Assembly: GCA_951406725.2 (NCBI GenBank)
Contig: OX597834.1
Coordinates: 27,094,001 to 27,158,000 of the forward strand
Reading direction: 5' to 3'
Origin: Octopus vulgaris
Lineage: Eukaryota
Length of the DNA: 64,000 nt
Shown here: in pieces, positions 1-64,000 of the stretch
Numbering within the stretch: the first letter of the stretch is position 1
Layout of the letters: each line of letters opens with the position of its first letter
Translations under genes and position numbers: made by a program
Notes under the pieces: generated by a model
Seen by the model: only the letters and a program-made list of their open reading frames with translations
Told to the model about the DNA's origin: nothing
Database searches by the model: none

Positions 1-373
1 GACTTCTCAGTGGGATAATATTTTAAGTATATATATATAGATGTGCTACATCTATATTTTATAATATTAGTATATTATACTATATATGGTTGCAATTCTA
101 TCTATCTATCTACCTATATATATATATATATCTGTATGTATATTTGAATTTATATATATATGCATATATGTGCATATATGTATATATGTATATATGCATA
201 TATGTATGTGTGTGTATATTATGTATGTATGTATGTATATGCAAACACGGCATTAATAATTGTAACTATATTGATATATGTTCTCAAAAACATTGTATGT
301 TTGTTTATAACAAGCTGCCTCTAATTCCGTGTCTGTGTACATACACACACACACACATATATATATATATACA

Positions 374-428
<55 letters not shown>

Positions 429-456
429 GTATATACTTATATATACGTAATATGCA

Positions 457-530
<74 letters not shown>

Positions 531-584
531 CACATATATATGTATGTATATTTATGCATATGTATGTTAAATATATAGATATAA

Positions 585-636
<52 letters not shown>

Positions 637-652
637 GTTGTATACTGTCATA

Positions 653-769
<117 letters not shown>

Positions 770-894
770 GGATACACGTATGCGTAAACATTTACACATG
801 TAATAGCAAATGCCGAGGATGTGCATAAAAACGCAATCACGATGACATTTGGCACGTGGCAAAAGACACTTACACCAACACATACACACAGTTT

Positions 895-948
<54 letters not shown>

Positions 949-1161
949 TTCTTTCTTCCACATATACGCACACGCACATTCAATCACAGCGATATATGCT
1001 TACATCCAAACATGCACACGTTATTATATACGCACTCAAGTGGCGCATTTTCAAAGATATATACATATACATACATATATAAATGTGTGTTTGTGTGTGC
1101 ATATATATATATATATAATGTATATGCACACACATATATATATATATACATACATACTTAC

Positions 1162-1209
<48 letters not shown>

Positions 1210-1309
1210 CTATACATACATATACATATATACACGCTCTCACCTTTAAATGTATTCTATTGATATCTATAAGTAAACGAGTTTTTTGCGTATACTAAAG
1301 TTCGTCTTC

Positions 1310-1341
<32 letters not shown>

Positions 1342-1357
1342 CCATTTCCAAGTAAGT

Positions 1358-1420
<63 letters not shown>

Positions 1421-1896
1421 CCAGTTTATTTATATATATATATATATATAATTATAATCTCTATGTATATATATATGTGTGTGTGTGTGTGTGCAAATAT
1501 ATACATGTTTATATATGTACGTAAAGAGCCACACACATATGTATGTACATGGGGGCGGTTTTCTGGTTTGTGGGGCCAGCGGAGGAGACAAGAACAACGG
1601 GAAGTGAAGAATCTTGCTCAAGAACACAACGAACTATCCTGTCCAGAGATTGAAACTATCATCTTACTATTATGGATCCAGCACCTTCTACAACGGTTAT
1701 GCATGTATGTATGTATGTATGTATGTATGTATGTATGTATGTATGTATGTATGTATGTATGTATGTATGTATGTATGTATGTGTGTATCAATATTTCTAT
1801 CTTTTTATCTCCATTGACATATATGTATACATATACACACATATATGCATAAATATATACAAATATATCCATATGTATATTATGCATACATATACG

Positions 1897-1940
<44 letters not shown>

Positions 1941-1955
1941 CACACACACACACAT

Positions 1956-1990
<35 letters not shown>

Positions 1991-2325
1991 AATATATACA
2001 ATTCCCAGATAAGCCAATTATAGCGGGATACAACTCAACTAGAACTCCCTACACAAATGGTCCATGATGCCACAAAACTTGATTATATGTATGTACGTAT
2101 GTATGTATGTATGTATGTATGTATGTATGTATGTATGTATGTATGTACGTACGTACGTACGTATGTATGTATGTATGTATGTATGTATGTATGTATGTAT
2201 GTATGTATGTATATGGCCTACTCGCGTAGCGAGCGGGGTGGCCTTGTTTGAAGGCTAAAACATTGCGAAGCGCATTGTGACCAGCGATGTGTAGCAACAT
2301 CTGATAGCCTGGTCGGTCACGTGAT

Positions 2326-2390
<65 letters not shown>

Positions 2391-2750
2391 CATACATATA
2401 TATATACAATTATATATATTCACACATATATATATTTGTGTGTATTATATATAAGTATATATATATATACATATGTATAGATACATATATATATATATAT
2501 ATTTATATATTTATATATATATGTATATATATATTTATATATATGTATATATATGTATAGATAAGGATGTGAACAAAGCAACAGTGGAAGCATACATCTC
2601 ACTGTTATACTCTCTTGTCTTTGAAGTGAAATATTTTATTTCTCAGAAATATTTCGTGTTTTAAATTTATCGAGTATGTGCGATTGTTATGCCTTGCTTT
2701 CGAGTACACAGCAATGAATATGTGTGCGTGTGCGTGTGTGTGCGTGTATA

Positions 2751-2792
<42 letters not shown>

Positions 2793-2939
2793 TATATATA
2801 TGTATGCATGCGTACATTTGTGTACGTATACGCAGGAATCATCGGTTTCCACACACACACACACACACTCATACACACACATTCATATGTACACATATAT
2901 GTATATATACATGTCGGTATCTGCGCGCATAGGCGTACG

Positions 2940-2977
<38 letters not shown>

Positions 2978-3038
2978 AATAAATCATATATAAACATATA
3001 TAAAAATATACATCTTAGTTATATACATTCAATAATTT

Positions 3039-3073
<35 letters not shown>

Positions 3074-3158
3074 TATATATACATACATATATATTTATAT
3101 ATATATATATATAGAGAGAGAGAATAATATATTTATACAGACATATTTATGTGTATGC

Positions 3159-3219
<61 letters not shown>

Positions 3220-3283
3220 TATATGCATGTATATATATATAATTATTCATATATATACTAACGTATAAAAATAAATATGTATA

Positions 3284-3324
<41 letters not shown>

Positions 3325-3615
3325 ACACACACAGTATATCTCAGTATATCCTTATATTCTGAGAATTTTTTACTCGTTTCAGTCATGTGAATGTGGCTAT
3401 TCTGGAGCATCGCCTTTAGTCGAAAAATTCGACCCCAGGACTTATTCTTTGTATGCCTAGCACATAGTGTAAGTTTTTTTTGTCGGACCGCTAAGTTACG
3501 GGGACGTAAACACACCAGCGTCGGTTGCCAAGCGATCGTGGGCGAACATATAGACACACAATCATATACATTTGTGTGTGTGTATATATATGCGTATATA
3601 TATATCTGTATATAT

Positions 3616-3656
<41 letters not shown>

Positions 3657-3702
3657 TATATGTATGTATATATCTATATATATATGTATAAATAAACATA
3701 CA

Positions 3703-3743
<41 letters not shown>

Positions 3744-3801
3744 GGGTTAGCGGGCACACAAATATTTGTATATATGTATATATATATATATACATACATA
3801 C

Positions 3802-3865
<64 letters not shown>

Positions 3866-4534
3866 CGCTAACTCTGCCATTTCAACAGCGAATCGTAAGA
3901 GATTTCATGCGTTGTTTGTAATGCCTACAAGTGTTCGGGTTTAAGTTCAGAAGCATCCAGGGGCAATGCCAAAACGGAGGATCGCATATATATATGTTAA
4001 AGACTAATGCCTTTGTCTATATCCTGCCTTTTTACACCTTTGTATTGGAAATCGAGGGCCTGGTGGTGCCACAGGAAAGAAAAATACATTTGTAATTGTG
4101 CTAAGTGTGAGGAAAGTTTTAAATTAATCTTGCACGCCTCTGTGTGAATTTTTGAATCTCTGCGTGCGTGTGTGCTTGTGTTCCTGTTTGTGTGTGTGTG
4201 TGTGTGTGTGTAGATATGTATACTACATCATCTTGGTGCCATCAGTGATCTGCACACTCAAACAAACTTTTGTTTCCAAAGAAGTTATATCATATAAGTG
4301 TGTGTGTGTGAGTGTGTTAAGATAAAGAATATATCAATATATGCACACACACACATACACTCACACGCATATAAACTCAAGTATGTATCTATCTGTCTAT
4401 CTATATATGAATATATATATATTTATTTATATATATATATATATATATAATTTTAATCCAAACGGGAAACAAAAAAACAACAACAAGGGAACAATTACAG
4501 TATTATTATTAATAGGCGCTCAGGAAATGGAAGC

Positions 4535-4575
<41 letters not shown>

Positions 4576-4710
4576 CGTATACACACGCGCACACACACAT
4601 ACATTCCTGTGTGTGTTTGTGAATATGGTGTTTCACTCCCATCTATGAATGTAAACGGGCGCAATATACGTCACACGTCGGGTGTATAAGCATTGTATAT
4701 CAAACATACT

Positions 4711-4741
<31 letters not shown>

Positions 4742-5045
4742 ACAAAAGTTCTATATATTTATTGATAAATACACACGCACACACACACACCTATCTTCAT
4801 CTTTTATAGTTTCTTTTAAGCAGTGATATTATTTCAATAAATTCCCCTTTGTGTGTGTATGTGTAGAAAGAATTTATTTATGTATTTATTTATCTTTTTA
4901 TTCATTCATTTATGTTGTACTCTGCTGAGTTCTATAACCCCAACTGAAGATAAAAGTTACACACCAAGGTATCGGTTTAAGCTGAAGAGAAGCCTTTAAT
5001 TATAGCACTTGTGTGTGGCCCCTACAACTCGTCTCTACGTGAATC

Positions 5046-5088
<43 letters not shown>

Positions 5089-5167
5089 CATACACATATA
5101 TAATATGTGTATATACATATACATTTATATACACACACATTTATATACTAAAATATGTATATATATA

Positions 5168-5541
5168 TCTCTCTATATATAAACGGCAGTTTGTCTGTGC
5201 GTGTTTCTGTGTGTCTGTTTGCTTGTACCCTCACTCTGACCACGGCTTTCAACCGATTCTGATGAAACTTGACACACACATAGCCCAATGTCATAATTCA
5301 AAACTAACGCAGCGAAAATTTTGAAAAGTTCCCCCAGTTCTGAAAAAAATCGATAAATTCGACATGGGGTCGAGAATCAAAAAAAACAAACCACAGACTG
5401 TCTAGGGGACGCAACTCAACCTTTTTTTTATCTCAAAAAAAAATTTACCATAATTTTTTTGCTATTTTTTGGCTATAACTCTCTAAAAATGCTTTATAGT
5501 TATTTCCCTTACAAACCTGAGCAACGCCGGGCGATACTGCT

Positions 5542-5543
<2 letters not shown>
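5168..5543 (+). mobile_element. Non-autonomous Helitron
   Basis: A|TC 5' end, subterminal GC hairpin (CCTGAGCAACGCCGGG), and CTAG|T 3' end. No TSD. Confidence 0.8.
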
Positions 5544-5574
<31 letters not shown>

Positions 5575-5596
5575 TTATAAAAACACACATATATAC

Positions 5597-5656
<60 letters not shown>

Positions 5657-5987
5657 AATATATACATATATACATAAATACGTACATATATATATATATT
5701 TATATATACACATATATATAGTTGACGTGTGTTCTGTTAAGAACGTATAAGAGTACAAATAAATTTCCTTTACACTTAGAACTCCCTAATAGTCGGTAGT
5801 ATTCTTATGGTATGCTACCATTTCTAGTCTTAGGTACTGCTCGTGCGTGAAAAGATACATCTTTTCATAATTTACTTTAAATTTAAATCCTGTATATACG
5901 AGGATCTGTATGTATCGAAACACTTGTAGTGACTAAAGAGCTGCCTAACCATTCTTACTCTTCCTTTGACTTTTTATACATACATAC

Positions 5988-6049
<62 letters not shown>

Positions 6050-6181
6050 TCAGCCGAAATTGCGAAGATGATCCGGTTCTTGACTGAAGATTGAAGGCCT
6101 CGAATGTCCCGTCCGTGTTTATTGTGTCGTCTTCTAAATGTTTCACCTTCTTGTCCCAGTTTGTATATTTTTTTTTACTTT

Positions 6182-6297
<116 letters not shown>

Positions 6298-6537
6298 TGC
6301 ACACATTTTGGTTCATAGATGTAAAAGAACATGGAGAAAATAGTACTTGGAAACAAAAGGTAGAGTAAGATATAATATTGAAGATGAAACAGTCTGTAAA
6401 ATTTCTTTCAGCGTCAAGGAAATAGTTATGTGCGTGTTTGCGTATATGTGTTTGTGTGTGTGTATTATCTATATATCTGTGTGTGTGTGTGTGTATGTAT
6501 GCGTGTGTGTATGTATATATATATATGTATAAATGTG

Positions 6538-6582
<45 letters not shown>

Positions 6583-6613
6583 ATATATATACCTAAATCT
6601 ATGCATATATGTA

Positions 6614-6658
<45 letters not shown>

Positions 6659-6753
6659 TTATATATGTATATGTACATATACATATATATATATATATAT
6701 ATATACATATATATATACATATATATATACATATATATATACATATATATATA

Positions 6754-7094
<341 letters not shown>

Positions 7095-7631
7095 CAAACC
7101 CTTACCGGTGTGACTCCTCTAGGTTTTTAGGCCTTAAATTTTAAACTCTCCAATCCTATAGGTGCCAAATCCATTAATATACTCGGACCACATTAATGTT
7201 ATTGGCAAGAAGCACACAACACTGAAATTAAGAAACTTCCAAAGCTCATAAATAAGGTTTAAAGACTCCCGGTACTTTATTATTATTATTGACGAGTACG
7301 TTATTTTATCGATCTCAAAATGATGAAATGCAAAATTGAGCCCCCCATGGTTGACATTGGTCTTCTTCATTTCGGGGCCGATAAAATGCTCCCCGGGTTA
7401 TCCACCGAGGTTGGTATGACTGTCCCCAAAATTTCTAGTCATGTACCAACGTTTGAAACCATTACTATAGAAAGGCAAGTGAGGGTTGAGAGGGAAATGC
7501 TCTCCAGAAGTGGGGTCAGCTGTAATAAAAGTGATTAGAATAAATGGAACCACACTAGGCTTACGCCTGTAGAGGTCCGCGACCCTTAGTGGTCAGGGTG
7601 GTCAGGGATCTTATTTTCCATTTTTTTATTT

Positions 7632-8030
7632 TTGACTTGTTTCAGTCATTAGACTGCAGCTATGGTGGGGCACCGCCTTAAATTTTTAGTCGAATACATC
7701 GATCCCAGTATTTTTTTCAATCTGGTACTTATTCTATCGGTCTCTTTTGCCGAACCGCCATGTTACGGGGGATTGGGCACAAACTCACCAACACCAGTTA
7801 TCAAGCGGTGGTGGGGGACAAACTCTGACACAAACACAGACACACACACACACACACATACACATATATGCAGATACATACACATATATACATATACATA
7901 TACGGCAGGCTTCTTTCAGTTTCCGTCTACCAAATCCACTCTCAAGGCTTTGGTCGACCAGAGGCTATAGTAGCAGACACTTGCCCAAGGTGCCACTAGG
8001 TGGGACTGAACCCTCAACCATGTGACTGGG
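7632..8030 (-). mobile_element. SINE family A, older copy
   Basis: Diverged family match. Other diverged or partial copies lie near 3370, 13070, 14260, 21700, 22690, 23770, 34240, 45720, 47030, 53320 and 63060. Confidence 0.8.
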
Positions 8031-8234
8031 AATTATTTTTTATTGATGGGATCACAATTTGACAGAAGCTCCTCCGATCCGGTGCAGGTATATGTTGGTT
8101 TATTCATGTATGTATGATTGCATATATACATGTATGTATGTATATATATGCATGTATAGAAGTATGTATCCTGTGCCAGTGTGTATATATACATGTATAC
8201 AATTATATATATATATGTGTGTGTGTGTGTCACC

Positions 8235-9072
8235 ATTTCATATTTATAATTTCACGCATGCTCATTGCTTGTTTTTGATTTTGTCGACTACACAGTATTG
8301 TAGGGTCAGTTGGGCACCGTGTGTGCGAAAAACAGCACCATGACGCAATTCACTCTGCCCGAAATTTGAATAGGATATGCTATATTGCTTGGCGTTCGTG
8401 CCTGAAGCTCCAATACGATCATTTCAGAGTGTTTGGGAGTCGATCTGAGGACATACACGGAGAGTGATAAGAATCAGATATCCAGTGAACAGCATGGTGC
8501 TTGGAATGATCAATGGTGATGACGACGTTATGTTTCCATTGATTTTCCCACACGGCATGAAACTCAACACGGATGCCTACATCAAGTGCCTGGAGCGGGT
8601 AGAGCTGCTCTAGAGCAAGAGGGTGGCTGCTGGAAGACCCTACGTCTGGCAACAGGAATCTGCACCATGTCACACAAGCAGGAACACCCTGTCATTGCTA
8701 TCAGAAAATTTCAGTGACTACATCATTCCTAGCATCTGACCCCCTAACTCCCCAGACTGCAAACCCCTTGATTATTATGTGAGCGAGAGACCAATAAAAC
8801 TCCTTATACCATCAAAGATGAACAGAAGGCAAGGATTATTGCAACATTCAACAACTTAAACAAGGAGACCATCCAGAAGAGTTGCAGGAGATCCCGAAGT
8901 CGTCTGGAGGCTGGGGTTGAAGCCAATGGCGATTCTATTGAATAAATTTACTCTTTAGTATTTCAAGATAATTTTATGCAATTTTGGTAAATTACAAAAA
9001 TTTGTTAAAATGAGATGTCAGTGTTATTTTCATTTTTGTGTAATTCAAACAAAATATTCACTACACTCTGTA
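8235..9072 (+). mobile_element. Internally deleted, pseudogenised Tc1/mariner transposon of the DD37D (maT) type
   Basis: Translation includes YVWQQ(E)SAPCHT...(W)PPNSPDCNPLDYYV with 37 residues between the last two catalytic positions, and C-terminal RLEAGVEANG. It has stops and frameshifts. The right end reads CACTCTG|TA. Confidence 0.85.
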
Positions 9073-9130
9073 TACTTGTATGTGTGCATGTATGTATGTA
9101 TGTACGTATGTATGTACACACACACATATA

Positions 9131-9300
9131 TAGCCCCACAGCTATTTAATACCTTGCCAAAAACTCTGAGCCTGAGAGACCTGTGCGGCGTGTGGGTAGA
9201 TGTTTTCATGAACCAACTTGACCTTCTGCTGTTCAAGATCTCAGATGAACCTACGTCAAGGTAAGAAACTCAAGAGAGGGCAACAAACTCCGTTCACCAA
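9131..9300 (+). mobile_element. 3' ORF2 fragment of a CR1-group LINE
   Basis: PQLFNTLP...VDVFMNQLDLLLFKISDEP...NS resembles the CR1-like ORF2 C-terminus. Confidence 0.55.
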
Positions 9301-9739
9301 AAGCCAGCCACATAGGAATGGACGTGGGAATGGTGAGGATACTGGTGGTGCCCCAGCGTGGCCACAACCTCCAAGCTGACACGCATAAAAGTACAACACA
9401 ATAAACCAATATATATATGTGTGTATGTGTGTTTACGTGTAAGCATATATGCTTATATGTTGATACTTATATTTGTGTACATGAGTGTGTGTATGTGTAT
9501 ATATATGTATGTATGTTCGTGTGTGTGTGTGTGTACGTGTGGGTGTGTGTGGGTGTGCGTGTAGATACTTACATGTTGTCGTTTATTATTTTTGCTTTGT
9601 ATAATCCGCTAAGTAGGACTTTGTAGTCTCTTGATAGCACGAAACGGTTAAGATCTGGTTATGTCATCATGTTTACTTAGGATACAGAGCATCCAGAAAC
9701 ACTAACAATCATAGCAATGACAACGAATAATATTGAGGA

Positions 9740-9915
9740 TGCTGATGACGATGATGATGATGATGATGATGATGATGGTGGTGGTGATGATGATGATGAT
9801 GATGATGTTGATGATGATGATGGTGGTGGTGGTGGTGGTGTGGTGATGATGATGATGATGATGTAGGTGATGGTGATGATGATGGTGGTGGTGATGATGA
9901 TGATGATGATAGTGG

Positions 9916-9965
<50 letters not shown>

Positions 9966-10046
9966 GTGATGGTGATGATGATGATGGTGGTGGTGATGAT
10001 GATGATGATGATGGAGGTGGTGGTGGTGGTGGTGGTTGTGGTGATG

Positions 10047-10108
<62 letters not shown>

Positions 10109-10173
10109 GATGATGGTGATGGTGATGATGATGATTATGGTGATTGTGATGGTGATGATGGTGATGGTGATGA
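9740..10173. repeat. (GAT)n/(GGT)n compound trinucleotide microsatellite
   Basis: Direct inspection. Confidence 0.95.
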
Positions 10174-10314
10174 TTTGTGCATATATGTAAATATATATGT
10201 GTATACTCATATATGTGTGCATGTACATATATGATGTACATATATGCATCTATATATATATATATCATATGTGTGTTTGTGTTTGTGCACATATATATAT
10301 TCACACACCAACTC

Positions 10315-10358
<44 letters not shown>

Positions 10359-10359
10359 T

Positions 10360-10426
<67 letters not shown>

Positions 10427-10504
10427 TCTATATATATATATATATATCATATGTGTGTTTGTGTTTGTGCACATATATATATTCACACACCAACTCCTCT
10501 CTCA

Positions 10505-10612
<108 letters not shown>

Positions 10613-10875
10613 ATTATAGTTGTGGAAATACATATATAGATCTGTTTCATTCTCCTTGAGTATCTGTTTTTCCCGCTCTCTCTTTCTCTTTCTCTCTCTC
10701 TCTCTCTCTCTCTTCCTATCCGATTATGGTTATATGTATGTATATATGTGTATATCAAACATTCACTTAGTGTTTATATGTGTTTGTGCCTTCCCTACGT
10801 GTGAATGTGTGTACGTTTGTTTGTGTCCATGTACGTTTGTGTCATCGTACACACGCACTCGCCCACTCGTACATA

Positions 10876-10917
<42 letters not shown>

Positions 10918-11461
10918 CACGTACGTATAGACACACGCGTGTTGGTGTGAATACGTTCTTTGCATAGCTATTTACGGTTCTGTCATAAATAATGTACTTA
11001 TAAGCCCATTAAACCCACAACGCATACATAAAATAAAAGCACAAACATGAACACACACACACAAACAAAAAGACGTATATACAGACACATAAAACATGAA
11101 ATTAAACATACACAAAAATATATATACACACATATATCTCTGTACTTATATGCACGCATACATCCTCACATATAAATATACTCCAATGCTTTTGTTCAAA
11201 TTTTGTCTGTGTTAAACTCATAACAGTGTTCATTACATAAATACATATATAAATATACACGCGTGAAATATTTCTTTTTTGGGAATAGTATATCTCGAAG
11301 CACGCACAGATAAAGCTACACGCAACAGGATATAAATATTTGCATAATATTGTTTATAGTTTTATGCGTGTGAGCTACAAGATACACTAGTCAAAAAAAA
11401 AACTATTATATATATATATATGTATATATATATACAGACATACATACACACGCACACACAC

Positions 11462-11494
<33 letters not shown>

Positions 11495-11611
11495 TGTATG
11501 TATGTATATGTATAGAGTGTTTCAAGTGGTATACAGATATTATATATTAGGAAAAAACGAGAATTTTGGGTAATACTTTATTAGCGCTTTCGTTTGTTTA
11601 GTCGAATTCTT

Positions 11612-11670
<59 letters not shown>

Positions 11671-11698
11671 CATACATATATAAATATGTATATAAATA

Positions 11699-11738
<40 letters not shown>

Positions 11739-12115
11739 AATGAAGACGTACCTTCTATTATTGCAACATATGTATGTGTGTGTATATATATATATATATA
11801 CATACATATATATATATATACATATATACATATATACATTCATATGTATACATATGAAAATATGTGTATATGTGTGTTTATGTGTGCACATATATCAGTC
11901 ACACAAACCAATGGGTAACACACTTCGTGATGACTTGACACGCTAGAAATAACAGCTGAAATTCATTTAGGTGTCAGTGCACCTGAAATGAGGTGATGGT
12001 CACGGGCCATAATTCTGCTGAATCAGGGCTACCCTGAGGCTAATCTACGACGTCATCAACAACAGCCTTAATCTTATTAACAAATCTCATCTGATTGATG
12101 GATTACTGAATGTAC

Positions 12116-12165
<50 letters not shown>

Positions 12166-12321
12166 AACACACACGCACAGAAGTGTGTATGTCACTGTGT
12201 GCGTATATGTATGTGTGTGTATGTGCGTGTGTGTTTTGTTTGTTCAAAAGATTAACTTTGATGTATCTGAAAAAAGCTTATTTTCGATCGTATGTACCAA
12301 ATACGGAGAATATATATGATA

Positions 12322-12472
<151 letters not shown>

Positions 12473-12759
12473 CATATATATACATGTATATATATTTATG
12501 TGTATATTTATATATATATACATATGTATATTTATACATAATTACATGTATATGTATATATATTTAAGTATGTATATTTATATATAAATATATGTGTATA
12601 TAGACATATATATGTATGTGTGTGTGTATATATATATATGTATGTGTGTGTATGTATATGTATGCAAAAGTATACATGCCAAATTGATAGATAAATAGAT
12701 AGAAACATATATCCGTATATTTAAAAGTGTATGCCTCTTTTTCCCTCTTTGTATGTGTG

Positions 12760-12846
<87 letters not shown>

Positions 12847-12956
12847 ATATATGTTACTTATATACTTGCATAGCGATAATATTACAGCATGTGTGCGTGT
12901 ATGTATATGTCTTGTGGTTATATAACTGAGAAAGGATGTGTGGGTGTGCATGCAAC

Positions 12957-13052
<96 letters not shown>

Positions 13053-13301
13053 ATGTGTATATGTTAGTGTGTCTGTGTTGACACCGATGCTGGTGTGATT
13101 ACGTCCGCGTAACTTAGGGCTTCGGCAAAAGAGACCGATAGAATAAGTACTAGGCTTCCAAAGAATAAGTCCTGGGGTCGATCTGTTCGAGTAAAGGCGG
13201 TGCTTCAGCATGGCCACAGTCAAATGACTGAAATGAATATGTATGTATATATATATATAATTTTATATAAATGTATGCATGTATATATGTATGTATATAT
13301 G

Positions 13302-13335
<34 letters not shown>

Positions 13336-13578
13336 TGTATGTATGTATGTATGTATGTATCAATGTACTTATACACACAACTCATATACATATGTGCACA
13401 GGTATTTCTCAGGTGCAACCTGAGTGTATCTACGTGCAAAGTTTACAAGAAGGCTTAATAGATTTATATATACTTATATACTTATATACTTGCTCAGCGA
13501 TAATATAACAGCGTGTGTGCGTGTATGTATACGTCTTACGGTTATATAACCGAGAGAGGATGCTTGTGTGTGTGCTTG

Positions 13579-13615
<37 letters not shown>

Positions 13616-13648
13616 TATTTTTATAATATAATATACATATATATATAT

Positions 13649-14000
13649 ACTCTTTACTCTTTTACTCTTTTACTTGTTTCAGTCATTTGACTGCGGCCAT
13701 GCTGGAGCACCGCCTTTAATCGAGCAAATCGACCCCGAGACTTATTCTTTTGTAAGCCCAGTACTTATTCTATCGGTCTCTTTTGCCGAACTGCTAAGTT
13801 ACGGGGACATAAACACACCAGCATCGGTTGTCAAGCAATGCTAGGGGAACAAACACAGACACACAAACACACACACATACATATACATATATATACATAC
13901 ATACGACAGGCTTCTTTCAGTTTCCGTCTACCAAATCCACTCACAAGGCATTGGTCGGCCCGGGGCTATAGCAGAAGACACTTGCCCAAGATGCCACGCA
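13649..14000 (-). mobile_element. SINE family A, 5' truncated
   Basis: Family match with tail. Confidence 0.9.
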
Positions 14001-14084
14001 ATATATATTTATATACATATATATTATTAAACCTGGCAAAACATCACAAAAAAATAAAAAATGTATGTAGCAAGTCTTAATTAC

Positions 14085-14126
14085 AACTGTCCGACGAACG
14101 GGAACGTGAAATTCTGAGTCACAGTT
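14085..14126 (+). ncRNA. Type I hammerhead ribozyme motif (CCGACGA core variant)
   Basis: Stem I AACUGU/ACAGUU; core CCGACGA; stem II ACG-GGAA-CGU; GAAA; short stem III; GUC cleavage triplet ending at 14120. Confidence 0.7.
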
Positions 14127-14584
14127 TCTTGTGTTTTTGGCAATTTTATAAAAATGTATATTCCTCTACTTTCGATATTCGCGTATTATTTTCTCCATCT
14201 TATTTAGCATTTGCACGTGCTTACTCGTGTGTATGTGTGTGTGTATAGAACTTTTACGTTTTATCTGTTTTAGTCTTTCGAGTACGGTCATGCTGGAGCA
14301 CCGCCCTGAAGCGTTTTAGTCGAACGAATCGACGTTAACATTCATTACTTTTTTTTTTTGTAAACTTGCTACTTATTCTGTTGGTCTCGCATGCCAAACC
14401 GCTAGGTTACGTGGACGTAAACCAGCCAACACCGTTTGCTAAGCCATAATGGAGAAACAAATAGAAACACAAAAACACACACATATAGATATATGCATAC
14501 TTACGTACGTATACATACATATGCATACATATACACACGTATATACATATATATATATACATATGTATATATATATATATATGC

Positions 14585-14635
<51 letters not shown>

Positions 14636-14763
14636 AATACATATGTGTATATATATACATATGTGTGTATATCTATATATATATGTATATACATACACAT
14701 ATGTATACGTTTATATACATATACATATGTAAATATATATATAAGTATACATACGTATATATA

Positions 14764-14808
<45 letters not shown>

Positions 14809-15002
14809 GTATATGTGTGTGTGCGTGTGTGTGTGTGTGTATGTATGTATATACGTACACTAATACACATACTTCCATACTCTCAAAAAAAGGTACGCAC
14901 GCACACACGCACATCTATCTCTTTCTCTCTTTCTCTCTAGCTACCTTTCTATCTCTATGTCCGTCTGTCTGACTGTGTGTCTGTCTGTTTTTATATACAA
15001 AG

Positions 15003-15040
<38 letters not shown>

Positions 15041-16397
15041 ATGTATTTGTGTGTGCGTGTGTGCCTTTGTTTGTATACACAGAGACAGAAAGGGCAATGG
15101 GTATACAGACACATGTGTGTGAGAGTGTGTACGTGAGTGTATGCGTGCGTGTCTGTGTGTTTGCGTGTGTGTCTGTGTGTTTGCGCTAAGGAAACATAGA
15201 TTAAAGCCTGTTAAAATACGGGTAGCTACCCCACTTATATCGAAAGCAGTATGTGTGTAACGTTACCATATCTTAGTGCTAGGCCGGTCCTTATAGGGGT
15301 GGCGGGTATCGTGCGAACAATTGCTCACCCAGTAAAGAAACATCGATATTTTTCGCAGAACAACGGAGGGGAATGTGTACGTGGTCGCTAAATTTGCTAG
15401 AAATAGCAACCAAGTCTCTATGAAACATCCTGCCGCTTAAATGAATGACATATGTAAGATGCCTTGTTCTTGATAAAAAGAAATATGACGAGAGGGCCAC
15501 TGTTGGAACGGTAACAGAGATTGTTGTTTGGTGGCAGTCTCTCTCAAATTCATATTCGGTTGTTTTGCATAGAGAAGGGCTCATTTCCTAAATGTAGATC
15601 TAATGTAACAATGTACCTTGAAATAAATTGACGAGGTGGTTACGGTTAGAACGTCTTTGTTCCGATTTCACGTTGGTTTAAACAGAAAAATAAGTGCCCC
15701 CTATGATGGAGTCCCGATGTGTTTACCATGCCAACTAGAAATAGTAGCCAGATTTCTACCAAATTCTAATCATGTTGTTTTCAGTAGGGAAGGACATAGT
15801 ACAGAAATGTAGACCTAATGTGGCAAATTGCCTAAAAATAAACTGATTTGATGGGCAAGGTTGGAACGTCTTTGTTCATGAATCTAAGGCTGTCCTGTTT
15901 GAACCAACGTGAGATAGAGATAAATAACAAAAGCGCCGAAATAAGGAATCTCGATGTGGCTGCCATGTCAGCTAGAAATAATAGCTAAATCTCTGTCAAA
16001 TTCACTTTTTGTTGTTTTAAATAGCGAAGGATGATACAATGCACCTGGAAATATATTAACGAGATGGTCACGGCTGGGAAATCTTTCGTTATATGTCTAC
16101 TTGACTATAGTTTATACAAATATAAATAATTTTTCATTTGTTGCTGTTGTTGTTGTTGTTAAACTCTTGGTCAACCGTCAACATATGATTCAGAGGCTGT
16201 CCATCTGTGACATTCACTCCTTTTTTTATGCTCAACTACATATCATTCTTGTCATAAAAAAAGCTATAAGATGTAAAATGATGGAGTTTTAGTTATTGTT
16301 TCTAGCATTTCAAGCGACCACTGAGAGGCACATTTCATTCCTTGATTTCAAAAAATACGTTTGGTATTATTATTGTTGTTATCGTCGCTGTTGTTGT

Positions 16398-16441
<44 letters not shown>

Positions 16442-16952
16442 CTATTTCGCAATAGGTCAGACCCGATCAAGCAGACCTGTGATTAAAATACTTCCAACTG
16501 TGACCATCATGACTTTTTAATATAGCTACAACTCCATTCTCCTGCATTAACTTTCGAGCAGTTTAGCTACGAGGAAAGATTAGCTGTTATTTCTAGCAGC
16601 CTAAGGCGATTGCGTAAAACATCCCTCATTGTCACATCCACCACAGTTATTTTTTTATGCTATTGTTGTTATTTATTTAGCCCCTGGTAAACCGTGATTG
16701 AGCGAGAACTTCCAGTCGTGACCATCCTGTGTCCAGGAAACGTAAGTCCCCGGTATCCAACATGCCCTTCATTATCGTTTGAGGGAGATTTGGTTGTTGT
16801 TTCTCGTCGGTCGGGCTACAACATAGCAATGCCTTTTGCTGTTGTTGTTGTTGCTGTTGTTCAGCCACAGGTTAGTACTGATCGAGTAGACATGTGATCA
16901 AAGACACTTCAGCCATGACCATCCCATCTTTGTTCTTATGTAAAAGAAAACG

Positions 16953-17012
<60 letters not shown>

Positions 17013-17077
17013 CATATATATATGTATGTATGTATTTATGTATATGTGCATATATACGTGTATGTGCATGCGTATGC

Positions 17078-17117
<40 letters not shown>

Positions 17118-17131
17118 GTTCCTACACACAA

Positions 17132-17183
<52 letters not shown>

Positions 17184-17358
17184 TGTATATAGATATGACG
17201 TTTATATATACATACATACATGTATATGTGTGTGTATGTTTGGTTGTGTGTGTATATGTATATGTATGCATGTATGTATGTATGTATGTATAGTTCTGGC
17301 GATGTTTGATAAGTGTTAACGCACGAAATTCTCGGGTCTTGGGTTATTCTGTAGCTTC

Positions 17359-17450
<92 letters not shown>

Positions 17451-17515
17451 CCTCGTGTGTACCGTTGGCGATTTTTTCCCTCCGTTTTCCCTTCTCTGGA
17501 TCTTTCCTTCTCCTA

Positions 17516-17552
17516 TGTTTCCGACGAAGAACTCCGCTCGAAACGTTAAACA
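17516..17552 (+). ncRNA. Minimal type I hammerhead motif of Penelope-like pLTR type
   Basis: UGUUU-CCGACGA-AGAACUCCGCUC-GAAA-CG-UU-AAACA. Stem I is UGUUU/AAACA and stem III is palindromic (AACGUU). Confidence 0.6.
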
Positions 17553-17667
17553 CCCCTTCTTCCCTTCTTTCCCGAGCGTCCAATAATACTATATTTGTTC
17601 CACGTCCTCGCGTTGTTGTGTGTTTTTTTTTGTGCTTTCTTGTTTGGATTAACTTTATATATATATG

Positions 17668-17719
<52 letters not shown>

Positions 17720-17722
<3 letters not shown>

Positions 17723-18001
17723 ATAAAACGGTAAGATAACAAAAGAAAGAAAGAGACCTCAATATTATGTAAATAGAGGAAATTTATCTATACAATATGT
17801 TACGTTACTCGGTAGTCAAGATAAAACTCTGAGTTTCAGATGCCGAAGTGGAAATCCACAACACCATCTCATCGGTTATCTGGCTATTTGAAAACGTTTT
17901 CAAATAGCCAGATAACCGATGAGATGGTGTTGTGGATTTCCACTTCGGCATCTGAAACTCAGAGTTTTATCTTGACTACCGAGTAATGTAACATATTGTA
18001 T

Positions 18002-18006
<5 letters not shown>
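17720..18006. mobile_element. Penelope-like non-autonomous fragment with an inverted terminal duplication (222-bp palindrome at 17785-18006)
   Basis: 111-bp arms with no loop (centre AAAAC|GTTTT) and one mismatch. It contains a hammerhead motif and is embedded in (TA)n. Confidence 0.6.
17910..17972 (+). ncRNA. Type I hammerhead motif in the right arm of a palindrome (mirror copy on the minus strand at 17819-17881)
   Basis: AGAUAA-CCGAUGA-GAUG...CAUC-U-GAAA-C-UCAGA-GUU-UUAUCU. There is one extra U before GAAA. Confidence 0.55.
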
Positions 18007-18037
<31 letters not shown>

Positions 18038-18564
18038 GCGTGCGTGCATACACATTCATAAAGCGTATGTTGAATTTTGTAGACAAGAAATATAGTATAA
18101 ATTACTCTAAAACATTATTTTAATATTGGAACAACACATAAGAAATGTGATTTAAAATTATAACCGGTAAAAGTTTCTTCGATATATTTGAACGAACAAA
18201 CCTCAACACCACCGAAACTTGAAGTCCCAATAGAACGAAACACAAATTATAATACAGAATTATATACCTCTAACGGTCTTGCAAAGTCTTGTAAGTGTCT
18301 GATGCGATGCATTTCTGCAATATTCAACAATGGATAAATCCATACTAGTCTTATGGAATTTATTATATGTAATCCTCTATATGTAATGTGGTTAGAAGCG
18401 GAATGCTAGTGAAACAAATGTAACCGGTGTTGTATTTGTGATGTCTCTCTCTTCTTTCTTGTCTCCTCATGTATACCCATACACTCTCATCTCTTATACG
18501 CATATATATATATATACGCACATATATACATATGTAAAGAGAGAGAGAGAGAGAAAGAGATGTA

Positions 18565-18615
<51 letters not shown>

Positions 18616-18746
18616 GTATATATATATAAATGTGTGTGTGTGTGTGTATATCTATATACATATATATATAAATGTGTGTGTGTGTATATACATATATATA
18701 TATATATATATACATATACATACATACACATATATATACATACATA

Positions 18747-18819
<73 letters not shown>

Positions 18820-19055
18820 AAATAGATTGTTGACAGCGTGAGGCTGTTGAAACATCGAGAAAACGTGAAATAATTATTTTTGGGAGCGGTGAAACTCGAA
18901 GCAGATAAAGGTATAAATAACAGCGTGACAGCCCCCTACTAATTCTGTTCAAAGGGTTTTTCATGCCCAATATTAACACGCTATTATTTATAGCTTTATC
19001 TACATCGAATTCAATCGTTAAACGAATTATATGTGTGTGTATGTGTGAGTGTGTG

Positions 19056-19111
<56 letters not shown>

Positions 19112-19499
19112 ACAGTTAAGAACAAGATAAAAAGGATTCAATACATAGTTGTAGACTAAAAATTTGTTCTGTTGTTCTTTAGTTCAGATAAGTTATTCAT
19201 TCCTTAATTCTTAGTACCAAATCTTTAGTGATTCCTTAAAAAAATCCTTAGGGACTAGAAAATTCGTGTTTGTTCCTGTGCGTGTGTGCTTCTTTGTGGG
19301 TGTGGGTCTACACCCAAACACACACACATGCATAAGTATACATATACATATATACATATATATATGTATATGTACGTATGTTTGTATCCATATCAGCATT
19401 TGTGTTTACCGGTGTAAACTTGTGTGTCACTTTCTTCTCCTTTATGTAAAAAACAACAAAATATTTGAAAAAAACCCACCCCTATAACACTAACATAGC

Positions 19500-19885
19500 A
19501 GGCGCAGGTGTGGCTGTCTGGTAAGAAGTTTGCTTCCCAACTACACGGTTTTGGGTTCAGTCCCACTGTGTGGCACCTTCGATAAATTTCTTCTACCATA
19601 GACGTATGACAGCCAAAGCCTTGTGATTGGATTTGGTAGATGGAAACTGAAAGAAGCCCGTCGTATATATTTATGTATATATATATGAGTTTGTGTTTGT
19701 CCCCCACCACCGCCTGATTCCTTAGATGTAGATGTGCTTACATCCCCGTAACCTTGCGTTTCTTTAAAAGGGCCCGACTGAAGAAGTACAGAGCTTTAAA
19801 AAATAAATACTCGGGTCGATTCGTTTGACTAAAATTCTTCAAAGCAGTGCCCCAGCATGGCCGCAGACTAAAAAGAGTTAAAAGA
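19500..19885 (+). mobile_element. SINE family A, older copy
   Basis: Diverged full-length match. Confidence 0.8.
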
Positions 19886-21049
19886 TGAAAAAAAAAGAAC
19901 GATAGTGCTTCGATCAACAGAGATCAATAAGCTATATATCATATTGATATTAGTACTGGAGTCAATACGATCGACTGAATGGAATTTTCTAAAAGCGATG
20001 CCCCAGCGTGGCCGCAGTCTAATGACTGATAGTACTAAAAGAATAGTGTGCCCAGTTACTGAGCTGCTTGAAACAACAGCAAAATGCTCCTGAAACAATA
20101 CGTTCTATTTAGTTGTAGAAGAATGGACACATTGTATAAAAATGTGGTTCCATGGTGGACGTAGCCAGGATAAAAAAAATGGGATGGTCATAGCTGGAAT
20201 ATTTACGATCATTTACAGGTCAACTCCAAAGAGGCTGAGCTGCAACTAAAAACTATAATACATGGGTCTGTGCGACCCAACGTGGAAGTTTCTCTGTGCT
20301 AGAAATAGTAGCTAAACCTCCTTCAAATTGCACACTGTTTATTTAAAATTTTATGAATACTGTTGTACGAGATATGCTTTTGCAGAATGGAAAATCATTA
20401 AGATGGATTCGGTTGGAATGTTTTTGATCATACTTAGTTTTAGAATTATGAAGTTCTTTTTCGAACTATGTGGTTCGGGTTCCAGCCCACTGTGCGGCAC
20501 CATGGCACCGTGACACCTTTAGCGAGCGCCTTATACTATACTATAGTATACTGTAGCCCCAGGATGACCAATGACACACACATTTATACACACACACACA
20601 CATATATAAATATATATATATAATATACATAGATATAAACACATATATACATTTGAGTATATAAAAATGTATGTATGTATGTATATATATATATCGATAT
20701 ATATATATATATACATACATACATACATACATACACACATACATACATACATACATACATACATACATACATACATACATACATACATACATACATACGT
20801 ATATATATAAAATACATATTTATATATATATATATAAAGTATTTTTGTGTGTGTGTGTGCGTGTGTGTTTATGTGTGTGTTTGTGTGCGTTTTATTGTCT
20901 CGCTTCGACGTAGCGATAATAATAATAATCTAGTGTTACAACTCAATATACACATGCACCAGAAAAATAAAAGTGTAAGTCGTGTTCGGAGCAGGATAAA
21001 ATATTACATAAATGATAATGGAACAAGAAACTGTGTACTGAACTTCATT

Positions 21050-21130
21050 AGCTTACAGCCGTTTCTGCTATAAGATGCAGTGCACTCAGAGCTGAATGCT
21101 TATGCATCACCTTATAGCTTCCCCGAAACT
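21050..21130 (-). ncRNA. Degenerate hammerhead motif with long stem II
   Basis: Minus strand AGUU-UCGGGGA-A-GCUAUAAG...CUUAUAGC-A-GAAAC-GGCU-GUA-AGCU. The core is mutated, but the architecture matches 54529-54610. Confidence 0.4.
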
Positions 21131-21181
21131 TCTAAAAAATCTTCTGAATGGATTGCATCTTAATGCGGAATCACATGTAAG

Positions 21182-21580
21182 CTCTTTACTCTTTTTACTT
21201 GCTTCAGTCGTTTGACTGTGGCCATGCTGGAGCATCGACCCCAGGACTTATTCTTTGTAAGTCCAGTACTTATTCTATCGGTAACTTTTGCCGAACCGCT
21301 AAGTTACGGGGACGTAAACACACCAGCATCGGTTGTCAAGCAATGCTAGGGGGACAAACACAGACACACAAACATATATACACACACACACACACACATA
21401 TATATATACATATATACGTCGGGTTTCTTTCAGTTTTCGTCTATCAAACCCACTCACAAGGCTTTAGTCGAGCCAAGGCTATAGTAGAAGTTACTTGCCC
21501 AAGGTACTACACAGTGGGAATGAACCCGGAACCTTGTGGTTCGTAAGCAAGCTACTTACTGCACAGCCACTCCTACGCCT
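21182..21580 (-). mobile_element. SINE family A
   Basis: Family match with a small internal deletion. Confidence 0.85.
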
Positions 21581-21625
21581 AATGAAATTCATTGTATAAT
21601 TTTCCTGTCCGTCGTCATTTATCTA

Positions 21626-21671
<46 letters not shown>

Positions 21672-22161
21672 TATGTGTGTGTGTATGTATCTGCAGATGT
21701 GTGTTGTGTTTGTGTTTATTAACTCAACCGCTTGACAGTCGGTGATGGCTTGATTACGTTCCTATAACTTAGCGGTTCGGCAAAAGAACCGATAGGATAA
21801 GTACCAGAATAAAAAAAAACAAATTCAGTGCGATGCCCCAGTATGGCCGCAGTCCATTGACTGAAATCAAGAGATAAAAACTAAATCTGCCCTAAAATGC
21901 CTGACCTGGTGTTAAACAACAATAACAACAACAACAACAATAGCAATAACAAAACTGGTCATCTTGATACATACAAATAGTTTTTAAAGTCGTGATGGTC
22001 ACTTTGGCAGTTTGAAAAATTCAACTGGTTTTTACCCAGTAGCTTCTGTGGCCGATGTGGTCATCGTCTTTGTCAGCTAACTAGCCATTCCTTACCGCAG
22101 CTTCAGAAACGCAGTGGTCACTTCACTGACCATTCTACAACACCAATCGGTTACTGGTCAT

Positions 22162-22579
22162 AGAAGGCGGCGAGCTGGCAGACACGTTAGCACGCCAGGC
22201 GAAATGCTTAGCGGTATTACGTCTGCGTTACGTTGTGAGTTCAAATTCCGCCGAGGTCGACTTTGCCTTTCATCCTTTCGGGGTCGATAAATTAAGTACC
22301 AGTTACGCACTGGAGTCGATGTAATCGACTTAATACCTATGTCTGTCCTTGTTTGTCCCCTCTGTGTTTAGCCCCTTGTGGGTAATAAAGAAATAGGTAT
22401 TTCGTCTGCCACTACATTCTGAGTTCAAATTCCGCCGAGGTCGACTTTGCCTTTCATCCTTTCGGGGTCGATAAATTAAGTACCAGTTACGCACTGGAGT
22501 CGATGTAATCGACTTAATACCTAAGTCTGTCCTTGTTTGTCCCCTCTGTGTTTAGCCCCTTGTGGGTAATAAAGAAATA
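22162..22579 (+). mobile_element. SINE family B tandem dimer within a single 13-bp TSD
   Basis: TSD GGTTACTGGTCAT at 22149-22161 and 22580-22592. The body is repeated. Confidence 0.88.
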
Positions 22580-22976
22580 GGTTACTGGTCATTTGGGTAT
22601 TTTTTTTTCTCTTTGACCAGAACGGTTAAAATGGTTATCGTTACCTTTTATCGTTTGCTTGTTGCGATCATTCTACGGTGGTCATTCTGGGTCAAAGGAT
22701 TTAGTCCAACACTTATTCTATCGGACCCTTTAGCCGAATTCGTCCAGTTACAGGGATGTAAACAAACCAACACCGGCTGTCTACCAGTGGGAGGTGGGAC
22801 AAATGCATGTACACATACAAGCATATTATTATGTGTGTATGTTTACGATGGGTTTCAACTCATTTTTTGTGCATTAAATTCACTCACAAAGCGATTGGTT
22901 GGCTCGGGGCTATAGAAGAAGACAATCCAACAGCTATGCACGCGATCTTCTGAACCACACAACCATACATACATAC

Positions 22977-23007
<31 letters not shown>

Positions 23008-23025
23008 TGTATGTATGTATGTATG

Positions 23026-23075
<50 letters not shown>

Positions 23076-23195
23076 CTTGTCTTACGATCCCTTTTGATCG
23101 AAAACCTACCCCCCTTTTTTCCTCCCCAAAAAGAAAAGCTTTACCTTGTAATTTGTCCCGTCTGTGTGCACCCCTGTGTGGCTAATAAAGAAACA

Positions 23196-23438
<243 letters not shown>

Positions 23439-23715
23439 TAACACAATTTTTTTAATCTTCGGATTTTTTTAAATATGCTAAGCCACTGGTTTTAATTGAT
23501 TAATATCAATTTCTACCCTTATTATTTAATTTATCTATCTATCATATATATATATGTATGTATATATATATATATATACATATATGTATACATACATATA
23601 TATATATATTGCATTGTTTATACCATTTATTCTTTTGAATAGTATCAGTGGAATTTTCGAAACATGTGTAGAAAGTAAAAATACTTGTTTAAACCTGCGT
23701 TAACTCCATTTTTTA

Positions 23716-23765
<50 letters not shown>

Positions 23766-24361
23766 CGACTGCTTCTCACACAATTTCTGTCTATCAAATT
23801 CATTCACAAGGTCTCGGTCATCTCGAAGCTATAGTAGAAGATATTCGCCCGCCCAAAGTGCCACACAGTGGGTTTGAACCCGAATCAACGTGGTTGCCGC
23901 CACGCAGTGAGATTGAACCCCGAACAAAGTTGCCGATCGCTCTGCCATACCCGCGCCTTCTCGGTTACATTACATTGTATTTTAATACTTTAACGAAGTT
24001 TTAAATCAAGGCAGGAAGAAAAGCGAGGATGCGATTCATGCTAGATAATCTGTTGTTGTTGTTGCTGTTGTTGTTGTTGTTGTTGTTTAGCCCCAGGCCA
24101 GGGTTGACAGAGCAGATCTATGATCAAAGGGGTTCGAGATGTGTCTGTACCCCGTTTTTTTGATTTTGTTTTCGGGTATGTGTAGTATATCTAGGACTAC
24201 ACTGTCCATTGCACCCTTTCTTCCTTGTTCGTATAAACTCAGTTCAGCTGCCACCGGAGTGAGCAGATAATTACACGCGGTCTAGCCATGACCATCCAAT
24301 CATAATATATATGTGTGTGTGTGTGTGTATGTATGAATACATGCATATAAATATAAATGCA

Positions 24362-24405
<44 letters not shown>

Positions 24406-24454
24406 CATACATATATATATATATGTATATATATATGTATATATATATATATAT

Positions 24455-24625
<171 letters not shown>

Positions 24626-24997
24626 TACATACATACACACGCACGCACACATACATACATACCTGATTGTGTGTGTGTGTGTATGTGTGTTTTAGGATGG
24701 TAAAATTGTCAATGTCTATAAAATAAAGTACTTTACGTCATTTCGTTCCCCCATCCCACCCTTTCTTTTTGTGCTTTACGTTCAGGGTTCAAATCCCACC
24801 GGGTTCGTCTTTGTTTTTTTTTTGTTTTTTTTTCTCGTCTTTCCGGAAGCGATAAGATACGCTGTTAATCAGTTAAGTTACTGAACCCTAATATAATCTG
24901 GAATAAGTTACCCCCGGGGCCATGGCTGCAGTCTAATGATTGAAAGAAATAAAAGAATTAAAAACAAAAAATAATGTTTGTGTATCTTTTCTTCTTT

Positions 24998-25310
24998 CAT
25001 CTTCTACTTGTTTCCGTCTTCAGACCACGGCCACGCTGGGGCACCCGTCTTGAAGAACTTTTAGTCGAACGAATGACACCAGCTGAGCTATGGGAACATA
25101 AACAGACCAGCAACGGTCATCTATCGGTGGTGGGTGATAACACACACACACACACACACACACGACGATCTTCTTTCAGTTTCCGTCTACCAAATCCACT
25201 CACAAGGCTTTGGTCGACCCGAGGCTATTGTAGAAGACACCTGCACAAGGTGCCACGCAGTGGAAATGAACCCGGAACCATATGGTTGAGGAGCAAACCC
25301 TCTTACCGTG
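24998..25310 (-). mobile_element. SINE family A, older deleted copy
   Basis: Diverged match. Confidence 0.75.
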
Positions 25311-25574
25311 CAGCTTGGCTGTGTGGTATTTTCTGATTTGTCCTTCATATTTTAATAACGGTAGGGTGTGATTTGAGGGAGATTTCATTGCTATTTCTAG
25401 GAAACATCATAGATACGTACAAATTCAAGGTGTGTTAGTTCGTCCATCCTCTCTCCCCACCTCCCAACGAAGTCACTTTTGCTATAGAATTTCAACCGTG
25501 ACTATCCTGTCTTTACCGGATAATGGTTATTGATTTCAAATTTTGGCCCAAGACCAGCAATTCGATTACATCGA

Positions 25575-25940
25575 TTACATCGACCCCAGTGTTCAACTGG
25601 TGCTTATTTTATCGATTCCGAAAGGATGAAAGACAAAGTCGACCTCGGCGGAATTCGAACTCAGAACGTAAAGGCAGACGAAATACTGCTAAGCATTTCG
25701 TCCGACAAGCTAAAGATTCTGCCAGCTCGCCGCCTTACCGTATTTCAATATTCTTTTCTACTCTAGGCACAAGGTCCGAAATTTTTGGGGAGAAGCGGCC
25801 AGTCGATTAGATCGACCTCACTTCGCAACTGATACTTAATTTATCGACCCCGAAAGAAGGAAAGGCAAAGTCGATCTCGGTGGAATTTGAACTCAGAACG
25901 CAAGGACAGACAAAATACGCTAAGCATTTAGTCCGGCGTG
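25575..25940 (-). mobile_element. SINE family B, two adjacent diverged units
   Basis: Two reverse-complement core matches. Confidence 0.75.
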
Positions 25941-27202
25941 TTAAATCATGAGGAGCCACTAATTTTGATTATAATAAACGGCTTGCGGTATATTCCAATA
26001 TTTTATGTAATCTATTTGGAGATTTGGTGGCTATTTTCAGGTAGAGCAAATATAGGAAACCTTTTTGGTTTATTAGGAATGAGGGCTAATATATTGCAAG
26101 TGCATAAGGACCTGTGGGAGCGCATCTACGTCTACTGTATTTAACGTGTTCTGTTTCCTTTTATTTCTGTAATGGTTTTGGTATGTCATTTGAGAAAGGT
26201 TTAGTAGTTATATCAAGTATAGATCGGGGACTAAATAGACAAATAATGTGAAGTGAACCTTTTTCGTAAAACTAGGGACCTATTGCATGTGGGTAAAAAT
26301 CTATGGAGATACGTCTGCACACACAATATTTCCTTACTTAAATGGTTTTTGTGTGTCATCTTTGGTTAGATTTAGCTGTTATTTCAAGCACACATAAAGT
26401 AAGGGCGATTAGAGGACCTTTTCTCAGAACCAGAGATCAATTACAAGGACATGTGAAGAATTTTAGGGAGTGCTTTTGGGCAGAGAAAAATGATAAATCT
26501 TTTTAATTTACATCAAAGATATATAACTTCTGTGAAATGACTGTTCTTAAATCTTAGTTAATGATTCTTCTGCCCTCTTTCTTTTCATACCAGGTTTTAG
26601 TGAATTGGCCCGCGAGTGGTTTCAAAGTAAAATTTCACCCTAAGATCCAGGGTTACTCAAACCCTGAGTGTAAAAGCTTCATTTAAAATCAACGAGAGTA
26701 TTACGATTAAAATGAATGAGTGAAAACACAAAAGGACACCCAGGGACTGCAACATATCAGTCTATGGGTAGGGAGGAAATAAAATCTGAGGTAAGCCCGT
26801 ATGAAGAGAATGTGTATATTTCAGTTCAGATAGGGCCTTCGAGAAATTCGATTAGTGCAGGTAAAGTTTTCTGTAGAATATGTATGGTTAACGTAACAAC
26901 CTAGAGAAAGTTGTCATTGAAGGTGAAAGTATCGTGAGACGCTACGATGTGGCCACCACTACATATAACATACTAAAGATAAGTTTAAATGAAACATGCG
27001 TTTGTGTAAGAAGTACTAGTAGCTGGACTAATTAAGATCTTTGCTAATTATAGACACAGTAGGTAAGTCTGAACAGAATAGATATAACATCTCATATGAT
27101 ATGATATGATATGATATCATATCATATACATACATACATACATACATACATACATACATACATACATACATACATACATACATACATACATAAATACATA
27201 CA

Positions 27203-27234
<32 letters not shown>

Positions 27235-27341
27235 AATATAAATGTGTGTGAGTGTTTATATATAAATATACGCTTATGTACGCACACACACATAAATATA
27301 TATGTATATGTATTTATATATTTACATATGTATCTAAATCA

Positions 27342-27410
<69 letters not shown>

Positions 27411-27460
27411 CATTCCTCTCTCACTGTTTCCCCTTTTCTGTTTGTCTATCTGTCTGTCTA

Positions 27461-27495
<35 letters not shown>

Positions 27496-27959
27496 TTCTA
27501 CACACACAGATATATAGAGAGAATGAGAGAGATGTGTGTATATCTATGTCTTTATCTATTTCTCCATCTCTCTCTCTTCTTATATATATATATATTTATT
27601 TATATATATGCATACACACACACACACACACATGTATATATATACATACATATACATACTTACACACACACACATACATATATATAGAGCGGGAAAGATG
27701 TGAATGGGGGTGAATATATATCTATTTCTATTTGGCATAGACATATATGTACACATTATCTATCTATCTATCTATCTATCTATATACATAATACATATAT
27801 ATAGATATATACATAGTATGCCCATGCCTTACCTACCTACCTACACACATACATACAGACATACATACCCATACATATATCACATGCATACAAATACATA
27901 CACACACCTGCATACACACATATATACACACTCATGCATGCATACACACACTCACTAAC

Positions 27960-28041
27960 TTACACATACATACATACATACATACTTACATACTTACATT
28001 CATACGTACATACATACATACATACATACATACATACATAC

Positions 28042-28074
<33 letters not shown>

Positions 28075-28119
28075 CATACATACATACATACATTCATACA
28101 TACATACATACATACATAC

Positions 28120-28150
<31 letters not shown>

Positions 28151-28305
28151 CATACATACATACATACATACATACATACATACATTCATACATACATACT
28201 TACATTCATACATACATACACTTACATATACATACATACATACATACATACATACATACATACATACATACATACATACATGCATACATACATACATACA
28301 TACAC
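27960..28305. repeat. (TACA)n tetranucleotide tract, representative of the many (TA)n, (CA)n, (GA)n, (TACA)n and (TCTA)n tracts across the window
   Basis: Direct inspection. Confidence 0.95.
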
Positions 28306-28628
28306 TTATATATACATGTGTGTGTGGCATTAATTATAGAATACGTACAATTCTAAAAGAGAATCGTTTCATGTTTTCATTTTACTAATTAATTTTTTTA
28401 ATTATTTTTTTGCTCATTACCCTCTTTCGAAAACCCAACAGGCCTGTTCTTAACATATAACACATAATGTAATACTAATGTGATGTTAATGTGATGTTAA
28501 TGTGATGTTAATGTGATGATAATGCCATGTTAATGTAATGCGATGGACACGCAAAAATTTAAACACGTACATAGATGAAAAACATCGTAATATAAATCAG
28601 AGTTTTTTAATAAAAAAAAATTACCTAC

Positions 28629-28956
28629 CTGGGACTGCAGCAGTAACATTGTAGGATTTGGGTCCGTATCTGTTGGGTTAAAAGCTATCCGTGATGTGTT
28701 TAAATCAGCAAAAGGCGCAGATGCGATCTGCACTTTCTCAGCGTAACTGTCCAAGCCAGTTGGGGCCGTTGTTGTGAGGCTGCTGGTCGCGAGATCCGAT
28801 CTCGCCCTCGGTTTCTCGATGATAAGACTAACGTTGTTGCTATTGTTGTGTCTCTGTTCGCTTTGCCCAGCGGAAGAATCCTGCTGCGTTAGCCGCTGTT
28901 GTTGTTGTTGTTGTTGTTGATATTGTTGTTGTTGTTGTTGATGAGGATGCTGATGG

Positions 28957-28992
<36 letters not shown>

Positions 28993-29157
28993 AGTTGTAG
29001 TTGTTGTTGATGCTGATGCTGATGCTGATGATGGTGGTGGTGGTGGTGGTGATGATGGCGGTAATGATGTTGATAATGTTGTTGGTGGTGTTCGTGCTGC
29101 TGGTGGTGAGAATTGAGTGAATGAGCGCTAACAGCGGAATTGTGATGCTGCTGCTGA

Positions 29158-29213
<56 letters not shown>

Positions 29214-29386
29214 CTGTTGTTGTTGGTAATGGTGCTGGTATAGTGCTGTTGTTGTTGGTGTTGGTGTTGGTGTTGTTGTTGTTGTCGGTGGTGTTGGCGA
29301 AGCTGGTATTTTATTGTTTAAGCAAACGGAATCACCGAAGCGACCAACATTATTATTATTATTATTATTGTTATTGTTATTATTAA

Positions 29387-29422
<36 letters not shown>

Positions 29423-30908
29423 TGTTGTTTATTGTACCGAAGTTTGTGTTGTTCAACCTATTGTTGCTGTGGTTTTTGTTATTATAATTGTTGTTTGTGT
29501 TGTTGCTGTTGTTGTTGTTGTTGTTGTTATAAGCAGTGGTGGTGGTGGTAACAGTGGTTGCGGTGTTGGTGTTCGTAGTAGTATTATACGTAATACTGGG
29601 TTGACAGGTAGAAATTCCGCTGTTGCCCTCGACGGCAAACCGTGCATTAAACCCAGCCGGTTCCTCTGAAATCCTCGATGTATAATGCAATCCAAGGGCG
29701 GCGGCCGCCGTCACCGCCGAAGTGTTTGATGGCGCAGAAGACGAAGGAGACGAAGAGCCGGTTAGGGGCGAAGGGTTGTGGTGTACTGTGTCTGCTGATG
29801 GGTACCGTGCGGGTGAGAGCGAAGGGCTGTGGTGTGTTGCTGTGTCTAGGGAGTAGCGTGCGGGTGAGAGCGAAGAAGGGCTATGATGCGTTGCTGTGTC
29901 TAACGGGTACCGCGCAGGCGACAGCGAAGGACTGTGGTGTGTTGCTGCGTCTAGGGAGTAGCGTGCGGGTGAGAGCGAAGAAGGGCTGTGGTGCGTTGTA
30001 TCGAGCGGGTACCGCGCGGGTGAAGGTGAAAACGAAGGACTCTGATGTGCAGTATGTAACGGGTAGCGTGCGGGTGAAGGCGAAGCGGCGTTTCGTGGTG
30101 ACGACCCGCAACGGGTTGGCGGTTCGGCCGACGACACTGGCGGACTGAATGAGAAATGCGCCGCCGCCGCTGCCGCCAACGGTGCGTTGTTCGATACTAT
30201 CGTGGGGTGATGTCTAGAAACAAGACTGTCAACCCCGGTTACGTATGAAGCTGTCGTTGCTGGGGACAAAATTGTCACCCGCGACGGTGACAATTTCGTC
30301 AAAGGGTTAGCGGATACTGAAACCTTTACGGGTGACGATGACGGCGACACACCGTCGTCAAGGTGACACGGAAACTGTGTTTTGAGGGTCGGAGGCCAGG
30401 GTTTAGGATTCAAAACTCCGAGAGTTGTCGACGTCGTCGTCGTCGTAGTTCTTACAGGTATTATAGTTGTTGTTGTTGTTGCTGGTGGCGGTGGCGGTCG
30501 TGGTGGTGGTGGTGGTGGTTGTCGTGAGATCCTCCTTAAGAGACTGTAATTGTTGTTGTTGTTGTTTTTATCGGAACATCCGTAACGTAAGTCTCCAAAG
30601 TCGATATTGATAGCAACTTTTGTTTGTTGTTGCTGCTGCTGTTGTAGTAGATATTGTTGTTGTTGTTGTTGCTGTAGCAATGTTAGTAAGGACGCTCTTG
30701 TTTCTGTTGTTGTTGTTGGTGATGATGATGATAATAATAATGTCGATGAAGGTGATGAATATGACGACGACGACAACGATGAAAATGATGAAGATGATGA
30801 AGATGATGATGATGATGGCGATAGTGGTTGCAACGGTAGTGGCAGTGCTGGGGCCGGCGGTGGTGGTGGTGGTGGTTGGTGGTGGTGATGGTATTGGTGT
30901 TGGTATAG
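28629..30908 (-). CDS. Candidate large coding exon of an unidentified low-complexity protein (poly-S/Q/N/P/T/H tracts, SPARY repeats). The true start is uncertain, and the gene continues beyond an intron to the left.
   Basis: 760 stop-free codons after the TAG at 30911-30909. The embedded simple repeats are trinucleotide, unlike the di/tetranucleotide repeats that dominate elsewhere. The frame ends in phase 0 at the donor CAG|GTAGGT (28629/28628). The only in-frame ATG is at 28649-28647 (ACAATG, giving MLLLQSQ). No domain recognised. Confidence 0.6.
29765..30083 (-). repeat. In-frame coding minisatellite, 6 units of about 51-54 bp encoding SPARY(P/S)LD(T/A)xTHHSPS(S)L
   Basis: Six SPARY motifs in the translation. 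Unit length differences are multiples of 3. Confidence 0.85.
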
Positions 30909-31281
30909 CTAGTGGTGGTATCGATAATGACCACGAGGAGGGCAGCAGCGGCGGCGGTAATAGTGCTTAGCTAAAGGTTACGCCGATGATGCTGACGTTG
31001 ATGATGATGATGATGATAACAAATCTGATACAATTATTATTATTATTATTATTATTGTTGTTGTTCTACTTTTTGTCAATAGTTTTGCTGTTGTTTTTTG
31101 TTAGTAGTAGTAGTAGTAGTAGTAGAAGTCGCAGCAGTAGTAGTAGTGGTGGTGGTGGTGGTAGTGGTGGTTATAGTGTTATTATTATATTCCTCTTCGA
31201 TCCATTTAGTCCGGCCTCCTCCGTATTCTCCGGTTCATCTTTTTTCTTTTTTTTTTGTAATAGATCTTTTTTTTCTTCTTC

Positions 31282-31314
<33 letters not shown>

Positions 31315-31351
31315 TTGTTCGCTTTTCACCTCAATTATCACTAACACCAAT

Positions 31352-31383
<32 letters not shown>

Positions 31384-31481
31384 AAACAAAAACAATAACA
31401 ATAACAACCGCTGCTACTACTACTACTACTACTACTACTACAACAAACAACAACTACTGCTACTCCTACTACAACGTGTCG

Positions 31482-31529
<48 letters not shown>

Positions 31530-31559
31530 TATATATATATATATGTACTTATATATATA

Positions 31560-31629
<70 letters not shown>

Positions 31630-32389
31630 ATGTATATAGTTTGTTGTGGACGGACACCCGTCTATAAAAGCAGGCTTTCAGCGACGGCACCGCTCGCGCG
31701 AGTGCTGTTTGTCTTACTACTGCTGCTGCTGCGCCTGCTGCTGCTGCTGCTGCCGTTGATACCAGCAGCAGTAGTAGTAGTAGTAGTAGTCGTGGTGGCA
31801 GTGGTGGTGGTGGTGGTAGTGGTGGTAGTAGTATTAGAAACAGCAGTGGCAGTAGTTGTAGTAGTCGTGGTAAATAAGATCAGCAGCAGAAGTAGAGGAA
31901 AAAAAAAAATAGTAGAAATAATTGTAGTAGTAGTAGTAGTAGTAGTGGTAGTGGTAGTGGTAGTAGTAATGACGTCGGAGAATTATATGCTAGTGATAGT
32001 AGTAGTAGTAGTAGTAGTGGTGGTAGTAGTGGTAGTAGTAGTAGTAGTGGTAGTAGTAGTAGTGGTGGTGGTGGTGGTGGTATCGAAGTTGAAATCCGTC
32101 GCTGTTGTTGCCGCTGCCAACGAGGTTCACGTCGCCGCCAGCAACTGCTCAGCCTCTGCTGCTGCTGCTACTACTACTACTACTACTACTACTGCTGCTG
32201 CTATTGTTGTTTTTGTTGCTGTTCTTGTTATAGTTGTTGTTGTTGTTGTTGCTGTTGTTGCCGCTACTTACACGAACAGCACCATCACCACCACCGTGCT
32301 GGTTACTACCACTATAACTATCACAATCACCACCACCACCAGCACTACTACCACCACCTAAAATACTACTCGTGCTACTACAGCTGCAG

Positions 32390-32427
<38 letters not shown>

Positions 32428-32563
32428 GCAACCAGAACTACCACCGCAGCCGCCGCCTTCAACAACAATAACAGTCACAACCCAACCACCACTACCTTTG
32501 TAACAACTCCTACAACTTTTGATGCTTTCACTTACAAACTACTGCTGCTGCTGCTGCTGTTAC

Positions 32564-32594
<31 letters not shown>

Positions 32595-33000
32595 AATGTT
32601 CTTGTCGGTAACGTTGGTACAGTTGTTGTTGCTGTTAATGTTGCTGCTGGTGTAGATGATAATGATGCTGATGATGATGATATCGGTGTTATTTTTGAGA
32701 ACGATAGTGTGATTGTTGATGATGATAATGATGATAATGATGATGAAGATGATAATGATGATAATGATGATGTATGTTAATATTGTTGATGTTATTACTG
32801 TAGCTGATGATAATGTTGACGATAACGTAGGTGATAATATTGTGGATAATGTTTAGTATTGTTGATTTTCATGTTGATAATGTTGGTATTGTTAATCCTT
32901 GATAATATTTGTCTTTTTTGATGTTGATAATGTTGGGGTTGATTTTGATGCTGATAATGTTGACGGTTGTTGATAATACCAGTGGTTCTGAAACTGATAA

Positions 33001-33379
33001 TGTTTGATATTGCTATTTTAACGCTGATAATGTTTGATATTGCTATTTTAACGCTGATAATGTTGATATTGCTATTTTAACGCTGATAAAGTTGATATTG
33101 CTATTTTAACGCTGATAATGTTGATATTGCTATTTTAACGCTGATAATGTTGATATTGCTATTTTAACGCTGATAATGTTGATATTGCTATTTTAACGCT
33201 GATAATGTTGATATTGCTATTTTAACGCTGATAATGTTGATATTGCTATTTTAACGCTGATAAAGTTGATATTGCTATTTTAACGCTGATAATGTTGATA
33301 TTGCTATTTTAACGCTGATAATGTTGATATTGCTATTTTAACGCTGATAATGTTGATATTGCTATTTTAACGCTGATAA
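33001..33379. repeat. 29/30-bp minisatellite, 13 copies (TGTTGATATTGCTATTTTAACGCTGATAA)
   Basis: Direct count: two 30-mers, then eleven 29-mers. Confidence 0.95.
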
Positions 33380-33510
33380 TGTTTCAGGCTACTGGTTGCC
33401 GATAATGTTGGTGCTTATGATATCGATAATGCTCGTTGCAAATAATGCTGGCTTTACTGTTGATATTGTTAGTGATGAAGCTGATAATACTTATAATGTT
33501 GATTTTTAAA

Positions 33511-33767
33511 TTGATAATTTTGAAGTTGATAATTTTGAAGTTGATAATTTTGAAGTTGATAATTTTGGAGTTGATAATTTTGGAGTTGATAATTTTGAAG
33601 TTGATAATTTTGGAGTTGATAATTTTGAAGTTGATAATTTTGAAGTTGATAATTGTTGATTTTTAAATTGATAATTTTGAAGTTGATAATTTTGAAGTTG
33701 ATAATTTTGAAGTTGATAATTTTGAAGTTGATAATTTTGAAGTTGATAATTTTGAAGTTGATAATTT
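33511..33767. repeat. 15-bp minisatellite (TTGATAATTTTGRAG), about 15 full copies in two blocks
   Basis: Direct inspection. Confidence 0.95.
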
Positions 33768-34000
33768 CGGCGTTAATAGTTAATAGTAATAACGTTCACG
33801 CTGCATTATCCACAGTGTTTCATTTATTGTTCTTGTTTTTGTTGTTGTTCCTATTACTGCTTCCGTTGTTGTTGTTGCTGCTGATGTCCTTCAAGCTGCG
33901 GCTATTGCTGCTGTTGTATTTGACATTGATCGTTAGTAACCGTAATAAGCTGGGTGTTTTCCTACTGATCTTGTTGCTGTTAATGTTGTTGCCTTTACCA

Positions 34001-34033
<33 letters not shown>

Positions 34034-34037
34034 TTAC

Positions 34038-34069
<32 letters not shown>

Positions 34070-34192
34070 TTGGTTTGATTAATTATCATTGCTTAGACTA
34101 AAGTAAGTAATCACGGTGGTGCTCCAGTATGACCGCAGCCGTATGGTTGAAACAAATGAAAGAAGTATATATGTATATAAGGGTGTGCGTGT

Positions 34193-34228
<36 letters not shown>

Positions 34229-34336
34229 ATGTGTCACACACTACCGCACGACGACCGCTATTGATGCGTTTACGTCCCGTAACTTAGCAGTTCCACAAAA
34301 GAGACCGATAGAATAAGTACCAGGCTTTACAACAAC

Positions 34337-34389
<53 letters not shown>

Positions 34390-34845
34390 TAAGTACTGGA
34401 GTTGATAAGTTCGACTAAAATTCTTCAATGTGGTGCCCCAGCATGGCCACAGTCTAATGACTGCAACAAATAGAAGGTAAAAGATAAAATATGTGTGTGT
34501 GTGTGTATTTAGTGATGCTTGGTAAGCGCTAACGAACGAAACTCTCAGCCCTTGAGTCCCTCTATTGATTCTGATTGATATCAGTAATATATATTACATA
34601 TATATATATATCTTATAATAATGTTGTTTATGCTGATGTTACATCTAAATCACATTGTTGCAAATTTTGTTACCGTTGCAGTTGTTGTTGTTTCTGCTGT
34701 TGCATTTGCCGACAGCGCTTGTGCTGGTAATAGTAGTAACGGTGGCAGTGGTGAGCACATCAAAATTTGGAAAACATCAGAAAAGCTAGCGGCTACCACA
34801 CCACCGTCAACAAGATCAGTACCAGCAAAATCATTGGCAGTAATT

Positions 34846-34885
<40 letters not shown>

Positions 34886-35880
34886 AAGAAGTAGTAGTAG
34901 TATTGGCGGCGCTTGTGTTGATGGTGATTTTTTTGTGGGTGTGTGCGTGAGAGGTGGGTGGTGTTGAATCTAAAAGTTGGAACGTGGGTTTCCTCCACGT
35001 GGGTCTGCTGTGATCCCACGTGGGTTTACTTCCAGCTCTTCGCACTCGAATCCTAACCTGGATAGCTACTGGGTGTTATTGGGATGACCTTGAAATGTCG
35101 CAATCAACCGGAGTGGTATTGCATTATGGTAACACCTGCAACGACAATGAAAGTCGGATTAACAAAAAAATAAAATAAATTCACGTCTTTAGACTAACAA
35201 CAGTGGTAATAGTGGTGGTGGTGGGTGGTGGTGGTGGTACGGATGGTGGTGGTGGTGATGGTGATAGTGGTGGTGGTAGTGATGGTGGTGATGGTGGCGG
35301 TGGTGGTGGTGGTGGTGATGGCGGTGGTGATGGTGGCGGTGGTGGTGGTGGTGGTGATGGCGGTGGTGATGGTGGCGGTGGTGGAAGTACGGATAATAGT
35401 GGTTGTGGTGGTAGTGGTGGTGGTAGTTGTGATGGAGGGGAGGGCGACATTAAGAGTAAATTCGGTGGTGTTTTGGTGGTTGTGTTTGTGTGGTGGTGGT
35501 GATAATGTTACTGTTGGTGTATGTGGGGGGCGAGTGATGTTAGAATTGGTTGTGGGACTGAGTTTGCATTTGTGTTGGTGGATTTGATGACGACAATTAT
35601 GACGATGACAACGACGACAATGACAACGATGATAATGATGATGATCTTGGTGATTGTGGTGAAGGTGTTGGGTACATAACCAATATCCTACGCAACACAT
35701 TATAAGTTCTGTATTCTTACTCTCACAGTGATCATCACTATCCCTCACCCCTCGCCCCCACTATATGCAACCTCCACAAAATCTGACAACTCAGACACAA
35801 CCTACACAACAAACATTACAGAATCACTGCCACCAATAATATAACAGGATCTTTACCTTTTGACCGACAGATTTAAAAAA

Positions 35881-36284
35881 TAAGTAGCTTGCTAACCAAC
35901 CACATGGTTCCGGGTTCAGTCCCACTGCGTGGCATCTTGGGCAAGTGTCTTCTGCTATAGCCCTAGGCCGACCAATGCCTTGTGAGTGGATTTGGTAGAC
36001 GGAAACTGAAAGAAGCCTGTCGTATATATGTATATATATACATATATGTATATATGTGTGTGTGTTTGTGTGTCTGTGTTTGTCCCCCTAGCATTGCTTG
36101 ACAACCGATGCTGGAGTGTTTACGTCCCCGTCATTTAGCGGTTCGGCAAAAGAGACCGATAGAATAAGTACTGGGCTTACAAAGAATAAGTCCCGGGGTC
36201 GAGTTGTTCGACTAAAGGCAGTGCTCCAGCATGGCCGCAGTCAAATGACTGAAACAAGTAAAAGAGTAAAAGAGTAAAAGAGTA
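35881..36284 (+). mobile_element. SINE family A, slightly 5' truncated
   Basis: Family match with tail. Confidence 0.9.
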
Positions 36285-36558
36285 TCTAAACAATTTCAAA
36301 CTTCGGACACTGGTAGAATGTGTCATATAAAACATCTTTTACTCTTAACGTTTTTGAGAAAAGCTTATATTTACGAAGTTATTTCGCGTTAAAGTTGTAG
36401 TATTTCGGTAATTTCAACCAATCAATGACGTGTATTCAGCTAAATAAAATTACTGCTGTTGTTTGCCAACAAGAACTTTCGGCGGTGTATATTTCGTTCG
36501 TCACTGTAAGCGCAACAAATATCCTCACGTGATCAATAATCAGTATTAAAACACCACC

Positions 36559-36617
<59 letters not shown>

Positions 36618-36925
36618 ACTCACACCACATTCTCCATCGGTAATTATGAGTTATCAATCACTTTATTCTTTACTTCAGCATCCTCTATCGAGTGAGAGCG
36701 ATTTACAGATGCGATTTACAAATTAAGTACCAGTGAGACACTCGGGTCGATGTAATCGACTAGTCCCCTCTCCCAAAATTTCAAGGTCTTGTGTCTTCGG
36801 TAGAAAGGATTACGTTACTCCTGTTTAAACGCAAAACACCTCAAACAACACACATACATTCTTTTTTTGCCCTGTACTGTCCATAATGCTTTTCTTAATG
36901 TAAACCCTTTGTGTTTAATAAAGAA

Positions 36926-36987
<62 letters not shown>

Positions 36988-37178
36988 CATTCAGTAGTTT
37001 TATTTTTATAGCGTGCTTTCACTTCACTACCGAGCGCAGCTCTGTGTGCCTTGGGTATGTGCTGCGATTTGTTGTGATGCTCTGATGGTTATTGTATGGA
37101 AAGTGTTCTGCGTAGGATGTGTGCAGTGCCTAGTAGTGCAATTTTCTGTATGTTATATGTGTTTGTAAGTCATTGTTT
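36988..37178 (-). mobile_element. 3' end of an R4-clade (Dong/Rex6-like) LINE abutting (TAA)n
   Basis: The minus strand encodes YNIQKIALLGTAHILRRTLSIQ*, followed by a short UTR and the (TAA)n tract. Confidence 0.75.
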
Positions 37179-37405
37179 CAGTGTTTATATTAATGGGCAT
37201 CGTTGTGTGGCTTCTATCTACATTTTCCTGGTGTATTTTTTCTTTTAGATATTTTATTTCTATTTCTGATATTTTTTTTTGCTTTGAGAATGTATCTTCG
37301 TACGTTAGCTATTTTATTAGGGTTCATTACTGTATCCAAGTCTATATTTATGTTATTTTCCTTCCATATTTTATATGTATGTGTTGTTGTGTTTACATTT
37401 TTGGG

Positions 37406-37454
<49 letters not shown>

Positions 37455-37531
37455 TACTACTACCCTACTATTACTATTATTATTATTATTACTACTACTA
37501 CTGCTACTACTACTACTACTACTACTACTAT

Positions 37532-37590
<59 letters not shown>

Positions 37591-37843
37591 TTATTATTAT
37601 TATTATTATTTTATTATTAGTCAATTGGTTAACCACTTAATCGATGAACTCATCGATTAATTGAGTAATCGTTCGCTCAATCAATCAGCTAGGTTTGTTA
37701 TTGATGAAATCACGGCTGATGTCGAAAAGACTTTAATATCAGAACGATTACTCAAACGATCGATTAGTTAATTTGTTAAATGATAAGAAAATTGACTTAT
37801 AATAATAATAATAATAATAATAATATTAATAATAATAATAATA

Positions 37844-37911
<68 letters not shown>

Positions 37912-37927
37912 AATAATAATAATAATA

Positions 37928-37990
<63 letters not shown>

Positions 37991-37992
37991 GA

Positions 37993-38245
37993 TGTCCTGA
38001 TGCAGTACAAGGCAGTGGCTCTCATGCCTTCTGATCTTAACTGATTGGAAGTGTTATCATGTACATTGATTTGTCTTGGTATAAAAGATGGGCTACAGCA
38101 AATATTCTGATCAATACCACAGATTTGCTTGTCAGTTTGACCTTAACCAGTTGAGCATGTCCCTTAGTGGCTGATGATATGTGCATCTCTGATCACGAGC
38201 AGAAGTAGTGGAGGAGTATCATAGCCATGTGTTGAGAGGGATTCT
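37993..38245. mobile_element. Truncated family F copy within (TAA)n
   Basis: Matches 58697-58952. Confidence 0.85.
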
Positions 38246-38286
38246 TAATAATGATAATAATAACAATAATAATAATAATAATAATG

Positions 38287-38347
<61 letters not shown>

Positions 38348-38371
38348 TAATAATAATAATAATAATAATAA

Positions 38372-38826
38372 TAAAAGACCAAAACAATAAAGTTTGCTTA
38401 TTGATCGACATGAGCATCCCCTGTGATCATAATATCTCGGCAAAAGAGTTTGACAAGCTCAGAAAATATAAAGACCTGCTCATTGAAATTGAGAAAATGT
38501 GGCATCTCAAGGCGGTTACAATAACAGTGATTGTAGGAGCACTAGGAATGATCAAGAAGGGAACCGAAAATTATATGAGAATGATCCCTGGCTTACCATC
38601 CCTGCAAGAAGTGCAAAAGATTGTCTTAACTGGTACATCACACGTATTGAGAAGAGCATTGTCGATGTGAGAACTATTACTACCCATGTATTTTAATTTA
38701 ACTTTAAAAAAAAAAAAATGAACGAACTAGTGAGTTTAGTTTAATGGCCTACCAATGTATGCTATGAGTTTCTTTGTCCTAGGAGTCGGGAAGACACTCG
38801 GCAAGAAATGGAAGCAAATTTGAAAG
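38372..38826 (+). mobile_element. 5'-truncated R4-clade LINE (restriction-like endonuclease domain plus 3' UTR) within (TAA)n
   Basis: CLLIDMSIPCDHNI..KEFDKLRKYKDL..EIEKMW..VIVGALG..EVQKIVLTGTSHVLRRALSM*. (TAA)n lies on both sides. Confidence 0.88.
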
Positions 38827-38839
38827 AAGAAAAATAAAG

Positions 38840-38897
<58 letters not shown>

Positions 38898-38899
<2 letters not shown>

Positions 38900-39385
38900 T
38901 GACTGTCCCAATCGATATAAACGCATCTGTCAAGACCTACCAAAAGCTGAGCAAATATAAAGATCTTGAAATAGAAATCAGCAAAATGTGGAAGCTGAAG
39001 ACTAAAACAATACCTGTTGTCATAGGTGCCCTGGGAATGATAGCGAAAGGGACTAATTGCTACCTAACTCAGATACCAGGAAACCCCAAAATGGCAGAAA
39101 TTCAAAAGATAGTGCTCATGGGAACTGCTCATATCCTACGCAAAATACTCTCTATGTAATTAATCCCAAGGTTTAAAACAAACTTTTTTTTTTATGTATT
39201 TAATTTTATTTTATTTATTTATTTATTTTTTTAAATTTTATTTTTATGTATTAGACATTCACTAGTACAACACCAAAAAAAAAAAACCCAAATATATGGC
39301 ACAGAACTTCCAACCTGTTGTCTCTTGAGGTCTCTGGGTGAGACTTGGAGCCAACTTGTACAGACATAAAGCAAAAGTCAAACAG
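38898..39385 (+). mobile_element. Second, distinct 5'-truncated R4-clade LINE within (TAA)n
   Basis: MTVPIDIN..KLSKYKDLEIEISKMW..IPVVIGALG..EIQKIVLMGTAHILRKILSM*. It has a different 3' UTR and (TAA)n flanks. Confidence 0.88.
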
Positions 39386-39780
39386 AATAATAATAATAAA
39401 AATAAAAGAAGTGAAATAGAACCAGTGCGTGTGTTTATCAGTGGTATAATGACTGTCCTGATGTACAACAATATCTGTTTTAACACATGAATTCACCTTA
39501 AGAACCTTGCAAACCAAATACAAAAACGAAATACCTAAATACGTTATTTCTAAGGACACCGCGAACTCCACCTTCTACATAGCCAATACTATCAAGGCGC
39601 TTCTTTCAGATTTAATGCCTGCATGTGAGTTTACAAGGTCCCTGTCGCATCGATTACAACAGAGGCTCCGTCACTCTGTGTTATTTTACACAATTACCAC
39701 CCAACACATTAATTTAACCTATACACTACATATTATACGTTGTCAACGCACTGCTCTAACAAACGCGAGCGCGCCTGAAA

Positions 39781-40680
39781 AATATAGAACTGCACTTGGT
39801 GATGCGATTGAATCTTGTATGAAAGACATTGAACAATATCCTCTGAGGATAGCCATGAGCACGGTCTAGAAATATAGAACTGCACTTGGTGAGGCGATTG
39901 AATCTTGTATGAAAGACATTGAACAATATCCTCTGAGGATAGCCATGAGCACGGTCTAGAAATATAGAACTGCACTTGGTGAGGCGATTGAATCTTGTAT
40001 GAAAGACATTGAACAATATCCTCTGAGGATAGCCATGAGCGCGGTCTAGAAATATAGAACTGCACTTGGTGAGGCGATTGAATCTTGTATGAAAGACATT
40101 GAACAATATCCTCTGAGGATAGCCATGAGCACGGTCTAGAAATATAGAACTGCACTTGGTGAGGCGATTGAATCTTGTATGAAAGACATTGAACAATATC
40201 CTCTGAGGATAGCCATGAGCGCGGTCTAGAAATATAGAACTGCACTTGGTGAGGCGATTGAATCTTGTATGAAAGACATTGAACAATATCCTCTGAGGAT
40301 AGCCATGAGCGCGGTCTAGAAATATAGAACTGCACTTGGTGAGGCGATTGAATCTTGTATGAAAGACATTGAACAATATCCTCTGAGGATAGCCATGAGC
40401 GCGGTCTAGAAATATAGAACTGCACTTGGTGAGGCGATTGAGTCTTGTATGAAAGACATTGAACAATATCCTCTGAGGATAGCCATGAGCACGGTCTAGA
40501 AATATAGAACTGCACTTGGTGAGGCGATTGAATCTTGTATGAAAGACATTGAACAATATCCTCTGAGGATAGCCATGAGCACGGTCTAGAAATATAGAAC
40601 TGCACTTGGTGAAGTGGAAGAAGCTTGTAGGAAAGTCATTGAAGAATATCCTCTGAGGATGGCCATGAGCGCGGTCTAGA
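39781..40680. repeat. 90-bp tandem array, 10 copies (last one diverged)
   Basis: Exact 90-bp period. Units 1-9 differ mainly at one A/G site, and each unit has one XbaI site. Confidence 0.97.
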
Positions 40681-41316
40681 AAATGTTGTAGAGCTTCCAC
40701 TAGTTATGGTAAACTATACATCTTCATACCATGTATGTTAGGTAGTTAACCATACATACAAGTTTTCCTTTTCTCCATGTCACTGATGTTTATCCAAGAG
40801 AAAAGCCTGCTCTTTCGGGCCGATACAATGTGGAACCAGTTCGACCTTAGACATTGCTGTCCTAAGAACCAAAGAGATATATCATAAATCGCCTTGCTTG
40901 AAATCATTGACAGTTTCGTCAAACTACCACCCAGGATTTGAATTTTTTTTTTTTTTTTTTTGCTTTATCGGCACCGAAAGAATGACAGACAAAGTTGACA
41001 TCGACAGAATTTGACCTCAGAACGAAGAGAGTCGGAATAAATACTGCGAGGAATTCTGTCCGCTGTTCTACTGACTCGGCCATTTCGCCTTCTTCCATGA
41101 AAATGATAATGTTAGGATGTGTAAACAATGTTAGAGTGTTTACAGGTACTTATTTCATCGACGTTGAAAGGATGATGTAGAAGTCGACCGCGGTGACACC
41201 AAATTCAGGGATAAGGCTGGCAGTTTCGACTCCAGTATATGACTGGTACTTTAATTTACCGACCCCGGAAGAGGTATATAAATTTCAAAAGCAGCAGGAT
41301 TTTATAAAACGATTGA

Positions 41317-41632
41317 GTGGAGTGACTTATCTAAGATGTTAGGAAGCTGAGCAGATTGCCTTGTCTAAGATGTTGGAATTCGAGACGAGTGTCTTGTCTA
41401 AAGTATTATGGAAATAGAGAGTTAAGTATCTTTTCTAAGCCTAAGATGTTTGAGCTATTTGTTTGAATGTCTTGTCTAAGATGCTGTGAAAGTAGAAACG
41501 AGTGTCTCGTCTAAGTCGGACGCATTTGAAGCTGAGTTGAGTGTCTAGTGGAAGATGTTAAGTGAAGTTTTGCTGAGTGATTTGTTTAAGATATTAGGGA
41601 AACTGAGCTGAGTGACTTGCTTAAGATGCTTA
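41317..41632. repeat. Degenerate ~35-bp minisatellite with core GAGTGTCTTGTCTAAGATG
   Basis: About 9 recognisable cores with variable linkers. Confidence 0.7.
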
Positions 41633-41734
41633 GAAAAAATTGAAATAAAAGTATGAAATAAAAATAAAAGTAAATAACTTTTAAATATCAAAAAGAAAAA
41701 CATTATAAAAAACAGCGTCATTCGAACCAGGTAT

Positions 41735-42153
41735 ACTCTTTACTCTTTTACTCTTTTACTTGTTTCAGTCATTTGACTGCGGCCATGCTGGAGCACCGCC
41801 TTTAGTCGAGCAAATCGACCCCGGGACTTATTCTTTGTAAGCCCCAGTACTTATTCTATCGGTCTCTTTTGCCGAACCGCTAAGTGACGGGGACATAAAC
41901 ACACCAGCATCGGTTGTCAAGCAATGCTAGGGGGACAAACACAGACGCACAAACACACACACGCATATATATATATATATACATATATACGACGGGCTTC
42001 TTTCAGTTTCCGTCTACCAGATCCACTCACAAGGCTTTGGTCGGCCCGAGACTATAGTAGAAGACACTTCCCAAGGTGCCACGCAGTGGGACTGAACCCG
42101 GAACCATGTGGTTGGTAAACAAACTACTTACCACACAGCCACTCCTGCGCCTA
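41735..42153 (-). mobile_element. tRNA-derived SINE family A, full length
   Basis: Head with A/B-box-like motifs (TGGCTGTGTGG, GGTTCAGTCCC), internal (TA)/(TG) tract, and (GTAAAAGA)n tail. Confidence 0.9.
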
Positions 42154-42623
42154 TATTCAAAGTAGCTTTCGGTTTATGCATGTTGTTATTGCTGTAGTTT
42201 ATCATCGTATCAGGTCTGTTCCAATAAATCTCTGATCAAGGGTGTTCCGTCTGTGATCACCCTCTATTTTCCCAGTGTACAGGGAAGCCAAGAACACTTT
42301 ATTAGTTTCTTTTCAAGACAGTAGGGTGATTAAGAGAAGATATGGCTGCTATTTCTAGCAGGTCGTGCAACAACTAGAGTCCCATCCCCCCTACCTCCTT
42401 TGCTTGTCATTAGTATTTCGTGTTTCATACGAATGTTACATCGATTGCTTTTCACTGTTTGAGCGGCACTTCGTTTTAGCGACCTTAGATGGATAAAAGA
42501 CAAACGTACTCCGCAGGATTTGAACTCAGAATGTAAACAGCTGCAACTACAAAGCAGTTTTGTCTGACTCGCTAACGCTTCTGCCAACTCACCTGCGAAT
42601 GTTGATGTATATTTGGCGTATGT

Positions 42624-42715
<92 letters not shown>

Positions 42716-42722
42716 ACACACA

Positions 42723-42769
<47 letters not shown>

Positions 42770-43123
42770 ACACACACAGACACACACACACAGACACACA
42801 CACACGCACACACACACATACACACACACACACACATGAATGTGTATGTGTGACTATATGTCTTTTTGTGTGTACAAGTGTGTGTGTGTGTGCGCGCGCG
42901 CGAGTGATTTGTATGCGTATGTGTATTTGTATATGTGTATGTTTGTCGAAAGTGTGTGTGTACGCGCGTGCGTGCATGTCTCTGGTTTGAACGACTGAGA
43001 GCATGTGTGCGTGTGTGACCTAATCCTGTGTGTATGTGTGTGCGACGTCACGAAATATGACATCCAGCCGTATGCAGGTACGTTCAAAGAATTTACTTGC
43101 AGAAGCCCAGGAAAACACCGTTA

Positions 43124-43187
<64 letters not shown>

Positions 43188-43195
43188 CGCAGCTC

Positions 43196-43226
<31 letters not shown>

Positions 43227-43293
43227 ACTCACTCACTCACTCACTTACACTCTCTCTCCCTCTCCCTCTCTCTCAGTTTCGCCCAGGAATTAT

Positions 43294-43607
43294 GTCGTTT
43301 GTTCCTTCTCGAGCCACGCCTGGTTTATTAGGGGCCGGTTTCCCGGTTTCCTTGGCGTATAGGTTTCCTCACCTGGACGGGACACCGGTCCGTCGCAGGT
43401 GAGCTGCAAGATGCAAGAGGAAAGAGAGAGAGAGAGAGAAAGTTGTGGCGAAAGAGTCGGCAGAAGTTTCGCCATTACCTTCTGCCGGAGCCGCGTGGAG
43501 CTTAGGTGTTTCGCTCATAAACACACACATCACCCAGTCTGAGATTCGAACCCGCGATCCCTCGACCGCGAGTCCGCTGCTCTAACCACTAGGCCATGTG
43601 CTTCCAC
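43294..43607 (-). mobile_element. tRNA-derived SINE family C (V-domain-like body) with 12-bp TSD
   Basis: Head TGGCCTAGTGGTTAGAGC..GGTTCGAATC; body CCTGCGACGGACCGGTGTCCCGTCCAGG; TSD CCCAGGAATTAT at 43282 and 43608. Confidence 0.85.
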
Positions 43608-44477
43608 CCCAGGAATTATCTGATTACTCGACTGAAACTACCTGCTCATTAACCCTTGTGTTACCAAATTCCAGTTAACTGCTCTACCTTTGTTTCATTT
43701 ATGCAGCAGGTATAATCCATGATCAAAGACAAACCATCCATGACCATCCCTCAAATATTTCATTGGATATATCTTGCATTTTCTTATCCTATCAGTATTT
43801 CGACTTTTGGGATAAAAGGGTGTGATTTAAGGGAGATTCGGCTGCTATTTCTTACAGGTCGAATGCTATAAGCAAGCTTCTTGTTTGACAATGGAAGATG
43901 GTGGCGGTGGTGGCGGTGGGGGCGCACGGGAGGGCAACAGCCTGAACCAAGCCCTTATCTATCTTCTTCTTCTTCCTCTGGACAGGTCAAACATACAATG
44001 GACATTAATGGTCAGATAATACAAGGAAACATGTGCGCGCGCACACACACACACACAAGCTCATATACACATGGACGCATATACAGACAGATTTATACAC
44101 ACGCACAGAAACATGCCTACACAAAGATACGGACGTACAAAGACATACTCATATACACACAGATGCTCATATATCAATATACGCACACACGAGGATGTGT
44201 ATGGGTATATATATACGTATGACAAAGACATAAAAACTATATAGAAAAAACATTAAATCTATATAAAAAAAACCCGGCTGTGAAAGGTATATAAATATAC
44301 ACACTACATACATATACACACAAACATACGCTGAAACAGACAACCTCACAAGTAAGCACGTACACATATTCACACACACACACACACACACACGTACAAA
44401 TATATATATATATATACAGAATCAGTTTAGACATTCTCAAATACACATGCACGCACACTAAACACACACACACACAG

Positions 44478-44530
<53 letters not shown>

Positions 44531-44637
44531 CATACATGCATACACACATACATACATATATACATACATGCATATGTATATATATATATAAACATATATA
44601 TATATATACATACATATATATACATATGTATACATAC

Positions 44638-44672
<35 letters not shown>

Positions 44673-44673
44673 C

Positions 44674-44743
<70 letters not shown>

Positions 44744-45365
44744 GTATGCTTGTGTGAGAGAGTCTGCACGAAAGAGAGACGTTTGTCTAATATATTTATA
44801 CATTCGTGCACGAGCCAGTGTTAACGTGCATGCGCGTGCCGAGGTTACATAAATCCAGCTGTTGTCATCCACCTTCTGCTTTACGACTGCCTTCGTTTGT
44901 TGGTATTAGTTTGGCAAGGGCTGACTGTCGACTCTGCGCATGCGTGGGGTGCAACGTAGGAATATTTTGGTCAGAGGAAAAGCCTTCGCTGTCACCATGT
45001 GTGTGTCAGGAATCCTGTACTATAGTATGTTTGATATGAATATATTTAGATTCGGTGTGGATATCTGTGGTGTGGATAAACGGTGGGAATGCCAACAGCT
45101 GAGAGTGGTGGTTGTTCAACTTAGTTTCGTTGTCTTGAAGGCTCATCAGGCATTACTCTCCTCACCTTTTGGTAGATACACACACACACACACATGCACA
45201 CATACACATACATAAGTACATACCTTTGCACACACATACACACATACACACATATGCGTATATATGTAACGGTAAAGTTTACGAAAATAAACAAAAGACG
45301 AAGGCAGGTGGAGTACAAACAAACAAATGTATTAGTATAGCGCTCAGGAATAGAAATAGAAAAAG

Positions 45366-45403
45366 TCTTTTATGTTTCGAGCCTACGCTCTTCGACAGAA
45401 AGA
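45366..45403 (-). ncRNA. Degenerate minimal hammerhead motif, related to the 17516 element
   Basis: Minus strand UCUUU-CUGUCGA-A-GAGC-GUAG-GCUC-GAAA-CA-UA-AAAGA. The downstream flank resembles 17570-17625. Confidence 0.5.
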
Positions 45404-45829
45404 TACACAGAAAAGAAACAAGGAGAGAAACAAGGAGAGAAAAAAATGCGTGTAGGAGCTAACGATCTATCATGGCGTCCTGACTTCGGACAGTGGTCAG
45501 ACGCGAGAGGGACATATATATATATATGTAAGTATATATATATATATATATATATACTTACACACATGCAGATATACATATATGTGTATGTTTGTACAAG
45601 TATGTGTACGAGTGCGTGTATGTATGTGCATTTGTCAGTGTGTTACGTGTGTGTGTCCGTGTTTAGAGCTAAATGTTCGCAGTCACATATATATTTATAC
45701 ATATATATATATGGTTCGCAGGACTGAACCCAGGACCATGTGGTTGGTAAGCAAGCTACTTACCACACAGCCACTGCTACGCCACGTATATAAACATATA
45801 TATGAATATATATACGCGCACATACATAA

Positions 45830-46150
45830 CTGGCACTCCGTCGGTTACGACGACGAGGGTTTCAGTTGATCCGATCAACAGAAACAGCCTGCTCGTGAAA
45901 TTAACGCGCAAGTGGCTGAGTACTCCACAGACACGCGTTCCCTTAACGTAGTTCTCAGGGAGATTCGGCGTGACGCAGAATGTGATAAGGCTTACCCTTT
46001 TGAATTACAGGTACAGTTTATTTTCGCCAGGTGAGTAGTCTAGAACAACCTGAAATAAAGTGTCTTGCTGTAGGACACGACACGCCGCCGAGAATCGAAC
46101 TCAGGACTTCACGGTCGCGAGCCGAATAGCCCACTGAGTCACGCGACTTC
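45830..46150 (-). mobile_element. SINE sharing the family D 3' body but with a different 5' half
   Basis: 45832-46015 matches 57133-57315. The head region differs. Confidence 0.75.
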
Positions 46151-46757
46151 ACACGCATTCGTTTATATTCATACACTCGCATTTATATGTCTGAGATTTC
46201 TTGTATAAATACGTATAACATTAATTTCTATACCTACGGGCATATATACACATGCGAGCAAGCACACACGCGCGTACGTACACATTTGTACACCGACGCA
46301 CGTGTACGTTGGAACAAGACATTTTAGTTTTCGCAAATACAAACAAACCTGGTTATTCATACGTGCGTACACCTACACATGCCCACACATACATGCACGT
46401 GCGCGCGCACATACACATGCGCACTTGCCCGCTTAGCACCGAGCATGCATATAACACCTGCACAAACACACACACACACACAGGCATATGTGTGTGTGTG
46501 TGTCTGTATTTGTACGTGTATATATATATATATATATATTCAACAAAATATTAAGGAAAGACCCTTACAGGTCGTTCGACTCACTTGAAAAGAGCAGCCA
46601 AAACTCAAACCGCAAAAATAGTAGTAATAGTAGTAATATATATATATATACGAGAAAGAAGCAACAAGAATGGATTAGTTTTTAGTACAATTGTTTCATA
46701 CAAAGACAGGCTTTATTACAAGTTGCAAAAATTGCAGCAGATAAATTAATTGCTTTG

Positions 46758-46789
<32 letters not shown>

Positions 46790-46802
<13 letters not shown>

Positions 46803-46938
46803 ACGTGCAAATTTGTATGTTTTGTTTTATGTATGTATTCTCATGCATATAGTTGCATATCTAAACATGCTCATATACATCTAAATGATAAACTTCTGGA
46901 AAGTTTTACAGATTTTTACAGTTCCAGTGATGGTTTGA

Positions 46939-46940
<2 letters not shown>
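46790..46940 (-). mobile_element. Short 3' fragment of the same (CATA)n-tailed LINE, inverted
   Basis: Reverse complement of about 49735-49885. Confidence 0.85.
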
Positions 46941-47029
<89 letters not shown>

Positions 47030-47367
47030 ATAGGCGCAGAAGTGGCTGTGTGGTAAGTAGCTTTCTTACCAACCACATGGTTCCGGGTTCAGTCCCACTG
47101 CGTGGCAGCTTGGGCAAGTGCCTTGGGTCGCTGAGCATTTTGTCTGGCATGTTAATGATTCTGCCAGCTCACTTTAATAATGGATTCAAATTTAAATTGG
47201 GGAGGGAGCAAGTCGATTACATCGACCCCCAGTATACAACTGATACTTATTTCATCGAATCCTAAAGGATGAAAAGCAAATTCGACTACGGCGAAATTTG
47301 AACTCAAAGCGTATGGGCGGATGAAATGCCGCTAAGGTACTGCCATCTCACCGATTTAAGCTGCTTC

Positions 47368-47457
<90 letters not shown>

Positions 47458-47467
47458 TCTCTCTCTC

Positions 47468-47675
47468 TCTTTATTCTTTTACTTGTTTCAGTCATTTGAC
47501 TGTGGCCATGCTGGAGCATCGCCTTTAGTCGAGGAAATCGACCCTATGACTTATTGTTTGTAAGCCTAGTAACTTATTCTATCGGATACTTTTGCCGAAC
47601 CGCTAAGTGACGGGGACGTAAACACACCAGCATCGGTTGTCCAGCGAAGCTGGGGGGACAAACACGGACACACAA

Positions 47676-47718
<43 letters not shown>

Positions 47719-47865
47719 GACATATATACGACGGGCTTCTTTCAGTTTCCGTCTACCAAATCCACTCACAAGGCTTTGGTCGGCCCGAGGCTATAGTAGA
47801 AGACACTTGCCTAAGGTGCCACGCAGTGGGACTGAACCCGGAACCATGCGGCTGGTAGACAAGCT
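47468..47865 (-). mobile_element. SINE family A, left member of an inverted pair
   Basis: Family match. Confidence 0.9.
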
Positions 47866-47921
47866 ATATATATATATATATTACTTAATTCAATCATTAG
47901 ACTGCGGCCAAGCTGGGGCAC

Positions 47922-48304
47922 CAACCGCATGGTTCCGGGTTCAGTCCCACTGCGTGGCACCTTTGGTAAGTGTCTTCTACTATAGCCTCGGGCCGACCAA
48001 AGCCTTGTGAGTGGATTTGGTAGACGGAAACTGAAAGAAGCCTGTCGTATATATGTATATATATATATATATATATATGCGTGTGTGTGTTTGTGTGTCT
48101 GTGTTTGTCCCCCTAGCATTGCTTGACAACCGATGCTGGTGTGTTTATGTCCCCGTTACCTAGCGGTTCGGCAAAAAGAGACCGATAGAATAAGTACTGG
48201 GCTTACAAAGTATAAGTCCCGGGGTCGAGTTGCTCGACTAAAGGCGGTGCTCCAGCATGGCCACAGTTAAATGACTGAAACAAGTAAAAGAGAGTAAAAA
48301 GAGT
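47922..48304 (+). mobile_element. SINE family A, right member of an inverted pair
   Basis: Family match. Confidence 0.9.
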
Positions 48305-48642
48305 ATATATACGGGGAATTCCCATCCTGATGCGCCTCATCAAGCCTGGCTTAAACATACACAGCCGAGGCGATGTAGTAGGAAAATTTTATTCTAGAAC
48401 TGTCTGCCACTCTACCTAACTGACTGACTGACAGCCTGTCTGTCTATCAGCCTGTCCGTCTGTCCGTCTGTCTGTCTGTCTGTGTGTCTGTCTGTCTAAC
48501 TCTCTGTCTCACTACATCTCTGTCTGCCTGCCTTGATTCTGAGCTCGCATTTTCCACAAGCTAACAGCCATGCCTGCCTGCCTGCCTGCGTACCTGTCTG
48601 TCTGCCTGTCTGCCTGTCTGTCGGTCGATCTCTAAGTCGGTA

Positions 48643-48673
<31 letters not shown>

Positions 48674-49019
48674 ATTCCGTAAGCATATATATATATATAT
48701 ACATAGAGTTTGTCTCGCAGGCAATGTCAACCTCCCAATGTCTGTCAGTAAATGTGTGTTTGTGTGTGTGTGGTTCTCTCTCTGCATGCGTCTCCAAGTC
48801 TCTCATCTTGCTTATTGTGTTTACATTATCAACGCTATTCCGTGTCTGTATGTGTCCGCGTGTCCGTGTGCCCGTGTGTTAGCACCTCTATGCATATGTG
48901 TGTGCGTGAGGTGAGTGCGTGTGTATCTATGTATCTGAATATGTGTGTGAGTATATATATATATATATATAGATAGATAGATAGATAGATATACATATAT
49001 ATATATATATATGTATATA

Positions 49020-49070
<51 letters not shown>

Positions 49071-49078
49071 TATTATAA

Positions 49079-49113
<35 letters not shown>

Positions 49114-49467
49114 AAATATTTTTATGATCAGTTATAATAAAAATTTAACAATATTTGATGGGTTACTCAATACTTTTGTAGATTACAAATTTATTATTTT
49201 TATACAGGAATGTTGTTGATAGTGACTCCGAAATATACATACATGCATACATACATACATGCATACATACATACATACATACATACATACATACATACAT
49301 ACATACATACATACATACATACATACATACGTACATACATACATGCATACATACATACATACATACATACATACATACATACATACATACATGCATGCAT
49401 ACACACCTACATACATACATACATATATACATACATACATACATATATACATACAGTTCGTTTGTAT

Positions 49468-49885
49468 GTATTTGGAATAGAGAAGAGAAACTGTGCACCG
49501 TTGTGGAAATTAGCTGCCCAGCAGATGTTAACATAAAGCTGAAGATCAGTGAAAAAGAGAACACCTATGCTGAACTATTGAGAAATTTGCAGTTACTCTA
49601 TCCAGATTACAAGTTCAGGTTTATACCTGTAATTATTGGGGCACTTGGATACGTAACACACTGCCTAAATACCAATCTTGAGAAATTAGGCTTCTGAAAA
49701 CCAGAAAGGAGAAAGTTAATTTCAAGACTACAGATTTAAACCATCACTGGAACTGTAAAAATCTGTAAAACTTTCCAGAAGTTTATCATTTAAATATATA
49801 TGAGCATGTTTAGATATGCAACTATATGCATGAGGATACATACATAAAACAAAACATACAAATTTGCACGTATACATACATACAT
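49468..49885 (+). mobile_element. 3' end of an RLE-encoding non-LTR retrotransposon flanked by (CATA)n
   Basis: IWNREEKLCTVVEISCPADVNI..KENTYAEL..FIPVIIGALG, then stops, a UTR and a (CATA)n tail. Confidence 0.8.
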
Positions 49886-50150
49886 ACGTACATACATACG
49901 TGGTAAATGGAACCAACTCAACATGAAAAGAGAAGATGCGAGAATTTTCCAGAACTGATTAAGGAAGAAATCAGTCTGATTCTTTGGATCTATGTTTCTT
50001 CCTCTATAAGTGTCAACAGCACAACCGCAGTTCCACCTGACCTCATGCAAACAGAATAGTTAGTCATAGGGGAAAAAAAATAAGCAGAACACTTCTAGGG
50101 TCTGAATAATTTGCAAATTGAAAATGTAAATGAGCTAAGAGAATCATCAT

Positions 50151-50296
50151 TTTTCATCATTGTTCGACCGTGGTCGAGACAATGGAATTTACCATGCTAC
50201 GCCAGACTTCACGGTCCATCATGGCATTATGGAGTTCCTGTTGCTGGATGCCTGTATCCCTGGAGATTACATCAGGGTAAGAGAGTGTGCGCCCTC
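50151..50296 (-). mobile_element. 3' end of an RTE-clade LINE
   Basis: The minus strand encodes GRTLSYPDVISRDTGIQQQELHNAMMDREVWRSMV..*, then a short (TGA)n tail. Confidence 0.65.
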
Positions 50297-50564
50297 TGGT
50301 ATTGCGAGTAGAGAATGGCCAATTGTATAAAATGAGTGTACGTAGAAATACTATTATAAATTGCGAAAATGTACTTCACCAGTGGTTTTCAACTGTGGTC
50401 CATATAACCTTAGGACTCCTTATAAAAAATTTTGGGGTTCACACAAACAAAAGAGCAAACTAGGGATCCACTGTAGTATTTTAAGAGCACATGAAAAACT
50501 ACTTTGATTTAGTTGTATTTATTACAAGAAACTGTTAGGTTCTGTTTCTTAAATGTTATACACA

Positions 50565-50726
50565 GCAGGAGTGGCTGTGTGGTAAGTAGCTTGCTAACCA
50601 ACCACATTGTTCCGGGTTCAGTCCCACTGCGTGGCATCTTGGGCAAGTGTCTTCTGCTATAGCCCCGGGCCGACCAATGCCTTGTGAGTGGATTTGGTAG
50701 ACGGAAACTGAAAGAAGCCTGTCGTA

Positions 50727-50793
<67 letters not shown>

Positions 50794-51019
50794 ATGTGTT
50801 TGTATTTCTGTGTTTGTCTCCCTAGCATGGCTTGACAACCGATGCTGGTGTTTTTACGTCCCCGTCACTTAGCGGTTCGGCAAAAGAGACCGATAGAATA
50901 AGTACTGGGCTTACAAAGAATAAGTCCCGAGGTCGATTTGCTCGACTAAAGGCGGTGCTCCAGCATGGCCGCAGTCAAATGACTGAAACAAGTAAAAGAG
51001 TAAAAGAGTAAAAGAGTAA
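50565..51019 (+). mobile_element. SINE family A
   Basis: Near full-length match to the family. Confidence 0.9.
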
Positions 51020-51038
51020 GTAACTATGAAAATGTTTT

Positions 51039-51353
51039 GCACATGGCCTAGTGGTTAGAGCAGCGGACTCGCTGTCGAGGAATCGCAGTTTCGAATCTCA
51101 GACCGGACGATGTGCGTGTTTATGAGCTAAACACCTAAGCTCCACGCGGCTCTGGTAGAAGGTAATGCCGAACTTCTTCTGACTCTTTCGCCACAAACTT
51201 TCTCTCACTCTTTCCCCTTGCATCTTGCAGCACACCTGCGACAGACCGGAGTCTCGTCCAGGTGGGGAATGTATACGCCAAGGAAACCGGGCAACCGGGC
51301 AACCGGGCAACCGGCTCTTATGAGCCAGGCGTGGCTCGAGAAGGAACAAACAA
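51039..51353 (+). mobile_element. SINE family C
   Basis: Reverse-complement match to 43294-43607. Confidence 0.85.
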
Positions 51354-51662
51354 TCTATGAAAATAGTTTTTGAACATTGAATGGCTATGAGGGTTCACTA
51401 GAGTAAAATAGTAATGGAAGAGGTTCCTAAGTAAAAAATGGTTGAGATCTACTGTTCTATACTGTAACTACTGCCACGGCTATAACCAAATTGTGATTAT
51501 GTCGTTAATCTGTAAATTCCTCAGTGATTTTACTCGTTCAGTGAGATTAGGAAATCTAATTAATTGTATAATTTATAGTTTCTCTACAACACAGTGTGAA
51601 TCTAACAACAATAACATAGAAAGGATGAACGTTCGGTGTCTGAATAGACCGATAATTGTTAC

Positions 51663-51717
51663 AGTGTTTACTTCTGATGATGGGTCTCTGTGCCCGAAAT
51701 ATAAAGATTATTACATT
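51663..51717 (+). ncRNA. Canonical-core minimal type I hammerhead ribozyme, copy 1 of a tandem dimer
   Basis: CUU-CUGAUGA-U-GGG...CCC-GAAA-UA-UA-AAG, with distal stem I AGUGU/ACAUU. Predicted cut after 51703. Confidence 0.7.
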
Positions 51718-51862
51718 TACTTATTTCTCTGCATTGTAAGAAGCTCTCTGTCTTCACACGTCTTCTTAATCACGATACTCGAAGCAAGCTAAAATACTCT
51801 TCTTACAAAAAATACTACACAAAAAGAAAAAAAACCCCAAAAAAAAACGAGAATAAGCTAAC

Positions 51863-51917
51863 AGTGTTTACTTCTGATGATGGGTCTCTGTGCCCGAAAT
51901 ATAAAGATTATTACATT
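51863..51917 (+). ncRNA. Canonical-core minimal type I hammerhead ribozyme, copy 2 of a tandem dimer
   Basis: Identical to copy 1 and exactly 200 bp downstream. Predicted cut after 51903. Confidence 0.7.
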
Positions 51918-52366
51918 TACTTATTTCTCTGCATTGTAAGAAGCTCTCTGTCTTCACACGTCTTCTTAATCACAATACTCCAAGCAAGCTAAAATACTCT
52001 TCTTACAAAAAATACTACACAAAAAGAACAAAAAAAAACCAAAAAAAAAACAAAACCAGAATAAGCTAACTTCTCAGTCATCCAAATCCATACACACACA
52101 CTTAATACCCTGACAATTTTTCACTCTGATGTATTTCGTACCCCCGGTGTATGTGGTACCCGTTGCGCAATGTCAATCAATATGGCGTACTCCGGCTTGT
52201 CTTGCTTTTTTTCGCTGTTACATTTTCAGTTACCAGATATTTCCTGAAGGAACCAACTAATGGAATTCTATCGACTCAGCGACTCCTGTCTTTCTTGGAG
52301 TAAAAGAGGGAGGAGGAGCGTAAATATAGCTTCGTCGTCAAATTTGCAAAGACGTGCAATGCAGGT

Positions 52367-52423
<57 letters not shown>

Positions 52424-52550
52424 ATATATTTGTGTGTGTGTGTATCACATATTTACGTATATGTATACACACACTCACACGTTTTTTTTTATACACGTAA
52501 GTATGCCTTGTGAATAAATCGTATATACGATCAACGTGTAATTTTGAGTG

Positions 52551-52607
<57 letters not shown>

Positions 52608-52884
52608 ATATAGATACTATACATGCACAGCCACACATACAAATACAGACATACCCCACCACACACACACACACAGAGTTTGCTGTTATGTCGAGTTATT
52701 GTAAAAACAATTTAAGATTCAGCTAATGCTTTTTGTAGAATACATATTTATTACACCTTTATAAGAAGGTCGGCAGTAACTTCGAAGTTTCACTCTGTTA
52801 GCTTTCGTCCGACGGAAGCTAGAAGACCGAATTTTCCGCGTCTCTGTCACCACTTTCTTGTAAAGGTGTAATTAATATATATAT

Positions 52885-53322
52885 TTCTTTACTGCCCACA
52901 AGGGGCTAAACATAGAGGGGACAAACAAGGACAAAGTATTAAGTCGATTATATCGACCCCAGTGCGTAACTGGTACTTAATTTATCGACCCCGAAAGGAT
53001 GAAAGGCAAAGTCGACCTCGGCGGAATTTGAACTCAGAACGTAACGGCAGACGAAATACCGCTGAGCATTTCGCCCGGCCTGCTAACGTTTCTTATTTCT
53101 TTATTGCCCACAAGGGGTTAAACATAGAGGGGACACACAGGAACAGACAAACGGAATAAGTCGATTACATCGACCCCAATGCGAAACTGGTACTTAATTT
53201 ATCGACCCCGAAAGGATGAAAGGCAAAGTCGACCTCGGCGGAATTTGAACTCAGAATGTAACGGCAGACGAAATACCCCTAAGCATTTCGCCCGGCCTGC
53301 TAACGCTTCTACCAGCTCGAGG
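52885..53322 (-). mobile_element. SINE family B tandem dimer
   Basis: Two head-to-tail units on the minus strand. Confidence 0.85.
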
Positions 53323-53429
53323 CGCAGGTGTGGCTGTGTAGTAAGAAGCTTACTTCCCAACCACATGGTCCAAGGTTCAGTCCCACTGCGTGGCACATTG
53401 GGCGAATATATGTCTGTATGTAAGTGCGC

Positions 53430-53472
<43 letters not shown>

Positions 53473-53766
53473 TGCGTGCGATGGAATATTCCATTGAGGG
53501 CGACGTATGAGAGTTCATCTTTTGCTGAACGACCCGCACAAAATGACTTGTTTATTGTGTGATTAAATGTATGCGGTGTACATTAGCTCATCCCTTTCAT
53601 CAAATCGACGTTGCCTGAGCAGGTGCCCCGTGTTACCATATGTCAGGTGCTGAAGGGATCACGGAGCAACGTGAGATGAAATGCCTTTGTTCCACAAAAT
53701 AATGCATCGTCCAGTCCAGGAACTGAAACCGTGATCTCGCGATCGTAAGTGCAATACGCTAATCAC

Positions 53767-54164
53767 TGGCTTTGTGGTAAGTAGCTTGCTTACGAACCAC
53801 ATGGTTCCGGGTTCAGTGCCGCTGCGTGGCACTTTGGGCAAGTGTCTTCTAACATAGCCTCGGGCCGACCAAATCCTTGTGAGTGGATTTGGTAGACGGA
53901 AACCGAAAGAAGCCCGTCGTATATATGTATATATATATGTGTGTGTGTATGTTTGTGTGTCTGTGTTTGTTCCCCTAGCATTGCTTGACAACCGATGCTG
54001 GTGTGTTTACGTCCACGTAACTTAGCGGTTCGGCAAAAGAGACCGATAGAATAAGTACTGGGCTTACAAAGAATAAGTCATGGGGTCGATTCGCTCGACT
54101 AAAGGCGGTGCTCCAGCATGGCCGCAGTCACATGACTGAAACAAGTAAAAGAGTAAAAAGAGTA
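53767..54164 (+). mobile_element. SINE family A
   Basis: Family match with tail. Confidence 0.9.
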
Positions 54165-54213
54165 ATACGTTGATACATAGGTTAGCAGATACAATGACAT
54201 ATATATATGTATG

Positions 54214-54286
<73 letters not shown>

Positions 54287-54308
54287 TGAAAAAAAATTGA
54301 TCAAAAAA

Positions 54309-54828
54309 AATAAATCCATCATGTAGTATGCGAATATAAGCAAGAAGGGTAGTAAATTACTACCCTTCTTGCTTATATTCGCATACTACATGATGGATTT
54401 ATTCGTAAAATTCTTCCCGGCATGCCCGTGTAAGTTTTGCGTCTGCGCAGAGATTTGAAAAGTTAAGATCTGCTAGTAGTCGGGTTCAACACATAGTCCC
54501 ACATCGCTGCAGACCTCGATTAAATTTAGGCGACTCGCTGATGAAGCTGGCCTTAGCAAATATATTCTGTGTTTTGCTAGAAAGAAGCAGAAACCGCTGT
54601 ACGAGTTGTTAAAGTTATCGGTAAACGTTTTTGATTTTCACTCTCGATAAATTCATCCCCTTTTTGTGTTCCCAGCACTCGGCATCTTTATTTAGGAGCC
54701 CTTAATTGTATAACTACATGAATAATATTTTTCTATATGAATAATATTTTTGTCTTATGACTAATTCGTCTTTTGTGCCGGGCACCTGGTGGTAAATAAT
54801 ATTACTACCCTTCTTGTTTATATTCGCA

Positions 54829-54833
<5 letters not shown>
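54309..54833 (+). mobile_element. Penelope-like non-autonomous element: 5' fold-back, internal hammerhead, terminal direct repeat
   Basis: Palindrome 54309-54403 with 47-bp arms. ATTACTACCCTTCTTGYTTATATTCGCATACTA occurs at 54356 and 54801. Flanked by (TA)n. Confidence 0.65.
54529..54610 (+). ncRNA. Type I hammerhead motif with extended stem II
   Basis: GGCGACUCG-CUGAUGA-A-GCU..UAGCAAA..UUUGCUA..AGC-A-GAAAC-CGCU-GUA-CGAGUUGUU. Stem I is 9 bp and the GUA triplet ends at 54601. Confidence 0.65.
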
Positions 54834-54870
<37 letters not shown>

Positions 54871-55072
54871 TAACAACAACCGTGGTTCACTCTAAATGCC
54901 ATTTGATGTGGTTAGTAGAATGTGTGTGTGTGTGTGTGTGTATGTGTGTGTGTTTCTTACTGCAGTTTTTAACTGCAACTCTAAGTAACAGAGATAAAAC
55001 GTTTATCTGATCAGCTGTAAAATGTTAGTGCAACAGCACTGCAGAAATCATTAACTACTGTTGCACTCACAG

Positions 55073-55128
<56 letters not shown>

Positions 55129-55129
55129 T

Positions 55130-55168
<39 letters not shown>

Positions 55169-55189
55169 TATATACATATATATGCATAC

Positions 55190-55248
<59 letters not shown>

Positions 55249-55460
55249 CAAACAGACACACATATATATAAATAAATACATACACATATACAGGCGTATG
55301 TATTTATTTATATATACGTATGTATGTGCATATATGCACGTGCATACTGATTACACACACATACATGTTATACAATGAGAGGTTCATTTTGTCATTAAAA
55401 AACACAACACGCACTGGTTATATTTCTCTTTACAATCATAATAATCATCATCATTATTAC

Positions 55461-56381
55461 TTAGTGAGAGAGCAACGCATGCCATAAAAATGACACTAGG
55501 GTACAGATATACGAAGCCCAATAAACTCATCATGCCTACCCGTGTAATAAGCGTGTACCAGGCACAAATTATCGCAAGCATATGTGCACGACATGGTGAT
55601 CTCATATCAAGGTGAACGGCGTATGACCTTGCAGGTAAGAGCCCAGTTAGAACTTTCTTCAGGTCGAGTAGCCTATTCCACCTAAAAGTTTCCTGAATAA
55701 TTGTTGTTTCCGCCTTGCTGTCACCACATTCTTGTAAAGGTGTAATTAATATATATATTTCTTTACTGCTCACAAGGGACTAAACATAGAGGGGACATAC
55801 AAGGACAAAGTATTAAGTCGATTATATCGACCCCAGTGCGTAACTGGTACTTAATTTATCGACCCCGAAAGGATGAAAGGCAAAGTCGACCTCGGCGGAA
55901 TTTGAACTCAGAACGTAAAGACAGACGAAATACCGCTAAGCATTTCGATTATGACCGAAGCCCCTACGTTTCCAGAGGTGAATTATTCACACACCAAACA
56001 ATTCCTCTCAACACATGGCTATGATGCTCCCCCACTACTTCTGCTCGTGATCAGAGATGCACATATCGTCAGCCCTTAAGTGATATGCTCAACTGGTTAT
56101 GTTCAAGCAAGTGATAAGGAAATCTGGTACTGAGGAGAATATTTGGTGTAGCCCATCTTTTATACCAAGACAAAACAATGTACACTTCCAATCAGCTAAG
56201 ATCAGAAGCCATGAGAGCCACTGCCTGGTACTGCATCAGAGTATTAGCAAATCTATGGTATTGAACGGAATATTTGCTGTAACCCATCTTTTATACCAAG
56301 ACAAAACAATGTACATGATAACACTTCTAATCAGTTAAGATCAGAAGTTATGAGAACCACTGTCTGGTACTGCATCAGGGC

Positions 56382-56385
<4 letters not shown>
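55461..56385. mobile_element. Inverted, diverged family F copy, interrupted at 55707-55947 and with an internal duplication near its end
   Basis: The reverse complement of 58697-59255 in two pieces. Confidence 0.75.
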
Positions 56386-56440
<55 letters not shown>

Positions 56441-56815
56441 GGAAGGTGGTGAGCTGGCAGAATCGTTAACATAAGGATGAAATGCTTAGCGGTAGTTCAT
56501 CCATTGCTACTTTCTGGATTTAAATTCCGCCAAGGTTGAGTTTGCCTTTCATCCTTTCATCCTTTCAGGGTCGATAAATTAAGTACCTGTGAATAGAAAA
56601 GATTATTATTAGGGCAGCGAGCTGGCAGCATCGTTAGCATGCCAGGTGCAATGCTTAGCAGCATTTTGTCCATCTTTACATTCTGAGTTCAAATCCTGCC
56701 AAGGTCAGCTTTGCCTTTTCATCCCTTCAGGGTCTATAAAAAAGGTACCAGTTGAATACTGGGGTCAATGTAATCAACTTATCCCCTTACCCAAAATTGC
56801 TGGCCTTGTGCCAAA
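56441..56815 (+). mobile_element. SINE family B, two older units
   Basis: Two diverged head plus core matches. Further remnants lie near 36720, 40960, 42490, 47210, 61010 and 61210. Confidence 0.7.
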
Positions 56816-57124
56816 ATTAGTGATGAAGGAATGTTGCCGGCTGCACTGAGTGAGAAGGGGATCAGTGACAATGGAGAGACGCTCCAGGAGTATAATACGA
56901 GGATTAATTGAGAAAAGATCATTGGCTGGAAAGAGAAAGTCCTACACTGGAGAGTCTTTTTCAACAAACAGCGGATGAAGCTGGTGAAGAATCCTGGAGT
57001 TGGTTAAGACACTGTTTCTTTAAAGAAGGAGACGGAAGGCCTGATTCTTGCTGCTCAAGAACAAGCTTTAGGTAGTAACCCAATCAAGTGTAGCATTGAT
57101 ATGGCATCAGCGTCTCCTTCATGT

Positions 57125-57515
57125 GGATGGAAGCACTCCGTCGGTTACGACGACGAGGGTTCCGGTTGATCCGATCAACGGAACAGCCTGCTCATGAAAT
57201 TAACGTGTAAGTGGCTGAGCACTCCACAGACACGTGTACCTTTAACGTAGTTCTCGGGGATATTCAGCGTGACACAGAGAATGACAAGGCCGGCCCTTTG
57301 AAATATAGGTACAACAGAAACAGGAAATAAGAGTGAGAGAAAGTTGTGGTGAAAGAGTACAGCAGGGATCACCACCATCCCCTGCCGGAGCCTCGTGGAG
57401 CTTTAGGTGTTTTCGCTCAATAAACACTCACAACGCCCGGTCTGGGAATCGAAACCGCGATCCTACGACGGCGAGTCCGCTGCCCTAACCACTGGGCCAT
57501 TGCGCCTCCACTTAT
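57125..57515 (-). mobile_element. tRNA-derived SINE family D inserted into the R4 fragment, 12-bp TSD
   Basis: TSD TCTCCTTCATGT at 57113-57124 and 57516-57527. The head is shared with family C and the 3' body with 45830-46150. Confidence 0.88.
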
Positions 57516-57856
57516 TCTCCTTCATGTAGAATATGTGGAAAAGCATCCGAAAAGCATCGAATATTAAACAGCGTCTTTACAAAGCATATAGTAGGTTAAC
57601 AAGGTTAACAAGGCAACCAATGGTTTCTAGTAAAAGAGCACTTCACAATTGTTTAAGCGTTCTTACATTGTTGGTACACGTCTCTATTTTGGATGAGAAT
57701 ATTTATACACTAATGCAATATTTGGCACTTGTTCTCACTTTTCGATAATAGAACACACACACACACACACACACACAGACACAGACACATCCACACACAC
57801 ACACACATATATATATATATACACATATATACATACATATGTGTGTGTGTGTAAAA

Positions 57857-57947
57857 ATAACTCTCTAAAAATGGCTATAACTCTCTAAAAATGGCTTATA
57901 TAGTTATTTCCCTTACAAACCCGAGCAACGCCGGGCGATACTGCTAG
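57857..57947 (+). mobile_element. 3' terminus of the same Helitron family
   Basis: Matches 5470-5543, including CCCGAGCAACGCCGGG and CTAG|T. Confidence 0.8.
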
Positions 57948-58377
57948 TATATATATAGACAAAAGCTGCTACAAAACCGTCCAGATATCACTCTCCAACA
58001 GAAAGAGCCCTAAGACTGGACCTGCATCCGACGTAGCTATCCCTGCAGGCAAAAATATTGTTAAGGCAAAGGGCAAGTAAGTCGGGAGGAACCAAGATTT
58101 AGGATTGGAAATGAAATGAATCCATTGAGACTCAAAAGGGAGTGTGGCAGCTATTGCGATCGGTGCACTTGGATCCATCTCAAAATAAAAAAAAAGCAAT
58201 ATTCAGACATCAAAAGTTGCATTTACCAAACTTCCTAGAAAGAATTCAGATGGCAGCAATACTTTGAATAGCAGCGCATGCGTTGAGGCAAGTGATGGAA
58301 TTGAAAGTAGTGGGATGGAGCTGGAACGGGACGTATATAAAGCAGGAGAAGTTAAGTGAATAATAATAATAATAATG

Positions 58378-58431
<54 letters not shown>

Positions 58432-58455
58432 GTAGTAGTAGTAGTAGTAGTTGTT

Positions 58456-58515
<60 letters not shown>

Positions 58516-58533
58516 ATAATAATAATAATAGTA

Positions 58534-58632
<99 letters not shown>

Positions 58633-58667
58633 ATAGTAATAATAATAGTAGTAATAATAATAATAAC

Positions 58668-58696
<29 letters not shown>

Positions 58697-58698
<2 letters not shown>

Positions 58699-59255
58699 GC
58701 CCTGATGCAGTACCAGGCAGTGGCTCTCATGGCTTCTGCTCTTAACTGATTGGAAGTGTTATCATGTACATTGTTTTGTCTTGGTATAAAAGATGGGCTA
58801 CACCAAATATTCTGCTCAATACCACAGATTTGCTTGTCAGTTGTTTGGCCTTAACCAGTTGAACATGTCCCTTAGTGGCTGACGATATGTGCATCTCTGA
58901 TCACGAGCAGAAATAGTGGGGAAGCATCATAGCCATGTGTTGAGAGGGATTCTTTGGGGTTTGAATAGTTCACCTCTGGAAACATGGGTGGTTCTTTCAA
59001 CATCCTTAAACAACCCTTATTCAGGGACCTTTTGAGCGGGATGGGCTACTCAACCTGAAGAAATTTCTAACTGGGCCCCACCTGCAAGGTCATGTGCTGT
59101 TTATCTTGATATGAGATCACCATGTCGCGCACATATGGTTGTGATGCATGTGCCTGGTGTACCCTTATCAGACGGGTAGTCATGATGGGTATATTGGGCT
59201 TCGTATATTTTACCCCAGTGTCACTTTGATGGCATGAACTGCTCTCTCACTCAAT
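58697..59255. mobile_element. Full-length ~560-bp non-coding element (family F) embedded in (TAA)n
   Basis: It begins TGCCCTGATGCAGTACC and ends CTCTCTCACTC. Other copies are at 37993-38245, 59376-59470 and, inverted, 55461-56385. Confidence 0.8.
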
Positions 59256-59260
59256 AATAA

Positions 59261-59376
<116 letters not shown>

Positions 59377-59947
59377 GTCCTGATGCAGTACCAGGCAGTG
59401 GCTCTCATGGCATTTGATCTTAACTGATTGGAAGTGTTATCATGTACATTGTCTCGTAACGTCTTGGTATATAAAATATGGAATAAATAACGTCGGGTAT
59501 TTTGTCCGACGTTCTAACAATTCTGCCAAACACCCGGCAATTTCGTTTTAGAATTTCTTATCTAGACCCAAGGCCACATCTATTAGTCGACTGGTACTTC
59601 ATTTCATCGATTCCAGAAGGATGAAAGATAAAGTTGTCTTCGGAACAATTTGACCTCACAAATTTTTTTCAGAGGTTTCTACCAAGTCACAAGAGTAAAC
59701 ATAAACCTTTCATAAAATGCCTAACAATCTCGAATAATAAACAGCGTCTTTACAAAGCATATAGTCGGTTAACAAGGTTAACAAGGCAACCAATGGTTTC
59801 TCGTAAAAGAGCACTTCACAATTGTTTAAGCGTACTTACATCGTTGGTACACGTCTCTATTTTGGATGAGAATATTTATACACTAATGCAATATTTGGCA
59901 CTTGTTCTCACTTTTCGATAATAGAGCACACACACACACAGACACAT

Positions 59948-59980
<33 letters not shown>

Positions 59981-60374
59981 CACATACATACATACATATG
60001 TGTGTGTGTGTGTAGAAAGAGAGAAAGAGAGAGAGAGATTGATTCATTGATTCAAGGTTATAGATCTTGAATCTTTTCCTTGCTCTCTTTCTCTCCTTTT
60101 CCCCCTCTCTCTTCCCTTCGCGCGTGCGCTTACTGGTCATACGGGTATTTGAAACGTGAAAAACAAACACATAGCCCAATAAACAAGCAAACAAATAAAC
60201 AGATAAATCTATTTTTAGTGTCCGAGTTTAATCCGGGTTTATAATAGATATTAATCACCTATTTATAGAATTTTCAACAGTGTGAAGCTAGCTTCGTACG
60301 GATTAAACAGGGATTAACACCGCTTCTTTCTCCGTTGCGCTTGCATATGTGAGTGCGCTTGATTGTGTGTGTGT

Positions 60375-60420
<46 letters not shown>

Positions 60421-60574
60421 ATATGAATATGAGTGTGCCTATATTTATATGCGGGTACAGTTAGTAGTAATACACACACACATATGCATCTATCGATATA
60501 TGTGTGTGTAAATATATGTATGTATATCCATACATATATATATGTACAAATATATCCATACATATATATATGTA

Positions 60575-60680
<106 letters not shown>

Positions 60681-61161
60681 GCATGCACATATACACACAT
60701 TTGAATTTTATAGTTCTCAACTGTAAGTCATATTCTTAAGACATATACATATATATATATATATATACATATGTGTGTGTGTGTGTATGTGTGTGTGTGT
60801 TTGTGTATGAGAGAGAGTCTATGTATGAAGGTATGTGCCAGATAGTTGTCTAGCTTCAATTATCGATACCTATACTATTTACTTGTAAAATAGCGATCGA
60901 TCTTTACTATTGATCTACTTCCGAGGAGACATATTGCAATGACACGATAGATTCTTTTTCTCTTGAGCGTCGAACAAAACGTGTCGTAGTGTTTGTTCCA
61001 GTTTCTGTTTCAAACCCCGCCGAGTTCAACCTCACCTTTCATCACTGCCCACCACTGGGGTCAACAAAATAAAGTACCAGTCAAATTCTAGTATCATTCA
61101 CATTGACTTACCACTCCACTCAACATCATTGGCCCTGCGCATGAAACAGAAATTATTATCA

Positions 61162-61203
<42 letters not shown>

Positions 61204-61370
61204 GATGGCATTTCTCCCGTCTTTGTGCTCTGAGTTCAAATCTGTTGAGGTCGACTTTGCCTTTAATCCTTTCGAGGTCAATAAGTTAAGTACCAGTGAA
61301 GTACTGGGGTCGATGTAATCGACTTACCCACTTCGACTTACCCACTATGGACCTTGTGCTTATTGTAGAA

Positions 61371-61420
<50 letters not shown>

Positions 61421-63394
61421 TTTAATAATAATAATAATGATGATTTTAAATTGGGGCACAAGGCCAGCAATTTCGGGGAGGGAATATATCGATTACATGA
61501 CCCCAGCGTGCACCTGGTATTTTGCCGACCTTGAAAATATAAAAGACGTAATCTGGAAAAAATACAGCTGAGCATTTTTCCGGTGCGGTAACACGGAAAA
61601 ATAATTATAATCACAGACCCTCCTATTTCGATTTCATATAAATTGTTTTTTTCTTCTAGCTGGGGAATTTTGCAATAATTTTTTTCTTTTTCCTTTCCTT
61701 CTTTTATTCGTTTATTTTTCTATAATATCTGGGTTTCCATTCCATGGCCATCTGACACACTGGTGTTATAATTATATACTGACGGAAGTGGTGGTGGTGG
61801 TGGTGGTGGTGTTGGTGGTGTTGGTGGTGGTTCTGAGGTAGATATAGATATAGACGTGGTGGGGAGGCTGTGAGTTTGCTTCTGGCTGGGGAAAGTACGC
61901 AACAGACTGCAACGAGATTGAGCGGTTCGTTAAACGGATCATCATCGATCGTTAATTATCGCTAATCTCCTATGACGTCAGAGGATTAACCTAATAGATA
62001 AATAGATGTGGATAGACAGCACCACAGTGGGTTTTTTCCCTTTTCTGCACTAACAGGAAGAATGACAATTGGTAATAGCTTGTGGGGGTGGAGGAGGTGA
62101 TGATGGTAGTAACGGTGGTGGTGGTGGTGGTGGTGGTGTGTGTGTGTGTGGGGGGGTGATAGTTGTGGTGTGATGGTGGAGAGATGATATTGGAGGCGAG
62201 GGTGACAATGATAGTGGTGGTGTTGGTGTTGGTATTGGTAGTGATGGTGGCGGTAGTTCTGGTAGTGGTGACGGTAATAGTGTTAATGATGACAATGATG
62301 GCGATATTCATAGTGGCAATCGAGGTGAAGGTATTGGTGGTGGTGGTGGTGGTGATGGTGGTGATGGTGGTGGTTATAGTGGCGCAGTGGCGGTGGTGAT
62401 GGTGGTCGTAGCGGCGATTGTTGTGACGGAGCGTCTATGAGCTTTTAACAAGAAAATACGAGGCCATGTAGGAGGAACATTCTAGAACTGTTTCGAATAA
62501 AAGATCAGTTAAATCAATCAATAAATCAGCCAATCAATCAATAAATGTTAGTTTTATTTTGTAGATATGATTCGGGAATCATTTTAGGGTCAACTCTGTG
62601 GAAAGAACGTTAAGTAAACCCTTCCGTTTGGAGAACCGAGGCAGCACTTTCGGTTAGTGCTAACAATGTTTCCACGGTAGAGTAGCTACAGTATCTGGCT
62701 CCCAGAGCAGCCTTTGAGTTTTCCGCCCACCCCGATCTGCCACAGCATATATAGGCTTACACAATACGTCCAAAAATTCCGCCTTATAAAAGCATCGCCC
62801 GGGGAGACTGGTACCCATTGCGGCCCTGGGTATCCTATTGCATCTTCCGTCTTCCCTTTCTAAATTTATAGGGAAGTTGAAAAAACGGAATTATGGATGA
62901 ATGTTAGATATTCACTGTGAGTGTAATAGAACAAGATGGCTTGATCAGTCTAATGTCTCTAATAGCATTGGTCATTTTGCAAATTGGTAAGATGACGAAT
63001 TTTCAAAGTCATTTGAGCGTTGGAAATACCCACATTAAGGGTTTTAAATCTTTTACCTTTCATTCATTTCAGTTATTGAATTGCATCCATGCTGGGTCAC
63101 TGTCTTGAAGACTTTAACACAACAAATCGGTCGCAGTTCGTATTTTTAAGTTTCGTACTTATTCTATCAATCTCTGATGCTATACCACTATCTTACGGGG
63201 ACGCAAACAATCCAACACCAGTTGTGAAGCAATGGTGGTAGTCGTGGTGGTGGACGAACAGACAGACACACACACATACACGATGGGATTCTTCCAGTTT
63301 CCGTCCACCAAATTCATCCCAATGCTTTGGTCAACCTGAGTTTGTAGTAGAAGACACTTACCCAAATTTACTTCACTTCTGATTTACAACACCT

Positions 63395-63807
63395 TACTCT
63401 TTTACTCTTTTACTTGTTTCAGTCATTTGACTGCGGCCATGCTGGAGCACCGCCTTTAGTCGAGCAAATCGACTCTGGGACTTATTCTTTGTAAGCCCAG
63501 TACTTATTCTATCGGTCTCTTTTTTGCCGAACTGCTAAGTGACGGGGATGTAAACACACCAGCATCGGTTGTCAAGCAATGCTAGGGGGACAAACACAGA
63601 CACATAAACACACACACATATATATATATATATACATATATACGACGTGCTTCTTTCAGTTTCCGTCTACCAAATCCACTCACAAGGCATTGGTCGGCCC
63701 GGGGCTATAGTAGAAGACACTTGCCCAAGATGCCACGCAGTGGGACTGAACCCGGAACCATGTGGTTGGTTAGCAAGCTACTTACCACACAGCCACTCCT
63801 GCGCCTA
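63395..63807 (-). mobile_element. SINE family A, full length
   Basis: Near-identical to 41735-42153. Confidence 0.9.
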
Positions 63808-64000
63808 TATGAATTAAAAAAATATATTTTACGTAACGAAGAACAACAAAGGGAGAACTTAACCAATTTAACGTAAGAGTAGCTGTAATGGGATGAATTC
63901 CGTATGACTCTACTTGCGGAAAACGCCAAAGATCGGCGACATTATGGTTCTGTATTTACGGCTTGCTAATTGGCAGAAACATTACTACTTTCATCTGTGA

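Follow-up and report, generated by a model that had tools for sequence, protein, structure and literature searches.

Does a pair of hammerhead motifs in the genome of Octopus vulgaris mark a retrozyme, an element that spreads through circular RNA, or the end of some other element that was multiplied where it lay? The window that we analysed is a stretch of 64,000 nucleotides (contig OX597834.1 of assembly GCA_951406725.2, positions 27,094,001 to 27,158,000) of AT-rich animal DNA with many microsatellites and short dispersed repeats. A preliminary description of its letters had proposed a 200-bp tandem dimer with a canonical hammerhead in each unit as a candidate retrozyme or source of circular RNA.

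The dimer consists of two head-to-tail units (Table 1). They are identical over their first 113 nt, differ at 51774 and 51781 within the next 50 nt, and show more mismatches in the A-rich tail. With 93.8% identity over 210 columns (E 7e-89) and a TRF call of period 200 with 1.9 copies, the claim of two near-identical units is confirmed. The AC that follows unit 2 repeats the first two bases of the unit, leaving a 2-nt terminal redundancy. No third copy of the unit was found within the 64-kb window. The same window contains two more dimers (184 and 217 bp; 22213-22582 and 52882-53310), neither of which carries a hammerhead. Short tandem doublets are therefore not rare here, though both of these belong to one dispersed short repeat family, with solo copies also in the window, and so do not provide an independent estimate of the rate.

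Table 1. Coordinates of the features discussed, in positions of the window
Feature	Position	Strand	Remarks
Element-derived sequence 5' of the unit, present once	51639..51660	+	putative 5' part of the parent PLE end
Repeat unit 1	51661..51860	+	200 nt, 33% GC
Minimal type I hammerhead 1	51671..51706	+	descriptor scan; matches the consensus of PMC4209133 Fig. S3
Fragment from a hypothetical double cut	51704..51903	+	200 nt; arithmetic from the predicted cuts
53-codon open stretch	51705..51863	+	weak, unproven likeness to the Penelope/Poseidon ORF N-terminal motif
A/C-rich unit tail	51807..51860	+	region differing most between the two copies
Repeat unit 2	51861..52068	+	208 nt, then AC at 52069-52070
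Minimal type I hammerhead 2	51871..51906	+	identical to hammerhead 1; predicted cut after A51903

In hammerhead 1, helix I has three contiguous pairs (CUU/AAG, 51671-73 with 51704-06) and is followed by the CUGAUGA core at 51674-80, whose second copy starts at 51874. An extra U (51681) sits between A9 and G10.1, and helix II (51682-85 with 51692-95) has four pairs, including a U-G pair, and a 6-nt loop. GAAA (51696-99), a palindromic AUAU (51699-702) and an AUA site complete the motif, which has no loop 3. A descriptor of minimal hammerheads, written after the motif had been seen, found the core, stem II, GAAA, AUAU and AUA site in each unit, as had been read by eye. It matched only these two places in the window and none in 300 dinucleotide shuffles; the exact 30-nt core likewise occurs twice in the window and in none of 100 shuffles. 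Rfam hammerhead models gave no match at the gathering threshold or at E<=10. The descriptor rejects CUGA...GAAA look-alikes at 49539 and in the 90-bp array (39780-40682). Cuts are predicted after 51703 and after 51903, an interval of exactly 200 nt, so that the release of a 200-nt product holds as a prediction.

Comparison with published hammerheads assigns the motif to a different class from the one first proposed. Here and below, PMC4209133 (Cervera and de la Pena 2014), PMC7229834 (Cervera and de la Pena 2020), PMC13282606 and Li et al. 2026 (Li, Clavereau and Pollet, bioRxiv 10.64898/2026.07.22.740005) are cited for portions of their content. PMC4209133 describes the canonical type I hammerheads of metazoans as having 6 bp in helix I and a small loop 3. 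The three contiguous pairs found here fall short of that helix I, and a helix III of 1-2 bp capped by a loop of 2-4 nt was not found, loop 3 being absent. The extra U, the missing loop 3, the 3-bp helix I and the lack of an Rfam match thus contradict the term canonical. Both units instead agree throughout with the consensus that Fig. S3 of PMC4209133 gives for the minimal hammerheads of Penelope-like elements (PLEs), "U-rich NNN CUGANGAH G...C GAAAN NU H NNN AU-rich". CUGANGA with the extra H, G10.1...C11.1 and GAAA reads CUGAUGA-U-G...C-GAAA in both; the palindromic 15.2/16.2 without loop 3, followed by UH, reads U-A then U-A; and the helix I of 3-5 bp, between U-rich 5' and AU-rich 3' flanks, has 3 bp. 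A PLE-linked Schmidtea row of the figure has the same extra U and the same U-A-U-A; the figure contains no cephalopod row, its molluscs being Lottia and Crassostrea.

Judged by its sequence, the motif is therefore a minimal PLE-type hammerhead and not a canonical one. The likeness to the minimal hammerheads of PLE pseudo-LTRs in PMC4209133 covers the extra base between A9 and G10.1, the G10.1-C11.1 pair, the palindromic 15.2/16.2 without loop 3, the short helix I and its context, membership of a dispersed, diverged family, and the need for a partner copy. The earlier description was right that a type I hammerhead of this kind needs such a copy. Unlike the elements in the cited part of that work, the two motifs here form a direct tandem at a spacing of 200 nt, without an intervening ORF, and no adjacent RT-EN frame was found.

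Coding remnants of a PLE were sought in the window. None of the 176 window ORFs searched against Pfam contained an RT or GIY-YIG domain (173 of the 176 were made up of 170 high-complexity and 3 added ORFs, from 558 of at least 55 aa). A tblastn search with 103 PLE proteins gave its best match in a decayed CA repeat at 46228-46398, extending to 46410 (E 0.009; 0.14 in the reversed window). This weak match corresponds to the PLE RT thumb region and lies 5.3 kb upstream on the same strand as the hammerhead; no other PLE parts were found in order after it. For the 53-codon open stretch downstream of the first cut, the two pairwise matches that scored best both fall on the conserved PLE N-terminal motif, with 4 of 300 shuffles as good; frame and stretch had been chosen with that motif in mind. 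Across six profile or single-sequence searches with the PLE N-terminus, its best rank was 8 of 2470 (E 6.1, not significant), and protein database and Atlas searches returned no homologue of it. A phmmer match (P0002) to a repeated-unit hypothetical protein of Trypanosoma cruzi, with 11 of 21 positions matching, was rejected, its score being inflated by repeats. At the level of sequence, the PLE N-terminal likeness of the frame is no more than a hint.

Most minimal hammerhead motifs are solo copies related to truncated PLEs (PMC4209133), and Penelope-like elements have been annotated in Octopus vulgaris (PMC13282606). Among the papers listed by our literature searches, none describes such hammerhead motifs in octopus or cephalopods. 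As no PLE reading frame was found near the dimer, we infer its PLE origin from the type of motif and from the dispersed family to which the motif belongs.

This family was traced in assembled contigs of 4 of 24 runs, aligned on 51200-52400 at 80% likeness; the copy estimates rest on the depth of assembled contigs, which is no copy number. The flanks at 51487-51609 and 52061-52347 are at single-copy depth (42-61 in run X1, 6-9 in X4, 26-49 in X5), and the bins over the hammerhead stand 10- to 25-fold above flank depth. A loop II variant (T at 51688) is present in 22, 14 and 19 contigs of X1, X4 and X5, each at about single-copy depth (57.8, 8.1 and 58.6, with flanks at 49-61, 7-9 and 31-49). 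The single-copy depth of each variant contig indicates that the core is part of an old family, dispersed and diverged, with at least tens of copies. Such a dispersed family with a hammerhead, as is characteristic of PLE pseudo-LTRs, is evident from the 14-22 contigs per DNA run that share the one variant. A change of C11.1 to U, at a CpG, was found in 12, 9 and 14 dispersed contigs, and in the recurring variant C51671T the helix I pair is preserved as U-G. Depth drops to few-fold 50-80 nt past the core and stays so in the unit body beyond about 51755, which indicates that the 200-nt body is not widely dispersed among the contigs listed.

These observations bear on the alternative that the motif comes from another, non-PLE dispersed repeat or is a chance look-alike, the dimer being an unrelated local duplication. 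The lack of PLE coding sequence at the locus in the Pfam and tblastn searches, the lack of an Rfam match and the hammerhead-free dimers of similar size in the window would all agree with it. We nevertheless regard it as very improbable given the empty shuffled windows, the complete consensus match with the extra base, G10.1-C11.1 and palindrome, and a recurring variant that preserves pairing in helix I. The preliminary description had offered a chance duplication through the 2-nt AC microhomology as its own alternative; the local duplication in that proposal fits the data better, but the motif itself is not a chance product.

Two contigs define the boundary of the parent element. Paralogous contigs in X1 (record 6) and X5 (record 22) align with 51639-51754 at 84% identity (19 differences and 1 gap in 116 columns); they are at single-copy depth and continue into 750 unrelated bases further 5'. 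The excess depth in the bin 51610-51650 corresponds to roughly 1-3 further contigs. Because the alignment begins at 51639, the family starts at least 22 nt outside the unit and the parent element is longer than the repeat unit; because it ends at 51754, the segment 51755-51860 may be flanking DNA and not part of the element. In the family, the sequence 5' of the hammerhead is not the A-rich tail of the unit. This speaks against the insertion of an RNA circle of 200 nt, since concatemeric copies of a circle would have unit tail or target DNA before them, and the sequence 5' of unit 1 is shared with the paralogs.

The length of the tandem probably varies between the assembly and other runs. Records 10 and 20 of X4/X5 connect the same upstream flank with unit 1, with 19 substitutions and 11 gap letters in 396 nt, which indicates that the locus is shared. 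At 5.1 times flank depth, a 229-nt contig (199+30; X4 record 15) makes one full turn of the unit and crosses the junction. X5 record 23, which is 140 nt long and matches unit 2 without a difference, stands at 6.5 times flank depth. From contig depth, X4 and X5 probably contain a collapsed array of about 5-6 units, probably at the same locus. Over 124 nt, the array units of X5 are identical to unit 2 (0 differences), and the downstream flank also diverges little, with 1 substitution in 294 nt. A target-site duplication was looked for and not found; the longest flank-to-flank direct repeat is 5 nt, with none at the ends.

The capability of the dimer to cleave was assessed by folding. For the two-motif transcript, the computed ensemble gives stem II a probability of 0.76-1.0 and the dimer helices I and III about 0.001 or below. 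The bipartite stem I described earlier can thus be drawn by eye, but its three proximal helix I pairs reach only about 0.001. Forcing the active dimer fold costs about 18 kcal/mol of ensemble energy in ViennaRNA, a program whose model does not cover hammerhead tertiary contacts. The circular 200-nt monomer folds at -20.0 kcal/mol with 50% of its bases paired (z -0.5; 55 of 200 shuffles as stable), and the linear monomer has a z of -0.11 against shuffles. A 76-nt stretch around the motif, with boundaries that differ from those of the -5 kcal/mol test of Li et al. 2026, folds at -9.9 kcal/mol (z -0.04), and of the hammerhead stem II alone forms. In these models, the circular monomer folds no better than chance.

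Monomers of minimal hammerheads do not cut, and dimers and trimers cut weakly in vitro (PMC4209133). On a plus-strand transcript of the dimer, the two motifs could pair through AUAU/AUAU and cut at both sites. With a helix III of 4 bp made only of A-U pairs and two helices I of 3 bp, cleavage is predicted to be weak or protein-dependent; the model thus predicts a dimer that cuts weakly if at all. A ligated circle would have at its junction the sequence found at 51903/51904 in the linear dimer, and divergent RT-PCR by itself is therefore no proof of a circle. An X9 contig alignment that ends at 51702 was considered as a sign of cleavage and rejected: an X1 DNA contig with the same variant stops there too, and the stop in X9, a run guessed to be RNA, is the end of an alignment.

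Several of these results concern the proposal that the locus is an active non-LTR retrozyme, in which the dimer would cleave itself, a host ligase would circularise the 200-nt monomer and reverse transcription would give rise to new tandems. The two hammerheads are intact and identical, while many dispersed contigs carry the C11.1-to-U change; the unit, at 200 nt and 33% GC, falls within the 150-450 bp and GC below 50% of PMC7229834; the array units of X5 are uniform; and one contig of X9 covers 51894-52211 at depth 6. The locus shares with the retrozymes of PMC7229834 a short, low-GC tandem unit with one type I hammerhead, from which a double cut would yield a unit-length RNA (here a prediction). 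The validated examples in that source, from coral, mussel and axolotl, have canonical hammerheads, thousands of copies, and highly self-paired circles that are abundant as RNA. Unlike them, the octopus dimer has a minimal motif, a unit body at few-fold depth among the contigs listed, and a fold like that of shuffled sequences. Three features tested from PMC7229834 were not found at the locus, namely a canonical hammerhead, a highly self-paired monomer and a target-site duplication over 4 bp, the last being optional in the cited part of that work. The uniformity of the X5 array is compatible with the low divergence of the downstream flank, and paralog-shared sequence, not unit tail, precedes unit 1. 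We consider an active retrozyme quite unlikely. The reading as a source of circular RNA finds no support either, given the homology 5' of the unit, the absent target-site duplication and a monomer not self-paired beyond chance.

A broader use of the term retrozyme accommodates the locus. Li et al. 2026 count as a non-LTR retrozyme any tandem with two canonical or minimal hammerheads. In their sample of 35 species (vertebrates, insects and one coral), 75% of families have at most seven units. Their matches link 21 of 57 Xenopus families to PLE ends, cleavage was seen in 1 of 9 dimers, and they propose birth by local amplification of a PLE end. At the octopus locus, two or more consecutive units stand in tandem with a complete type I motif of the minimal kind in each, and the repeat number is low, as in that work. 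The label candidate retrozyme therefore stands in the sense of Li et al. 2026, and it fails for the three features of validated retrozymes named above. Judged from its sequence, the locus is a non-LTR retrozyme in this broad operational sense only, and would work like a dimer-dependent PLE hammerhead.

The tandem could also have been made at insertion, by a PLE reverse transcriptase that copied the RNA end repeatedly, starting in the A/C-rich tail, with the number of array units changing later. This idea draws on the anole Poseidon element PAc (PMC11167929), whose ORF begins at stem II, with the cut 26 nt beyond the AUG. Reverse transcription of PAc initiates within an AC-rich loop at 111-118 nt of the ORF. 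The hammerhead of PAc requires protein for cleavage, insertion in vitro proceeds without the hammerhead, and its site does not coincide with the end of any RNA read. At the octopus locus, A9-U-G10.1 reads AUG (51680), the cut follows after 24 nt, and an A/C-rich tract closes the unit 181 nt past the AUG; the start at stem II, the cut at about 25 nt and the downstream A/C-rich tract all parallel PAc. PLE insertions are often partial tandems (PMC8557442), and the frame after the motif matches the PLE N-terminal motif in its two best pairwise alignments. The details fit less well. In the published pattern a truncated copy precedes a full one, whereas at this locus the first copy reaches further 5' than the second; the distance from AUG to unit end is 181 nt and not 111-150; and any motif of the consensus with U as its extra base contains such an AUG as a by-product. 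Unlike the intact RT-EN ORF of PAc, the AUG frame here closes after 19 codons, and the profile tests of the 53-codon frame were not significant. A tandem made at insertion therefore appears unlikely.

We consider it probable that the locus is a solo PLE end (pseudo-LTR) with a minimal hammerhead, amplified in place to a short array of variable length and weakly active at best. Under this reading, a 5'-truncated PLE insertion would have left a solo end starting near 51639. The segment that is now unit 1 would then have been duplicated and joined at the 2-nt AC overlap, giving the first dimer, and unequal exchange would have changed the array length, to two units in the assembly and about 5-6 by depth in two other runs. 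This sequence of events fits the route from PLE end to local tandem proposed in the cited part of Li et al. 2026. The dimer itself is most likely a neutral relic.

Read in this way, the dimer matters little, since minimal PLE hammerheads occur in thousands in many animal genomes and their tandem forms have already been described. It adds one probable cephalopod example of a minimal PLE-type hammerhead tandem, and a case in which the boundaries of parent and tandem can be separated, in agreement with a model in which local amplification of a PLE end gives rise to an animal retrozyme. Efficient cleavage of the dimer, with so short a helix I (3 bp) and a helix III of A-U pairs only, would raise its importance, as would a dependence of circles on array length. 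There is a slight chance that the locus is a retrozyme at birth: a duplicated solo PLE end that has kept its 5' boundary 22 nt upstream, in which tandem spacing would supply the partner motif and copy number (2 versus 5-6 units between individuals) would set the production of 200-nt circles. Such a locus would offer a natural allelic series for the step from a PLE end to a circle-producing retrozyme.

Motifs of the same type were also found outside the octopus. A scan of metagenomes gave 15 loci in 4 samples, which have no sequence in common with the octopus unit outside the core; pattern scans of viral contigs and prokaryote genomes gave 0 matches. The third pair of stem II, which the pattern does not fix, is G-C or G-U, U-A, or C-G depending on the family. 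These loci are short elements that occur dispersed, and L005 and L015 contain inverted copies; inverted truncated copies beside a pseudo-LTR are typical of PLEs (PMC8557442). Six loci (L002, L003, L004, L010, L012 and L014) represent a dispersed element of about 200 bp with a minimal hammerhead, and its copies end 108-118 nt after the core AUG, the distance at which reverse transcription starts in anole Poseidon. An inverted copy of the 3' end of this element lies just upstream of it in L002.

A further locus, L011, contains a GIY-YIG piece in inverted orientation whose Pfam match (E 0.002) does not reach the curated cut-off. A 90% identical relative of this piece retrieves 104 longer proteins, most of them with a precomputed RT domain. 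Positions 1-700 of L011 contain a frame that we take to be of the bacterial sigma-54 activator-like type; joined as it is to the inverted PLE GIY-YIG piece and a minimal hammerhead, the contig is probably chimeric. On the minus strand of L001 there are two hammerhead-type motifs that are 85% alike, the first at 1933-1969 and the second 155 nt further 5'. Their stems I and II differ and yet pair, and their helix III palindromes are CATG and TA. The second motif overlaps a 311-codon open frame, and the contig looks bacterial.

Other repeats surround the dimer in the octopus window. The array at 39780-40682 comprises ten copies of a 90-bp unit that are 97% alike, with long open frames kept on the minus strand. 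Three minus-strand segments (38236-39159, 49182-49697 and 55384-55779) resemble what we assume to be the C-terminal restriction-like endonuclease of non-LTR retrotransposons; they have no Pfam match and adjoin AAT or ATAC microsatellites. A very high-copy short repeat occupies 51200-51353, and a second repeat end, at a few hundred-fold depth, lies at 51364-51455, these repeats being 200 nt upstream of the dimer. The second presumably represents a hAT-type terminal sequence, which it resembles.
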